Shown here: piece after piece, positions 1 through 64,000 of the stretch
Layout: each line of letters opens with the position of its first letter
Position numbering within the stretch: the stretch's first letter is position 1
DNA from: an uncultured Actinomycetes bacterium
GTDB lineage: Bacteria > Actinomycetota > UBA4738 > HRBIN12
Direction of reading: 5' to 3'
Assembly (NCBI GenBank): GCA_963775735.1
Contig: CAVZKD010000007.1
Span: 1,394,889-1,458,888, forward strand
DNA length: 64,000 nucleotides
Translations under genes and position numbers: made by a program
Notes under the pieces: generated by a model
What the model saw: only the letters and a program-made list of their open reading frames with translations
What the model was told of the DNA's origin: nothing
Databases searched by the model: none

Positions 1-186
1 CGCGCTCGACACGGAGGGGACGCCGAGCTCGTGCAGGCGCTCCTCGATCGCCTCGGCCACCTGGTAGGCGCGCACGGGCGAGAGCCCGGTCACCATGACC
101 TGGGAGGCCATCAGGCCTTTCGAGTACGGCAGCCCCGGGTCTCGGTCCGAGATGAGGATCTGTGGGTGTTTCGGTTCGTTCGTCAT
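1..186 (-). CDS. pgk2: 2-phosphoglycerate kinase, N-terminal ATP-cone portion (truncated by window edge; absent from ORF track)
   Basis: Manual translation from ATG 186: MTNEPKHPQILISDRDPGLPYSKGLMASQVMVTGLSPVRAYQVAEAIEERL..., resembling the LPFSKG...GL...AY.IA N-terminus of archaeal 2PGK; ATGA overlap with cDPG synthetase stop. Confidence 0.8.
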   Translation of the reverse strand, partial: MTNEPKHPQILISDRDPGLPYSKGLMASQVMVTGLSPVRAYQVAEAIEERLHELGVPSVSSA

Positions 187-1511
187 CTGCGTGCGCGTCG
201 CTCTCCTGCGAGATCGATCGTCTCCTCCAGCGCGGTCGGGAGGTCCATCTCCCCCTCCACCGCGACGGCCCGGTTGTCGACGAAGACCACACGGGCTCCT
301 CGGGCAACCGCGCGGTCCGACGCGAGGTCGACCGCTGCGGCCTTCAACTCCGTGAGGAGCACTTCGTAGTCCTTCGCACCGTCCAGGTCCTGTTCCAGAC
401 CGGCCCGATCGGCCAGCCGGGTGCTCCACCCCACCACGCGGCACCCGTGGGATCGCTCGAGGGTCGCAACCTGCCTCGCGGCAACCGCCCCCGGCGCCGT
501 CGTCGTGAAGAACACGTCCCTGCCTCGCACATCGTCGACCGGGTGTGGTTCGAAGTCCGTCACGATGAGCCGGGCATCACCGCGTAACCGTTCGACGTGG
601 GACCGCAGGGTAGGGATGTTCTCGAGCCCGGCTGGGCTGTGGGCCATGGTAACAACGACCAGGTCCGATAGCAACAGTCGGAAGGGGCCGAGGTAGCCGC
701 CCAGGTACTCCGGCGGCAGGGTCGCCGGCACCGCGAGCACACCAGCATCCCAGGGCACCGGCGGGACCGCAGCCCCGCTGCCGTCGAAGATCACGATGCC
801 GGCGCCCAGCCCGATCGCGACCTGGGCGGCCTCCCGCACGTTCGTCGCCGCGGGCTTGCCGGCGAGGCCACCACCGGCCCGACGGGCGCCGACGGTGGTC
901 ACCCCGCTCGTCACCGCGACCTCCAGGTAGTCCGAGGCCGCGTGCTCGCCGTCCCGCACGAGCTCGAGCAGCCGGTCGAGCGTGACGCTGCCGGCGGGTG
1001 CGATCTGCGGCTCCGGTGGTCCACCGCGACCCATCGCCACGACGACGGGCGACAGCGCGCGCGCCGCGGCGACGCGCGCGGTCTCACCGGTGATCGCCGT
1101 CTTGCCGGTCCGCTTCCCGGTCCCGATCACGGCGAGGGTCGTCGCCGGCAGGGCAGGCCCCTCGATCGGTGGGTCGAGCCGGAAGTCCGGCCCCAGGTAC
1201 GGGATGCCGCGTGCCAGCGTGACCGCGGCGAGCTCCATCCGCTCGCGGTACCCGAGCACCGGCTCGTCGGACAGGTCGAAGACACCCTCGGCGTTCGTGG
1301 CCGAGATCGCGTCGGCGAGCGCGGCCGCGATCGGGTCGCCCGCCGTCCGCAGGGGGAGCCCGAGCTCGGGCTCGGCGCCCGGCCGGAGCTTCTCCGTGCC
1401 GCCCACGAGCAGCGCGAGCACGGGGTCCAGCCCGCGCGCTCGCGCGGCGTCGATCCCCCACCGTGTGACGGGGGGATAGTGCTCGCCGTCGACGAGGACG
1501 AGGACCCTCAC
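183..1511 (-). CDS. cpgS: cyclic 2,3-diphosphoglycerate synthetase
   Basis: GTG 1511; motifs DGEHYPP, GGTEK, DLSDEP, IGTGKRTGKT, MGRGGP, HAASDYLE, RRAGGGLAG, DGSG, TELKAAAVD. Confidence 0.9.
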   Translation of the reverse strand: MRVLVLVDGEHYPPVTRWGIDAARARGLDPVLALLVGGTEKLRPGAEPELGLPLRTAGDPIAAALADAISATNAEGVFDLSDEPVLGYRERMELAAVTLARGIPYLGPDFRLDPPIEGPALPATTLAVIGTGKRTGKTAITGETARVAAARALSPVVVAMGRGGPPEPQIAPAGSVTLDRLLELVRDGEHAASDYLEVAVTSGVTTVGARRAGGGLAGKPAATNVREAAQVAIGLGAGIVIFDGSGAAVPPVPWDAGVLAVPATLPPEYLGGYLGPFRLLLSDLVVVTMAHSPAGLENIPTLRSHVERLRGDARLIVTDFEPHPVDDVRGRDVFFTTTAPGAVAARQVATLERSHGCRVVGWSTRLADRAGLEQDLDGAKDYEVLLTELKAAAVDLASDRAVARGARVVFVDNRAVAVEGEMDLPTALEETIDLAGERRARR

Positions 1512-1543
1512 GCCTGATCCTTCCGGAACGGGTCGGGTGGCGG

Positions 1544-2344
1544 CTACTCTCCCTGGTGCGCGGCCTCCGCTCGGCGTGGCTGCACCGGCGGCTCGAGCTC
1601 CCGGTAGAACTGCTCTCCGGTCGACAGCCGGAAGTGCGCGATCACGCTTCCACCTCCGAACGGGTAGCGACGGGTGATCTTCACCTCGTCGCCCTCGAAC
1701 TCGAGCACGTTGTAGCAGGGCTTCGTGTGTCCGCGCAGTCGGAGCGAGGCCACGGTGCCCGCGTTCGCCACGTACAGGTCCTCGAGGCGCCACACGTACG
1801 GGACGTGTTTGTGTCCCGAGAGCACCACGTTGACGCCGGCCTGGACCAGCTCCTCGAGCAGGTCGCCCGCGTCCATGACGGTGCTGCGCTCCCGGCCGGT
1901 GCCCGGGATCGGCAGGAGGTGGTGGTGCAGCACGAACACCTTGAGATCGGCCGGGACGTCGAACCGCTCGCGGATCCAGGCGTAGCGCTCCCGGCCCACC
2001 TGGCCCTCGTTGATGTCGGGCTCGCTCGAGTCCACCCCCACGAGTCGGACCCCCTTGACGTCCTGCGCCCAATGGCGCGGCCCCACGAGCTCCTCGAAGT
2101 GCAAGTACCCGACATTGCGAGCGTCGTGATTGCCCGGAACGGTGTACGTCGGCGCCTGGATCCGCTGCGCGTAGGCGACCCAGTTCTTGTACTCCTGCCG
2201 GTACCCCTCGTTCGTCAGGTCGCCGCTGCAGATCACGACGTCGGGCTCGAGCTCGTTCAGTTCGACGAGCACCCGGTTCATCAGGTTGGGGACGAAGTAG
2301 GGCGAGCCGACGTGCGGATCGGAGATGTGGGCGATCGTGACCAC
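1544..2344 (-). CDS. calcineurin-like metallophosphoesterase (CpdA/Icc-like)
   Basis: All five metal motifs: HISDPH, SGDLT, PGNHD, LHHH, GHKH. Confidence 0.9.
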   Translation of the reverse strand: MVTIAHISDPHVGSPYFVPNLMNRVLVELNELEPDVVICSGDLTNEGYRQEYKNWVAYAQRIQAPTYTVPGNHDARNVGYLHFEELVGPRHWAQDVKGVRLVGVDSSEPDINEGQVGRERYAWIRERFDVPADLKVFVLHHHLLPIPGTGRERSTVMDAGDLLEELVQAGVNVVLSGHKHVPYVWRLEDLYVANAGTVASLRLRGHTKPCYNVLEFEGDEVKITRRYPFGGGSVIAHFRLSTGEQFYRELEPPVQPRRAEAAHQGE

Positions 2345-2438
2345 GTCCGCTCCATCTTAGCGGCGCCCAACCACGAAGCCCGGACGGCCGGGCCCGGGCG
2401 TCGTTCCCCCGCAGACGCGTGGGACGATAGCCGCACCC

Positions 2439-3608
2439 GTGAACGCCCTCGATCTCATCCTGGTCGCGCTGCTCGCGCTCGCCGGGATCAGCGGCTACCG
2501 ACGAGGCTTCACCATGCAGGCGTTCGGGTTCGGCGGACTGCTGATCGGGTTGTTCATCGGCGCGCTCCTCGCGCCCACGGTCGCGCGCCTGGCCGGTGGG
2601 CCGCAGGCGCAGGCCGGGCTCGCCGCGCTCGTGCTGTTCACGGTGGCAGGGATCGGCAACGCGATCGGATGGCTGCTCGGCGTGCGCGTGCGGGACCGTG
2701 CCGCGGGCACGTTCGGGCAGGCGGACGCCGTCGCGGGTTCGGCCACCGCGGTGGTCGCCTCGCTGCTCGCGATCTGGTTCGTGGCGCTGAACCTGGTGAG
2801 CGGGCCCTTCCCGGCGATGGCGAGCCAGATCCGAGGGTCGGCCGTGGTCCGCACGCTCGACGCCGCGCTCCCCGAGCCGCCGTCACTGCTGGCGCAGGTG
2901 CGCCAGCTCTTCAACCGCTTCGGCTTCCCCGACGTGTTCTCCGGCATCCCGCCGCTGCCGGCCGAGCCCGTCGACCCCCCGACCCAGGCGCAGGCCGTCG
3001 CCGCGGTCGACGCCGCCGCCACGAGCACCGTCCGCGTGGTCGGGCAGGCCTGCGATCAGATCCTGGAGGGCTCCGGCTTCGTGGCCGACCCTCGGTACGT
3101 GGTGACGGCCGCCCACGTGATCGCGGGCGTGCGCGACCCGAGCATCCAGTCGCCGAGCGCGGGCACCGTGGCGGCGCGGACGGTGCTCTTCGACCCCGGC
3201 CTCGATCTCGCGGTCCTGCGGGTGGAGGAGGCACCCGGACCCACGCTCCCGTTGGCGGCCGGGCCGCTCGAACGCGGAGACGTCGGCGCCGTGCTCGGCT
3301 ACCCGGAGAACGGACCGCTGGACGCGCGCCGCGCCGCGGTCCGACGAACGATCGACGCGCTCGGGCGGGACATCTACGGGAAGGGGCAGGTGGACCGCCT
3401 CGTCCTGGAGCTTCAGGCGGAGATCCGGCCGGGGAACTCCGGCGGCCCCTTCGTCCTGCCGGACGGCCGCGTGGGCGGGGTCGTGTTCGCCGCGTCGTCG
3501 ACCGATCCGGAGATCGGGTATGCGATCGCCTCCGAGGAGATCCGGGGTGTCCTCGACGACGCGCTCGGCGAGACGGACGAGGTCGGCACGGGGCCCTGCG
3601 TCCCGTGA
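2439..3608 (+). CDS. MarP-family membrane serine protease (CvpA-like TM domain + trypsin domain)
   Basis: N-terminal TM helices; GSGF, TAAHV, DLAVL, GNSGGP; Cys pair (QAC...GPC). Confidence 0.9.
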   Translation: MNALDLILVALLALAGISGYRRGFTMQAFGFGGLLIGLFIGALLAPTVARLAGGPQAQAGLAALVLFTVAGIGNAIGWLLGVRVRDRAAGTFGQADAVAGSATAVVASLLAIWFVALNLVSGPFPAMASQIRGSAVVRTLDAALPEPPSLLAQVRQLFNRFGFPDVFSGIPPLPAEPVDPPTQAQAVAAVDAAATSTVRVVGQACDQILEGSGFVADPRYVVTAAHVIAGVRDPSIQSPSAGTVAARTVLFDPGLDLAVLRVEEAPGPTLPLAAGPLERGDVGAVLGYPENGPLDARRAAVRRTIDALGRDIYGKGQVDRLVLELQAEIRPGNSGGPFVLPDGRVGGVVFAASSTDPEIGYAIASEEIRGVLDDALGETDEVGTGPCVP

Positions 3609-3718
3609 CCCCGCGTCGGCCGGACGGCCGATGGGCGAGTGATCGGCGGAGTACGTCCTGGGTCGGCTTCGGCGATCCGACCCTGAACGGAGCGGTCGCG
3701 TGACCCGATACCGGCTGC

Positions 3719-4513
3719 GTGAGCTCCGCAGCGCGTCGAACCATGCCGGTCGTGGCGGCACTCGTCGCCGCGGTCATGGCGATCGCCACCGGCGCACACG
3801 CACCGGCGCTGGAGCGAACGCGGGAGCCGGCGGTCCCCGATGGCCGTCCGCGGCCCACGGGGTTCCCGCTCCCGGTGGATCGACGGGTCGACCCGGATCG
3901 GACCCGCGGGGACCGGCATCTCCTCGTTCGGGTGGAGCGCGCGATGCGCGTGACGGCTCGCCCGGGCGGCGGCCGCGTCGTCGGCGTCATCCCGGCGCGC
4001 TCCCCGTACTACGGCGTCCAGACCCGCGCGTGGGTCCTGCGCGTGAGTCCCGACGGCCGCTTCGGACTGATCCCCGTTCCCTACGCGGGCGAAGCGGTCA
4101 CCGGATGGCTGCGGCTTCGCGGCCTGCGGACGAGCATGACCCGGATCAGCGTGCGGGTCGACCTCTCCGCTCACCGGCTGTTCCTGCGCCGCGGCGATCA
4201 CGTGATCTTCTCGGCCCCGGCCGCGACCGGCGCCCCCTCGACGCCGACACCCGTCGGCCGCTACGTCGTCTCCGATCGCGTGCCGTTCTCCGCGGGGAGC
4301 ATCTACGGCACGTTCGCGTTCGGTCTGTCGGGTATCCAGACACACCTGCCGGCCGGATGGACCGGCGGCAACCAACTGGCGATCCACGGAACGAACGAGC
4401 CATCGTCGATCGGGCGATCCGCGAGCTACGGGTGCCTGCGGGTCTCCGAACGGGTCCTGGACCGGCTGCGACCGCTCCTGCGGCTCGGCACACCCGTGTC
4501 GATCCGGCCCTGA
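3719..4513 (+). CDS. L,D-transpeptidase family protein
   Basis: Signal peptide; TPTPVG; AIHGT...ASYGCLR catalytic motif. Confidence 0.85.
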   Translation: MSSAARRTMPVVAALVAAVMAIATGAHAPALERTREPAVPDGRPRPTGFPLPVDRRVDPDRTRGDRHLLVRVERAMRVTARPGGGRVVGVIPARSPYYGVQTRAWVLRVSPDGRFGLIPVPYAGEAVTGWLRLRGLRTSMTRISVRVDLSAHRLFLRRGDHVIFSAPAATGAPSTPTPVGRYVVSDRVPFSAGSIYGTFAFGLSGIQTHLPAGWTGGNQLAIHGTNEPSSIGRSASYGCLRVSERVLDRLRPLLRLGTPVSIRP

Positions 4514-4531
4514 GCGTCCCCGGGTCCTCGC

Positions 4532-6787
4532 TCAGCCCTCCATGAGCACGCGGACGTCGCCCTCTCGAGCGAGCACCGAGAACGACGTGATCTCGGCCTC
4601 CCGCCGGAACACGATGCTGATCCGGCTGTCCCCGACGGCGAGGTTGCGGACCTCGACCGTGTTCAGCCAGGTCGGCAGGTGCGGCAGGTTGACGGTGAGC
4701 AGGTTCTCGTGCGCGCGCGCGGACAGTCCCAGCATCGCCTGGAGCATCAGGAACGGCGCGCCTGCCGCCCAGGCCTGCGGCGAGCACGCGATCGGGTAGC
4801 TCACCGGCCGGTTCGGCGTTCGGCGCGTGAACCCGCAGTAGAGCTCGGGCAGCCGGAAGTAGTCGGCCGCGATCGCCGCGTCGAAGAGCGCGGTCGCGAG
4901 ACGGTTCGCCGATCGGGAGAACCGGTAGCGCTTCAGCCCGGCCGCGATGAGCGCGTTGTCATGTGGCCACACCGATCCGTTGTGGTAGCTCATCGGGTTG
5001 TAGGCGAGCGCCGACCGGCTCATCGTTCGGACACCCCACCCGGAGAACATGTCCGGGGCGAGCAGGCGCTTGGCGAGCGGCATGGCCTTGTCCCGGTCGA
5101 TGATGTCGCAATACAGGCCGTGGGCGGGGTTCGACATCACCGTGCGAACCGGTCGCTTGTCCGCATCGAGCGCGGCCGCGAAGTACTGCTCGTCGTCCAT
5201 CCAGAAGGCCTCGTTGAATCGCGTCTTCAGCCGCTCGGCCTCCGCCTCGAGCCGTTCGGCCTCGGCGGGGTGTCCGAGCGTCCGATACACGTCCGCCATC
5301 CGCGTCTTCGCGAGGTACACGTACCCCTGCACCTCGGACAGCGCGATCGGCGGCTCGGCCAGACGTCCATCCTCGTGCACGATCGCGTCGTGGGAGTCCT
5401 TCCATCCCTGGTTGCGGATCCCCCGCGGCGAACGGCAGAGGTACTCGACGAACCCGTCGCCGTCGAGGTCGCCGTAGCGATCGATCCAGGACAGGGCGGC
5501 CTCCGCGGCCGGCAGCAGCTTCCGAGCGAAGTCGACGTCGCCCGTCCACCGCAGGTACTGCGCGTACACGATCACGAACCACGGCGTCGAGTCCACCGAG
5601 CCGTAGTACCGCGAGTGCGGGATCAGGCCGGCGCGAGCGAGCTCTCCCCGACGCACCTCGTGCAGGATCTTGCCGGGCTGCTCGTCCCGCCAATCGTTCT
5701 CCTCGACGCCCTGTCTCGCCGCGAGCAGCTCGAGCGCCTCACGCGCCGGCTGCGAGTTGACCATGAGGAGCTGGTGCGAGGCGATCAAGGAGTCGCGGCC
5801 GAAGATCGTGACGTACCAGGGGATCCCCGCGGCCAGGACGCCCCCGTCGTCGACCCTCGTGTAGAGGGCGCGGAGGTCACGGAGGCTGCGGTCGAGCAGC
5901 TCGTTGAACAGCTCGTTGTCGGTGACGATCTCGGTCGACCCCCGCTGCCACTCCTCGTACGACGCTCGAAGCTCGTGCACGACGTGGTCGTAACTCGAGA
6001 CCTCGGGACCGTCCTCATCGAGCGTGAGGGGCTCGACCGACAGCGTGAGGAGCCTCGTCTGGTTCGCCTCGAGATGGAGGCGGAAGGATGCCTTCGCGAC
6101 GTCTCGATCGATGTCGATGCGGACGGGCACGGTGCCGAACCGGATCCGGGTCATCCTTCGGACGTCGTCCCGTCCCGTGTGCGCGAACTCGATGACCCCG
6201 TCCCGGACCGAGGGCACGGGCGGCCCCTCGTCCTGGTCGCTCGCCATCCCACGGACCTCGAAGATGTCCGCGAAGTCCGCGCCGAACCGCAGCTCGACCT
6301 CGAGCGTCACGTCGAACGTGTTGTAGTTCTTCACGCGGATGCGCTCATAGAGGTTCCCGTGGATCGTCCGGACCCGCCGAACGTTGATCGTCTGCTGGGG
6401 TGCGGACAGCGCGTCCCCGTCGAACAGATCGGGGTTCGTGAGGTCGATGTGCGACAGGTAGCCGCGCTCCGCGGACGACGAGAGCAAGATCGGCTGGCGT
6501 CCGTTGATCGTCATCGCGAAATGCGACAGGAACCGCGTGTCTTGCGCGTACAGCCCGAGCCCGTAGTCGCCGCCGTGATCGAGGTTCCCCTCGAGGTCCG
6601 AGTAGAGGAACGTGTGCCCCTCCTTGACCGCGAGCGTCTTGCTCGCGAGGTCGGTGACGAGGACCGGCGCCGCGGCCTCCTTCGCGCGATCGAAGGCGGG
6701 GTGTGGTTCCGCGGTCTGAGCCGGCGGGGCGCTCTCGTCCAGTTCCGGTTCGGGACTCGGATCGTTCACGGACATCTCGTCAACCAT
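4532..6787 (-). CDS. amylo-alpha-1,6-glucosidase / glycogen-debranching-like glycoside hydrolase
   Basis: DTRFLS, DFADIFEVRG, AGIPWY..FGRDS, PGKILHE, NQGWKDS, YHNGSVWPHDN, CSPQAWAA. Confidence 0.9.
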   Translation of the reverse strand: MVDEMSVNDPSPEPELDESAPPAQTAEPHPAFDRAKEAAAPVLVTDLASKTLAVKEGHTFLYSDLEGNLDHGGDYGLGLYAQDTRFLSHFAMTINGRQPILLSSSAERGYLSHIDLTNPDLFDGDALSAPQQTINVRRVRTIHGNLYERIRVKNYNTFDVTLEVELRFGADFADIFEVRGMASDQDEGPPVPSVRDGVIEFAHTGRDDVRRMTRIRFGTVPVRIDIDRDVAKASFRLHLEANQTRLLTLSVEPLTLDEDGPEVSSYDHVVHELRASYEEWQRGSTEIVTDNELFNELLDRSLRDLRALYTRVDDGGVLAAGIPWYVTIFGRDSLIASHQLLMVNSQPAREALELLAARQGVEENDWRDEQPGKILHEVRRGELARAGLIPHSRYYGSVDSTPWFVIVYAQYLRWTGDVDFARKLLPAAEAALSWIDRYGDLDGDGFVEYLCRSPRGIRNQGWKDSHDAIVHEDGRLAEPPIALSEVQGYVYLAKTRMADVYRTLGHPAEAERLEAEAERLKTRFNEAFWMDDEQYFAAALDADKRPVRTVMSNPAHGLYCDIIDRDKAMPLAKRLLAPDMFSGWGVRTMSRSALAYNPMSYHNGSVWPHDNALIAAGLKRYRFSRSANRLATALFDAAIAADYFRLPELYCGFTRRTPNRPVSYPIACSPQAWAAGAPFLMLQAMLGLSARAHENLLTVNLPHLPTWLNTVEVRNLAVGDSRISIVFRREAEITSFSVLAREGDVRVLMEG

Positions 6788-6808
6788 CGTCGCAGGTGAT
6801 ACGGCTCC

Positions 6809-7692
6809 TTAGACCTCGAGGATCTCCACCCCGGTGGACCGGACGGGAACACGCAGGACCCGCCAGCCGGCACCGGGAGGGGGGACGCGATGGTCCTCCC
6901 GGTCGAACGCGATCAGGCTCGGACCCGCCCCCGAGACGCAGGCGGGGACCTGCGCCTTCCGCACCCGATGCAAGACCTCCCGGACCCCGGGAACGAGGGA
7001 CAGTCGAGCCTCCTCGTGGAGGCGATCCCGCATCGCCACGAGCAGCAGGTCCGCGATCACCGCTCGTCAGCGCCGCCACCGCCAACGCGCCGTGGGCGAC
7101 GTTGTAGACGGCATCGGCGAGCGGCACCGCCGCCGGCAGGGCCTCGCGTGCCCGGTCGGTCGGGATCCGCGCATCCTCGGGAACGAGGACGACGGGCTCG
7201 CAGCCCGGGATGGACGTCGAACCTTCGAACGAACCCGTCCGACACGACCGTGAGGCCCCCGTAGACGGCCGCCGCCACGTTGTCCGGGTGTCCCTCGAGT
7301 TCCGCCGCGTACGCGAACGACGCGTGGGGGTCGTCCCAGCCGGCGGGGCCGAGCAAGACCCGTGCCAGCTCGGTCCCCGCGACGACCGCGGCGGCGGAGG
7401 AGCCGAGGCCCCGCTCGAGCGGGATACGGTTCGAGCCGTGGAGGACGTGCGGAGGGACGGACGCCTCGGGATGGAACCGTCGCTGCCGATCGACGGCCGC
7501 CGCGATCGCCCGGCTCACGAGGTCCGAGCCGTCGGTCGGGAGCTCGTCCGCGCCCTCCCCGACCCAGCGCACGCCGGGTTCGGCGTCCGTGTCGATCGTC
7601 ACCTCGTTGCACAGATCGAGCGCGAGCCCGAAGCAGTCGAACCCCGGCCCGAGGTTGGCCGAGGTGGCCGGCACCCGGGCGACCAGGCGCAC
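6809..7692 (-). CDS. thrB: homoserine kinase (apparent frameshifts near 7200 and 7060)
   Basis: [43 protein letters not shown], spread over three frames. Confidence 0.85.
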
Positions 7693-7694
7693 GG

Positions 7695-8748
7695 TTAGAG
7701 CCCGAGCTCCGCCGCGACGACGTGGACGTCGACCGGGACGGTGGGCGGGTGGCGCCGCACCGCTGATCGCCCACTCGGGGTCCTTCAGCCCGTGGCCGGT
7801 CAGCACGCAGACGACGCGCGCGCCCCGCGGCAGCCGATCCGTCCCCGACAGCTGGAGCAGCCCGGCGACGCTGGCGGCCGACGCCGGTTCGGCGAACAGG
7901 CCTTCGCGCGCGACGCGTCGGTACGCCGACAGGATCTCGCGGTCGGTGACGGCCGAGATCGCGCCCTCGGACTCCCTCGCGGCGGACACGGCGCGTTCCC
8001 AGGACGCGGGGTTGCCGATCCGGATCGCCGTCGCGATCGTTCGCGGGTCCGGCACCGGCTCGCCTCGGACGATCGGCGCCGCCCCCGATGCCTGGAAGCC
8101 GAACAGCCGCGGGGGCTCCCCGATGACGCCGTCGCGCAGGTACTCGGAGTAGCCGAGCCAGTGGCTCGAGATGTTCCCCGCGTTGCCGACCGGCACGCAA
8201 TGTACTTCCGGCGCGCCGCCGAGGGCGTCGACGATCTCGAACGCGCACGTCTTCTGGCCCTCGATCCGATCCGGGTTCACCGAGTTGACGAGCGTGACCG
8301 GGTACCGCCCGGCGAGCTCGACGGCGAGCTCGAGCGAGGCATCGAAGTTCCCGTCGACCTCGAGGACCCGGGCGCCGTGCGCGAGCGTGCCGGCCATCTT
8401 GCCGAGCGCGACCTTGCCCTTCGGCACGAGCACGACGCAGGTGAGCCCCGCCTTGGCCGCGTAGGCGGCCGCGCTGGCGCTCGTGTTCCCGGTCGAGGCG
8501 CACACGATCGCCTTCGAGCCCTCCTCGACCGCCCGGCTGACCGCGAGCGTCATCCCACGGTCCTTGAACGAAGCGGTGGGGTTCGCGCCTTCGAACTTCA
8601 GCCAGACCTCGCACCCGGTCTCCTGCGACAGCGGCTCCGAGCGCACGAGCGGCGTGCCACCCTCGCCGAGCGTGACCACGGGCGTCGAGGCCGTGACCGG
8701 GAGCCGGTCTCGATACTCCTCGATCACCCCGCGCCAGGGACGCGCCAC
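7695..8748 (-). CDS. thrC: threonine synthase (frameshift near 7745 at C-terminus)
   Basis: [47 protein letters not shown]. Confidence 0.92.
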
Positions 8749-8750
8749 GG

Positions 8751-10041
8751 CTACTCCTCGGCCTCGACGCGCAGGACGCTTCGCACCTGCTCGACGGCAC
8801 CGAGCTCGCGGAGCTCGCCGACCGCGTGCTGGAACGGCCCTCCCGCGCACGGTGCGTGATGAACACGAGCTGGGCGTCGTCTCCGGTCCCCTCCTGCCAG
8901 ACGCTCTTGATCGAGACGTCGCTGCGAGCGAAGACGCTCGCGATCTCGGCGAGGACACCCGGGCGATCCTCGACGCGCAACAGGATGTAGTACTGCCCGG
9001 TCATCTCCTCCATCGGTCGGATCGTCCGCTCGTGGAAGCAGGTGCAGCCGACGCCGCGAGCGCCGGACAGAGGTTGCGCGCGACGCTCACGAGATCGCCG
9101 ACGACCGCCGTCGCGGTGGCGGCGCCGCCCGCGCCCCGCCCGTAGAACATCAGCTCGCCGACGCTGGGTCCCTCGACGAACACCGCGTTGTTCGCCTCGC
9201 GGACCGCGGCGAGCGGGTGTCCAGCCGGGATCATCGCCGGGTGGACCCGCGCCGCGATGCGTTCGTCGGCGCCGAGCTCGGCGATCGCGAGCAGCTTGAT
9301 CACGTACCCGAGCCGCGCGGCGAACTCGATGTCCTCGGTGGTGACGGACCGCACGCCCTCGCGGAACACGTCGGTCGCGGTCACGCGCGCGTTGAAGGCG
9401 ATGGATGCGAGGATCGCGCACTTGGCCGCGGCGTCGTGCCCGTCGACGTCGGCCGTGGGGTCCGCCTCCGCGTAGCCGAGCGACTGGGCGGCGGCGAGCG
9501 CGTCGGCGAAGGCGGTCCGTTCCTCCGACATCCTCGTGAGGATGAAGTTCGTGGTGCCGTTCACGATGCCCATCACCCGGCGGAGCCGTTCGCCGGACAG
9601 GGACTCCTTCAACGGCCGGATCAGGGGGATGCCGCCGCCCACGGCCGCCTCGAAGTACAGATCCAGACCCTTGGCGTCGGCCGCATCGAACAGATCCTGC
9701 CCGCGGTTCGCGAGCAGGTCCTTGTTCGCGGTCACGACCGGCTTGTCGCGCTCGAACGCGGCGAGGATCAACGAGCCCGCCGGCTCCGCACCGCCGATCA
9801 GCTCGCAGACGATGTCGACGTCCGGGTCATCCACGATCGCCATCGGATCGTCCACGAACGCGGACGCGTCGAGCGGCACGTCGCGGACCGCGGTCGGGTT
9901 CCGCACCGCCACACGCGTGACGTCGAGGCGGCAGCCCGCCCGCCGCTCGATGTCCGCCCGGTGCTCGACGAGCAGACGGACCACCGCCGCGCCCACGGTT
10001 CCGCACCCGAGCATGCCGACGTGCAGGACCCGATCGTTCAC
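8751..10041 (-). CDS. hom: homoserine dehydrogenase with C-terminal ACT domain (frameshifts about 9065 and 8845)
   Basis: [44 protein letters not shown]; ACT motif EDRPGVLA in another frame. Confidence 0.9.
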
Positions 10042-10146
10042 CCGTCCCCCTCCGCCCGTCGACCCGCGCGTCGACGGATCGTCCGGTCGTGCCCGATGGA
10101 CCTCAGTATCTCGCCGCGGGGGACGACCTCTGCCCGGCGCGACGCC

Positions 10147-11821
10147 TCACCCATCGACGCGCTCCATCGCCTCGGGCGCCGACACGCCGAGCAGCCCGAG
10201 GAGGTTCGCGATGACCTGCTTCGTGCCTCGGCAGAGCCACAGGCGCGCCTGCGTGAGCTCGGGGTCGTCGGACAGGACCGGGCAGTCCGTGTAGAAGCGG
10301 TGGAACCGTGCCGCGAGTTCCTGCGAGGCGTGCGCGAGCCGGTGGGGCGCCCGGAGCTCCGCGGACGTCGCGACCTGGGCCGGGACGCGCGCGATCGCTC
10401 GGAGCACCTCGAGCTCGGCGTCCTCGGTCAGCCGCGTCAGGTCGGCGCGATCGATCGGCTCGAGCTCGATGCCTCGCTCGGCCGCCTTGCGCAGGATCGA
10501 CGCGATCCTCGCGTGCCCGTACTGCACGTAGTAGACGGGGTTCTCGAGCGACTGGCGCTTCACGGCCTCGATGTCGAAGTTCATCGTGACGTCGTTGCTG
10601 AACAGCAACAGGTGGAACCGCGCCGCGTCGGTGCCGACCTCGTCGATCAGCTCGTCGAGGCTCACGAACGTTCCCGCGCGCTTGCTCATCGGGACCGGCA
10701 CCCCATCGCGCAGGAAGGACACCCACTGGTAGATCACGACCTCCACGCGGTCGGCGCCGTAGCCGAGCGCCTCGGCGGTCCCGCGGAGCCGGGCGACGGC
10801 GCCATGATGATCGGCGCCCCAGACGTAGACGAGGTGTTCGAAGCCGCGCTCGAACTTGTCGACGACGTACGCGCAGTCGGCGCCGAAGTAGGTGTGCTGT
10901 CCGTTCGAACGCACGAGCGGCCGGTCCTTGTCGTCCCCGTACTGCGGTGGATCGGAACCAGACCGCGCCGTCGGCCTCGTAGACGGCGCCGGCCGTGCGG
11001 AGCCGCTCGATCGCGGCGTCGATCTCGCCCTTCTCGGCGAGCGTGCGCTCCGACACGTAGGAGTCGAACCGGACCCCGAACCGTGCGAGCGTGGCCTCGA
11101 TCTGCACGAGCACGCGACGCGCGCCCTCGTCCCGCAGGCGCTCGAGCCGGTCGTCCGATGGGAGATCGGCGGGTCCGGGCCCCTCCTGCTCGAGGATGTC
11201 CCTCGCGATCTCGGTGACGTACTCCCCGTGGTACCCGTCCTCCGGCACGTCGGCCTCGCGACCGAGCAGCTGCAGGTACCGGGCCTCGACCGAGGCCCCG
11301 AACCGGTCCATCTGCCCGCCCGCGTCGTTGAAGTAGTACTCGCGCTCGACGGACCAGCCCGCGGCCTCGAGCACCCGAGCGAGCGCGTCGCCGAGCGCGG
11401 CATTGCGAGCGTGGCCGATGTGCAGCGGACCCGTCGGGTTCGCGCTGACGAACTCGACCTGCGCGCGGGCGCCGGTCGGCTCGGCGCGCCCGTAGGCGGG
11501 CCCGCGGTCGACGACCTCGCGCAGGGCGTCCACCAGCCAGTCGGTCGTGAGGCGGAAGTTGATGAAGCCCGGGCCCGCGACGTCCACGGCACGCACGAAC
11601 GGCGCGGGCGGCAGGTTCCGACGGATGACCTCGGCGACCTCGCGAGGGGGCCGGCCCGCGCGACCGGCGAGCACGAGGGCGACGTTCGTCGCGAAGTCGC
11701 CATGCTCCTTCTGCTTCGTGCTCGTCAGCGTGATCTCGGGCGGGTCGCCGGACAGATCGAGCTCGGTCGCCGCGGCGGCGACGGCAGCGGACACGAGCGC
11801 GGAGAGTTCGTCTTCGATCAT
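10147..11821 (-). CDS. argS: arginyl-tRNA synthetase (frameshift about 10945)
   Basis: HGDFATN, GPGFIN, EFVSANPTGPLHIGH, GADHHG, MSKRAG, NPVYYVQY. Confidence 0.95.
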
Positions 11822-11917
11822 CGGCGCCCGAAGCCTAGCCGACCCCCCGTCGCCGACATCGCGAAGGGGAGCGGGAGCTGCCGGTCGAGCGAGGGCCGTT
11901 GCTAGACTCGATCGCGA

Positions 11918-11989
11918 GCCCTCGTAGCTCAGTGGATAGAGCATCGGCCTCCGGAGCCGGGTGCGCAGGTTCGAGTCCTGCCGAGGGCA
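11918..11989 (+). tRNA. tRNA-Arg(CCG)
   Basis: Acceptor stem GCCCTCG/CGAGGGC, D arm TAGCTCAGTGGATAGAGC, anticodon loop CT-CCG-GA, T loop TTCGAGT; -10-like TAGACT upstream; divergent from argS. Confidence 0.95.
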
Positions 11990-12051
11990 CCCCGTCGCTT
12001 CCGGGCCGCGGCCGAGGACCACGGACGGACGCCACAGCGACGGACCGGCCG

Positions 12052-12555
12052 ATGAAACGTCTCCTGCTGATCCGTCATGCGAAGTCGAGCTGGGACGATC
12101 CGGCCCTGGCCGACCACGACCGGCCGCTTGCTCCTCGGGGCAGGCACGCCGCCGAACGCATGCGCGGGCATCTCGAAGGGCAGGGCCTCAAGCCCGAACT
12201 CGTCCTGTGCTCCTCGTCGCGGCGCACGCGCGAGACGCTCGACCTCCTCGCGCCGGCCTTCGGCGCGGCGGAGCGGTCGTTCGAGGAGGGTCTCTACGGG
12301 GCGGGCTCGGCCGAGCTGCTCGAACGTCTGCGGGAGGTGCCCGACGACATCGGCACGGTGGCGCTGATCGGGCACAACCCGGGGGTCCAGGACCTCGCGC
12401 TCGGGCTCGCAGACAAGGGCAAGGACCTGGACCGCGCCCGAGAGAAGTTCCCGACGGGCGCCCTTGCCGTACTCGGGTTCGATGGGCCGTGGCGCGATCT
12501 CGAGGCGGGAACCGCCCGGCTCGAGTCGTTCGTGACGCCACGCGAGCTCGGATGA
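12052..12555 (+). CDS. sixA: SixA-like phosphohistidine phosphatase
   Basis: RHAKS, DHDRPL..RG, IGHNPG, FPTGA. Confidence 0.88.
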   Translation: MKRLLLIRHAKSSWDDPALADHDRPLAPRGRHAAERMRGHLEGQGLKPELVLCSSSRRTRETLDLLAPAFGAAERSFEEGLYGAGSAELLERLREVPDDIGTVALIGHNPGVQDLALGLADKGKDLDRAREKFPTGALAVLGFDGPWRDLEAGTARLESFVTPRELG

Positions 12556-13178
12556 ACGACCCTCCGGGGCATCCGGGCCCGGGGCTGACCGAGGCCGACC
12601 TCGGCCCGGATCCGATCGCGCGCTTCCGGGCATGGCTCGAGGAGGCCCGTGCCGGCGGCATCGTGTTCCCCGAGGCGGCGGCGCTCGCGACCTCGGATGC
12701 CGACGGTCGCCCCGCCGTCCGGCATGTGCTCGTGAAGGACGTCAGCGATGAGGGATTCGCCTTCTTCACGAACCGCGAGAGCCGCAAGGGCGCGCATCTG
12801 GCTCGGAACCCGTGGTCGGCGCTCGCCTTCCTCTGGCGCGAGATCGACCGGCAGGTGTGCGTCACCGGACCTGCGGGTCCGATGGACGACGATGCGTCGC
12901 TCGCCTACTTCCGGACTCGGTCGCGCGAGGCGCGGATCGGGGCCTGGGCCTCGAAGCAGAGCCGTCCGGTCGCCTCTCGCGAGGAGCTGGACGCGGCCTA
13001 CGCGGAGGTCGCCCGGCGCTTCCCCTCCGACGACATCCCGCTGCCCCCGCACTGGGGTGGGTACCGCCTCGTGCCGGCGACGATCGAGTTCTGGAAGGGA
13101 CGCGAACACCGCCTGCACGACCGGTTCCGGTTCGATCGCGAGGCCGACGGGTGGTCCCTCACCCGCCTGTGGCCATAG
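12552..13178 (+). CDS. pdxH: pyridoxine/pyridoxamine 5'-phosphate oxidase
   Basis: FFTNRESRKG, YFRTRSR..RIGAWASKQS, PPHWGGY, EFWKGR..RLHDRF. Confidence 0.92.
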   Translation: MNDPPGHPGPGLTEADLGPDPIARFRAWLEEARAGGIVFPEAAALATSDADGRPAVRHVLVKDVSDEGFAFFTNRESRKGAHLARNPWSALAFLWREIDRQVCVTGPAGPMDDDASLAYFRTRSREARIGAWASKQSRPVASREELDAAYAEVARRFPSDDIPLPPHWGGYRLVPATIEFWKGREHRLHDRFRFDREADGWSLTRLWP

Positions 13179-13209
13179 TGCGGGAACGCGCTGGTATCGT
13201 TCGCGCCGG

Positions 13210-14568
13210 ATGCAGAGCCGCACCGACGTCGACGTGCTTCGCGCGGCGGTCTCACGACGCCATCTCCGCGCGGTCGAAGATCTGTCGCGCCTGATCGCGA
13301 TCCCGTCGATCGCGTTCCCCGACTACGACGAGTCGCCCGTGCGCGCTTCCGCGCTCGCCACCGCGGAGCTCCTCGAGACGGCGGGCTTCGGCGGCGTCCG
13401 GCTGATCGAACTCCCCGACGGCGTGGGACATCCGGCGGTGTTCGGCGAGGTCGCCGGTCCGACCGGCGCGCCGACGATCCTGCTCTACGCCCACCATGAC
13501 GTGCAGCCGGAGGGTCCGCTCGAGCAGTGGACGAGCCCTCCGTTCGAACCGGAGGTCCGCGACGGCCGGCTGTTCGGCAGAGGCTCATCGGACGACAAGT
13601 GCGGCATCGTCATCCACGCGGAGGCGCTCCGGGCGTGGGGTGGCGATCCGCCGCTCACGGTGAAGGTCATCGTCGAGGGCGAGGAGGAATCGACCTCCGA
13701 ACACCTGCCGTTCCTGATCGACGGGAACAAGGACCTGCTCGAGGCCGATGTGATCGGGGTCGCGGACGGCGGCAACTGGCGGACGGGGATCCCGAGTCTG
13801 GAGACGAGCATCCGCGGGGTGGTCGATTGCCGGGTCACGGTCCGCACGCTCGGCCTCGCGGTGCACAGCGGCTCGTTCGGGGGCGTGATCCCCGACGCGC
13901 TGTCGAGCCTGTCCCGCATCCTCGCCACGCTGCACGACGACGAGGGCAACGTCGCGATCGAGGGGTTGGCGCGTTCGCCCTGGGGAGGCGTCGAGATGAC
14001 GGAGGAAGAGGTCCGGGAGGACGCGCCGATCCGGCCCGGCGTCCGGCTGATCGGTTCGGGTCCGATCGCCGAGCGACTGTGGTCGGCGCCGGCGGTCTCC
14101 GTGCTCGGGATCGACGCGCCCCGGGTGCGCGAGGCCTCGAACCAACTCGTCCCCGTCGCCGCGGCGAAGGTGAGCCTCCGGCTCGCGCCCGAGGACGACC
14201 CCGCCCGGGCCGCCGGGCTGCTCGCCCGACACCTCGTCGAACACGCGCCCTGGGGTGTGGAGGTGGACGTCGAACCGGGAACGGCGGGCCTCGGACTGCG
14301 CATCGCGAACGACGGTCCGGCGTTCGCGGCGATGCGCCGGTCGATGGAGGCCGCGTACGGACGGGAGGTGATCGAGAGCGGCAGCGGCGGATCGGTCCCG
14401 CTGGTGCCGATGCTCGCCGGGACGTTCCCCGACGCCGAGATCCTGATCTACGGCGCCTCGGACGAGCGGAGCCAGTACCACTCGGTCGACGAGAGCGTCG
14501 ACCTGCAGGACCTCGAACGCGCCTGCCTGGCCGAGGCGCTCCTGTTCGGGGAGCTCGCAACCCACTGA
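13210..14568 (+). CDS. M20 family metallo-dipeptidase
   Basis: YAHHDVQP, GRGSSDDK, EGEEE, HSG.FGG, GGSVP, HSVDES. Confidence 0.9.
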   Translation: MQSRTDVDVLRAAVSRRHLRAVEDLSRLIAIPSIAFPDYDESPVRASALATAELLETAGFGGVRLIELPDGVGHPAVFGEVAGPTGAPTILLYAHHDVQPEGPLEQWTSPPFEPEVRDGRLFGRGSSDDKCGIVIHAEALRAWGGDPPLTVKVIVEGEEESTSEHLPFLIDGNKDLLEADVIGVADGGNWRTGIPSLETSIRGVVDCRVTVRTLGLAVHSGSFGGVIPDALSSLSRILATLHDDEGNVAIEGLARSPWGGVEMTEEEVREDAPIRPGVRLIGSGPIAERLWSAPAVSVLGIDAPRVREASNQLVPVAAAKVSLRLAPEDDPARAAGLLARHLVEHAPWGVEVDVEPGTAGLGLRIANDGPAFAAMRRSMEAAYGREVIESGSGGSVPLVPMLAGTFPDAEILIYGASDERSQYHSVDESVDLQDLERACLAEALLFGELATH

Positions 14569-14627
14569 CCCCGGGGTGGGCCCCGTCGTCGGGGCGTCGG
14601 TCGGACACACGCGTTAGGCTCGGGCAC

Positions 14628-15101
14628 ATGGACAGCACGCCCCCGCCGCAGATGCCGTCGGCGCCCACGTCGCCCCAGCCGGACGAGCCCGAACAGGAGG
14701 CGATCACACAGCCGGCCAAGCTGTTGCGGATCGCGAGCATGGTGCGCGAACTCCTGGAGGAGACCCGGCAGGCGTCGCTCGACGAGCCCGGACGGATCCG
14801 GCTCCGGCAGATCTACGAACGATCGCTCGGCGAACTCCAGGAGGTGCTGTCGCCCGATCTCCAGGAGGAGCTCTCGGCGATCGCACCGCCGATGCAGGGC
14901 GTGCCGACGGAGTCCGAGATCCGCGTCGCCCAGGCACAGCTGGTCGGTTGGCTCGAGGGGCTGTTCCACGGGATCCAGGCGGCGTTGTTCGCGCAGCAGG
15001 CGGCCGCACGTGCGCAGTTCGAGGAGCTCCGACGCCGCGGCCTGACGGCGGGGAACGAACCCGGACCGAGGTCCGACGACGCGCGCGGCCAGTACCTCTA
15101 G
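14628..15101 (+). CDS. bpa: bacterial proteasome activator Bpa/PafE
   Basis: QPAKLLRIASM, LSPDLQEEL, EIRVAQAQLVGWLEGLFHGIQ, C-terminal GQYL. Confidence 0.93.
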   Translation: MDSTPPPQMPSAPTSPQPDEPEQEAITQPAKLLRIASMVRELLEETRQASLDEPGRIRLRQIYERSLGELQEVLSPDLQEELSAIAPPMQGVPTESEIRVAQAQLVGWLEGLFHGIQAALFAQQAAARAQFEELRRRGLTAGNEPGPRSDDARGQYL

Positions 15102-15113
15102 CGATCCGGCCGC

Positions 15114-15926
15114 TTAGGGCTCCGCGCCCACGCGACCGCGAGCTGTCTCGGAGCCTCCCGCCAGGCGCTGCGCGATGTAGACCGGGATCAGCATCAGGAT
15201 CAACACCGCGATCGCGACCACGTTCACGACCGGTGCGTTCCGGGGGAGCCGCAGGTTGTTGTAGATGAACTTCGGGATCGTGAGGGTGCTCCCCGACGTG
15301 AAGTTCGTGACGACGATCTCGTCGAACGACAGGGCGAACGCGAGGAGTGCCCCGGCCACGATCGCCGTTCGGATCGCCGGGAACGTTACGTATCGGAACG
15401 TCTGCCATCCGTCCGCGCCGAGGTCCATCGACGCCTCCACGAGCGACGTCGGCGTTCGTCGGAGGCGAGCGATCACGTTGTTGTAGACGACCACGATGCA
15501 GAACGTCGCGTGGCCGACCACGATCGTGAACAACCCGAACGGGAAGCCGAAGCTGTTGATCGTGGTGTTGAGGGCGATCGCGGTCACGATCCCGGGCAGG
15601 GCGATCGGCAGGACCAACAGGAACGACACGGAGTTCCTCCCGAAGAACGAGAAGCGGTGGACGGCGAACGCCGCGGCGCTCCCGAGGAACAGCGCGAGCA
15701 GCGTGGCGATCGCCGCCACCTTGAGCGAGTTCGCCAAGGCTTCCCGAACCTCCGCCGAACGCCAGGCGATCCCGAACCATTTCGTCGTGAGCCCCTCGAT
15801 CGGCCAGGCCAGCGCGACGCTGTCGTTGAACGCGTAGACGACGACGATCACGAGCGGGACGTAGAGGAAGACGACGATCAGCGCCGCACCCACCTTGATC
15901 GCGACCCGAGCTGCGCGCGTCTCCAC
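15114..15926 (-). CDS. polyamine-type ABC transporter permease (PotC/YdcV-like)
   Basis: GTG 15926; FLYVP, EASMDLGA EAA loop, SFDEIVVT. Confidence 0.88.
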   Translation of the reverse strand: METRAARVAIKVGAALIVVFLYVPLVIVVVYAFNDSVALAWPIEGLTTKWFGIAWRSAEVREALANSLKVAAIATLLALFLGSAAAFAVHRFSFFGRNSVSFLLVLPIALPGIVTAIALNTTINSFGFPFGLFTIVVGHATFCIVVVYNNVIARLRRTPTSLVEASMDLGADGWQTFRYVTFPAIRTAIVAGALLAFALSFDEIVVTNFTSGSTLTIPKFIYNNLRLPRNAPVVNVVAIAVLILMLIPVYIAQRLAGGSETARGRVGAEP

Positions 15927-15928
15927 CC

Positions 15929-16828
15929 CTACAACGCCTCGAACGCGCCGAGGCGCTTGGCCCCGAGCAGGTAGACGGCCATGATCGCCACCGGGACGAG
16001 CGCGTACGCCGCCGCGAACGGGATGTTCCCGGCCACCCCGACGTTGTCGAAGATCACGTTGCCGATGAACTGCGTGTTGCCCACGAGCTCGGGCGTGATG
16101 TAGTCGCCGAGCGTGAGCGAGAAGGCGAAGATCGACCCCGCCACGATGCCGGGCAGGATCAGCGGGAACAGGACGCGCCGGAACGTCGTCCACCCTCGCG
16201 CGCCCAGATCGCTCGAGGCCTCCAGGAACGAGTCGGGCACGCGCTCGAGCGCCGCGTAGATCGGCAGGAGCGTGAACGGGAGCCACAGGTAGACGAACGC
16301 GATCCACACGGACCAGTTCGAGCGCCCGAGCTGCAGGGAGCCCGCGCCCGTGAGCTCGACCAGCCAGTTCAGGAACCCCGTCGGCGTCAGGATGATCTTC
16401 CACGCGAACACGCGGACGAGGTAGTTCGCCCACAGGGGCAGCACGACCGCGATGAGCACGATGTTGCGCATCCGAGGCGTCGCGAGCCGGGCGGCGTAGT
16501 ACGCGAGCGGGAACGACAGGACGATGTCGGTCACGGTGACGGCCGCGGCGATCCCCACCGTCCGCAGCGTGATCGTGCGATAGACGTCGTTGTCCAACAG
16601 GGTCTCGAAGTTCGTGAAGGAGAAGCCCCGGACGATCTCGGTCGTGAAGACGTCGAGGCTCCAGAACGCCGTCGCCAGCAGGAGCACGAGCGAACCGAGG
16701 TAGATGACGAGGAACCACCCGAGCGGCCCGACGAGCGAGAGCGAGAGCTTGGCTCGCGGGTGACGGAACAGGAACGCGGACGTCCGGCGGACCGCGCCCC
16801 GGTCACGACCTTGGGTCACGATCGCCAC
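15929..16828 (-). CDS. polyamine-type ABC transporter permease (PotB/YdcU-like)
   Basis: TM helices; EASSDLGA; FSLTLGDYI. Confidence 0.88.
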   Translation of the reverse strand: MAIVTQGRDRGAVRRTSAFLFRHPRAKLSLSLVGPLGWFLVIYLGSLVLLLATAFWSLDVFTTEIVRGFSFTNFETLLDNDVYRTITLRTVGIAAAVTVTDIVLSFPLAYYAARLATPRMRNIVLIAVVLPLWANYLVRVFAWKIILTPTGFLNWLVELTGAGSLQLGRSNWSVWIAFVYLWLPFTLLPIYAALERVPDSFLEASSDLGARGWTTFRRVLFPLILPGIVAGSIFAFSLTLGDYITPELVGNTQFIGNVIFDNVGVAGNIPFAAAYALVPVAIMAVYLLGAKRLGAFEAL

Positions 16829-16851
16829 GACACCCCCTCATCAACGAGGAC

Positions 16852-16887
16852 GGAAGCCCCGGGGAACGGACCGTCCCCCGGGGCTCC
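16852..16887 (-). terminator. GC-rich hairpin after the substrate-binding protein gene
   Basis: GCCCCGGGG...CCCCGGGGC inverted repeat; typical position for an intra-operon stabiliser or terminator. Confidence 0.55.
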
Positions 16888-16907
16888 ACATCGAGACCGA
16901 ACCGACG

Positions 16908-18168
16908 TTACCCGACGATCTCGGTCCAGGCCTGCGTCCACTCCGAGTAGTCGATGCAGACCTCTCCGCGGTCGTCGCCGCAGTCGACCGACGGCGTCTT
17001 CCACAGGTAGAGCGAGTTCAGGAACTCCGCATCGCCGCAGTGGCTGTAGCGGAGGGTGTCCACCGCGGAGTCCGAACCCTCGCCGTAGGCATCGATGAGG
17101 AAGGAGCGGATCTCGTCGCACGAACCGACGTTGCTGCCCGCGGCACCGTAGTAGACGGCAACCTCCGCCTGCACGTCCGGCTGCAACGTCCAGTCCATCC
17201 ACATCAGCATGCAGTTCGGGTGCGGCGCGTTCGCGGAGATCATCCACGTGTCCGCCCAGCCGGTCATCCCTTCGGAGGGCTCGACCGCGTCCACGGGCGC
17301 ATCGAGCTCCGCGTACGTGAGGTTGACCGGCCAGTTCGTGCCGACCACCATCGAGCCGTCCACGAACCCGGCGATCGCATCCGTAGTACAGGGCCCAGTA
17401 GCTGCCGATCAACTCGGACTGCTGCGTCATCAGCTCCACCGTCGCATCGAACTGCGCCTGATCCAGCTCGTACGGGTCGGTGATCCCGAGGTCCGGGTTG
17501 TGCGTCATCAGGTACATCGCCCCATCGGCGATGAAGATCGGCGCGTTGTACCCGGTCACGGAGCCGGCATACGGCGAATCGGCTTCGAACGTCACGTCCC
17601 AGCTCGTCGGCGCCGGGCTCACGACCTCCGTGTTGTACATGAGGAAGTTGGGTCCGTACATGTACGGCACGCCGTACACGTTCCCGTCGACGATGTAGTG
17701 CGACGTGTTCGTCCCGCCGTCGGGGTTGAGCGGCGCGATCACGTTCGCCATCTCGGCGAACAGGGCGGGGTCGACCGCGCCCACGTCCTGACCGGCGATC
17801 AGCCGGTTGCTCGCGTCGCCCGATGCCGACACGCCGTCGTACACGCTGCCGCCGCCCTGACGCATCAACTGGACCATCTCGTCCGAGGTATCGCCGTACG
17901 TCACGTTGACATCGCAGCCCGTCTCGTCCTCGAAGGGCGTGACCCAGTCGAACTGCTCGAAGCCCTCGGTGGTGCCATCCTCGGTGTAGCCGTGCCAGGC
18001 GATCAGCTCGAGCGCGCCCTCGCCTTCGCCGATCTCGCCGAACGTCACCGCCGGCTCGATCGCTCCGCCGCCGTCGCCGTCGTCGCCGCCGTCGCCGTCA
18101 TCGCCACACGCGGCGGCGACGACCATCAGCACCGCCAGCGAGGCGAGCCACATCCGTGCGCCCCTCAT
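16908..18168 (-). CDS. ABC substrate-binding lipoprotein (PotD/YdcS-like; frameshift about 17385)
   Basis: Lipobox VVAAAC; [40 protein letters not shown]. Confidence 0.85.
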
Positions 18169-19286
18169 GCATCCCCCTCTTCTGGGCCCTTCGACCCCTC
18201 TTCCGACCCCCCGGTCGCTTCGACCGGACGGTTGTTCCTGCGGTCCCACACCAGACGGACGACCTTGCCGCGCACCTGCAGCGCCTCCATCGAAGACGTG
18301 GTCAGGTTCTGCTGGGTGACCACGAGCTCACCGCCGACGTCCAACGTGACGATGTACCGGGTCGCCGCACCCAGGTAGACGACCTCGCGGACGTGCCCCG
18401 TCGCCGTGCACTGGTCGGCATGAACCTCCGAGTCGGACTCGACCATCGAGATCTTCTCCGGGCGGATCGTGAACGGGTGCGGATCGCCGGCGATCTTCAC
18501 GGCGGCCTCGCCCTCCAGCACGTTCGACGTCCCCACGAATCCGGCGACGAACCCGGTGGCAGGCCGCTCGTAGACGTCCGCCGGGGGTCCCACCTGTTCG
18601 ATCCGCCCCTGGTTGAACACGGCGAGGCGGTCGCTCATCGTGAGCGCTTCCTCCTGGTCGTGGGTCACGTAGATGAAGGTCAGGCCCACCCGTTGCTGGA
18701 TCTCCTTCAGCTCGATCTGCATCGCCTGGCGGAGCTTGAGGTCCAGCGCCCCGAGCGGCTCGTCGAGCAGCAGCACCTTCGGCCGGTTGACGAGGGCGCG
18801 GGCGAGCGCCACGCGCTGCCGTTGGCCGCCCGAGAGTTGCGTGGGCTTCCGCTCGCCGAGCAGGGAGAGCTGCACCATCGCGAGCGCCTCGGCGGCCCGT
18901 TCGCGGCGCTCGGCCTTCGGTACCTTCTTCACCTTCAGCCCGTACTCGACGTTCTCCGCGACCGTCATGTGCGGGAACAGCGCGTAGTCCTGGAAGACGG
19001 TGTTCACGTCGCGCTCGTAGGGCGCGAGCCCCGTCACGTCCTGCCCGCCGAGCAGCACGCGGCCCTCGGTCGGGGCCTCGAAGCCGGCGATCATCCGCAG
19101 ACAGGTGGTCTTGCCCGACCCCGAGGGCCCGAGCATCGAGAAGAACTCGCCCTCCGCGACGTCCAAGGTGACGCCGTCAACCGCGACGACGTCCGCGAAG
19201 CGCTTGACGACCCGCTCGAGGGAGACGGCCGAACCCGTCGGTATGGACGCCGATGCCTCGTCGAGCCTCGTCATCGGCGTGACCAC
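18165..19286 (-). CDS. polyamine-type ABC ATPase (PotA-like)
   Basis: [36 protein letters not shown]-like tail. Confidence 0.92.
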
Positions 19287-19377
19287 ACGACCTCCGGGGG
19301 TTTCGGTTCCCTTCGGAACCGCGCCATCTTGAACGGGAAACGGGGGCCGGGCAACCCACCGCCCTCAGCAGAGACGT

Positions 19378-20397
19378 TCAGCGTGCGGAGACGAGCGTGG
19401 CGAGGTCGACCCCGCGCGTGCGGAGGGTCTCGGCCAGGCCGGAACAGATGTCGCCGGCCAGCCGCGGGCCCTCGAAGACGAGCCCCGTGTAGACCTGCAC
19501 GGTCGTCGCGCCCGCCTCCAGGCACGCGAGGGCATCGGCCGCGGTGGTGATGCCGCCGCACGCGTTGATCGGCATCTCGCCTTCGGTCGCGCGCCGGACG
19601 TCCCGAACGTTGGCGATCGTCCCGTCCAGCAGGTCCCGGCCAGACAATCCGCCGGAGCCGGCCTCCAGCCTGGGCTCGTCGACGGGAAGCGTGTTCGAAC
19701 AGGTGAGGGCGTTCGCGCCCTCACGCTGCGCGATCCCCGCGAGCGCGAGCACGACCTGGCGCTCGACATCCGTTCGGAAGGGCGGGAGCTTGACGAAGAT
19801 CGGCGTGACGCGGCGGGACCCCAGTTCGCGGAGCAGGGTCGCGAGGTGTGCCTCGTTGTCACGATCGCGTCCCCACGAGACGTTCGGACAGCTGACGTTC
19901 AGCTCGACGGCGTCGACGTGTGGCTCGAGCAGCGCGTGGGTCTCGAGCACGTCGGCCAGGTCCTGGTCGGCGACGCTCGCGACCCTCGGCCCGATCGGTC
20001 GAACCTTCCGGAGCGTCTTGGCCGCCGCCTCGGCCCCCGGGTTCGGCAGCCCCATCGCGTTGACCATCGAGTCGCGGTCGCGGTATCGGACGACCCGGGG
20101 CCGCGCGTTGCCCTGCCTGGGACGTCGGGTGAAGGTGCCTCCCACGACGTAGCCGAAACCCAGACGGCCGAGCGCATCGAGGCGGGCGGCGGTCTTGTCG
20201 AACCCGGCCGCGAGCCCGACGGGGTTCGCGAGCTCGATGCCCGCGAGCTCGACGCGGAGCGTGGGATCGGGCGCCCGGATGCCGCCCAGCCGCTCCCACG
20301 GGAGCGGGAGACCCAGCAGCAGGTGGGCCGTTCGGTGCGCGGCCTCGGGCGGCAGGGCGAACAGCGGCGGCCGCACGAGCGATCGGTACCAGCCCAT
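19378..20397 (-). CDS. pyrD: dihydroorotate dehydrogenase (quinone-type architecture)
   Basis: N-terminal PEAAH helix, NPVGLAAGFDK, NAMG, NVSCPN, VKL, SNT, GGLSG, VQVYT. Confidence 0.88.
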   Translation of the reverse strand: MGWYRSLVRPPLFALPPEAAHRTAHLLLGLPLPWERLGGIRAPDPTLRVELAGIELANPVGLAAGFDKTAARLDALGRLGFGYVVGGTFTRRPRQGNARPRVVRYRDRDSMVNAMGLPNPGAEAAAKTLRKVRPIGPRVASVADQDLADVLETHALLEPHVDAVELNVSCPNVSWGRDRDNEAHLATLLRELGSRRVTPIFVKLPPFRTDVERQVVLALAGIAQREGANALTCSNTLPVDEPRLEAGSGGLSGRDLLDGTIANVRDVRRATEGEMPINACGGITTAADALACLEAGATTVQVYTGLVFEGPRLAGDICSGLAETLRTRGVDLATLVSAR

Positions 20398-20418
20398 CGG
20401 GGCCCTATGCTACGGCCG
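20398..20418. promoter_or_regulatory. putative bidirectional -10 element between pyrD and pyrE
   Basis: 21-bp intergenic; TATGCT (+, 20406-20411) 7 nt before pyrE ATG; TAGCAT (-, 20407-20412) 9 nt before pyrD ATG. Confidence 0.6.
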
Positions 20419-20946
20419 ATGCCCGACGACCTCGCCGAGCGCCTCATCGCGGCGTCCGAGCTGCACGGGGACTTCGTGCTGTCGTCCGGCCGACGATCGA
20501 GCGTGTACTTCGACAAGTTCCGGTTCCTGACCGACCCCGACCTCCTGAAGGACACGGCGGCGGGCGTCGTCGACCTCATGCCCGAGGGGATCACGCACCT
20601 GGCGGCTCCGGAGGGCGCCGCGACCCTGCTCGTCGCCGCGGTCGCCCTGCAGACGGGGCTGCCGATCGCCGTGGTGCGCAGGGAACCGAAGGCCTACGGG
20701 ACGATGTCGCAGCTCGAGGGGCATGCGCCGCCGGGAGCGGAGGTGGCGCTCGTCGAGGACGTGTCGACGACCGGTCAACAGGTGCACCGGGCCGCGAAGG
20801 TGCTCGAGGAGGCCGGCTGCACCGTGGGCATCATCGTGCTCGCGATCGACCGGGGCGGCGCCGAGCACCTTCGCGCCGCCGGCTACTGGGTGAAGTCGGT
20901 CGTCGAGGTCCGGCCCGCAGACGGGACGGTCACACGACCGGCGTGA
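20419..20946 (+). CDS. pyrE: orotate phosphoribosyltransferase
   Basis: GDFVLSSGRRSSVYFDK, RREPKAYG, PRPP motif LVEDVSTTG. Confidence 0.88.
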   Translation: MPDDLAERLIAASELHGDFVLSSGRRSSVYFDKFRFLTDPDLLKDTAAGVVDLMPEGITHLAAPEGAATLLVAAVALQTGLPIAVVRREPKAYGTMSQLEGHAPPGAEVALVEDVSTTGQQVHRAAKVLEEAGCTVGIIVLAIDRGGAEHLRAAGYWVKSVVEVRPADGTVTRPA

Positions 20947-21688
20947 GCTCGCCGTCCTTCGGCATCTCGCAGCGCCAGACCTGCAGCCGCCACAGGAGAC
21001 GGCTCCCCTTGGCCCGGAGGTCGACGATCCCCTCCTTCATCATCTGCGCGACCGCCTTGGACTTCGCCACCACGTCCGGCAGCGGGAACTCGCGCGACAG
21101 CAGCGACTGGAGGTTCGCCGAACCGAAGATCCGTCGAGCCACGTCGAGGATCGTCGTCTCCGCCTGGATCGTCCCGGTCGGAAGGTAGAGGCGCCCGCCC
21201 GGGGCGAGGCAGTCGTTCTCGCGGATGCTCTCGAGCATGGCCGCGGGCAGTTCCGCACCCGTCGGGCCGCCGGCCTGTCCGTCCGGGAACCAGCCGGCCA
21301 GCCGGCCGATCTCGTCGGGGATGCCGGAGACGTCCCCGATGATGACGTCGGCCTGCTCCTCACGGACGGGATCGAGGAGGTTCCCGCTCCGGAACTCCAC
21401 ACGATCCTGCAGGCCGAGGCGGACCGCGTTCTCCCTCGCGACCTCGATGGCGTCGTCCGAGAGGTCGGTCCCGATCACCCGTCGTGCGCCCAGCCGAGCG
21501 GCCACGAACGAGAGGACCCCGCTCCCGCAGCCGACGTCGATCACCGTGTCTCCGGGCTCGATCTCGAGCGCCTCGGCGATCGTGCGGCTCGTATGGGTCG
21601 GGTGGAACACCCCCTTCCCGAGCGAGACCGTGAACGGACCGGTCCGGCCCTTCCACTGCAGGATGTTCTCGCCGGCGGTCTCAGGCAT
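20930..21688 (-). CDS. class I SAM-dependent methyltransferase (HemK/PrmA-like)
   Basis: GVFHP, VIDVGCGSG, GTDLS, GNLLDP. Confidence 0.8.
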   Translation of the reverse strand: MPETAGENILQWKGRTGPFTVSLGKGVFHPTHTSRTIAEALEIEPGDTVIDVGCGSGVLSFVAARLGARRVIGTDLSDDAIEVARENAVRLGLQDRVEFRSGNLLDPVREEQADVIIGDVSGIPDEIGRLAGWFPDGQAGGPTGAELPAAMLESIRENDCLAPGGRLYLPTGTIQAETTILDVARRIFGSANLQSLLSREFPLPDVVAKSKAVAQMMKEGIVDLRAKGSRLLWRLQVWRCEMPKDGELTPVV

Positions 21689-21773
21689 GGGGATATCGTG
21701 CCTGGTGGCGGGCTCGACAGTCAACCATCCGAGCCTCCGTGACCGCCGGTTCGTGCCTGCGGACGTCGCAGGT

Positions 21774-22265
21774 TCAGACGACCGGCGCCTCGAACACGGC
21801 ATCCTCGCCGGGAACGACGTCGCCGCGTTCGACCGCGCTCGCGAGCGCCTCGGCGGCGTCGGCCACCCTCGCCGTGTCGATCGAGCGGTGGCCGGGGGGA
21901 TACGCACGGACCCGTCCGGCTCCTCGCCGGAGCAGCCGGACGGCACCGTGGGCGTTCCCCCGCATGAGGTGCACGTACCCGGCCCCGAGCTGGGACAGGC
22001 CCTTGAAGAACTCGGCATCCTCGGTGTCCCGAGCCTGCTTCCACGCGGTCTCCCACGCCTCGTGGGCCCCGAAGTACCGGCCGGCGTTCAGGTGCGCTCT
22101 CCCCAGGCGGTCGTTCTCCTCGAGCGTGAAGGTGTCGAACGGCTCCAGCACCAAGCGGTTCTCGGCGTCCCACGGCTGTGGTCGCCCGAGGTGATCCCTC
22201 GGACGCTCCCGCTTGTTCCGCGCCTCGGTCGGACGACCCGACTTGCCGCGGGCTTCCTCGCGCAT
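21774..22265 (-). CDS. DUF309 domain protein
   Basis: YFGAHEAWETAW, FKGLSQL; TACGAT 7 nt upstream favours ATG 22265. Confidence 0.8.
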   Translation of the reverse strand: MREEARGKSGRPTEARNKRERPRDHLGRPQPWDAENRLVLEPFDTFTLEENDRLGRAHLNAGRYFGAHEAWETAWKQARDTEDAEFFKGLSQLGAGYVHLMRGNAHGAVRLLRRGAGRVRAYPPGHRSIDTARVADAAEALASAVERGDVVPGEDAVFEAPVV

Positions 22266-22431
22266 GCGAACCATCGTACGGTCCGTCGGCGATGCTGGCG
22301 GTGCCGCAGCGCGGTGGCTACCCTGACCGCGTGGACCAACCCCCCGTCGCTCCGGACGAACCCGTCACCGCTCGAACGCGCCGGCACGAGGCGCCGAGCC
22401 GGTCGGCCCAACGGAGCGCGATCCGAGCCGC

Positions 22432-23577
22432 ATGCCGGCGTGGATCCCGCGCCTGCTCATCACGATCGTCGTGACGGTCTTCGTCGCGTACGCGCTCTTC
22501 AACGTGATCCGTCGTGTCCAGAACATCCTGCTGTGGCTGATCGCGGCCCTGTTCCTCTCCTTCGCGCTCGAGCCGGCCGTGAACTGGCTCGTCAAACACG
22601 GCTGGCGCCGGGGCCTGGCGGCGGCGACCGTGTTGTTCGGGCTGGCGCTCATCGGCCTGCTGATGCTGGCGCTCATGGTGCCGCTCGTGATCGACCAGGT
22701 GCAGGAGTTGGTGGACCAGGTGCCCGAGTTCCTCGACGAGGCGAGCGTCTACACGGAACGGTGGTTCGATACGAAGCTCACCAGCGAGGCGATCCTGCAG
22801 GACATCGCGAGCGCCGAGGACGATATCCAGCAGATCGCGGCGAACCTGGCGTCGGTCGGCGCGTTCGTCCTCGGGCTGATCTTCCAGGTGCTGACGATCG
22901 GTCTGTTCACGTTCTACCTGGTAGCCGACGGCCCGCGGTTCCGTCGCGCCGTGTGCTCCCTCCTGCCACCGAACCGGCAACGCGAGGTGCTGAACGCGTG
23001 GGACATCGCCATCGACAAGACCGGCGGCTACCTGTACTCGCGCCTATTGCTCGCGGTGATCAACGCCACCATCTCCTACATCGTCCTGCAGGTGCTCGGC
23101 GTGCCGTTCGCGCTACCGCTCGCCCTCTGGCAGGGATTCGTCTCGCAGTTCATCCCGGTCGTCGGGACCTACATCGCGGCTGCGGTGCCGCTCCTGGTGG
23201 CCCTGCTCGACGACCCGTGGTCGGCGTTGTTCTTCCTGATCTTCGTCGTCGTGTACCAACAGATCGAGAACTACCTCCTCGCGCCCCGCATCACGGCGAA
23301 GACGATGCAGCTGCATCCGGCGGTCGCCTTCGGTGCCGCGCTCGCTGGCGGAGCGGTGAGCGGGCTGATCGGCGCCTTCATGGCGCTCCCGGCAGCGGCG
23401 GTCATCCAGGCGACGGTCTCCACCTACCTGAAACGGCATGAGGTGGTCGAGACCGAGCTCACGAAGGAGGATGAACCGCCGCTGGACGAGGAGGCCAAGG
23501 ACGCCGTCCGGGAGGGAGAGGGCCTCATGGGCCGCCTGACGTCCAAGGTGCGCCGTCGAACCGAACCTGCCGGTTAG
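22432..23577 (+). CDS. AI-2E/PerM family transporter
   Basis: Multi-TM; ALEPAV, FIPVVG, YQQIENY.LAP; true start may be GTG 22331 with a frameshift. Confidence 0.88.
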   Translation: MPAWIPRLLITIVVTVFVAYALFNVIRRVQNILLWLIAALFLSFALEPAVNWLVKHGWRRGLAAATVLFGLALIGLLMLALMVPLVIDQVQELVDQVPEFLDEASVYTERWFDTKLTSEAILQDIASAEDDIQQIAANLASVGAFVLGLIFQVLTIGLFTFYLVADGPRFRRAVCSLLPPNRQREVLNAWDIAIDKTGGYLYSRLLLAVINATISYIVLQVLGVPFALPLALWQGFVSQFIPVVGTYIAAAVPLLVALLDDPWSALFFLIFVVVYQQIENYLLAPRITAKTMQLHPAVAFGAALAGGAVSGLIGAFMALPAAAVIQATVSTYLKRHEVVETELTKEDEPPLDEEAKDAVREGEGLMGRLTSKVRRRTEPAG

Positions 23578-24257
23578 CTCTCATCTCGATTCCGCCTGCG
23601 CACGCGTGTGACCGCGACCGCGACCACCGTCACGAGGTAGAGCTGGCCGATGAGCGCCTCGGTGGCCGCGAGCATCCGAGGGAGCGGCTCCACCGGCGTG
23701 AGGTCGCCGTACCCGACGGTCGTCATCGTGATGTAGCTGAAGTACAGGAAGTCGACGCGCGTCGGCGAATCGGTCTGGGCGAAGAACGACGCATCGGTCC
23801 TGACATCGAGCGTCGCGTAGAGCGCCGCGAAGAGGATCCCGAACAACAGATAGATCGAGATGAAGCCCAGCACCGACTGGACCGTCACCTCGGGGTGGGT
23901 CACGAGACGCCTGCCGATCACGACGATGGTCACGAGCGGAAGCGCGGTCATGATCACCCCCGCCAGCACCTCCGCGGCATCCGAATCCGAGATGTGACCG
24001 ATGGCCCCGATCAGCACCGTGCTCGGCACGAGGACCAACGCCGCGCGGAACGTCCGGCGTGACGCCTTCGCGGTGTGCAGCGCGAACAGGACGACGGCGC
24101 CCTGGAGCACCACCGACGCGACCCTCGCCACGGTCCCCGAACCGGCCGTGAGGATCACCGAGATCGCGATCATCAGGAGCAGGAACGCGTAGCGGTCCGG
24201 TTCCCCCCGGCGCGCCTCGACACGCCCGCCGAGCCTCCGCGCCCCGCCCGTCTTCAC
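23574..24257 (-). CDS. potassium channel family protein (Ion_trans_2)
   Basis: YFSYITMTTVGYGD filter; EALIGQLY. Confidence 0.85.
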   Translation of the reverse strand: MKTGGARRLGGRVEARRGEPDRYAFLLLMIAISVILTAGSGTVARVASVVLQGAVVLFALHTAKASRRTFRAALVLVPSTVLIGAIGHISDSDAAEVLAGVIMTALPLVTIVVIGRRLVTHPEVTVQSVLGFISIYLLFGILFAALYATLDVRTDASFFAQTDSPTRVDFLYFSYITMTTVGYGDLTPVEPLPRMLAATEALIGQLYLVTVVAVAVTRVRRRNRDES

Positions 24258-24495
24258 CGGCGAACCGTACTACGCGCGCTGCGAGCATCCCGGCAGCGCG
24301 CACCCGGGCGCGCCGGCTGCCGCCATCACTATCATCCGAGCGCGACACCCGTGAGGAGCACTGGATGAACGGCGTCATCAGCTCGAGGGGGGTCGATGGC
24401 TAGCAGCCGGCGGATCCGCGCCCTCGCCCGGCCTCTCGGAGAGCGACCGCGTCACGAAGTCGCGGGTCGATCTCCTGTCGGCGTTCGCGCGCCGG

Positions 24496-25239
24496 ATGCG
24501 GGGGCGGCAGTGGCGGATCGTTCCGCACCCGGGCCCGATCGGCGCGTCCGAGCCTCGGGCGGGCGGGAAGTCGGGCGCGCTCCGCGCCGCGATCTTCGGC
24601 CTGAACGACGGGCTCGTCTCGAACCTCTCCCTGATCTTCGGGGTCGCGGGCGCCGGGGTGGACAACGAGGTCGTGGTCATCGCCGGTCTCGCCGGGCTCG
24701 TCGCCGGCGCGTTCTCGATGTCCTCGGGCGAATACATCTCGGTGCGCGTTCAGCGCGAGGTGTTCGAGCGGTTGATCCACCTCGAGGCGCACGAGATCGG
24801 CTCGGAGCCGGAGGTCGAGCGCGCCGAGCTCGCGGAGCTCTACGTCCGCAAGGGCTTGCCGCGCGACCTGGCGGAACGGCTCTCGACCGAGCTCATGAAG
24901 GACCCCGAGATGGCCCTCGACACGCACGCCCGCGAGGAGCTCGGCCTGGACCCGAAGGAGGGTCTCGGCTCGCCGGTCGCGGCCGCGAGCTCGTCGTTCG
25001 TGATGTTCGCGATCGGGGCGTTCGTGCCGCTCCTCCCGTTCCTCGTGTCATCGGGGAGCCAGGCGGTCGTGGCCTCCGCCTTGATCTCCGGCCTCGCGCT
25101 GTTCGGCGTCGGCGCGGCGATCTCGTACCTGACCGGTCGCCCGTGGCTGCTGTCGGGCATGCGGATGCTCGCGATCGGCGCCGCGTCCGCCGGGATCACG
25201 TACCTGGTCGGCACCCTGCTCGGCGTCAGCGTGCTCTAG
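24496..25239 (+). CDS. VIT1/CCC1 iron/manganese transporter
   Basis: RAAIFGLNDGLVSN, GAFSMSSGEYISV, HAREELG; start uncertain. Confidence 0.88.
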   Translation: MRGRQWRIVPHPGPIGASEPRAGGKSGALRAAIFGLNDGLVSNLSLIFGVAGAGVDNEVVVIAGLAGLVAGAFSMSSGEYISVRVQREVFERLIHLEAHEIGSEPEVERAELAELYVRKGLPRDLAERLSTELMKDPEMALDTHAREELGLDPKEGLGSPVAAASSSFVMFAIGAFVPLLPFLVSSGSQAVVASALISGLALFGVGAAISYLTGRPWLLSGMRMLAIGAASAGITYLVGTLLGVSVL

Positions 25240-25916
25240 GTGCGCGTCCGCGCCGACGGCCCGGCAGCCGCCTCGTCGGCCACGATGAGCTGACGGGGCG
25301 CCTCCACCCGCCCGGCCGGGATCGTGGCGTCCGCTTCGAGCAGACGGGGCACCATCGCCGCCTTGTCGGCGCCCGCGATCAACCACACGACGAAGCGGGC
25401 ACGCGCCAACGCCGGGTACGTGAGCGTCATCCGTCTGCGGCCGCGGTACTCGCCCGTGACCGCCACGTCGCGATCGCGGACATCCAGGACGGGGTCCGCC
25501 GGCACGAGCGACGCGGTGTGTCCGTCGTCCCCCATGCCCAGGTGCACCAGATCGAACGCCCCCGGCAGCGAGGCCGCGTACCCCGCGGCGGCCGCGTCGA
25601 GGTCGGCCTCGGTGACGGGCATCGGGTGGAGCCCGGCATCGGCCGGCAGGATCGGCGCGAGGCTCGTGAGGTTCCGATCGGGGTCCCCGTCGGGAGCGAC
25701 CCGCTCGTCCACCTGCCAGATCCCGACCCGGTTCCACGGAAGATCCGCTCCCGCGAGGATCTCGAACATCGTCCACGGCGTCCGCCCGCCGCTCACCGCG
25801 AACGTGAACCGCCCGCGCTCGGCGACGGCCTCCTCGATCGACGCGGACACGATCTCGGCGCCGCGCCGGGCGATCGCATCCTCGTCCCGCAACACCTCCA
25901 GCGTCCGGGCGCTCAC
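25236..25916 (-). CDS. pgl: 6-phosphogluconolactonase
   Basis: AVSGGRTP, VDERV, LGMGDDGHTASL, RMTLT. Confidence 0.88.
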   Translation of the reverse strand: MSARTLEVLRDEDAIARRGAEIVSASIEEAVAERGRFTFAVSGGRTPWTMFEILAGADLPWNRVGIWQVDERVAPDGDPDRNLTSLAPILPADAGLHPMPVTEADLDAAAAGYAASLPGAFDLVHLGMGDDGHTASLVPADPVLDVRDRDVAVTGEYRGRRRMTLTYPALARARFVVWLIAGADKAAMVPRLLEADATIPAGRVEAPRQLIVADEAAAGPSARTRT

Positions 25917-26410
25917 GACTCCTCCAGTCCTTCCCCGCCGCCGGTCAGGTACTCGAGCGAGTCGCGGAGCGCCTCGTAGCGCCGCTCGCCGAGCTCTCGG
26001 CGGGCACGAGCTTCGACCGCGGCCACGGAACGTCGGGCCTCGGCGACGAATCGCCGTCCGCGAGCGGTGAGGCGAACCACCTTGGCGCGCGAGTCGTCGG
26101 CGTCCGGGACACGTCGGACGTACCCGCGGTTCTCCAGGTCGTCGACCAGCAGCATCATCCCCTGCTTCGTCATCCGCGCCCGCTTCGCCAGATCGGTGAG
26201 GCGGGTCCCCCACCGACGGTCGATGTGCATGAAGAGCGCCGCGTGACCCGGACGTGCGTCGGGGAACCCTCGCTCCTCGAGTCCGGCGATCACCTCGGCG
26301 CCGAGGCTCCGCGACGCCTCGAGGAGCAACCGCGCCAGGTCCGGCTCCCCCACGACCACATCGTGACCCACCGGACCGGATCCGTCAATCACATTGACCG
26401 TTGCGTGCAC
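25913..26410 (-). CDS. MarR family transcriptional regulator
   Basis: wHTH with DLAKRARMTKQG, DDSRAKVVRLT; start uncertain. Confidence 0.85.
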   Translation of the reverse strand: MHATVNVIDGSGPVGHDVVVGEPDLARLLLEASRSLGAEVIAGLEERGFPDARPGHAALFMHIDRRWGTRLTDLAKRARMTKQGMMLLVDDLENRGYVRRVPDADDSRAKVVRLTARGRRFVAEARRSVAAVEARARRELGERRYEALRDSLEYLTGGGEGLEES

Positions 26411-26424
26411 GCTAGCCTACGACG

Positions 26425-26930
26425 ATGGGGATCGAGGTCCGCCCGGTGCGTCCGCAGGAGTACGAGGAAGCGGGCCGTGTGACGGCGCTCGCGTACCGCG
26501 AGTTCGCGAACGGCGAGGATTGGGACCGCTACCTCGAGCGGATCGCGGACGTCGGACGTCGAGCCCGGGTCGCGCTCGTGCTCGTCGCGGTCGACGGGGA
26601 GCGGGTCCTCGGGAGCGCGACCCTCGAGCTCGGCGACCGGATCGAAGACGACGACCCACCGCTGGAGGACGACGAGGCGCACATCCGGATGCTCGGCGTG
26701 CACCCAAACGCGCGGGGCGGAGGTGTCGCTCGCGCTCTGATCGAGGCGTGCTTCACCCAGGCGGCCGCGGTCGGCCGGACCCGGATGACGCTGCACACGA
26801 CCCAGCGGATGCAGGCCGCTCAGGCGATGTACGAGGCATGGGGTTCGAACGCCTGCCCGACCACGTGTTCCCCGACGGGTTCGTGCTGTTGAACTACGAG
26901 AAGCCGATCCCCCCGGCTTCGCCTGGCTAG
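26425..26930 (+). CDS. GNAT N-acetyltransferase (frameshift about 26838)
   Basis: RMLGVHPNARGGGVARAL; expected C-terminus MGFER lies in another frame. Confidence 0.82.
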
Positions 26931-28900
26931 CCGCTCCCGGTCCGGACCACCTCGCCGGTCGACATGATCACGCCGTCCTCGGTGACGGCCTCGACGAGCC
27001 CGCCCCGGAACTGCTGCTCGTACAGGCGCGCGTACAGCCCGCCGCGCTCCAACAGCTCCCCGTGCGTCCCGCGCTCCACGATCCGGCCTCGATCGACCAC
27101 GAAGATCACGTCGGCCGACAGGATCGTCGAGAGGCGATGCGCGATCGCGATCGTGGTTCGGCCCCGCATGAGCGGGACGAGGGCCGACTGCACCAGCCGC
27201 TCCGACGTGGTGTCGAGGGAGGAGGTGGCCTCGTCGAGGATCAGGATCCTCGGGTCCTTCAAGATGACCCGGGCGATCGCCAGGCGCTGTTTCTCGCCCC
27301 CCGAGAGCTTGTAGCCCCGCTCCCCGACGACTGTGTCGTATCCCTCGGGCAGCTCGACGATCCGCTGGTGGATGTTCGCGGCTCGGGCCGCCGCCTCCAG
27401 GTCTTCGTGCGACGCCTCGGGCCTGCCGTACAGGAGGTTCCTTCGGATCGTCGTGTGGAACAGGTACGTCTCCTGGGTCACGACGCCGATGGCGTCGCCG
27501 AGCGTCGCGAGCGTGAGCGACCGGACGTCGACGTCGTCGAGCCGAACCGCTCCGTGCTGCACGTCGTACAGGCGGGGCACCAGGTAGGTGATCGTCGTCT
27601 TGCCGGCGCCCGAAGGCCCGACGAGCGCTGCGAGCTGCCCCGGCTCGATCGAGAACGATACCTCCTCGAGCGTCCATGCCCGGGGTGCGGCGTTCGCGCC
27701 GAGCAGATCGCCGGGCGACACCGGCGTCGATCGATCTGGGTCCGGGCCGTCGTAGCGGAAGGACACGTGGTCGAGCTCCACCCGCCCGCGGAACCGGTCC
27801 ACCGGGATCGCGACGGCGTCCGGGGCATCGGTGATCTCGTGATCCATGTCGAGGTACTCGAAGATGCGGTCGAACAGGGCCATCGACGAGTGGATCTCGG
27901 TGGAGACCTGCAGCATCGACCCGATCGGGAAGAACAGCCGAGACTGCAGGGTCGTGAACGCCACGATCGTTCCGGCTGTGATGCCGGAGGCCGCACCGTC
28001 ATCCGACAGCACCCAGGCGGCCACGAGGTACACGAGCGCCGGCGTGATCGAGAAGAACGTGCCGACGACCGCGAAGAACGAGCGCCCGATCATCGTCTGC
28101 CTCATCTGGAGCCCGGTGAGTCGCTCGTTCTCGCCCTGGAACCGGTCGATCTCGTGCCGCTGCCGCCCGAACGACTTCGACAGGAGGACCCCAGAGACGG
28201 ACAGCGTCTCCTCGGTCACGGAAGTTAGGTCGGCCATCGTCTTGGCCGTGTTCGTCGCGACCTCGCGCCTGGCCCGGCCGACCTTGACCGTGAGCCAGAC
28301 GAAGAACGGCAGCATGAACAGGGACAGCACCGTGAGCTGCCACGACAGGAGCAGCATCGCGATGAGCGTGCTCACGATCACGACGATGTTCGCGAGGATG
28401 TTCGACATCGTGTCCGTCACCACGGCCTGCACGCCGCCGACGTCGTTCGCGAGGCGAGACTGGATCTCGCCGGTTCGAGTGGTGGTGAAGAACCGCAGCG
28501 GCATGAACTGCAGGTGCGAGTACAGCGAGTTCCGCAGGTCCTGCATGACCCGCAGGCCGACCCAGTTGGCCAGGTACGTCTGTCCGATCCCGATCACGCC
28601 GGTCACGATCGGGATCGCCACCATGAGCGCGACGCCGACGTAGACGACGTGGAGCTGCGGACAGGCACCCCCGTCGCACGACGGGGGCGGGTTCCCGAAC
28701 AGCCCCTTGTCGAAGATCCACTTGATCAGCAGCGGGTTCACGACGCCGAGCCCCGATGTGATGACGATCGCGAGCCCCACCAGGCTGACCTTGCCCCGGT
28801 ACGGACGGAACGTCGAGACGACGCGCCGCACCGTGGCCGCCCGGATCGGGCGGTCCTCGTCCTCGGGGGGGACGCGCATGAAGCGACGGTGCATGCCCAT
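26927..28900 (-). CDS. ABC exporter, fused permease/ATPase
   Basis: TMD plus GPSGAGKT, LSGGEKQR, LILDEATS. Confidence 0.9.
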   Translation of the reverse strand: MGMHRRFMRVPPEDEDRPIRAATVRRVVSTFRPYRGKVSLVGLAIVITSGLGVVNPLLIKWIFDKGLFGNPPPSCDGGACPQLHVVYVGVALMVAIPIVTGVIGIGQTYLANWVGLRVMQDLRNSLYSHLQFMPLRFFTTTRTGEIQSRLANDVGGVQAVVTDTMSNILANIVVIVSTLIAMLLLSWQLTVLSLFMLPFFVWLTVKVGRARREVATNTAKTMADLTSVTEETLSVSGVLLSKSFGRQRHEIDRFQGENERLTGLQMRQTMIGRSFFAVVGTFFSITPALVYLVAAWVLSDDGAASGITAGTIVAFTTLQSRLFFPIGSMLQVSTEIHSSMALFDRIFEYLDMDHEITDAPDAVAIPVDRFRGRVELDHVSFRYDGPDPDRSTPVSPGDLLGANAAPRAWTLEEVSFSIEPGQLAALVGPSGAGKTTITYLVPRLYDVQHGAVRLDDVDVRSLTLATLGDAIGVVTQETYLFHTTIRRNLLYGRPEASHEDLEAAARAANIHQRIVELPEGYDTVVGERGYKLSGGEKQRLAIARVILKDPRILILDEATSSLDTTSERLVQSALVPLMRGRTTIAIAHRLSTILSADVIFVVDRGRIVERGTHGELLERGGLYARLYEQQFRGGLVEAVTEDGVIMSTGEVVRTGSG

Positions 28901-29029
28901 GTCATCAGGATACGGCCGGCCTGCGACGAGGTATCCCCACCGTCGGACCAGGGGCTCGCCTTGCGATGTGGACCGCTTCACGATCGCGGGCGAGGCGGGG
29001 GACGAACGCTCGCCGCCCCCGAGGAGTGA

Positions 29030-29704
29030 TCAGCCCGCGAGCCGGATCGCGCTGCGGACGACCTCGTCGAACATCGAGGCTGTGAGCGTTCCCGTGAACG
29101 TGTTCTGCTGGCTCGGGTGGTAGCTCCCGAGCAGCCGGAACGGGCCCACGCCGACCTCGGCTGCGTGGTCGAAGCGCGGTCGTGGCCGGACCCGATGGTC
29201 GAGCGCGGCGAACGCGCGGAGCGCCCCGTCCCATGCGTAGGCTCCGAGCGCGAGCACCACCCGGAGACGCTCGAGCGCCTCGATCTCTCGGACGAGGTAC
29301 GGCAGACAGGAGTCCCGCTCCACGGGCGTGGGCTTGTTGCCCGGCGGCGCACACCGGTTGACCGCCGAGACGTAGAGGCCGCGCAACCGGAGGCCGTCGT
29401 CGCGCGACATGGAGGTGGGCCGGTTCGCGAGGCCGGCGCGATGCAGCGAGGCGAACAGGAAGTCGCCCGATCGGTCCCCGGTGAAGATCCGTCCCGTGCG
29501 GTTCCCGCCGTGCGCGGCCGGCGCGAGACCGAGGATGAGGATCCTCGCCCTCGGATCGCCGAAGGCGGGCACCGGCCGGCCCCAGTACTCCTGCTCGGCG
29601 AAGCGAGCGGTCTTCTCGCGCGCGACGCGTTCGCGCCATCGCACGAGGCGCGGACAGGCGCGGCACGCGACGACCTCTGCGGTGATCGCCTCGAGCTCGC
29701 TCAC
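29030..29704 (-). CDS. uracil-DNA glycosylase family 5 (UdgB-like, 4Fe-4S)
   Basis: CRACPRL, GLAPAAHGGNRTGR.FTGD, RCAPP.NKP, YHPSQQN. Confidence 0.9.
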   Translation of the reverse strand: MSELEAITAEVVACRACPRLVRWRERVAREKTARFAEQEYWGRPVPAFGDPRARILILGLAPAAHGGNRTGRIFTGDRSGDFLFASLHRAGLANRPTSMSRDDGLRLRGLYVSAVNRCAPPGNKPTPVERDSCLPYLVREIEALERLRVVLALGAYAWDGALRAFAALDHRVRPRPRFDHAAEVGVGPFRLLGSYHPSQQNTFTGTLTASMFDEVVRSAIRLAG

Positions 29705-30102
29705 AGGCGGAGCGAGCGGAAGCGCTCGACCGCGCTCCCGAAGGCGTCCAACGGCTCGAGCATGTGGCCGATCGACCCGATCAGACCCTCGAAGCCGACG
29801 GGCTCGACCCCCTGGATCCGGAAGCGCTCGGCGATCGCGAGCGACGCGTGGAGCCCGGCCGACGCCTCGAACCACTCCCGCTCGACCTCGGGTGCCCGCC
29901 ACCGGTCCATCGCCGACTCCGCGGCTCGGAGCCCGTCCTCGAACGCCAGCATCGCCTCCGCGAGGGGCCTGCCGGGCGCGCGCGACCCCGGGACCGCCTC
30001 GGTCAGTGCGGCCTTCGCGTGCTCGACCTCGGACAGGACGTCCTCGAACGCAGCGTGGCGCTCGGCCAGGGTCGCCGGCAGCCGTTTCCGTCGGAGGATC
30101 AC
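29701..30102 (-). CDS. hypothetical helical protein (about 133 aa)
   Basis: GTG 30102; tightly coupled to neighbours; GC3-rich codons. Confidence 0.6.
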   Translation of the reverse strand: MILRRKRLPATLAERHAAFEDVLSEVEHAKAALTEAVPGSRAPGRPLAEAMLAFEDGLRAAESAMDRWRAPEVEREWFEASAGLHASLAIAERFRIQGVEPVGFEGLIGSIGHMLEPLDAFGSAVERFRSLRL

Positions 30103-30106
30103 GCGC

Positions 30107-30886
30107 TCAGGCGACGCGGGAGGAGACCACGGCGAGCGCCATCGCCGGATCGTTCGACGCGACGGCGTCGAGCCCTCGGTCGAGCAGCATCCGCACCGTC
30201 GGCGCGTCGTCGATCGTCCACGTCCCGACGCGCACACCCACGTCGTGGACCTCGCGCGCGAACTCCTCCCCTGCGGGGATCAGCGCCCGCGATCCGGGCA
30301 TGACCATGTCGTGGCCCCGCTCGATCACGTGCGCCAGCGCCTCCCGCGGATCGACATGCTCGGTCGTGAGCAGACCGGTGGGGACCCGCGGCTCGAGGAC
30401 CTTCGACGCCGCGATCGACGCCGGGTTGAACGACACCACGAGCACCGGCCCCTCGAACCCGGACCGGTCGAGCTCCGCGTGTACGGCCTCCACGATGCGC
30501 TCGCGCGATCCGTCGAAGGCATCCTCGCCGGGGATGTTCTTGATCTCGAGCGCGACGCCGGCCCGGCCACTGAGGAGCTCGAGCACCTCTCGGAGCGTCG
30601 GCACGGCGGCCGGGAACTCGGATGTCCCCGCGTGCAGCGTTCGGATCTCGGCCGCCGTGAGCTCGTGCACCGCTCCCGAGCCGTCGGTCGTTCGATCGAC
30701 CTCCGGGTCGTGCATCACGACCGCGACGCCGTCGCGCGAGAGCCGGACGTCCAGCTCCACGACATCGGCTCCGAGCGCCACCGCGGCATCGAACGCGGCC
30801 AGCGTGTTCTCCGGGTGCGTCGAGGAGGCTCCTCGGTGGGCGACGATCACCGGGTACGCATCGTCGGGGAACCGATGCTCACGCAC
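30107..30886 (-). CDS. glycerophosphodiester phosphodiesterase
   Basis: AHRGAS, PENT, ELDV, HD..VDRTT, EIK, WTID. Confidence 0.9.
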   Translation of the reverse strand: MREHRFPDDAYPVIVAHRGASSTHPENTLAAFDAAVALGADVVELDVRLSRDGVAVVMHDPEVDRTTDGSGAVHELTAAEIRTLHAGTSEFPAAVPTLREVLELLSGRAGVALEIKNIPGEDAFDGSRERIVEAVHAELDRSGFEGPVLVVSFNPASIAASKVLEPRVPTGLLTTEHVDPREALAHVIERGHDMVMPGSRALIPAGEEFAREVHDVGVRVGTWTIDDAPTVRMLLDRGLDAVASNDPAMALAVVSSRVA

Positions 30887-30906
30887 GTCCGGACCCTACC
30901 AGCCGC

Positions 30907-31572
30907 TCAGACGAGACTGGATGGGCACAGATGGTTGACGGGGCACTCCTCGCATCTGGGTTTGCGGGCGAGGCAGATCGCCCGCCCGTGGTCGATCAGG
31001 ACGTACGTGAAGTCGAACCAGCGCTCCCTCGGGAGCAGGCGCATGAGGTCTTGCTCGATCTTGTCGGGGTCGGAGTGCTCGCTGAAGCCGAGCCGATTCG
31101 CCAGCCGCCGCACGTGTGTGTCGACCGCGATCCCCTGCACGATTCCGAACGCGTTGCCGAGCACGATGTTCGCGGTCTTCCGCGCGACGCCGGGGAGCGT
31201 GAGCAGGTCCTCCATCGTGTTCGGGACCTCGCCGCCGTAGACCTCGACGATCCGCCGGCACGCCTCGCGGATCCGGGACGCCTTCTGGTTGAAGAAGCCG
31301 GTCGGCTTGATGTCGGCCTTCAGCTCATCCTCGGGGACACGCAGGTAGTCCTCCGCGGTGCGGTACTTCTGGAACAGCGTGGCCGTGACCTCGTTCACCT
31401 TCTCGTCGGTGCATTGCGCCGACAGGATCGTCGCGACGAGCATCTCGAGCGGGGTCGAGGATCGGAGGGCGACCTTCGCGTCCGGGTTGGCCGCCGAGAG
31501 GATCCGGACGATCTCGGGGGCGCGCTGTTCGATCGGGGCGTCCCGGCCGACCGCCCGGGCCCCGGGGCTCAC
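30907..31572 (-). CDS. nth: endonuclease III
   Basis: LSAQCTD, HhH LPGVARKTAN, VDTHV, C-x6-C-x2-C-x5-C. Confidence 0.93.
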   Translation of the reverse strand: MSPGARAVGRDAPIEQRAPEIVRILSAANPDAKVALRSSTPLEMLVATILSAQCTDEKVNEVTATLFQKYRTAEDYLRVPEDELKADIKPTGFFNQKASRIREACRRIVEVYGGEVPNTMEDLLTLPGVARKTANIVLGNAFGIVQGIAVDTHVRRLANRLGFSEHSDPDKIEQDLMRLLPRERWFDFTYVLIDHGRAICLARKPRCEECPVNHLCPSSLV

Positions 31573-32309
31573 GACGCCCCGTCGGCCATCGGGAGGGCGA
31601 GCTCGAACGTGTCCCCGTCGACGAACCTGGCCCACGCGCCGTCGCACAGGACGTGGACCTTCGAGCGGCCGATGACCTCCCAGCGTTCGCCGTCGCCCAC
31701 GATCGCGGTCTCCTCGTCCAGACCGACGAACGCCTGGCCGGGCCGCACCGAAGCCACGATGAACTCCGTCGCGCCGGGCACCCACGTGTCCACGATGTCC
31801 CAGTGCGGACCGAACAGTGCGTCGCGCACGTGGTCGAGACCCGGCGCCCAGATCGAGTCGGTGTCCGTGGTGTCCGAGTCGTAGGTCGTCTCGGTCAGAC
31901 ACGCCACGCCGGCGCTGCACCCGGCATACGGGAGTCCCTCACGCATCGCTCGCGTGAGGGCGCGCCAGAACGGCGTCCCGTCGAGGATCGCGGCGAGTCG
32001 AGCGGGGTTGCCCCCCGAGAAGAAGATCATCGACGCGTCGTCGAGGCGACGGGCGAGCCCGTCGTCGGCCGCGTCCTCGCGCGTCTTCAACGGAAGCACC
32101 TCGGCCCCGATCCCGAGCGACCGGTAGTGATCGAGGCCTTTGTTCGCCCACATGTCGAAGGTCGCGTCCCCCTCGTGGGCCGCCGCCGCGGGCGAGACCA
32201 GGACCGGCCCGTCCGGGTTCCGGCTGCGGGCGAGGAGCCACCGCTCGATCGGATCGGACCAGGGGTCGAACTCGCCCGAGCCCAGGAACGCCAGCACTGG
32301 CTCGGTCAC
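31569..32309 (-). CDS. peptidase S51 / class I glutamine-amidotransferase-like (cyanophycinase-like) protein
   Basis: GSGEF, FSGGNP, GCSAG, PHWD, GLDEETA. Confidence 0.8.
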   Translation of the reverse strand: MTEPVLAFLGSGEFDPWSDPIERWLLARSRNPDGPVLVSPAAAAHEGDATFDMWANKGLDHYRSLGIGAEVLPLKTREDAADDGLARRLDDASMIFFSGGNPARLAAILDGTPFWRALTRAMREGLPYAGCSAGVACLTETTYDSDTTDTDSIWAPGLDHVRDALFGPHWDIVDTWVPGATEFIVASVRPGQAFVGLDEETAIVGDGERWEVIGRSKVHVLCDGAWARFVDGDTFELALPMADGAS

Positions 32310-33016
32310 GGAAGCGCCTCGCCGAGCCGGAACGCCTCGAGCGACATCTCCTTCCACCACACGTCGGCCCCGACCGCCTCGATGATCGAGGCCACCTGGC
32401 TCTCGTGCGCGCTGATCGCCTCGACCTTCAGCGCGAGGATGTCGTCCGGGAGTTCGTAGTGGATCGCGAGCTCCTCACGGGGCGTGATCGGCGGCGTCCC
32501 CGGCCGGAACACGTTGAACGGTTCCCAGATCGGCACGAACTCCTCGGCCCATTCCGGCGTGACGGTCGCGTACAGCAGTCGCGACCCGGGCTTCCCGGCC
32601 TCGCGGAACGCATCCGTCGCCCAACGCGAGACGTCCTTGTGCGCGGCGTGGTCGGTCATCCCATCGGGCCCGAAGGTGAGGATCGTGTCGGGCCGCACCT
32701 CGCCGACGAGCTCCCTGACGCGCGCGGACCCCTGCTCCGGCAACCCCGTGTCCATGTCGATATCGGGGAGGTCGAGCCACTCGTGCTCGCGCACACCGAG
32801 GATCTCGAGCCCGCGCTCCAGCTCGGCGGTACGGACGGCCCCCATCGTTTCGGGTGGCCAACGCTCCTCGTCCATCGAGCCGCCCTCCCCGCGGGTCGCC
32901 GTCACGCAGACGACCCGGGAGCCGTTGTGGACCGCGCGGGCCATGATGCCCGCCGCCAGGTAGGTCTCGTCGTCGGGATGCGCCCAGACGCCGAGGATCG
33001 TTCCGAGCTCGTCCAT
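32306..33016 (-). CDS. PIG-L/LmbE family deacetylase (MshB/Mca/BshB superfamily)
   Basis: AHPDDE, TRGEGG, TFGPDG.TDH..H, AHESQ. Confidence 0.88.
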   Translation of the reverse strand: MDELGTILGVWAHPDDETYLAAGIMARAVHNGSRVVCVTATRGEGGSMDEERWPPETMGAVRTAELERGLEILGVREHEWLDLPDIDMDTGLPEQGSARVRELVGEVRPDTILTFGPDGMTDHAAHKDVSRWATDAFREAGKPGSRLLYATVTPEWAEEFVPIWEPFNVFRPGTPPITPREELAIHYELPDDILALKVEAISAHESQVASIIEAVGADVWWKEMSLEAFRLGEALP

Positions 33017-33082
33017 CCCCGACCCCCTGCCCCGTTCACGGACGCGGAGCACGAGCATCCTAGCGACCGGAGCCGGGATGGA

Positions 33083-33111
33083 GGAGAACGGCCCGGGACG
33101 GGCCGTTCTCC
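33083..33111 (-). terminator. 13-bp perfect hairpin after the small Cys-rich ORF
   Basis: GGAGAACGGCCCG-GGA-CGGGCCGTTCTCC. Confidence 0.7.
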
Positions 33112-33157
33112 GAGCCCCGCGCGAGGGAGGGAGGCGCGGGACGATCCGGTGTGCCGC

Positions 33158-33346
33158 CTACGACCGGTCTCGGCGGATCCTCCGGCCCCGGTAGTTCGGG
33201 AACACGACCTCCGCGTGCTGCCAGCACGCGGATGAGGGGTTGTAGACGGAGAGCATCGTGCGGCAGCCGGGGTGCGCGCACCTCCGGTCCTCCTCCACCG
33301 TCCGGGAGGGGGGCGGGAGGTGCCCGGGACGCGTTCCCTTGGCCAC
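33158..33346 (-). CDS. small (62 aa) basic putative zinc-binding protein
   Basis: C-x4-C ... C-x2-H (CAHPGC...CWQH), Arg-rich tail; followed by a strong hairpin. Confidence 0.6.
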   Translation of the reverse strand: MAKGTRPGHLPPPSRTVEEDRRCAHPGCRTMLSVYNPSSACWQHAEVVFPNYRGRRIRRDRS

Positions 33347-33417
33347 GTCACGGATTCGACGCGCCCGCCTCCCGGGTTCGGTGCCACGCTCGCGATCCGG
33401 CTTGGGAGGGACGGCGA

Positions 33418-33672
33418 CTATGGAGGCTGGTGCTGCGTCCGTTCGAGGAGCGCTCGGACCCGGTCCACCAGCTCGGGCGGGACCTCGTCACACCCGCACT
33501 TGGCGCGGACCATGTCCTTCAGCCTGCGCTGGAAATCCGCATGCCCCGTGCATTGGCCGCACCCCCCGAGGTGCTGTTCCACCTCGAGACGCACGGCTCC
33601 GACGAGCTCCCCGTCGAGGTAGAGCTCGATCTGTTCCAGCACGCGTTCACATTCAGTCGGCGACAAGTCCAC
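33418..33672 (-). CDS. rsrA: zinc anti-sigma factor (RsrA/RshA-like)
   Basis: [19 protein letters not shown] (HxxxCxxC), KCGCDEVP; overlaps the sigma gene. Confidence 0.82.
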
Positions 33673-34243
33673 GCTCCCGTACCGTCTCCCACAACGCCCG
33701 CTGCAGGGCTTTCCTTCCCCGGTGCAACCTCGACATGACCGTCCCGATCGGGATGTCCAAGATCTCGGCGATCTCCTTGTAGCTGAAGCCCTCGACATCG
33801 GCAAGCAGGACCGCCATCCGGAAGACCTCGGGCAGTTCCTCCAGCGCGCGCTGCACGTCCTCGTCCGGGATCCGATCGAGGACCTCGGCCTCGGCCGAGG
33901 GTTCGGCCCCGGACGATCCGATCCGGTCGTAGAGGTACCAATCGGACGTGTCGTCCGTGACCGCGACCGTCACGGGTTCCCGCTGCTTCTTCCGGTAGGA
34001 GTTGATGAAGGTGTTCGTCAGGATCCGATACATCCACGCGCGCAGGTTCGTCCCTTCCCGGAACCCGGCGAACCCTCGGTAGGCCCGGAGGTACGCCTCC
34101 TGCACCAGATCCTCCGCATCCTGCGGGTTGCGGGTGAGACGCAGCGCCGCCCCGTAGAGGTTCGGCAGGAGCGGCAGGACCTCGCGCTCGAAGCGCTCGC
34201 GCAGGACCGGGTCCTCAGGCGGTGCCGCCTGGCTACGCGCCAT
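33653..34243 (-). CDS. ECF sigma factor, SigR/SigH type
   Basis: [56 protein letters not shown]. Confidence 0.9.
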
Positions 34244-34381
34244 CCGTACGCTCCGTTCCCGCCACGTTCACACGGCCTCCACCTCGAGCACTCCCGGACC
34301 GACAGTATCTCGCGGGCCACCACGTGCGGGCCATCCTCGCCGTGTCGAACGGCGAACATCGATGGGAAGATGGGAGGCCAG

Positions 34382-36388
34382 ATGCCCAGCACGAACGACA
34401 AACGCGGACGCTGGCAGGGATTCGATCTCGGCGGTGCGGGGGGCTCCAAGGAGCCCCGCAGGATCCGTTCCTCCCCGTGGTCCTGGGTCCTGGTGTTCCT
34501 CGTCGTGCTCGTCCTGTTCAACTACTTCGCGTCCCCTCGGCCGAACGCGATCACGTACTCGGAGTTCCTCGAGCACGTGGACGGCGGGCGGATCGTCGGC
34601 ACGCTCGAGATCTCCGCCACCTCGGTGAGCGGCACCTATGAGGACTCGACCGGGGAGGTCGGCTTCACGACGACGATCCCCCCGATCCTTCAGGGCACGA
34701 CGTCGCTCACCGACCGGCTCGACGAGGCCGGCATCAGCTACGAGGGCGTGCAGCCGTCGGGGCTGCAGAGCTTCCTGATCGGATGGGTCGCGCCGCTCCT
34801 GCTGTTCGGCCTGCTGTGGTTCTTCCTGGTGCGTCGGATGAGCGGCGCGCAGGCCGGCGCCGCCTTGAACCTCGGTCGCAACAAGGTCCGGATCTACGAC
34901 CGCAAGGAGATGAAGACCACGTTCGCCGACGTCGCGGGCGTCGACGAGGCGAAGGAGGAGCTCAAGGAGATCGTCGAGTTCCTGAGCAATCCGAAGAAGT
35001 ACCAGCGCCTCGGGGGCCGCATCCCGAAGGGGGTCCTGCTCCTCGGACCACCGGGCTGCGGGAAGACGCTGCTCGCGCGAGCCGTCGCCGGTGAGGCGAA
35101 CGTGCCCTTCTTCTTCATGTCGGGCTCCGAGTTCGTCGAGATGTTCGTCGGCCTCGGCGCGGCTCGCGTCCGAGAGCTGTTCCAACAGGCGAAGGAGAAG
35201 GCGCCGGCCCTCGTGTTCCTCGACGAGATCGACACGATCGGCAAGGGCCGCGGGGGTGCGCTCGGCGCGGGGTTCGGCGGACACGATGAACGCGAGCAGA
35301 CGCTGAACCAGCTGCTGGTGGAGATGGATGGGTTCGACGCGAGCGCGGGCGTCATCATCATGGCGGCGACGAACCGGCCCGACGTGCTCGACCCCGCCCT
35401 CGTGCGTCCCGGACGCTTCGACCGCCAGGTCGTCGTGGATCAGCCGGACCTGAAGGGCCGCGAGGAGATCCTCAAGGTGCACGTCCGCGGCGTGGCGATC
35501 GATCCGCTGGTCGACCTGCGCATGCTCGCCGCGCGAACACCCGGGTTCACCGGTGCGGACCTCGCGAACGTGGTGAACGAGGCGGCCCTGCTCGCCGCCC
35601 GCCGGGAGAAGGACGCGGTCACGATGGTCGAGCTCGAGGAGGCGATCGATCGGACGGTCGCCGGGCTCGAGCGCAAGAGCCGCGTGATGTCGGAGAAGGA
35701 CAAGGAGCGCGTCGCCGTCCACGAGATGGGCCACGCGCTGGTGGCCATGACCGCGGCTACGGCGGACCCCGTCCACCGTGTCTCGATCATCCCGCGCGGA
35801 GCCGCGGCGCTCGGCATGACGATGCAGCGTCCCATCGAGGACCGGTACCTGCTGACGGAGCCCGAGCTGCAGGACCGCCTCGCGGTGCTGCTGGGCGGCC
35901 GCACGGCCGAGGAGCTCGTGTTCGACAACGTCGTGTCGACCGGCGCGCAGAACGACCTCGAGCGCGCGACGGAGATCGCTCGGGCGATGGTGACCGAATA
36001 CGGCATGAGCCCGAAGATCGGCCCCCTGTCGTTCGGCAAGGACGGGTTCCGCGGCTCCGCCGGTCGGCTGCTGTACCCGGGCTCCGCCCCGGAGCTCTCG
36101 GACGATCTCGCGGCGCTGGTCGACGAGGAGACGGCCCGGCTCGTGAACGAGGCGCACGACCGCGCCACGGAGGTGCTCGGCACCCACAAACGCATGCTCG
36201 AGCAGCTCTCCGAGATCCTGATCGTGACGGAGGTGATCGACGGCCCGGAGCTGTCCGCCTATTTCGAGGGACTCAAACCGATCCCCTCGAAGGAGGAGCT
36301 TCGGCGCCAGGTCGAGGGCAACGGCCGGCGCGAAGCCACGGAGCGATCCGGACCCGAGATCATCGTCCAGCCGCCGGCACAGTCCTAG
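34382..36388 (+). CDS. ftsH: ATP-dependent zinc metalloprotease FtsH
   Basis: 2 TM; [39 protein letters not shown]. Confidence 0.95.
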
Positions 36389-37290
36389 TCTGGCTCCGCG
36401 GGTTCGACCAACAGGTCGAACCGTCCGCGGAACCGTTCGAGGAACCGATAGTAGTTGCGCTTGGACAACCGGTCGCGCTCGACCGGCGGCGTGGAGTGGT
36501 AGACGCGGTGCTCGTGCCTCGTCACCGGCGCATCGACCACCACCGCCCGCAGGCCCGCGTCTTTGATCCGGAACGAGCACTCGATGTCGGCGGTGCGGTA
36601 CCACCGGAACCGATCGTCGAACAACCCGACATCGCGCAGCACGTCCCGCCGGAAGGCCATCAGGTACCCCTCGATGGCATCGACGTCCGGCCCGGGGCTG
36701 TCGTGGAACTCGTGGAGGTCGTTCGTCGAGATGCCGAACGGCCCGCACACGCCGATCGTCGGGTCCTCGAGCGCTCGCAGGAGCGGTCCGAACGTGTCGC
36801 CGGTCGGCTCGATCGAGCCGTCGACGGCCAGGACGACCCGACCGCGCGATCGAACGAGGCCGGCGTTCCGCGCCGCGCCCCAGCCCGTGCCCGGTTCGAG
36901 CGCAACGACGTCCACCGCGTCGCCGTAGCGTGAGGGGTCCGTCTCGGTCAGGTCCGCGACGACGTACTGCACCGCGCGATCCCCCTCGTTCGCCCGGAAC
37001 CCCGCCAACGCGCGGACGACGTCCTCCGGCCATCCCTCGACGACCCAATGGACGCTCACGTCGACGGACGGGGGGTCGTCGAGGAGTCTCTCGACCTCGG
37101 CGGGCCTGCGACGCTCGGGCGCTCGAGGTTCGACGGGTTCGAAGGACGCGCCCTGCGGACCGTCGATGACTCGGTACCCGAGCTCGGCGATCCGATCACG
37201 GAGCGCGTCGGCGGCGGCGAAGTCCTTCGCGGCGCGGCGTTCCGCCCGTTCGGCGGCCAGCGCGCGGACCTGGTCGGGGACCTCTTCCAC
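36385..37290 (-). CDS. GT2/GT-A glycosyltransferase with N-terminal CysRS anticodon-binding-like domain
   Basis: N-terminal ERAERRAAKDFAAADALRDRIAELGYRVIDGPQG; GT2 motifs GWGAARNAG, VDGS, EGYLMAFRR, FDDRF, DIECSFRI. Confidence 0.8.
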   Translation of the reverse strand: MEEVPDQVRALAAERAERRAAKDFAAADALRDRIAELGYRVIDGPQGASFEPVEPRAPERRRPAEVERLLDDPPSVDVSVHWVVEGWPEDVVRALAGFRANEGDRAVQYVVADLTETDPSRYGDAVDVVALEPGTGWGAARNAGLVRSRGRVVLAVDGSIEPTGDTFGPLLRALEDPTIGVCGPFGISTNDLHEFHDSPGPDVDAIEGYLMAFRRDVLRDVGLFDDRFRWYRTADIECSFRIKDAGLRAVVVDAPVTRHEHRVYHSTPPVERDRLSKRNYYRFLERFRGRFDLLVEPAEPD

Positions 37291-37309
37291 GGCGTGCCGA
37301 ACCGCAGGC

Positions 37310-37729
37310 CTAGACGGGCTCCTTCGAGACCGAGCGCAGCCGACCGGCCACCGACTCGAGCGTCTTCAGCGCGATCGACGGGTGCTCCATCAGGAGGCCG
37401 CGGAAGACCCATCCGGTGATCCCGATGAGTCGGACGGGCGTCATCGCGGTGACCGTGGCCGTCCGGGGCCCCCCGTCGAGCAGCGCGACCTCGCCGAAGA
37501 AGTCGCCCGGGCCGAGCTTCGCCTTCGTCTTGCCGCCGATCGAGACCTTGCACTGCCCCTCGAGGATCAGGAACAGGCCGATGCCCCGCTCGCCCTCCCG
37601 AGCGATGACGGTCCCCTCCTTGTGCGACACGACCTTGGACGCGCGGGCGATGATGGCGAGCTCGCGCTTGGAGCACTCGGAGAAGATCGGCACCTTCGAG
37701 ATCTGGGTTACGGCGCTCGGCTCGGCCAC
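37310..37729 (-). CDS. stand-alone cyclic-nucleotide-binding domain protein
   Basis: VPIFS, IAREGE, GDFFGEVALL..GPRTATV. Confidence 0.9.
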   Translation of the reverse strand: MAEPSAVTQISKVPIFSECSKRELAIIARASKVVSHKEGTVIAREGERGIGLFLILEGQCKVSIGGKTKAKLGPGDFFGEVALLDGGPRTATVTAMTPVRLIGITGWVFRGLLMEHPSIALKTLESVAGRLRSVSKEPV

Positions 37730-37836
37730 GTGGTTCGTCCTCCTCGTGCAGCCTGGTCCGGCGGCCGGCGGGCCGCCGGGAAGCAGGCGATCCTATCGCG
37801 ATCGGATCGGCGGATGCGACCCGCTACCATGGGAGC

Positions 37837-38010
37837 GTGACCGAGCGACGCAGGCGCCTGGCGATCGTCGTCCTGTTCGTGATCGGGTTCGCGCTCGTCG
37901 GCCTCGCGAGCCTCGTGGACTCCACCTGGCCGCTGTTCGTCACGGTGCTCCCGTACGCCGCGATCCCATGGCTGGTGGTCCGGGCGGACGACGCCGCCGA
38001 CGGAGCCTGA
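37837..38010 (+). CDS. small two-TM membrane protein (57 aa; absent from ORF track)
   Basis: MTERRRRLAIVVLFVIGFALVGLASLVDSTWPLFVTVLPYAAIPWLVVRADDAADGA; TACCAT -10 6 nt before GTG. Confidence 0.65.
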   Translation: MTERRRRLAIVVLFVIGFALVGLASLVDSTWPLFVTVLPYAAIPWLVVRADDAADGA

Positions 38011-38036
38011 CCTCGGATCCTGGAAGGATCCACGGG

Positions 38037-38906
38037 ATGGACACCGCCGTTCCGATCGAGCTCCTCGAGACGGGGACGTCGTTCGCCGACCTGTCGAGCT
38101 GGCGAACCGTGACCGTGTCGGGCTCCGACGCGGTCGACTGGCTGAACGATCTGGTTTCGGCGGAGCTCGGCGGGCTGGGCCACGACTCGGCCCGTCACTC
38201 GCTCCTGCTCTCGCCCACCGGCGGGATCCTGGCCGGGTTCACGGTGACCGTGATCGGCGGCACCGTGCTCCTGATCCAGGATCCGCTGCAGCCACGGTCG
38301 ATCGCGTCGCTCCTCGAGCCGTATGTGCTCTCGGCGGACGTCCGCCTCCAGGAACGGACCGGCTCGTGCGCGGTCTTCGCCTTCCCCGGCCGAACGGTTC
38401 CGCCCGACGCACCTGGGGCCGAGTGGTCGGCACCGTCGTGCCTCGGTCGGGGGGTCGACCTCGTATCGCTCGGGGAGGACCACGACCGGCTCCTCGCCTC
38501 GCTCCGTGCGATGCACTCGGAGGCGAGGGACGACGAACTGGAGGCGTGGAGGATCGCGTCCGCCGTCCCCAGGATCGGCGTGGACACCGGCGACGGCGAC
38601 CTTCCGCAGGAGGCGCGGCTCGAGGGCCACGTGTCGTTCGACAAGGGCTGCTTCCTCGGACAGGAGGCCGTGGCGAAGATGCGGAACCTCGGCCATCCGC
38701 GTCGCTGGCTCGCGGCGCTCGAGGGCGACGGCAGGGTGTCACCAGGCGAACCGATCGCCGCCGACGGCGTCGAGACCGGCGTCGTCACGAGCGTCACGAC
38801 CGTTGACGGCGTCAGCTTGGCGCTCGCCCGGATCCGGTGGGAGCACAGGGACCGCCTCCTGCGGACGCCGAGAGGGGTCGAACTCCGAACTCGCGGGCAA
38901 GCCTGA
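38037..38906 (+). CDS. YgfZ/GcvT-like folate-binding protein
   Basis: SGSDAVDWL, LPQEA, signature SFDKGCFLGQE. Confidence 0.88.
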   Translation: MDTAVPIELLETGTSFADLSSWRTVTVSGSDAVDWLNDLVSAELGGLGHDSARHSLLLSPTGGILAGFTVTVIGGTVLLIQDPLQPRSIASLLEPYVLSADVRLQERTGSCAVFAFPGRTVPPDAPGAEWSAPSCLGRGVDLVSLGEDHDRLLASLRAMHSEARDDELEAWRIASAVPRIGVDTGDGDLPQEARLEGHVSFDKGCFLGQEAVAKMRNLGHPRRWLAALEGDGRVSPGEPIAADGVETGVVTSVTTVDGVSLALARIRWEHRDRLLRTPRGVELRTRGQA

Positions 38907-38948
38907 AGGCTCAGGGAAACTCATCTACCGTGTCCGCGAGGTCCTCGG

Positions 38949-41333
<2,385 letters not shown>

Positions 41334-41338
41334 GCTCC

Positions 41339-41812
41339 TCAGCGCACCGCCTTCTTCACCAGCGCGCTGATCTTCTTCTCCTCTGCGGCGGTCAGCTCCT
41401 TGAGTGCCCAGGAGGTCGGCCACATGGCGCCCTGGTCGAGGTTCGCCTCATCGCTGAAGCCGAACGTCGCGTACTTCGCGTCGAACTTCTTTGCAGGCTG
41501 GAAGAAGCACACGATCTTGCCGTCCTTCGCGTACGCGGGCATCCCGTACCAGGTCGTCGGCAACAGGGACGGCGTCGCGGCCGTGATGATCGCGTGGAGC
41601 CGCGTGGCCATCGCTCGATCCGTGCCCTTCATCTCGCCGATCTTCGCGAGCAGGGCCTTCGTGCCGTCCGCCTTGGCGGCTTCCGCCTTGAGCTCCTGGG
41701 CGCGCTCCTTCATCGCCGCTCGTTCCTCGGCCGTGAATCCTTTGGACGAGGTCGAGGTGCGCCCAGGGGACGTCCGGGTGCCCTTCGTCACGGTCTTCTT
41801 CTGAGCCATCAC
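41339..41812 (-). CDS. DUF1801 (YdhG-like) protein
   Basis: [37 protein letters not shown]. Confidence 0.82.
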
Positions 41813-41864
41813 GGTCCCTCCTTGCCGATGGTTGCCTGCCGTCCGACCTCCGGGTGCATGCGGC

Positions 41865-42275
41865 TCAGCGCAGCTCCTGGATGCGGATCAGGTTGCCCGC
41901 GGGATCGCGGAAGGCGCAGTCGCGGATCCCGTACGGTTGGTCGGTCGGTTCCTGGACGACGTCGGCGTCACCGGCCTGCAGCCGCTCGAAGGTGCCGTCG
42001 AGGTCGGTGGTGGCCAGGTTGATGCTGGCGAAGGTGCCCTTCGCCATCATCTCGGCGATCGTGCGGCGCTCGTCATCGGTCACACCGGGAGTGGCGACCG
42101 GCGGGTACAGGACGATGGACGTGCCGGGCTGGTCGGGGGGGCCGACGGTGATCCAGTGCATCCCGCCGTACTCGACGTCGTTCCGGACCTCGAAGCCGAG
42201 GGTGTCGCGGTAGAAGGCAAGGGATGCCTCAGGATCGTCGTGCGGAAGCATGGCCTGGTGGATGGTGATGTCCAT
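41865..42275 (-). CDS. VOC/glyoxalase family protein
   Basis: [31 protein letters not shown]; TAGCAT -10 7 nt upstream. Confidence 0.88.
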
Positions 42276-42280
42276 AGCCG

Positions 42281-42739
42281 TCATGCTACGTGCGTCTCGG
42301 TGACCGGCGCTTCTCGATTCCTGACCGGTCTGGTCACCTGTTTCGCGATGCACGGCGGGATGCCCGCCATCGCCTGCGACGCCTGGCGTTGATAGACGCT
42401 GGGCGGCACGCCGACCAGCTCGGTGAAGCGCGTGCTGAAGGTGCCCAGTGACGAGGAGCCGACCTCGAAGCAGACCTCGGTGACGTTGAGGTCGCCGCGA
42501 CGCAGCAGCGCCATCGCACGCTCGATGCGACGCGTCATGAGATAGGCGTACGGCGACTCGCCGTAGGCGAGCCGGAACTGGCGGCTGAGGTGCCCGGCCG
42601 ACAGGTGCGCGCCGCGGGCGAGCGCCTCGACGTCCAGCGGCTGCGCGTACTCCCGGTCGATCCGGTCGCGGACGCGACGCAGAACCGCGAGGTCGCGCAG
42701 GTGCTGTGCCGCGGCGGGTCTGCTGGTCACCTGCTTCAT
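42281..42739 (-). CDS. short AraC-family HTH regulator
   Basis: RVRDRIDREYAQPLDV, RRIERAMALLR, VG.SSLGTFSTRF. Confidence 0.88.
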   Translation of the reverse strand: MKQVTSRPAAAQHLRDLAVLRRVRDRIDREYAQPLDVEALARGAHLSAGHLSRQFRLAYGESPYAYLMTRRIERAMALLRRGDLNVTEVCFEVGSSSLGTFSTRFTELVGVPPSVYQRQASQAMAGIPPCIAKQVTRPVRNREAPVTETHVA

Positions 42740-42845
42740 CGTGCCACGTCGAGCGGGAGGCGCCCAGCGGCCCGGGCATCCACCCGCCCCAGTACGCGAG
42801 CGCATCGGCGGGCGGCGCCAGGCGGGGTTCGCTGGTCGATAGGCT

Positions 42846-42874
42846 GAGGGCCGCCCCCTCGCGAGCGGCCCCTC
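42846..42874 (-). terminator. hairpin directly downstream of the tRNA 3'-half copy
   Basis: GAGGGCCGC...GCGGCCCCTC imperfect inverted repeat. Confidence 0.5.
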
Positions 42875-42877
42875 GTT

Positions 42878-42922
42878 CGTCGCGGACGGGATCTGAACCC
42901 GTGACCCCTGGGTCATGAGCCC
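42878..42922 (-). repeat. degenerate direct repeat of the tRNA-Met 3' half (att-like)
   Basis: cgtcgcgg--acgggatctgaacccgtgacccctgggtcatgagccc versus the tRNA locus 43673-43719: 3 substitutions and one 2-nt gap. Confidence 0.85.
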
Positions 42923-43003
42923 GGGGGATCCTGCGAGCCGAGATGAGTCCTGCGGCGTCCGGCGGTCGTACTGTCGAACCCGTCACCGAGGGGAGGACGT
43001 CTG

Positions 43004-43568
43004 ATGCGCAGCGTGACCTATTCGATGGGCGTCTCGCTTGACGGCTACATCGTCGGGCCGGACGGCGGCTTCGACTGGCCGGGGTTCGACGAGGAGGTCT
43101 TTCGCTTCTGGATCGACGAGATCCGAGGGGTCGGCGTCCACCTGTTGGGACGACGGCTGTACGAGACGATGCTGTACTGGGAGACCGCCGACCAGGATCC
43201 GTCGCTCGACGACTCAGAGCCTCGAGTGGGCCGCGCTCTGGAAGCCGCTCCCGAAGGTGGTGTTCTCCACCACGCTGTCGGCGGTGCAGGGCCATGCCCG
43301 CCTGGCCTCCGTCGGCCTGGGGGAGGAGATCGAGCGGTTGCGAGCCGAGCCGGGGGAGGGCGACATCGCGATCGGCGGCGCGACGCTCGCCGCCGAGGCG
43401 GCCGCGTTGGGTCTGATCGACGAGTACCAGGCCATGGTCTACCCGGTGCTGGTTGGCGGTGGCATCCCGTTCTTCCCCCGGCGCGAGCGCCGGGTGGATC
43501 TCGAACTCGTCGAGACCCGCACCTTCAGCTCGAGAGTCGTCTACCTCCGCTACCGCGTCGCGCGCTAG
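43004..43568 (+). CDS. dihydrofolate reductase/RibD-C family protein (frameshift about 43218)
   Basis: SLDGYI, LLGRRLYE, PKVVFS, IGGATLA, LIDEY, PVLVGGG. Confidence 0.85.
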
Positions 43569-43627
43569 CCCGAAGCGCCCCCGATCCAGCTGCGGGGGAA
43601 TCTTGGGGGGATGAGGCCCAACGAGAA

Positions 43628-43651
43628 GGGGTGCCGGTTGCCCGGCACCCC
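43628..43651 (-). terminator. terminator downstream of tRNA-Met
   Basis: GGGGTGCCGG-4nt-CCGGCACCCC followed by TTCTCGTT on the minus strand. Confidence 0.7.
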
Positions 43652-43674
43652 CAACTGACCTGCGGTTCCTCTCG

Positions 43675-43748
43675 TCGCGGGGACGGGATTTGAACCCGTG
43701 ACCTCTGGGTTATGAGCCCAGCGAGCTACCGGACTGCTCCACCCCGCA
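43675..43748 (-). tRNA. initiator-type tRNA-Met(CAT)
   Basis: TGCGGGGTGGAGCAGTCCGGTAGCTCGCTGGGCTCATAACCCAGAGGTCACGGGTTCAAATCCCGTCCCCGCGA; 3 G-C pairs in anticodon stem; CCA not encoded. Confidence 0.93.
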
Positions 43749-43793
43749 GACGGATGCTACCCAACGGAACCACCCGTGCCAATCCACCGAACC

Positions 43794-44201
43794 TCAACCG
43801 ACGAGCACGATCCCGCGCATCCCATAGGCCCAGTGGCCGGGGATGTGGCAACCGAACAGGAGGTCGTCCTCGCCGAAGGTGAACGACGTCCGCACGATCT
43901 GCCCGGCCGGGACCGTGACCTCGCCGGGACGCGGAGGATGGGAGGCCTCGGTCCCGCGCTCGTGCACATCTTGGACCTCGCGATCGCCGACGATGAACTC
44001 GTGATCGATCGGATCCGTGTTGCGGATCACGAACCGGATCGTTTCGCCCGGCCGGACGTCCAGCTCGACCGGCTCGAACGCCGAGTGATGGATCGTGATC
44101 ACCACCGTGCGCGCGCTCGGAGCGGCGGTGGCTCGTGTGCACGCGGCGAGCGCGAACGCGGTGAGGACGACGATCGCCGTCGCCGCGAACGCGCGCCGCA
44201 T
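43794..44201 (-). CDS. cupredoxin-domain lipoprotein
   Basis: Lipobox LAAC; DHEF, type-1 Cu motif CHIPGHWAYGM. Confidence 0.85.
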   Translation of the reverse strand: MRRAFAATAIVVLTAFALAACTRATAAPSARTVVITIHHSAFEPVELDVRPGETIRFVIRNTDPIDHEFIVGDREVQDVHERGTEASHPPRPGEVTVPAGQIVRTSFTFGEDDLLFGCHIPGHWAYGMRGIVLVG

Positions 44202-44209
44202 CGAGAACC

Positions 44210-45292
44210 TCAGATCGCCGGACGGCTCGAGCGCCGCCGGTCGAGCATGCCGAGCACCCCGAGCGTCACCAGGATCGCGAGTGCGGTCCACGCCGCCGGC
44301 GCGAAGCGCTCGAACACGCTCCGGCGGACGATCGGATCGGGCTCCAGGCCGGCGGCCTTGGGCGCCGGCTGCCCGGCACCGCTCGCGTCGATCGCGAGGT
44401 CGTAGTCGAGATCGCCCGCGCGCGAGTCCACGCGCAGGTAGGTCAGCCACATCCCGTCGCGCGGCACCCACTCCATGCCCTTGTCGGAGCGGAGATCGGC
44501 GAGGAGGGAGCGCGATGCCGGCTGACTCGCCTCCAGGACGAGCCCCGGACGCACGTCACTCGGGAGCCTCGACGAGATCCCGGGCGTGAGCGGGACCGGC
44601 AACATCGCCGGATCGCGGTCCGTGAGCAGGTAGACGTCGGCTTCGATGGGCGCGTCGGCCGGAGCCCCGAGTGCCAGGATCCGGAGCGGCACCCACGGGT
44701 TCGTCGTCGGGATGACGACGTGGACGGGTGTCCCGTCGCCCTCGGCCAACCCCTGCTCGGCCGCTCGACCGGCGTCGAACCGCACCGTCATGAAGATCGG
44801 GCTCCGCCGCGCGTAGAACTCGAGCACCTCCGGCGCGTCGGGCGGCAGCAGGAAGCCGTGCTCGCGCGCCCAGTTGCCGACCGCCGTCGCGCCGCCCTCC
44901 AGGACGACGACGTCGAGCGCGTCGATCTTCGTCTTCAAGATCACGGTGGCGCGCTCGGCGTCGGCGGCACCCGCGAACGAGAGCGCTGCGACCTCGGGCT
45001 GCGGCTGCGTCTCGAGGACCAGCCGTTGCAGCGTCCAGTCGCCGCCTCGGATCACGTCCGTCGGCACGCCCGGCAGCGGGATGATCGATCCGAACTCGCC
45101 CTTCCCGCCGGCGAACTCGAAGGACGTCACGTAGTGCTCGATGCCTTCGTGGTACGCGGCGAGCGTCGTGGTCTTGACGAGCTGCACCGTTCCGTTCGGT
45201 GCGACGAGGCCGCCGCACGCGAACGCGGGCGCGCCAACGAGCAGGACCAACGCGAAAGCGGTGAGCGGGAACAGCAGACGGAAGCGGCGCAT
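44210..45292 (-). CDS. DUF2330-like secreted, C-terminally anchored protein
   Basis: Signal ending AFACGG; FGSIIPLP, W..EHGF; C-terminal TM plus basic tail. Confidence 0.7.
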   Translation of the reverse strand: MRRFRLLFPLTAFALVLLVGAPAFACGGLVAPNGTVQLVKTTTLAAYHEGIEHYVTSFEFAGGKGEFGSIIPLPGVPTDVIRGGDWTLQRLVLETQPQPEVAALSFAGAADAERATVILKTKIDALDVVVLEGGATAVGNWAREHGFLLPPDAPEVLEFYARRSPIFMTVRFDAGRAAEQGLAEGDGTPVHVVIPTTNPWVPLRILALGAPADAPIEADVYLLTDRDPAMLPVPLTPGISSRLPSDVRPGLVLEASQPASRSLLADLRSDKGMEWVPRDGMWLTYLRVDSRAGDLDYDLAIDASGAGQPAPKAAGLEPDPIVRRSVFERFAPAAWTALAILVTLGVLGMLDRRRSSRPAI

Positions 45293-45379
45293 CTCGGTGC
45301 TCCTTCCGGTCGGCGAACCGCGGTTGGACGGTCAGGGCGACCGCCCGGGTTCCCCGGAGGAACGGATCGACGGAAGGAC

Positions 45380-48271
45380 CTAGCCCGACGGGGACGGCGA
45401 GGGTGATGGACCGGGCGACGGCTCCACGCCGAGGAGCTCGGCGATCAACTGCTGCGCCTCCGCGGTGGCCTGCTGGGCGAGGTCGATCTCGGCCTGATAG
45501 GTCGCAAGGTCGCCGGCGCGCAGCGCGACGTCGGCCGCGGCGAAGTGCTGCGTGGCCTCGTCGAGCAGGATCTGGATCTGCTCCTCGAGGCTCCCCGTGG
45601 GCGGCGGTTCCTCCCCGTCGGGAGGCGGGACCGCTTCGCCGATCGAGTCCGCGAGCGCAGCCTGCAGGTTGTTGCCGATCCCGATCTCGGTGCCGTTGAC
45701 GACCACGACGCGTTTCAGCTCGGGGATCGCGTTCGGTTGGTTCGACTCCACATAGACCGGCTGGACGTACAACAACGAGTCGTCGAGCGGGATCACGAGG
45801 AAATCACCGAAGACGATGTTCGAGCCGCCCTGGCCGAGGAGGGTCCGTTCGGCCGAGAACCGCGCGTCCTGGTTGATCCGGGAGAAGACCTGGGTCGGTC
45901 CGTCCACGTTCACGCCGGCCGGGAACTGGAAGCTCACCATGTCCCCGTAGTCGGGGCCGGGGTCGGACTTCGCCGCGATCCACGCGACCATGTTCTGGCG
46001 ATCGAGCGGGGTGAACGGCAGGATCAGCACGAAGGACTCGTCGGTCTCCCCCGGCAGGCGCATCAGCACGTAGTACGGGCGCATCTGGAACTCGGTGTTC
46101 TGGCTCGAGATCGTCGGGTCGACCGGAAGGGCCCAGAAGTCCTGTTTGCCGTAGAACACATCCGGGTCGGTGACGTGGTAGTTCGTGAACTGGGCCGCCT
46201 GGACCTGGAACAGGTTCTCGGGATAGCGGAAGTGCGCGAGCATGTCGTCCGGCGCATCCGCGAGGTCCGTGAAGAGCGTCGGGAACGCGGAGGACCAGGC
46301 CTGGATGATCGGATCCTCCGGGTCGGCCACGTAGTAGGTCATCGAGCCGTCGTAGGCGTCGACCACGACCTTGACCGAATTGCGGAGGTAGTTCGCGCTT
46401 CCGCCGAGCCCCGGGGCCCCTTCCTGGACGGGCTGGGTCGAGACCTCGGCGAGGTCGACCAGGTCGGAGTAGGGGTACTGGTTGGTCGTGGTGTACGCAT
46501 CCCAGATCCAGACCAGCCGCCCGTCCACCACGGCCGAGTAGGGGTCGGCGTCGAATCGCAGGAACGGGGCCGCCTTCGGCACGCGCTCGGTGATGTCGCG
46601 GTGGATCATGATCCGGCTGTCGCCCTCGATCAGGCCCGAGATCAGCAGGTTCACGTCTCGGAATCGCCAGGCGAACAAGGCGCGCTGGAACAGCCCGCCG
46701 ATCGGGATCCCGCCGTCCCCGTCGTACTCGAAGCTGATCTGCTCCTGGTCGTCCGTGGCGGTGCCCTGGTAGTCGAGCTCCTGCGCGCCGGTCTTCACCA
46801 GGACGAACGCGGCGTCGCCGGCCGCGCCCTCGCCGTAGTACACGCGCTGGCCGTTGCCCTCGAACGCGGGTTCGCCGACCGGCGGGATGTCGCGCAGCGT
46901 GAACAGCGGCTGCCCTTCCGCGGTGGACGTGTTCACCTGCGATGCCACCGCTCCGAAGCCGTGCGTGTAGACGAGGTGCACGTTCTGCCATGTCCTCCCG
47001 CCCTCGGGGATCCCGCCCTGACTCACCTCACGTGCCGAGAGCATCAGGACGCGCCGCTCGCCGTCGATGAGGTACCGGTCGACGTCGACGTCGTTGAACT
47101 CGTAGTAGGAGCGGAAGCGCTGGAGCGACGTGTAGTTGTCCGCGAGCACGTCCGGTCTCCACAGGCGGATGTTCGAAACGGTGGCATCGTTCTCCTGCAT
47201 GTCCTCGGCGGTGACCTGGGGACCGAGCGCCTGTGAGGTGCTCACGATCCCATCCAGCTCGAAGGCACTCCTCGTCGCCTCGATGTTGTCCTCGATGAAC
47301 GGCTGCTCGCGCTGGAACTCCTGCGGCGCGACCCGGAACCGTTGCACGAAGGCGGGGAACGCCGCCCCCGCGATGATCGAGACGAGCGCGAGCAGGCCCA
47401 CCGCGATCACGGGCAGCGCCCACCCGCGCATCCGGATGTTGACGAGGAACAGGATCGCGCACGCGATCGCGATGAACGTGAGGATCCGCAGCGCCGGGAG
47501 CTGTGCGTTCACGTCCGTGTACGAGGCCCCGACGACCACCCCTCGCGTCGACGTCAACAGGTCGAACTGTCCGAGGTAGTAGCCCCACGCCTTGGTGAGC
47601 ATGATGAGCCCGAGGAGCACGGACAGGTGGGCCTTCACCTGCGGGGACACCTTCTCGCCGAGACCCTGCGCCTGCGGACGGATCCCGCCCCAAAGGTAGT
47701 GCGCGAGCGCCGTGAGCAGCGTCACGCCGACGAGCGCCGAGAACAGCCACCCCTGCATGAACTTCAACCACGGCAGGCTGAAGACGTAGAAGGCCGGGTC
47801 ACGTCCGAACAGCGGCTCGGGCGTCCCGAACGTCAGGTCCGAACCGTTGCGCCACAGCAGGAACGACTGCCACTGCGTGGACACACCGAGTCCGACGAAG
47901 AAGGCGATCACCAGGGCGAACAGGGGAAGCAGCCACTTCGCGTACGGCTCGAACTGCATCCGATAGCGGTCGATGATCTCCTGCTCGGGGGTGAGCGGCC
48001 GGTACCTCGGCGTGGTCCGCCGCACGATGACGAGGTTCACGAACAGGAGCACGAAGAACGCGAGACCGAACACGAGCCCGAGCAGCACCCGCGTCCGGAG
48101 CACGGTCCAGAACACGTCCGAGAACCCGACCTCACGGAACCACAGGACGTCGACGAAGAACCCCGAGAGCGCCGTGAAGGCAACGACGAGCGCCGCCACG
48201 ACCGCGACGACGATGATCAGCAATCGTCGACGGCGCGAGACCGGGTTCGCCGAGGGCACGCGTACGACCAT
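45380..48271 (-). CDS. UPF0182 family membrane protein
   Basis: WFREVG, FYVFSLP, GASYTDVNA, NIRLW, HLVYTHGFG, NYLRNSVK, HFRYPE.LF.VQ, PELKRV. Confidence 0.92.
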   Translation of the reverse strand: MVVRVPSANPVSRRRRLLIIVVAVVAALVVAFTALSGFFVDVLWFREVGFSDVFWTVLRTRVLLGLVFGLAFFVLLFVNLVIVRRTTPRYRPLTPEQEIIDRYRMQFEPYAKWLLPLFALVIAFFVGLGVSTQWQSFLLWRNGSDLTFGTPEPLFGRDPAFYVFSLPWLKFMQGWLFSALVGVTLLTALAHYLWGGIRPQAQGLGEKVSPQVKAHLSVLLGLIMLTKAWGYYLGQFDLLTSTRGVVVGASYTDVNAQLPALRILTFIAIACAILFLVNIRMRGWALPVIAVGLLALVSIIAGAAFPAFVQRFRVAPQEFQREQPFIEDNIEATRSAFELDGIVSTSQALGPQVTAEDMQENDATVSNIRLWRPDVLADNYTSLQRFRSYYEFNDVDVDRYLIDGERRVLMLSAREVSQGGIPEGGRTWQNVHLVYTHGFGAVASQVNTSTAEGQPLFTLRDIPPVGEPAFEGNGQRVYYGEGAAGDAAFVLVKTGAQELDYQGTATDDQEQISFEYDGDGGIPIGGLFQRALFAWRFRDVNLLISGLIEGDSRIMIHRDITERVPKAAPFLRFDADPYSAVVDGRLVWIWDAYTTTNQYPYSDLVDLAEVSTQPVQEGAPGLGGSANYLRNSVKVVVDAYDGSMTYYVADPEDPIIQAWSSAFPTLFTDLADAPDDMLAHFRYPENLFQVQAAQFTNYHVTDPDVFYGKQDFWALPVDPTISSQNTEFQMRPYYVLMRLPGETDESFVLILPFTPLDRQNMVAWIAAKSDPGPDYGDMVSFQFPAGVNVDGPTQVFSRINQDARFSAERTLLGQGGSNIVFGDFLVIPLDDSLLYVQPVYVESNQPNAIPELKRVVVVNGTEIGIGNNLQAALADSIGEAVPPPDGEEPPPTGSLEEQIQILLDEATQHFAAADVALRAGDLATYQAEIDLAQQATAEAQQLIAELLGVEPSPGPSPSPSPSG

Positions 48272-48387
48272 GTGTCCGTATCCGATGGGGTCCGGGAGCC
48301 GCGTCAGCCTATCATCGGGCCTCGCGGAACAGGGCCCGGTTCGGAGGCCCCACCGCTCCGCGCATCCGTCCCTCCGGACCCGGCCGC

Positions 48388-49377
48388 TCACGCGCCGCCC
48401 AGGTAGGCGAGCGCGTCGTCGAACGAGGCGACCGGCACGAGCTCGAGGCCGTCCACGTCGACGGCGCGGGCCGCCGCCTCGTTGCCCTCCGGGAGCAGGA
48501 ACACCGTGGCGCCCGCGTCGGCGGCCGCGACGATCTTCGAGTCGATCCCGTCGATCGGCAGCACCGTCCCGTCCAGGCCCATCACGCCGGTCCCCGCGAT
48601 CGTTCGACCACCGGTGAGGTCGCCCGGGGTCAGCAGGTCGTACAGGCCGAGCCCCCACATGAGCCCGGCGGAAGACCCTCCGACGTCACCGCTCGAGATG
48701 CTGACGTCGAACGGGAAGCTGTTGATCAACGAGACACCGACGAGCGGCTCCGGCCTTCCGCCGCACGGCTCGCGGACGAGGCGTACGGTCTCGGGCTCGC
48801 CGTCGACCGAGACGTCGAACGTCAACGCCGCCCCCGACGGCGCCGCCTGGATCGCGCGACTCGCCTGCCGAGCGGTGTCGACGTCCTCGCCGTCGATCTC
48901 GAGGATCCGATCGCCCGGGTACAGACGTCCGTCGGCGGCGCATCCCTCGACGACCTGCTCGACGAGGACGCCCTCGCCGTGCTCCTTCGGGTACTCCGAG
49001 ACCTCGCGCAGCACGACGACGGAGGCGTCCAGTTTGCTCGTATCCATCTGCGAGATCGAACGCTCGTGCTCACGTTCCACGTCCTCGCCGGGGGCGAAGA
49101 GATCGGAACGCGGGACGACGCTTCGATGCGGATCGAGCCAGGCCAGGACCAGCTCCAATCCGGTGAGCTGCGAGTAGTGCACGGTCGTCATCACGAACCG
49201 CCCCTCGGACTCGAAGCGCTCGTGGTCCTCGAACCGGATCAACGGCTGCACCGCGCGAGCCGGGCCCGGACCGAGCGCGTACCACGGGAGGTAGAGCGTG
49301 ATCGCCGCCAACGCGATCGCCGCGACCGGCACGAGGACGAGGAACCGTTTCCAGCGGAACCCACCGAGGCCCAACAC
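48388..49377 (-). CDS. YlbL-like PDZ / Lon-type (S16) protease
   Basis: TM, PDZ domain, VGGSSAGLM (Ser), IAGTG, IDGIDSK (Lys). Confidence 0.87.
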   Translation of the reverse strand: MLGLGGFRWKRFLVLVPVAAIALAAITLYLPWYALGPGPARAVQPLIRFEDHERFESEGRFVMTTVHYSQLTGLELVLAWLDPHRSVVPRSDLFAPGEDVEREHERSISQMDTSKLDASVVVLREVSEYPKEHGEGVLVEQVVEGCAADGRLYPGDRILEIDGEDVDTARQASRAIQAAPSGAALTFDVSVDGEPETVRLVREPCGGRPEPLVGVSLINSFPFDVSISSGDVGGSSAGLMWGLGLYDLLTPGDLTGGRTIAGTGVMGLDGTVLPIDGIDSKIVAAADAGATVFLLPEGNEAAARAVDVDGLELVPVASFDDALAYLGGA

Positions 49378-49409
49378 GCATCGATGGTACGGGCAACCTG
49401 CGCCTACGG

Positions 49410-49760
49410 ATGTCGGCGCAGGGGTACGCTCACCACACGATGGCCTACCTGCTCGTGGGTGTCCTGGCGATCCTCGTCGGGGCCGCCGCGTACCTGGTGA
49501 CCGTGCGATCCGTTCCCGACCCGGCACCGGCGATGGGGTTCGGCGACGAGGACACCGCCGGTGGCTCCGAAGTCGCGGGCGGCCCTCGCCCGGGTTACAC
49601 CTACCTCCAGGTTTCGACGCGCGGTCCGGCGCTCCAGGACCGCATCCTCGGCCTGCTCGGGGTGGTGCTCCTGGTCGGCGTCTCGGCCGCGCTGCTGGCC
49701 TTCGCGGTGTACCAGCTGGGCCATCTCATCAACGAGACGATCCAGGCGTTCCTCGAGTAG
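49410..49760 (+). CDS. small two-TM hypothetical membrane protein
   Basis: Two hydrophobic helices; start may be ATG 49440. Confidence 0.6.
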   Translation: MSAQGYAHHTMAYLLVGVLAILVGAAAYLVTVRSVPDPAPAMGFGDEDTAGGSEVAGGPRPGYTYLQVSTRGPALQDRILGLLGVVLLVGVSAALLAFAVYQLGHLINETIQAFLE

Positions 49761-49777
49761 CCCGCGACCGGCCGCGA

Positions 49778-50785
49778 TCACCGCCGCCGCACGAGCTGGA
49801 ACGACGATCGATAGTCGTCGAGATGCTCCAGCATGGCCCCGAGCCCGAGGACGACCGTCTCGAGCGGCCGTTCGGTGAGGTGGACGGGCACCTCGCACTC
49901 CTGCGACAGCAGGAGGTCGAGCCCTCGGAGCAACCCGCCTCCGCCCGTGAGGAACATGCCGGCTTCGAGGACGTCGTGCGTCAGCTCCGGGGGCGCTTCC
50001 TCGAGGGTCTTGCGCGCGGCCTCGACGATGCGAGCGACCGGTTCCGACATCGCGTGCCGGACCTCGTCCTCGGTCACGCGGACCTCCTGCGGCGCTCCGG
50101 ATGCGAGTGCGCGGCCGGTGACGACCGCCGCCTTGTTCCGAGGACCGGGGAACGCGGAGCCGATCGCGATCTTGATCTCCTCGGCCGACTTCTCTCCGAT
50201 GGCGACCGCATACCGGGTGCGGATGTGCGCTTGGATCGCCGCGTCGAGATCGAACCCGCCGATCCGGATCGCCACGCCCGAGACGATCCCGCCCATCGAG
50301 GCGACCGCCATCTCCGTGATCCCGCCTCCGATGTCGACGATCAGGTTGCCGATCGGCTCGTGGATCGGCAGTCGCGCCCCCACGGCCGCCGCGAGCGGCT
50401 CCTCGACCAGGACGACCCCCTTGCCGCCCGCGACGCGGATCGCCTCCTCGACCGCGCGACGCTCGACCTCGGAGGACTGGCTCGCGATGCACGCGAGCAC
50501 GCGGGGTTTCGGGAACCGGCCCACGCCGACCCGCCGCAGGACCGTCTGGATCATGCGCTGTGTGATGTCGAACTCCGTCATCACACCCTGCCGCAGCGGC
50601 CGCACGGCCAGGACGTTGCCCGAACGGCCGCCGATCATCTGCCAGGCCTCCTCGCCCATCGCCTCCACCGCGCCCGAGGACGCGTTCACGGCGACGACGC
50701 TCGGCTCGTCGAAGACGACCCCGTCGCCCTGGCGGTACACGAGCGTGTTGGCCGTCCCGAGGTCGATCGCCAGGTCGCGCCCCAC
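49778..50785 (-). CDS. mreB: MreB/Mbl actin-like protein (stand-alone)
   Basis: DLGTANT, EPSVVA, RPLRQG, EEPLAAA, DIGGG, AEEIK, LTGGG. Confidence 0.88.
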   Translation of the reverse strand: MGRDLAIDLGTANTLVYRQGDGVVFDEPSVVAVNASSGAVEAMGEEAWQMIGGRSGNVLAVRPLRQGVMTEFDITQRMIQTVLRRVGVGRFPKPRVLACIASQSSEVERRAVEEAIRVAGGKGVVLVEEPLAAAVGARLPIHEPIGNLIVDIGGGITEMAVASMGGIVSGVAIRIGGFDLDAAIQAHIRTRYAVAIGEKSAEEIKIAIGSAFPGPRNKAAVVTGRALASGAPQEVRVTEDEVRHAMSEPVARIVEAARKTLEEAPPELTHDVLEAGMFLTGGGGLLRGLDLLLSQECEVPVHLTERPLETVVLGLGAMLEHLDDYRSSFQLVRRR

Positions 50786-50809
50786 GTCAGCGCCTCGTCG
50801 CCGGCAGGG

Positions 50810-51235
50810 TCACGAACCCATCACCCATCCGGACGCACCGGAGACCAGGTGCTCCTTCTTCCAGATCGGGACGTCGCGCTTCAACCGCTCGATGCCGTGC
50901 CGGCAGGCCTCGAACGCCTCGGCGCGGTGCGGCGCAGAGCAGGCGACGACGACGGAGACCTCCCCGACCCCGAGCTCGCCCGTCCGGTGCAGGAGCGCGA
51001 CCTTGCGGAGCGGCCACCGCTCGAGCATCTCGGTGGCGAGCTCCTCGAGGCGGCGCGTCGCGAGCTCGGCCCACGCCTCATAGGTGAGGCCGGTCACGTC
51101 GCCGGCATCGGACCGCTTTCGGACCGTACCGAGGAACAGGCACGTCCCCCCGGCGCCGGGATCGGTGACGAACGCGACCGCCTCCTCGGCGGCCAGGGGC
51201 CCGTCGGTGACGCGGACGAGGAGCTGCTCCGGCAT
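50810..51235 (-). CDS. moaE: molybdopterin synthase catalytic subunit
   Basis: GAGGTCLFLGTVR, LTYEA, HRTGEL, SAPHR.EAF, VPIWKKE. Confidence 0.9.
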   Translation of the reverse strand: MPEQLLVRVTDGPLAAEEAVAFVTDPGAGGTCLFLGTVRKRSDAGDVTGLTYEAWAELATRRLEELATEMLERWPLRKVALLHRTGELGVGEVSVVVACSAPHRAEAFEACRHGIERLKRDVPIWKKEHLVSGASGWVMGS

Positions 51236-51342
51236 GCGGCTCATGCTATCGAGGGCGGACGCCGCCCGGGTCGAGGCATTCCCTCACGCCGGGCGTGCGA
51301 TGTTGGGACGGCGTACACGAGCGCCGGCCGTAGGATGGCCGT

Positions 51343-52527
51343 GTGAGCCATCCCGACGATGAGCACCCGTCCGGCGTCCCGCTCGGGGATATCTGGAACG
51401 ACGTCCCGCTGTTCCGAGAGATCCAGCGGGTCCTGCTCTCGTCCAGCGGCCCGGTGAACTGGGAGCTCGCGCGACAGGTCGGGATCGCCTCGGCGACGTG
51501 GGGCGGGGAGGACCCGGCGCCGTCCGACGAGGATCGGTCCGGCCTCGAAGAGGCGGTGCGTGTCGCAGAGCTGCAGGTGGCCGGCTTCACGGGCCTCGAG
51601 CCGCCGACCGACCTCCCGAAGGTCGAAGCCGTCCGGCGCGCCGCGTGGGTGCAGGCGAACCTCGAGGGCCTGCGCGCCGTGCTCGAGCCAGCCGCGGCCA
51701 GGATCGGCGATGCGGTGAGCGCCGCCCAGCGCGAGGCCCTCCCCGAACAGGCGCAGACGGGGGTCGCGCAGCTCCTCGGACAGCTGTCCCCCTTGCTGCT
51801 CGGCGCCCAGGTCGGCAGCGTGCTCGGCGCGCTCGGGCAGCAGGTGCTCGGCCAGTACGACATCGCGGTCCCGAGGCCGGAGGGCACGGGTGCCCTCCTG
51901 TTCGTCGTCCCGAACATCGCCGCCTTCGAGCGGGACTGGAGCCTCGACCTCATGGAGTTCCGGACATGGATCGCGATCCACGAGGTGACGCATCGGTTCG
52001 AGTTCGCGCGCCCCTGGGCGCTACAGCGCTTCCGCGAGCTGCTCGAGGATTTCACCTCGACCGTCCGACTGGACGTCGAGGGGTTGCAGCGACGGCTCGA
52101 GTCGGTCGACCCGTCGAACCCGGAGGCGATGCAGGAGATGTTCGCCGGCGACGAGGGACTCTTCGGAACCGAGCTCGACGACGAGCAGCGCCTGAAGCTC
52201 GGGCGGATCCAGGCGTTCATGGCGTCGGCGGAGGGGTACGGCGACCACGTGATGCATGAGCTCGGCGAGCGGATGCTTCCGTCGTACGCGCGCATCGACG
52301 AGGCGATGCGCCGGTACCGGGAGGGCGAACGCACGGACCCGGTCCTCGAGCGACTGCTCGGGATCGAGGTCAAGCGCGAGCAGTACCGCCTCGGCCGCGC
52401 GTTCTGCGACGCGGTGGTCGCCGCGACCGACGAGGCGACGCTCGCACGCATGTGGGACTCGGCGGAGGCGCTGCCCTCGCTCCCGGAGCTGGACGAACCG
52501 CGGCTGTGGCTCGCGCGCACGGTCTGA
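51343..52527 (+). CDS. zinc-dependent metalloprotease (DUF2342/zincin-like)
   Basis: GPVNWELA, LGQYD, PNI, HEVTH, EGY.DHVM, K.EQY..G. Confidence 0.85.
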   Translation: MSHPDDEHPSGVPLGDIWNDVPLFREIQRVLLSSSGPVNWELARQVGIASATWGGEDPAPSDEDRSGLEEAVRVAELQVAGFTGLEPPTDLPKVEAVRRAAWVQANLEGLRAVLEPAAARIGDAVSAAQREALPEQAQTGVAQLLGQLSPLLLGAQVGSVLGALGQQVLGQYDIAVPRPEGTGALLFVVPNIAAFERDWSLDLMEFRTWIAIHEVTHRFEFARPWALQRFRELLEDFTSTVRLDVEGLQRRLESVDPSNPEAMQEMFAGDEGLFGTELDDEQRLKLGRIQAFMASAEGYGDHVMHELGERMLPSYARIDEAMRRYREGERTDPVLERLLGIEVKREQYRLGRAFCDAVVAATDEATLARMWDSAEALPSLPELDEPRLWLARTV

Positions 52528-52570
52528 GCCGGCCCAGCCGCGCTCCGACGTCGGGTATCCTCTCGCGGCG

Positions 52571-53347
52571 ATGACCGTCGGCGAGCTGGTGTTCGCGAAC
52601 GTCGTGGACCGCCGCGTGTGGGAGTCGTCCGGCCCTGAGTCGCCTGCCGGCATCTACCTGCTCGGCTCGCCCGGCACCGCCCTTCCGTTCGTCGTGTACC
52701 GGGCCTGGAAGGTCGCCACGGGCGTGGTCAACGAGGAGGTCCACCTCTTCGGTCCCTCCGGCCGCCTCGTGTACCGATGGGGACCCGCCGTACGACGGAT
52801 GCTCGGGAGCATGGACCTCACGGTCGAGACCGACACGATCGAGGACGCGCGGCTGGACGAGACGGGGACCTTCGTCGCCTCCTTCGTCCTGGACGAGGAG
52901 ATCGTCGGCGAGATCGAGGTCCCGGTCCTGGTCCAGATGGCCCCGGCCAAGCTGCCGAAGGAGTACGAGGACGGGCTGCGCAAGTCGGACGTCATCTGGG
53001 CGGGCGTCGAGGCGAACGGTCGCCGCAAGCTCATCCCCGCCTGGTTCGCCTACAAGAACGGGAAGATCCTGGTCCTGTCCCAGCGAACGCCCGGCTCCGA
53101 GGAGCAGACGATCCCCGGCGTGCCGAGCGCGCCCGAACTGCTCGTCGTGACCCGACGCAAGCTCCGGGACACGGCCCTGCACGAGTTCCCCGCGTCGATG
53201 CGGATCCTGCAGGGGGCCGAGTGGGAGGAGGCCGCGAAGGCCCTTGCCGACAAGCGAAAGAGCCGGGCGGGGCCGCCGGGCGAGTCGATCGCGCGGTGGC
53301 GCGGGAACTGCGACATCGCCGAGCTCACGCCCGTCATCCCCGGCTAG
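52571..53347 (+). CDS. two-domain hypothetical protein (beta-rich N-terminus + possible split-barrel C-terminus)
   Basis: ATG 52571 after TATCCT; GC3-rich codons; KSDVIW...WFAYKNG...EQTIPG. Confidence 0.7.
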   Translation: MTVGELVFANVVDRRVWESSGPESPAGIYLLGSPGTALPFVVYRAWKVATGVVNEEVHLFGPSGRLVYRWGPAVRRMLGSMDLTVETDTIEDARLDETGTFVASFVLDEEIVGEIEVPVLVQMAPAKLPKEYEDGLRKSDVIWAGVEANGRRKLIPAWFAYKNGKILVLSQRTPGSEEQTIPGVPSAPELLVVTRRKLRDTALHEFPASMRILQGAEWEEAAKALADKRKSRAGPPGESIARWRGNCDIAELTPVIPG

Positions 53348-53358
53348 CACGGAACGGC

Positions 53359-53386
53359 CGAGGGGCCGGCGGTCGCCGGCCCCTCG
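53359..53386. terminator. hairpin between convergent genes
   Basis: CGAGGGGCCGGC-GGTC-GCCGGCCCCTCG, 12-bp stem. Confidence 0.7.
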
Positions 53387-53401
53387 CCGTCCTCCTCCGC
53401 C

Positions 53402-56400
53402 TTACGGCACGACGACCGGGCAGGCCGTCGAGCCGGACGAGGTGCAGACGATCCGCCCCTGGACCGCTGGTGAGATCGGCGTGTTCGCCGTGACGTAGTC
53501 GGCGAGCACCTGGTCCATGATGTTCTGGCTCACGGTTCGGGACGAGACGTTCGGGTACCCGTCGCCGCCGGCCGCGATGAAGTCGTTGAGCGCGATCGAA
53601 TAGGTCGCCGCGGCCGTGAGGTCGATCGGATCGCCGGTGCAGCTCCCGTCGGCGGCCTGCCGCACCGCACCCGTCACCCGGCTCCCGGCGGGCGCCGAGA
53701 TGTCGTAGGTGAAGCAGAGACCCGACACCTGCGGGAACCGCCCGTTGACCGCGGGCATCGTGGAGACGCCGTTCTCGAGCATCGTCCTCAGTTCTGCACC
53801 GTCGATGTCCACCGTGACGACGATGTTGCCGAACGGCAGGACACCGAGCACCTGCCCCCGCGTGATCGGGAACGGCGGTGGCGTGAAGGCGGGACAGAAG
53901 TCACTCGGGTTGTCCGTCGTCGGGCACGTCAGATCCGCCCGAAGACCTCCCGAGTTGGTGAGCGCGAAGTCCGTGAGGTACGCCTCACGCATCGCGTCCG
54001 TCGTCGTGTTGCCGATCAGCGACTCGCAGGTCCGACCCACCTCGTTGCCGCACGCATCCGCCCGCGGGACGGGGACCGTCGATTCACCGATCTGCGTGTT
54101 GAAGATCGGACCCAGCTGCGCGGTCAGATCGTCGATGACGGCCTGGATCTCCGGATCCGGGGTCACGCCGATGTTCCACGGCTTGTGGAAATCCGCGGTC
54201 TTGTAGACGACCGACTTCGTGCGCGCGTCGATCACCAGGGTGATCCGCGTGAACCGGATCCCCTTCCCACGGTTCTCCGTCACGAGCACGCCGTTCGGCC
54301 TCGTGGCGATCACCTGGATGTCGTTGTGGTCGCCGATCGCGACGTCCACCCCTTGCAGCCCGTCGGCGATGTCGATCAGCGGTCCCGTCGGGTCGGAGAT
54401 CGTCCCGGCGTTCGCACCCTCGTGCCCGATCGCGACGATCGTGTTCACGCCCCTCGAGCGCAGCGTCGCCGCTTGCGCGTTCACCGCGTCCGTCGGGTCC
54501 GTCACGGTGAACGGATCGAGGTTGCCGGGGAAGATCAGCGACGGGCAGGGCCTCGGTCGTGAAGCCGACCACCCCGATCCGGACCCCTCCGGCGTTGAAG
54601 ACGGCCGAGGGTCTCCACGCCGGGGGCGTGCGGCCCGTCTTCGGATCGATGACGTTGGAGGACAGGAACGGGAAGTCGGCCAGCGGGATGAGCTCCGTCC
54701 GGAGGTACTGCTGACCTCGGTCGAAGCTGTGGTTCCCGATGACGTCGGCCGTGAACCCCATCATGTTCATGATCCCGACCGACGGGATGTCGCCGAAGAA
54801 GTTCGAGATCGGCGGGGTGGCGCCCCCGACCGAGTCACCGCCGGCCAGCGTCAGGGTGCCGTTCGGAGCCTCCGAACGGTACTGGTCGAACCAGGTGTCC
54901 AGGAACGCCGCCCCGGCGATCGGGAAGACCGGGTTGACCGCTCCCGACCCGGACACGTTGTCCGCCGCCTCCGTGAGCGGCGTGAGCTGCGCGTGCCAGT
55001 CGCTGATGTTGAGGATCGTGACGACCTTCAGGGGTCCGTCGGTCTCCACGATCTCGGTCAGGATCCTGCCCGCGCGCGTTGTGCGGACCGGGGATGCCCA
55101 TCAGGAACGCGATCGTCGGGGCGACATCGATCGCGCGGACCCCGGCAACGGGACCCCGCTGGCGGACGCCCGGACCCGAGGCGACGAACACCCCGTGCAT
55201 GTTCACGTTGTTCTCGAGGTCGACCAGGTCCGGGAAGTACCCGTGCTGGCCGAAGAACTGCGAGAACGCGATCGTCTGACCGGCGGTCGCCGCGTCGAAC
55301 TGATACGGCGGCCGGAGGACCACGACGACGTCCCCGCTCCGGCTGGGATGCAGCGAGTCGCTGCCGTCGACGTCCCGGAGCTCCTCCTTCAGCAGGACGT
55401 CCAGGACCACCTGCTTGCCCGGGTTCGCGGGGTCGGTGAGGTTCTCGAACGCGGCCACGATCTGGCTCCGCACGGCCTCGTATCGAGCCGCGGGGACCTG
55501 CGGTTGGTTGATGCACGGGCAGGCCGTTCCGGTGATGGGTGGGCCCGTCGGGTCGCGCCCGGCGAGGTTGATGTAGATCTGCGCGGTGCCCCCCGCCCAG
55601 CAGGCCTTCGCCATGTTGATCGGCGCCCGTGCCGAGCCCGGCGCGGCAGTTGCTGAAGACCTCGACGGTGGGCTGCCCGGCGCCGTTGCACTGCAGGCCG
55701 GCGTCGCAGAGCACCTTCCCGGCGTTCACCGCGAACCACTGCGGCGCGAACCCGTGGTCGGAGGACGCGAACACCGTGGTCTCGTCCACGCCCATGAGCG
55801 ACCTGCCGAGGCCAAGCGTCTGGTCCGCCTCCGCGTACGCCGAGCGGATGTAGCCCTCACGGATCTCGACCCGCCCGTCCGGGACGTCGTCGTTCGTGAG
55901 GTCGTCGAAGTACGGGTTCGGGTCGCCGTCGATGTCGGTGGGCGAGACGAGCCCCATGAACTGATGGGAGAACTCGTCCGTGACGGGGTTCCCCAGGAAG
56001 AGCATGTCCGTGTCGGGCTGGACGACCGTGAGGATGTACTCGAGGGCGGCCCAGTGGAAGTCGGCCCACATGAGGCCCTGCTCGACGTACGTGTCCTCGT
56101 CGATGATCCCGGCCTCGAGCGGCGCGAAGTCCGCAGCCGTGCTCGTCGGGAACTGGTCGACGAGCGTGCTCTCGAAGTTCGGATCGCACGCGCAGTTGGC
56201 GATCGCACGGGCAACCGACGTGAAGTACAGCTTGAACGACTCGATGGTGCCGCCCGACCCGTCCAGGCCGATCAGCTTCACGTAGAAGCCCGCGGTCTGG
56301 CCGGCCCGCGTGCCGATGAGGCCGTCGTCGCCCGTGAGCCGGACGTCGACCCAGTCCCCGATGCCGAGGTCTGCGGCGGCCTCGGCGGCGTCCTTGGCCA

Positions 56401-57200
56401 CGCCGGTCCGGGCGAGCAGCACGCGGTCGTACGCGGACACGCCGTCCACCACGCTGTCGTACGCGTAGACGTCGTACGTCCGGTTCGGGTTCTGCGCGGC
56501 GAACGTGGTCGCGACCGTCAACACGGACTCCTGCGGCGGGCTCACGCTGTCGTCGCCGGTCGGCGCATTGCTCCAGCCCACGGCGGGGACGAACGACGCG
56601 ACCTGGTAGGAGAGCCCGAACGTGGTCGCGCCCGCCTGTTCGCTCGGGATCGACGGGAAGGTCAGGACGCCGCGCGTCGAGAAGAAGTTGCGGAAGTCGA
56701 TGACCGGCCCGGCCAGCGCGGGCGCGATGGTGCGCGAGCCCACCCATTCGACGGAGGCGATCTTCTTCCCGGCTCGCTCCGCGGCCTGCTGGATCGTGTC
56801 GGCCTGCAACAGTCCTGGTCGTCGCGAAGGACGTCCGGTTGTTGAAGGTCCCCTCGCCGATCCGATGGAACGTGTTGTTCATCGAACCGTGCTCGCCGGG
56901 ATACGTCCCGGTGGCGAGGGTGGACCAGCCGACGCCCGTGTTCGGCGGGAAGGCCTGGATCAACCCGTTGTCGCCGCGGACACCGTGCGCCATCAGGTCG
57001 GCGTAGGTCGGCATGAACCCTTCGGCGGCGTAGCCCTCCATGAGGTCGGGCCGCATGCCGTCGGAGGCGAACAGGATCACCTTCTCGGCGCCTCCCGCGG
57101 CCGACGCGGCCTTCGGCTTGGCGGCCTGCGCCGGGACCATCGAGACGAGCGCCGCCACGAGGGCGAGCGCGACCAGGATCGAGCTTCTCCGACTGAGCAC
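53402..57200 (-). CDS. secreted alkaline-phosphatase-superfamily (NPP-like) / 5'-nucleotidase fusion, about 1260 aa, 4 apparent frameshifts
   Basis: Signal peptide; [36 protein letters not shown]; then [42 protein letters not shown]. Frame changes near 56815, 55620, 55065, 54545. Confidence 0.8.
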
Positions 57201-57349
57201 GACAGCCTCCTTCCACCGGGCCGGGGGATCCCCCAGCGGTCCAGCCTGCGCGCTGCGGATGGAGTCCGCGGGACCGTTCCGGGGGGGCCGCGCGAACGCC
57301 GGAAGAAGCCTAGGCGAACCTCGTCGAACGCGCGAATCGACCGAGGCGG

Positions 57350-58375
57350 CTACTCGGGACGGTTGAAGGGGCGGCCGACCGCGGCCGCGAGCTGCTCGAG
57401 GTCGCGGCCGAGATCGAGCATCTCGTCGGGCGTGAGCGCCTGCGGCCCGTCGCAGAGCGCACGCTCCGGATCGGGGTGGACGTCGATCATCACCGCGTCG
57501 GCTCCGGCCGCGAGGGCCGCGCGGGCCATCGGCGCGACGAGGTGGCGCTTGCCGACGGCGTGGGACGGGTCGACGATCACCGGGAGGTGCGATTCGGCCT
57601 GCGCAACGGCCATCCCGGCCAGGTCCAGGGTGTTGCGGGTCGACGGCTCGAACGTGCGGATGCCGCGCTCGCACAGGATGACCGAGGAGTTCCCGCGTTG
57701 GGCGATGTACTCGGCGGCCTGGAGCCATTCGTCGATCGTCATCGCGAGTCCGCGCTTCAGCATCACCGGCTTGCGGGTGAGACCGACCTCCTTCAGGAGC
57801 TCGAAGTTCTGCGCGTTCCGCGTTCCCACGCGGATGCAATCGGCGACCTCGGCGACGCGACCCACGTGCGACACGTCGACCACCTCCACGACGATCGGCA
57901 GACCGGTCTGGCGGCGGCACTCCTCGAGCAGCTCGAGGCCGCGCTCGCCGAGCCCCTGGAACGAGTACGGCGACGTCCGAGGCTTGTAGACGTCGCCGCG
58001 CAGGATCGTCGCGCCGGCGGCCTTCGCCGCCTTCGTCGCGATCATCGCCTGGTCCTCGCCTTCGACGGCGCAGGGCCCGGCGATGATCGTGAACGTCGCC
58101 CGTCCCACGGGCGTCGGACCGACCTGCACGGTGGTCGGAACGGGATGCAGGTCGGCGGCGACCATCTTGTAGGGCTTGCCGATCTGGATGACGCGGTCGA
58201 CGCCCGGCATCTGGCGCCAGTCGATCGCCTGGAAGCGATCCGTATCGCCGACGAGGCCGACGATCGTGTGCACCGCCCCCCGCGAGACGAACGCCTCTCC
58301 ACCGGCGGCACGCACGCGCTCCGCGACCGCCTCGACGTCGGCGTCGGTGGCCTCGCGTTGCATCACCACGACCAT
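57350..58375 (-). CDS. aroF: DAHP synthase (class I-beta) with N-terminal regulatory domain
   Basis: IAGPCAVE, KPRTSPYSFQG, G.RN.QNF.LL, LKRG, LCERGIRTFE, VDPSH, CDGPQ. Confidence 0.92.
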   Translation of the reverse strand: MVVVMQREATDADVEAVAERVRAAGGEAFVSRGAVHTIVGLVGDTDRFQAIDWRQMPGVDRVIQIGKPYKMVAADLHPVPTTVQVGPTPVGRATFTIIAGPCAVEGEDQAMIATKAAKAAGATILRGDVYKPRTSPYSFQGLGERGLELLEECRRQTGLPIVVEVVDVSHVGRVAEVADCIRVGTRNAQNFELLKEVGLTRKPVMLKRGLAMTIDEWLQAAEYIAQRGNSSVILCERGIRTFEPSTRNTLDLAGMAVAQAESHLPVIVDPSHAVGKRHLVAPMARAALAAGADAVMIDVHPDPERALCDGPQALTPDEMLDLGRDLEQLAAAVGRPFNRPE

Positions 58376-58404
58376 GGCGCTCCCTCCCGTGGGGGCCCCT
58401 GCGG

Positions 58405-58437
58405 AGACGAAGAACCCCGGGCTCCTGGCCCGGGGTC
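58405..58437 (-). terminator. attenuator terminator in the aroF leader
   Basis: GACCCCGGGC-CAGGA-GCCCGGGGTT then CTTCGTCT on the minus strand, about 30 nt upstream of the aroF ATG. Confidence 0.75.
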
Positions 58438-58461
58438 CCCTGCTCCGTTCGGCTCAGGCGA

Positions 58462-58512
58462 CTACGCCGGGCTGCGCCCGAAGTAGCACCGGAAGCCGAA
58501 CGTTCCCTGCAT
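58462..58512 (-). CDS. Phe/Tyr-rich leader peptide MQGTFGFRCYFGRSPA
   Basis: 16-aa uORF with 3 Phe + 1 Tyr codons, between a predicted promoter and a terminator upstream of aroF. Confidence 0.72.
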   Translation of the reverse strand: MQGTFGFRCYFGRSPA

Positions 58513-58522
58513 CGGTCTCCCC

Positions 58523-58551
58523 ATCGTGGCAGCCCCGTCGCGTCCTGGCAA
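58523..58551 (-). promoter_or_regulatory. putative housekeeping promoter for leader-aroF
   Basis: TTGCCA-17 nt-CACGAT on the minus strand, 10 nt before the leader ATG. Confidence 0.55.
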
Positions 58552-58597
58552 GGCGGACCGCGCGAGCCCGGCACGGGTCCCTCGATAGGATGCGCGC

Positions 58598-59212
58598 GTG
58601 GCCGTGACCCTCGTCGACCATCCGCTCGCCGGCCACCTGCTCGCGCAGCTGCGATCGCAGGACACGTCGCCCCCGGTGTTCCGCACCCTCGCGAAGCGAC
58701 TGGCGCTCGCCCTCGCGCTCGAGGCGATCCGGGAGCTGCCGACGACCGAGATCGCGGTGCGGACACCGCTCGAGGAGACGAGCGGGCGCGTGCTCGGCGA
58801 CCTGGTCGCCGTCCCGATCCTGCGTGCCGGGCTGGGCATGCTCGAGGCCGTGACCGAGCTGTTCCCCGAGGTCGCCGTCGGGTACATCGGCCTCGAACGC
58901 GACGAGGCGTCGCTGCAGCCGCAGTCGTACTACCGCAAGCTTCCGCCCGTGCGCGGGCGGCACGTCCTGGTCCTGGATCCGATGCTCGCGACCGGCGGGT
59001 CTGGGTCCGCCGCCACCGCCGCGGTGAAGGAGGGCGAACCGGCATCGATCCGGTTCGTGTGCGTCGTCTCGGCCCCGGAGGGCATCGAGCGCATGGAGGC
59101 GGACCACCCCGACGTCCCGATCTTCACCGCCGCGATCGACCGGCAGTTGAACGAGCACGGCTACATCGTCCCGGGCCTCGGAGACTTCGGGGACCGACTG
59201 TTCGGGACCTGA
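58598..59212 (+). CDS. upp: uracil phosphoribosyltransferase
   Basis: VPILRAGLGM, GLERDE, DPMLATGGS, GYIVPGLGDFGDRLFGT. Confidence 0.95.
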   Translation: MAVTLVDHPLAGHLLAQLRSQDTSPPVFRTLAKRLALALALEAIRELPTTEIAVRTPLEETSGRVLGDLVAVPILRAGLGMLEAVTELFPEVAVGYIGLERDEASLQPQSYYRKLPPVRGRHVLVLDPMLATGGSGSAATAAVKEGEPASIRFVCVVSAPEGIERMEADHPDVPIFTAAIDRQLNEHGYIVPGLGDFGDRLFGT

Positions 59213-59221
59213 CCGTCGCTC

Positions 59222-60193
59222 CTAGACGCCTCCGCCGCCCTCGTAGGCGCGACCGGCGGCCGCCGGCGGCCGAACCCGACCGACGAACCCCGCGATCGCG
59301 ACGATCGTCACGACGAACGGGATCATCCGGATGAACTGGGGTGGGAGCAGGTTGATCACGGGCGCGTCATCCAGCCGCAGCGGGATCGCGATCGCGAAAC
59401 CGAACAGCCACGCGAAGAACATCAACCTCACGGGATTCCAGTTCGAAAGGATCAAGGCGGCGAGCGAGATGAACCCCAGTCCGAGGGTCTGCCCCTCGCG
59501 CCAGTTGCCGATGATCTCCGAGGCGAGGAACGCGCCCGACAGACCGGCCAACGCCCCCGAGAGCAGGACCCCTTGATATCGGTACAGAGGCACGCTGACG
59601 CCGAGGGAGCGTGTTGCCTCCGGGTTCTCCCCACAGGAGCGCAGCCGCAGACCCCAACGCGTTCGATACAGGGCGTACCACACCGGGATGACCATCAGCG
59701 CAGCGATCAACACCATCGGTGAGAGGTTCTGGAAGGCTCTGCCGAGCCCCGGCAGCGATGACAACCCGGGGAGATCCAATGTGGTCAGGTGGGGCCCGCC
59801 GGGGTCGGACTGGGTGGACTGGCCGTCGAAGAACGTCGACGACAGGAAGCGGGCGAGGCCGATGGCGACGAGGTTGATCACAACCCCAGACACGATGTGA
59901 TCGACGCGGAACGAGATCGTCGCGACCGCATGGATCCCCGCGAACGACATCCCGATCAGCGCCCCGAACAGCAGGCCGAGGATCGGTCCGAACGGCTGCC
60001 CGAGTTCCAGCGTGTCGGTGAAGAACCGCGCGCCGAACGCGCCCGACACCGTCCCGATGATCATCAACCCCTCGAGGCCGATGTTCACGATCCCGGCGCG
60101 CTCGCTGAACAGGCCTCCCAGACCTGTGAGATAGAAGACCGTGAAATAGATGAACGAGATCTGGATCGCGGCGCCGATGTCGGTGAGATCCAT
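59222..60193 (-). CDS. nucleoside ABC transporter permease
   Basis: SERAGIVNIGLEG, GLRLRSCGENP, GLGFISLAA. Confidence 0.88.
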   Translation of the reverse strand: MDLTDIGAAIQISFIYFTVFYLTGLGGLFSERAGIVNIGLEGLMIIGTVSGAFGARFFTDTLELGQPFGPILGLLFGALIGMSFAGIHAVATISFRVDHIVSGVVINLVAIGLARFLSSTFFDGQSTQSDPGGPHLTTLDLPGLSSLPGLGRAFQNLSPMVLIAALMVIPVWYALYRTRWGLRLRSCGENPEATRSLGVSVPLYRYQGVLLSGALAGLSGAFLASEIIGNWREGQTLGLGFISLAALILSNWNPVRLMFFAWLFGFAIAIPLRLDDAPVINLLPPQFIRMIPFVVTIVAIAGFVGRVRPPAAAGRAYEGGGGV

Positions 60194-61434
60194 CAGATCC
60201 TCTTCTCGTCGGCGGGCTCGAACGCCTCGGTACCCTTATCCTCCGGACCCCGCGGTCCCGCGCTTTCCCCCGGTCCGGCCGAGTCCACGAGCTCACCCGC
60301 CGCGCCGGCCCGTTGCAACTGCCGGGCAGCCAGACGCCGCCTGGCGATCTGGTACGTGATGACGACCGAGAGGATCAGGAGGCCCTGCAGGATGATGATG
60401 AACTCTCGCGGGACCTCACTCTGGATCTGCAGCGCGACCTCCCCACGGGCCAGGATCCCCCAGAGGATCGCCGCGAAGATGATCCCGATCGGGTTGTTCT
60501 GCCCGAGGAACGCGACGGCGATACCCGTGAACCCGAGGTATACGACGTAGTTCTGTGGCAGATGTCCGCGGTCCGCGAGGATCAGCTGCATCCCGACCAG
60601 ACCGGCCAGAGCGCCCGAGATCAGGAAGAGCTTGAGCTGCGTCGCGCCGATCGAGATGCCTCCCGTCTTCGCCGAGCCGGGGGACGAACCGACGGCTCGC
60701 GCCTCGTAGCCGAGACGCATGCGCCGGAACAAGAACCACACCACGATCGCGGCGCCGATCGCGAGGAAGAGCAGCCACGACAGGTGCGCTCCCGGAGTGA
60801 TGTCGAAGTACTGGCCGATCTCGCCGACCAGCCCCTGCTCGGGGAACTCGTTCGTTCGAAGGTCCACGAACGCGCCTTCCGGCGCGTCGTTGAAGTGGAG
60901 CGGGAAGTTGATCGCCCAGGCGACCAGGCTGATGGCGATCCCGTTCATCATGATCGTCGTGACGACCTCGTGCGCGCCGGTCTTCACCTTCAAGATCCCG
61001 GGGACCGCCGCCCAGATCATCCCGCCGAGCATGGCCGCCAGCAGTGTGAGCGGGACCAGGATCGGGCCGGGGAGCGACGTGAGGGACACCTCGACCCACG
61101 CCGCCGCCACCATCGCGACGAGGTACTGGCCCTCGACGCCGATATTGAACAGCCCACCCTTGAAGCAGACCGACACCGCGAGCGCCGAGAAGATCAACGG
61201 CGTGGCGATCGCGAGCACGTACCCGATCCCGTCGGCCGATCCCACCGAGGCCTCCAGGATCGACGAGTAGACCTCGATCGGGCTCTCGCCGTACACGAAG
61301 ATCAACAGCGACCCGGCGAGGACGGCGATCCCGAGCGAGGCGAGCAGCGCGACGGATTGGCCGACGAAGGTCTCGAGCCACGCCGGACGCGTTCGAGCCG
61401 CGGCGGTCGGGGCGGCCATCCCCTCGGTCGCCAC
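60193..61434 (-). CDS. nucleoside ABC transporter permease
   Basis: ATPLI, GLFNIGVEGQ, HEVVTTIMMN, GFTGIAVAFLG.NNP. Confidence 0.88.
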   Translation of the reverse strand: MATEGMAAPTAAARTRPAWLETFVGQSVALLASLGIAVLAGSLLIFVYGESPIEVYSSILEASVGSADGIGYVLAIATPLIFSALAVSVCFKGGLFNIGVEGQYLVAMVAAAWVEVSLTSLPGPILVPLTLLAAMLGGMIWAAVPGILKVKTGAHEVVTTIMMNGIAISLVAWAINFPLHFNDAPEGAFVDLRTNEFPEQGLVGEIGQYFDITPGAHLSWLLFLAIGAAIVVWFLFRRMRLGYEARAVGSSPGSAKTGGISIGATQLKLFLISGALAGLVGMQLILADRGHLPQNYVVYLGFTGIAVAFLGQNNPIGIIFAAILWGILARGEVALQIQSEVPREFIIILQGLLILSVVITYQIARRRLAARQLQRAGAAGELVDSAGPGESAGPRGPEDKGTEAFEPADEKRI

Positions 61435-62966
61435 TACGCCACCTCTTCAGCGGTTCGGCCGAGCATGCCGACGCCGATCTGCTCGGGAGGGGCGTCCGGC
61501 GCGAACTCGCCGGTGATCCTCCCCTCATACAGGGTCACGATCCGGTCCGACAGGGCGTAGATCTCGTCGAGTTCGGCCGAGATCAGCAGGACCGCCCGCC
61601 CCGCGGCCTTCTGCTCGAGGATCTGCTTCCAGACGAACTCGATCGCTCCCACGTCCAGGCCCCGGGTCGGCTGGGCGGCGACCAGGAGCTTCGGATCGGT
61701 CTCGAGCTCGCGCGCCAGGATGAGCTTCTGCTGGTTCCCCCCCGACAATGTCGATGCGGTAACGTCGACGCTGCGGGTCCGTACGTCGAACAGCTTCACG
61801 AGGCGCGCCGCGAGTGCCTTGATCTTGCGGATCAGCAGAACCCCGACCCCGCTCGCGAACTCGCGCTCATCCTGCCTGCCGAGCAGTGTGTTCTCCCACA
61901 GGGTCATCGACAGCACGAGGCCCTGCTCGTGCCGGTCCTCCGGGATGTACCCGACGCCGATCTTGCGGATCTCGCTCACGTGTTGCCCGGAGATGTCGTT
62001 GCCCTCGAGCAGGATCCTGCCCGACGCCGGCTTGCGCAGGCCGATGAGCGCCTCGGCGAGCTCGCGCTGGCCGTTGCCCTCCACGCCGGCGACGCCGAGG
62101 ATCTCGCCCGCGCGTACCTGCAGGTCCACGCCGTTGAGCTTGCCCTCGCCGGTCAGCCCCTCGATGCTCAGGATCGGCTCGCCGATCTCGACCAGCGGCT
62201 TCTCGAGCCGGAACAGCACGGGCCGGCCGACCATCATCTCCGCGAGCTTGGCCTTCGAGGTCTCGGCCGGCGTGGTCTCCCCCACCACCCGCCCACGCCG
62301 CAGGACCGTGATCCGGTCGGCGATCTGCATGACCTCGTCGAGCTTGTGGCTGATGAACACGATCGTGCGCCCGGCCTCGCGCAGCCGCCGGAGGTTGCCG
62401 AACAGGTCCTGCGTCTCCCCGGGCGTCAGGACGGCGGTCGGTTCGTCCAGGATCAGGATGTCGACACCGCGGTACAACGCCTTCAGGATCTCGACGCGCT
62501 GCTCCTCGCCGACGGACAGGTCCTCGACGACGGCGGACGGGTCGACGCGGAACGCGTACTGGTCCGCGAGCTCGGCCACCCGCTTCTGCGCGGCCTCGAC
62601 GTCCAGCACCGCCCCGCCTTCCTCGCCGAGGATGATGTTCTCGGTGACGGTGAACGGATCCACGAGGACGAAGTGCTGGTGGACCATGCCGATCCCCAGC
62701 GCGATCGCGTCGCGCGGCGAGGCGATCTTCGCCTCCGATCCGCGGACGAGGATCCGGCCCCCTTCGTGCGGGTAGATCCCGTAGAGGACACGCATGAGCG
62801 TGGACTTGCCCGCGCCGTTCTCGCCGATCAGCGCGTGGACCTCGCCGGCTCGCAGCTCGAGGTCGACCTCGTCGTTCGCGAGGACCCCCGGGAACCGCTT
62901 CGTGATGCGCTCGAGTACGACGAGGGGCGGGGAGCCGTTGCCCCCCGCCCCGTCGCCGCTCGTCAC
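61434..62966 (-). CDS. nucleoside/sugar ABC ATPase (tandem NBD)
   Basis: GENGAGKST, GMVHQHF, LDEPTAVL, IPEDR, LSGGNQQK, QPTRGLD. Confidence 0.92.
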   Translation of the reverse strand: MTSGDGAGGNGSPPLVVLERITKRFPGVLANDEVDLELRAGEVHALIGENGAGKSTLMRVLYGIYPHEGGRILVRGSEAKIASPRDAIALGIGMVHQHFVLVDPFTVTENIILGEEGGAVLDVEAAQKRVAELADQYAFRVDPSAVVEDLSVGEEQRVEILKALYRGVDILILDEPTAVLTPGETQDLFGNLRRLREAGRTIVFISHKLDEVMQIADRITVLRRGRVVGETTPAETSKAKLAEMMVGRPVLFRLEKPLVEIGEPILSIEGLTGEGKLNGVDLQVRAGEILGVAGVEGNGQRELAEALIGLRKPASGRILLEGNDISGQHVSEIRKIGVGYIPEDRHEQGLVLSMTLWENTLLGRQDEREFASGVGVLLIRKIKALAARLVKLFDVRTRSVDVTASTLSGGNQQKLILARELETDPKLLVAAQPTRGLDVGAIEFVWKQILEQKAAGRAVLLISAELDEIYALSDRIVTLYEGRITGEFAPDAPPEQIGVGMLGRTAEEVA

Positions 62967-62983
62967 GGTGCCGCCGTCCCGGA

Positions 62984-64000
62984 TCAGGCCGGCGTGTCCG
63001 GCACGGTGATGGTGCCGTCGATGATCTGTCCCTTGAACGCGTCGAGCTGCTCGACGATGTCCGTCGTCAGCGCCTCCGTGTTCGCCTGCGAGTAGTCGAG
63101 GCCGTCCTCGGCCATGCCGAACACCACGCTCCCGCCGAACGTGTCGGCGCCGACCGCCTCGATCGCGCCGTAGACGGCGGTGTCGACGCGCTTCAGCATC
63201 GACGTCAGGATCCATGGCTGCTGCTCCGGACTCGCGGTCTGCCACTGGTCCGAGTCGACGCCGATCGCGTACCTCTCCGCGTCGACCGCCGCGCTGAACA
63301 AACCGGCGCCCGATGCCCCGGCCGCGTGGTAGATGATCTCCGCGCCACCGTCGTACATCGACGTGGACAGCGCCTCGCCCCGCACGGGGTCGTTGAACGC
63401 GGTCGTGTCGTCGCCGATGTACTCGACGAGCACCTCGATGTTCGGGTTGATCGCGGCGGCTCCCGCCTCGTAGCCCGCCTGGAACTTCTCGATCAGTCCC
63501 GTGCCCTGCTGGCCGCCGAGGAACCCGATCGTGTCGCACCCGCACTTCAACGCGGCCGCGGCGCCGACCAGGAAGGAACCCTCTTGCTCCTTGAAGGTGT
63601 AGTCGGCCACGTTCGGGATCGCATCGGCGTCGTTCGTGAGCCCGCACGCCGTCCCGCAGGTCGCGAACCCGTCGACGATCATGAAGCTCGTGTCCGGGTA
63701 GTCCGGCGCGATCGTGTTGATGCCCGGAGAGAACGCGAAGCCGACCCCGATCACGAGGTCGAAGCCCGCGTCGGCCAGCGCCTGCGCGTTCTGGTCTCGG
63801 TCCGAACCGGTCGAGTTCGCCTCGTTCGTGACGACGTTCTCCTCGCAGACCAGTCCGTCGGCGATCGCCTGCTGCAGCCCCGCATCCGCCGCGTCGTTGA
63901 ACGACTTGTCGCCGAGACCGCCGATGTCGAACGCCATGCCGACCCGGATGTCGGCGTTACATTCCGCCGCCGCCCCGGTGTCGCCACCTGTGGGGCCTCC
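62984..64000 (-). CDS. BMP family nucleoside-binding lipoprotein (N-terminus beyond window)
   Basis: DIGGLGDKSFND, GVGF, FKEQEGSFLVG, AAGASG, IGVDSDQ, TSMLKRVD. Confidence 0.92.
   Translation of the reverse strand, partial: GGPTGGDTGAAAECNADIRVGMAFDIGGLGDKSFNDAADAGLQQAIADGLVCEENVVTNEANSTGSDRDQNAQALADAGFDLVIGVGFAFSPGINTIAPDYPDTSFMIVDGFATCGTACGLTNDADAIPNVADYTFKEQEGSFLVGAAAALKCGCDTIGFLGGQQGTGLIEKFQAGYEAGAAAINPNIEVLVEYIGDDTTAFNDPVRGEALSTSMYDGGAEIIYHAAGASGAGLFSAAVDAERYAIGVDSDQWQTASPEQQPWILTSMLKRVDTAVYGAIEAVGADTFGGSVVFGMAEDGLDYSQANTEALTTDIVEQLDAFKGQIIDGTITVPDTPA

Follow-up and report, generated by a model that had tools for sequence, protein, structure and literature searches.

A candidate cyclic 2,3-diphosphoglycerate phosphohydrolase gene conserved beside the synthetase homologue of Actinomycetota

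What does a metallophosphoesterase (MPE) do at the head of a gene run whose next members code for a cyclic 2,3-diphosphoglycerate (cDPG) synthetase homologue and a 2-phosphoglycerate kinase? The question is raised by the window analyzed here, a stretch of 64,000 nucleotides from the metagenome-assembled genome (MAG) of an uncultured soil actinobacterium. The abstract of the recent structural paper (PMC10690619) gives cDPG as exclusive to hyperthermophilic methanogens. The literature that we searched held no demonstration of cDPG as a product in any bacterium and no assignment of a gene for its breakdown.

Direct reading and the ORF layout of the window confirmed the three packed minus-strand genes described in the first-pass annotation (Table 1). 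The MPE ORF runs from a GTG at 2344 to a TAG at 1544 (266 aa), and that of the synthetase homologue from a GTG at 1511 to a TGA at 183, with the GGAAGGA of the spacer a few bases ahead of its start. The overlap into a kinase N-terminus was also seen as described, with the synthetase stop and the kinase ATG sharing an ATGA at 183-186, and the 62 codons at 1-186 match 2-phosphoglycerate kinase models (4e-7 to 4e-8). By reading the genome contig past the window edge, we recovered the whole kinase gene (L002 13236-14186, 316 aa). Its P-loop (GGTTGVGKST), which the same annotation had expected next to the 1-186 ORF, is present just outside the edge. The full protein covers 295 of the 306 positions of model NF003259 (E 1.3e-87), with a score (294 bits) that is below the equivalog cut-off of 343. 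It has a weak N-terminal ATP-cone match (4.1e-4), followed by the P-loop kinase domain (AAA_33, 2.7e-8). Beyond the kinase there is a fructose-6-phosphate aldolase/transaldolase gene, also overlapped by an ATGA, and rho begins at the very next base. The three genes are probably co-transcribed, and the divergent region ahead of the MPE gene is likely to be the promoter region of the run. Scans for sigma-70 consensus promoters and for terminators of the run gave 0 sites each, which has little meaning in DNA of 70% G+C.

Table 1. Features of the cDPG gene run and its divergent neighbor (positions in the window)
Feature	Position	Strand	Basis
Metallophosphoesterase (MPE) at the head of the run; phosphohydrolase candidate for cDPG/2,3-DPG	1544..2344	-	PF00149, motifs, AlphaFold2 model
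Spacer between MPE and synthetase genes, 32 nt, with a GGAAGGA ribosome-binding-like stretch	1512..1543	-	Direct reading
Cyclic 2,3-diphosphoglycerate synthetase homologue, 442 aa	183..1511	-	PDB 8ORU/8ORK and 9SXB alignments
2-Phosphoglycerate kinase, first 62 codons; the gene crosses the left window edge	1..186	-	ATGA overlap, NF003259
Divergent intergenic region, 94 nt, between the MPE gene and the CvpA/trypsin-like protease gene	2345..2438	.	ORF layout
CvpA/trypsin-like protease gene, divergent from the MPE gene	2439-3608	+	Pfam Colicin_V and Trypsin_2

The synthetase homologue resembles the solved archaeal enzyme along its full length. Residues 3-435 align with residues 6-451 of Methanothermus fervidus 8ORU (E 1.6e-90, about 40% identity), the match to 9SXB is nearly as strong (E 9.5e-87), and the blocks GGTEK, GTGKRxGKT (here igtgkrtgkta), HAASD and TELKAAAVD are identical or nearly identical. 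For the M. fervidus enzyme, PMC10690619 gives Walker A residues K145, R146, K149 and T150, the Mg ligand D208 and the pair E404/K406, with E45/K46 coming from the partner subunit. In the alignment, the homologue keeps the residues named there as holding Mg, 2,3-DPG and the phosphates of ATP. The adenosine/ribose contact E305 is not kept (archaeal TMCEEP has become TMAHSP here); this residue makes a contact at the periphery and is not catalytic. Since the 2,3-DPG, Mg and ATP-phosphate residues of the solved enzyme are conserved, cDPG is the simplest product and the one predicted for the bacterial synthetase. No model in our local Pfam and NCBIfam copies matches the protein; in public records, close relatives are named as cDPG synthetase and carry PF27272. 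A homologous-protein search returned close relatives only. In domain order and P-loop, the kinase likewise agrees with that of the M. fervidus pathway (2-phosphoglycerate kinase plus synthetase, 8ORK/8ORU). The systems differ in that here both genes lie in one tight operon that also includes the MPE and the aldolase genes, and in that the host here comes from soil and is no hyperthermophile.

The MPE belongs to the calcineurin-like proteins (Metallophos PF00149, E 9.5e-21, 75.5 bits versus a gathering cut-off of 21.5), and its AlphaFold2 model has a pLDDT of 91. The five metal-binding motif types (DxH, GD, GNH(D/E), H and GHxH) are all kept, and across 32 orthologues the dimetal motifs D9-x-H11, G41-D42, G71-N72-H73-D74, H140-H142 and G177-H178-K179-H180 are invariant. 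So are K179, R204 and an Arg/Lys-rich loop beside the metal site (P147-G-T-G-R151-E-R153); together, these basic residues are as would be expected for a small polyanionic substrate. The MPE superfamily includes phosphoanhydride hydrolases, e.g., LpxH and ApaH. There is no hydrophobic segment (maximum Kyte-Doolittle mean over 19 aa, 0.85), and the protein is predicted to be soluble. An anti-phage role was discarded because the matches to the NCBIfam “anti-phage phosphoesterase” (58 bits versus 420) and to PADLOC PDC-S10 (30.7 bits) are local and reflect only the shared fold. A search of the ESM Atlas returned only the family of the query itself.

By both sequence and fold, the nearest solved relatives are GpdQ, the glycerophosphodiesterase of Enterobacter aerogenes, and Rv0805 (sequence matches of ~1e-10; fold matches of 1.3e-16, TM ~0.65-0.72). 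GpdQ and the class III phosphodiesterases Rv0805/CpdA have in common with the MPE the calcineurin-like dimetal fold and the five metal motifs. GpdQ and Rv0805 are also its nearest characterised relatives, and JGI names relatives of the MPE “3',5'-cyclic-AMP phosphodiesterase” or “Icc protein.” All this would suit a class III cAMP phosphodiesterase of the CpdA/Rv0805 type, with no role in cDPG metabolism and kept beside the synthetase by an old gene order. However, identity to Rv0805 and GpdQ is only ~20% (19-22%), and the scores are far under the cut-offs of the CpdA model NF008359 (42.6 bits versus 225) and of the SpdA model (39.5 bits versus 400). In addition, the invariant PGTGRER loop and GHKHVPxxW set the MPE proteins apart as a separate clade.

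In 78 of 80 close loci, the gene directly upstream of the synthetase gene, in the same orientation, is that of the MPE; the remaining two loci break off at a contig edge. The MPE gene has this position also in 33 of 40 distant loci, picked from 35 other families; in the 7 others there is no MPE near the synthetase. The spacer between the two genes has a median of 41 nt in the 78 close loci and of ~11 nt in the 33 distant ones, with some pairs overlapping. The trio is flanked by thrB and rho. It belongs to a conserved core run (thrC/thrB, then rho, DUF1385 and prfA), with rho present in 38 of 40 loci. Because the module sits inside this run, much of the adjacency, and the joint absence of its genes, could reflect shared ancestry and the deletion of a few blocks. 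The MPE might then be just a hitch-hiking neighbor, linked by chance in a conserved core region and without any functional tie. The neighbors rho, prfA and the thr genes are just as constant without sharing a function, and one block deletion would take MPE, synthetase and kinase together. The rearranged loci argue otherwise and make hitch-hiking very improbable. The locus of family f16 no longer includes the kinase and aldolase genes and has gained a gene for a glpX fructose bisphosphatase, but MPE and synthetase are still adjacent. In family f58, all three genes have been relocated together and sit apart from thr and rho. In the five genomes with an unlinked MPE gene that we examined (families f6, f13 and f63), it has been retained as one copy elsewhere in the genome, with the same motifs. 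The independent arrangement in archaeal contigs, described below, also stands against chance linkage. In two of those five genomes, the unlinked MPE gene is back to back with (divergent from) a gene for a cyclic-nucleotide-binding protein (PF00027, 2.8e-22 and 7.1e-21), which speaks for the cAMP phosphodiesterase.

The phyletic pattern was obtained from the same 401 sampled Actinomycetota genomes for all three genes, related genomes not being independent. The synthetase was present in 230, the kinase in 228 and the MPE in 227. MPE and synthetase occurred together in 225 genomes, the synthetase without the MPE in 5, the MPE without the synthetase in 2 and neither in 169. A Rubrobacter species is also named among the carriers of the MPE. 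With a match threshold of E<=1e-20, the MPE was absent from the synthetase-free families f11 (0/21), f12 (0/19), f17 (0/13) and f24 (0/10), the last with large genomes. Synthetase-free lineages such as f24 are expected to use cAMP. The distribution of the MPE tracks the cDPG genes and not cAMP signalling, unlike that of GpdQ, Rv0805 and CpdA. With its presence in the second, archaeal gene order also counting against it, the cAMP phosphodiesterase seems to us quite unlikely.

The co-occurrence and synteny of this MPE clade with cpgS/pgk2, which the first-pass annotation had proposed as a check, were thus strongly positive in bacteria and positive in some archaeal contigs. Its reading of the locus was supported in part, but the description as an archaeal-type cDPG operon in an actinobacterium does not fit genes carried by 230 of 401 genomes in a core position. 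Such a broad presence, together with the conserved core position, indicates an old bacterial trait. Recent transfer from archaea was rejected, given the same core position at thrB/rho across the phylum. In a quick tree of the family (short search, midpoint root and many open forks), the query falls on the bacterial half. A functional link between the MPE and cDPG metabolism is well supported. As both the co-occurrence and the kinase P-loop are present, it is a well-founded hypothesis that the MPE takes part in cDPG/2,3-DPG metabolism.

Three archaeal metagenome contigs (L153, L177 and L203) have the order synthetase, kinase, CBS-domain protein and tandem MPE genes. An Orc1/Cdc6-like protein is encoded on L153 and L177, and none was seen on L203. 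On a Thermococcus-like contig, the synthetase and kinase genes are followed by convergent tandem MPE genes. The arrangement of the archaeal contigs is a second, independent gene order with a related MPE in a cDPG cluster. The situation in methanogens is different. A methanogen-like query brought up 80 loci, and in 25 of them, each with 3 kb or more of flank on either side, the synthetase is found without a kinase or an MPE nearby. A cDPG hydrolase activity was described in Methanothermobacter thermautotrophicus (Sastry et al. 1992), and the conversion, cDPG to 2,3-DPG, is the one proposed for the MPE. According to PMC1224877, the activity would give cDPG a storage role; it is described as bound to the membrane and as inhibited by phosphate and K+, whereas the MPE has no hydrophobic segment. 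Because the 25 methanogen-like loci lack a nearby MPE, and because the methanogen activity is membrane-bound and the MPE predicted to be soluble, the MPE may not be the methanogen cDPG hydrolase. A wider archaeal branch of the MPE family is present in Nitrosopumilaceae, reported in PMC7554672 as having lost the cDPG synthetase.

We favor, by a little over an even chance, the view that the trio lies at the heart of a cDPG make-and-break module in which the MPE acts as the hydrolase. The kinase would convert 2-phosphoglycerate into 2,3-DPG, and the synthetase would close the intramolecular pyrophosphate of 2,3-DPG at the expense of ATP. The MPE, as a soluble dimetal enzyme, would hydrolyse the product, either opening the cyclic phosphoanhydride to give 2,3-DPG or taking a phosphate off 2,3-DPG, or both in turn, and this step would return carbon and phosphate to glycolysis/gluconeogenesis. 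Ring opening or dephosphorylation is thus the predicted reaction of the MPE. Given the probable co-transcription of the genes, synthesis and breakdown would be balanced post-translationally, by ions, phosphate or energy charge. Several points go against a make-and-break module. Besides the possible role of common descent in the adjacency, the distant and methanogen-like loci without a nearby MPE, the back-to-back cyclic-nucleotide-binding genes, the membrane-bound state of the methanogen activity and the branch in Nitrosopumilaceae, a hydrolase transcribed together with the synthetase could set up a futile cycle, and no solved relative of the MPE binds cDPG. Nor does the module account for the better conservation of the MPE relative to the synthetase, found in 110 of 111 loci. 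In ppk-ppx operons, the maker and the breaker of polyphosphate, a phosphoanhydride store, are paired, transcribed together and balanced after translation. The comparison is an analogy only, as the protein families are unrelated and one product is a polymer and the other a small cyclic molecule.

The MPE could also be tied to the module through another job, such as trimming 2,3-DPG or another phosphorylated by-product in the course of synthesis, acting on a related phosphoester or serving a module with a product other than cDPG. The evidence from association indicates the same pathway and is silent on the bond that is cut. No member of the module is better conserved in the distant loci than the MPE (mean identity of 60%, versus 47% for the synthetase). 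The loss of E305 in the synthetase homologue and the variable sugar-phosphate genes that flank the module (aldolase/transaldolase or glpX) would also be compatible with a different task. On the other hand, the conserved substrate, Mg and ATP-phosphate residues of the synthetase homologue argue for the canonical product, and 2,3-DPG and cDPG are the only known phosphoesters/anhydrides of the pathway. We consider such a different task unlikely.

Going back to the make-and-break module, a broader proposal would be that this MPE clade is the missing cDPG hydrolase, that cDPG is a regulated store of phosphate, carbon or energy, or a signal, and that the three-gene module is an ancestral trait in over half of the Actinomycetota sampled and is also found in several archaeal groups. 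We advance it tentatively and put its chances somewhat short of even. The methanogen-only view of cDPG contrasts with the synthetic genes in 230 of the 401 sampled genomes, alongside the MPE in 225 of them. If the proposal were true, a 30-year-old enzyme activity would get its gene, cDPG turnover would become accessible to bacterial genetics and the view of what cDPG is for would change, because most carriers are not thermophiles. It would also provide a hydrolase for enzymatic producers of cDPG to avoid or exploit. The compound can now be made in one step (PMC12136491).

The carriers of the trio include lineages with genomes of 1.3-2.4 Mb.

The three closely packed minus-strand genes that the first-pass annotation had described at 1-2344 of the window (G000:C7:1394889-1458888; source MAG 83% complete, 2.3% contamination) were confirmed as described, the TGA of the cyclic 2,3-diphosphoglycerate (cDPG) synthetase and the ATG of the 2-phosphoglycerate kinase sharing an ATGA. 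The flanking DNA encodes the whole kinase, 316 aa with the anticipated P-loop (GGTTGVGKST), which matches NF003259 (E 1.3e-87) at 294 bits, under the curated 343. Downstream, again through an ATGA overlap, follows a 220-aa fructose-6-phosphate aldolase/transaldolase (TIGR00875, 260.6 bits; cut-off 245.95). Since rho begins at the first base past the aldolase stop, the cDPG genes and rho may lie on one transcript; a DUF1385-like gene and prfA come next. The N-terminal part of the Rho protein encoded here contains a long insertion rich in Arg, Asp and Gly. Upstream of the metallophosphoesterase, a CvpA/trypsin-like protease gene is divergently oriented; genes for a YkuD transpeptidase and a glycoside hydrolase come after it, with thrB and thrC further out. 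This gene order indicates that the module is inserted in a conserved actinobacterial run from thrC/thrB to rho/prfA.

Coordinates of the cDPG module and of other features in the window and in fetched loci (L002, the window's own locus extended leftward)
Feature	Locus	Position	Strand	Remarks
Calcineurin-like metallophosphoesterase	window	1544-2344	-	GTG start, 266 aa; PF00149, E 9.5e-21, 75.5 bits (Pfam cut-off 21.5)
Phosphoesterase/synthetase spacer	window		-	32 nt; contains GGAAGGA
cDPG synthetase	window	183-1511	-	442 aa; aligned to solved M. fervidus enzyme
Kinase, first 62 codons	window	1-186	-	ATGA overlap at 183-186; 2-phosphoglycerate kinase models match
Glycoside hydrolase	window	4532-6787	-	751 aa; GDE_N_bis (3.4e-53), mannosylglycerate-hydrolase-like GH domain (7.1e-21), GDE_C
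Threonine-synthase/homoserine-kinase region	window	6809-8958	-	single open frame from threonine-synthase-like sequence straight into homoserine-kinase N-terminus
Homoserine-kinase C-terminus	window	6809-7060		different frame
rho	L002	10963-12576	-	N-terminal insertion
glpX	L083 (f16)	8846-9850	-	class II fructose-1,6-bisphosphatase; PF03320, 6.6e-104
Cyclic-nucleotide-binding protein	L123 (f6)	2340-2831	+	back to back with unlinked phosphoesterase
Cyclic-nucleotide-binding protein	L125 (f63)	2310-2756	+	back to back with unlinked phosphoesterase
Tandem phosphoesterase	L153	9211-10755
Tandem phosphoesterase	L177	7535-9100
Tandem phosphoesterase	L203	8327-9844
Tandem phosphoesterase	L207	2890-3705		cut at contig end
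Kinase-synthetase pair	L128	4223-6911		kinase directly upstream of synthetase

The synthetase aligned nearly end to end with the solved enzyme of Methanothermus fervidus (8ORU/8ORK, E 1.6e-90) and matched a second solved synthetase, 9SXB, at E 9.5e-87; in the copies searched, no Pfam or NCBIfam model matched it. A section of the 2023 structure paper lists as 2,3-DPG, Mg and ATP residues E45 and K46 (from the partner subunit), K145, R146, K149, T150, D208, E305, P335, T353, E404 and K406 (PMC10690619). In the alignment to 8ORU/8ORK the GGTEK, GTGKRxGKT, HAASD and TELKAAAVD blocks and the Pro and Thr positions are kept, and the sole difference among the named sites is the E305 region (archaeal TMCEEP versus TMAHSP here). 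On this evidence we regard the protein as a true member of the cDPG synthetase family, with predicted activity. Close bacterial proteins already bear the name cyclic 2,3-diphosphoglycerate synthetase in public records, so the presence of the genes is not new as annotation. The abstract of the structure paper states that cDPG is exclusive to hyperthermophilic methanogens (PMC10690619). The searchable literature, with subscription journals largely outside it, holds no report of cDPG or its genes in Actinomycetota, nor of a link between a metallophosphoesterase and cDPG.

One set of 401 Actinomycetota genomes (G000 included) was searched separately with the three proteins, giving matches in 230 for the synthetase (E<=1e-10), 227 for the phosphoesterase and 228 for the kinase (both E<=1e-20). 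That breadth, together with the position inside the thrC/thrB-rho/prfA run, shows the framing as an archaeal import to be wrong. The co-occurrence that had been put forward as a check was borne out: by manual comparison of the lists, checked against family tallies, 225 genomes have both synthetase and phosphoesterase and 169 have neither, while five have only the former (G019, G195, G281, G177 with a weak match, 1.4e-12, and G391 with a partial one) and two only the latter (G117, G315). We attach no P value to these counts because related genomes are not independent. Of the genomes searched, 14 carry an unpublished flag (G088, G343, G318, G148, G048, G174, G018, G239, G226, G082, G001, G120, G268 and G391), and without these the counts become 212, 169, four and two. 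By the family labels as read, the synthetase is present in 43 of 78 families. In this search all three genes were absent from families f11 (0/21), f12 (0/19), f17 (0/13) and f24 (0/10), and were found in every or nearly every genome of f6, f13, f16, f18 (genome sizes 1.3-2.4 Mb), f28 and f30.

Among the best 80 of 407 relatives found in a species-genome scan (synthetase identity to the query 64-77%; with one exception, loci from MAGs titled Actinomycetota/Actinomycetes or plain bacterium), the phosphoesterase is directly upstream of the synthetase in 78, the remaining two loci beginning within the synthetase gene or shortly ahead of it, and kinase and aldolase are downstream in 79 and 78. A locus titled Candidatus Velamenicoccus archaeovorus carries an actinobacterial-type module in the usual order (identity to the proteins of the window 85% for the phosphoesterase and 72% for the synthetase) and may be a mis-binned contig. 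In a distant set, consisting of ca. 20 kb of DNA surrounding the synthetase gene in each of 40 genomes from 35 other families, rho is downstream in 38, the kinase adjacent in 35 and the phosphoesterase directly upstream in 33. The spacer between phosphoesterase stop and synthetase start, with starts extrapolated from tblastn, has a median of 41 nt in the close set and about 11 nt in the distant one, with several overlaps of 1-10 nt. Of the module's genes the phosphoesterase is the most highly conserved, exceeding the synthetase in identity in 77/78 close and 33/33 distant loci (means of 82 vs 71% and 60 vs 47%).

The location inside a conserved core region is the main weakness of this evidence, and common descent with a few block deletions could lie behind much of the pattern. 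Against it stand the rearranged and unlinked cases and separate archaeal gene orders, few in number. The order in the four f16 loci is read as argS, phosphoesterase, synthetase, glpX, rho; the kinase is located elsewhere in 5/5 genomes tested (35-38% identity), so the phosphoesterase-synthetase pair outlasts the kinase. In L083 glpX was confirmed in the usual place of kinase and aldolase, with argS upstream of the phosphoesterase, and L084-L086 have the same kinase- and aldolase-free gap. Family f58 keeps kinase, synthetase and phosphoesterase together, thr and rho genes being absent within 8 kb of them. Six loci of f6, f13 and f63 have no phosphoesterase in the 20 kb, thrB or another gene adjoining the synthetase, and exactly one copy was found elsewhere in 5/5 genomes tested, 44-50% identical and with the signature motifs kept. 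In G019, a 95% complete genome, no phosphoesterase was found and an SppA-like gene takes its place. That the phosphoesterase is a mere hitch-hiker seems very improbable to us; it is in all likelihood functionally tied to the module in some way.

In a search reaching beyond the phylum, only 226 synthetase clusters at E<=1e-30 were found among 1.84 billion cluster representatives, some of them named Cloacimonadota, Bipolaricaulota, Asgard archaea, Thermococcus paralvinellae or Acidimicrobiia. An alignment of P0154, of the representatives tested the closest to the M. fervidus enzyme (442 bits), and 23 other non-actinobacterial representatives recovered 80 loci from metagenome contigs, 34 of which match a profile of 32 phosphoesterase orthologues. 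In 30 loci (G+C 0.42-0.69) phosphoesterase and synthetase share a strand, the phosphoesterase being the upstream gene and carrying both PGTGRER and GHKHxP. L153, L177 and L203 (G+C 0.43-0.44) have the order synthetase, kinase, CBS-domain protein and a tandem phosphoesterase of ca. 510 aa. The first two are read as archaeal from an Orc1/Cdc6-like protein; L203 encodes none and, given the common architecture, is probably of the same lineage. The first tandem half scores 353-397 bits against the profile with all metal motifs kept; the second has lost metal ligands (GPRD for GNHD, GHSS for GHxH) and so looks like a pseudo-enzyme domain. On the Thermococcus-like contig L207, synthetase and kinase are followed by a convergent tandem gene. 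Among named proteins, Thermococcus sequences come closest to the archaeal half; one is from T. paralvinellae, the source of a synthetase cluster as well. No phosphoesterase was found at 46 of the 80 loci, 25 of them flanked by 3 kb or more on each side. Some 15-16 low-G+C loci, by inference methanogen-like, have neither kinase nor phosphoesterase nearby, and common neighbours include thermosome, hisD and aspS. Three high-G+C contigs (L128, L184, L198) show another gene order, in which the kinase immediately precedes the synthetase, with no phosphoesterase in the fetched DNA. A wider archaeal branch of the phosphoesterase (GH(K/R)HRP, ca. 260 bits against the profile) occurs in Thaumarchaeota/Nitrosopumilaceae and Bathyarchaeota; as the synthetase is described as lost in mesophilic ammonia oxidisers in a portion of one study (PMC7554672), the association is confined to the core clade and does not extend to the whole family.

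Across the 32 orthologues (42-76% identity) 46 positions of the phosphoesterase are invariant, including the dimetal ligand motifs D9-x-H11, G41-D42, G71-N72-H73-D74, H140-H141-H142 and G177-H178-K179-H180, a loop P147-G-T-G-R151-E-R153 found in no characterised relative, and D158-A-G-D161, V181-P182, W185 and R204-G205; R76, R118 and R202 are nearly so. The AlphaFold2 model (pLDDT 91, pTM 0.89) is least confident at 141-160, the invariant loop, and the whole protein has no hydrophobic segment. GpdQ (1.3e-16) and Rv0805 (1.4e-16) were the top Foldseek matches, at 19-22% identity and in agreement with the sequence search, followed by purple acid phosphatases. The protein appears to form its own clade within a known superfamily, and its predicted substrate is new; the many invariant basic residues round the dimetal centre would fit a small, highly anionic molecule. 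A cAMP phosphodiesterase seems quite unlikely: its best single point is that two of the five unlinked genes are divergent from a small cyclic-nucleotide-binding protein gene (PF00027, 2.8e-22 and 7.1e-21), and scores against the curated CpdA and SpdA models are far under their cut-offs.

In the proposed pathway the kinase would yield 2,3-DPG, the synthetase would close the ring, and the phosphoesterase would reopen the phosphoanhydride or take a phosphate off 2,3-DPG, so that central metabolism regains phosphate and either 2-PG or 3-PG. This make-and-break reading, already offered in the first-pass annotation, is partly supported: the evidence for a functional link is strong, and the reaction is at present a good hypothesis; on balance we lean towards hydrolysis of cDPG and/or 2,3-DPG as the candidate activity. 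Another role in the pathway, or a different product of the module, is unlikely. The aldolase/transaldolase or fructose-bisphosphatase II neighbours, together with the CBS-domain protein of the archaeal clusters, hint at a connection with sugar-phosphate pools and adenylate sensing. According to a 2005 review, the cDPG hydrolase of Methanothermobacter thermautotrophicus is membrane-bound and K+ and Pi inhibit it; no gene is named there (PMC1224877).

A homologue of the glycoside hydrolase lies just upstream of the phosphoesterase in 7/40 distant loci, within a few kb upstream of it in another two, and directly upstream of the synthetase, with no phosphoesterase between, in two more. Were the enzyme to hydrolyse a glycerate-based solute, it would pair neatly with the cDPG module beside it. 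The interruptions in the neighbouring thr genes have the look of frame breaks or of indels from the MAG assembly.
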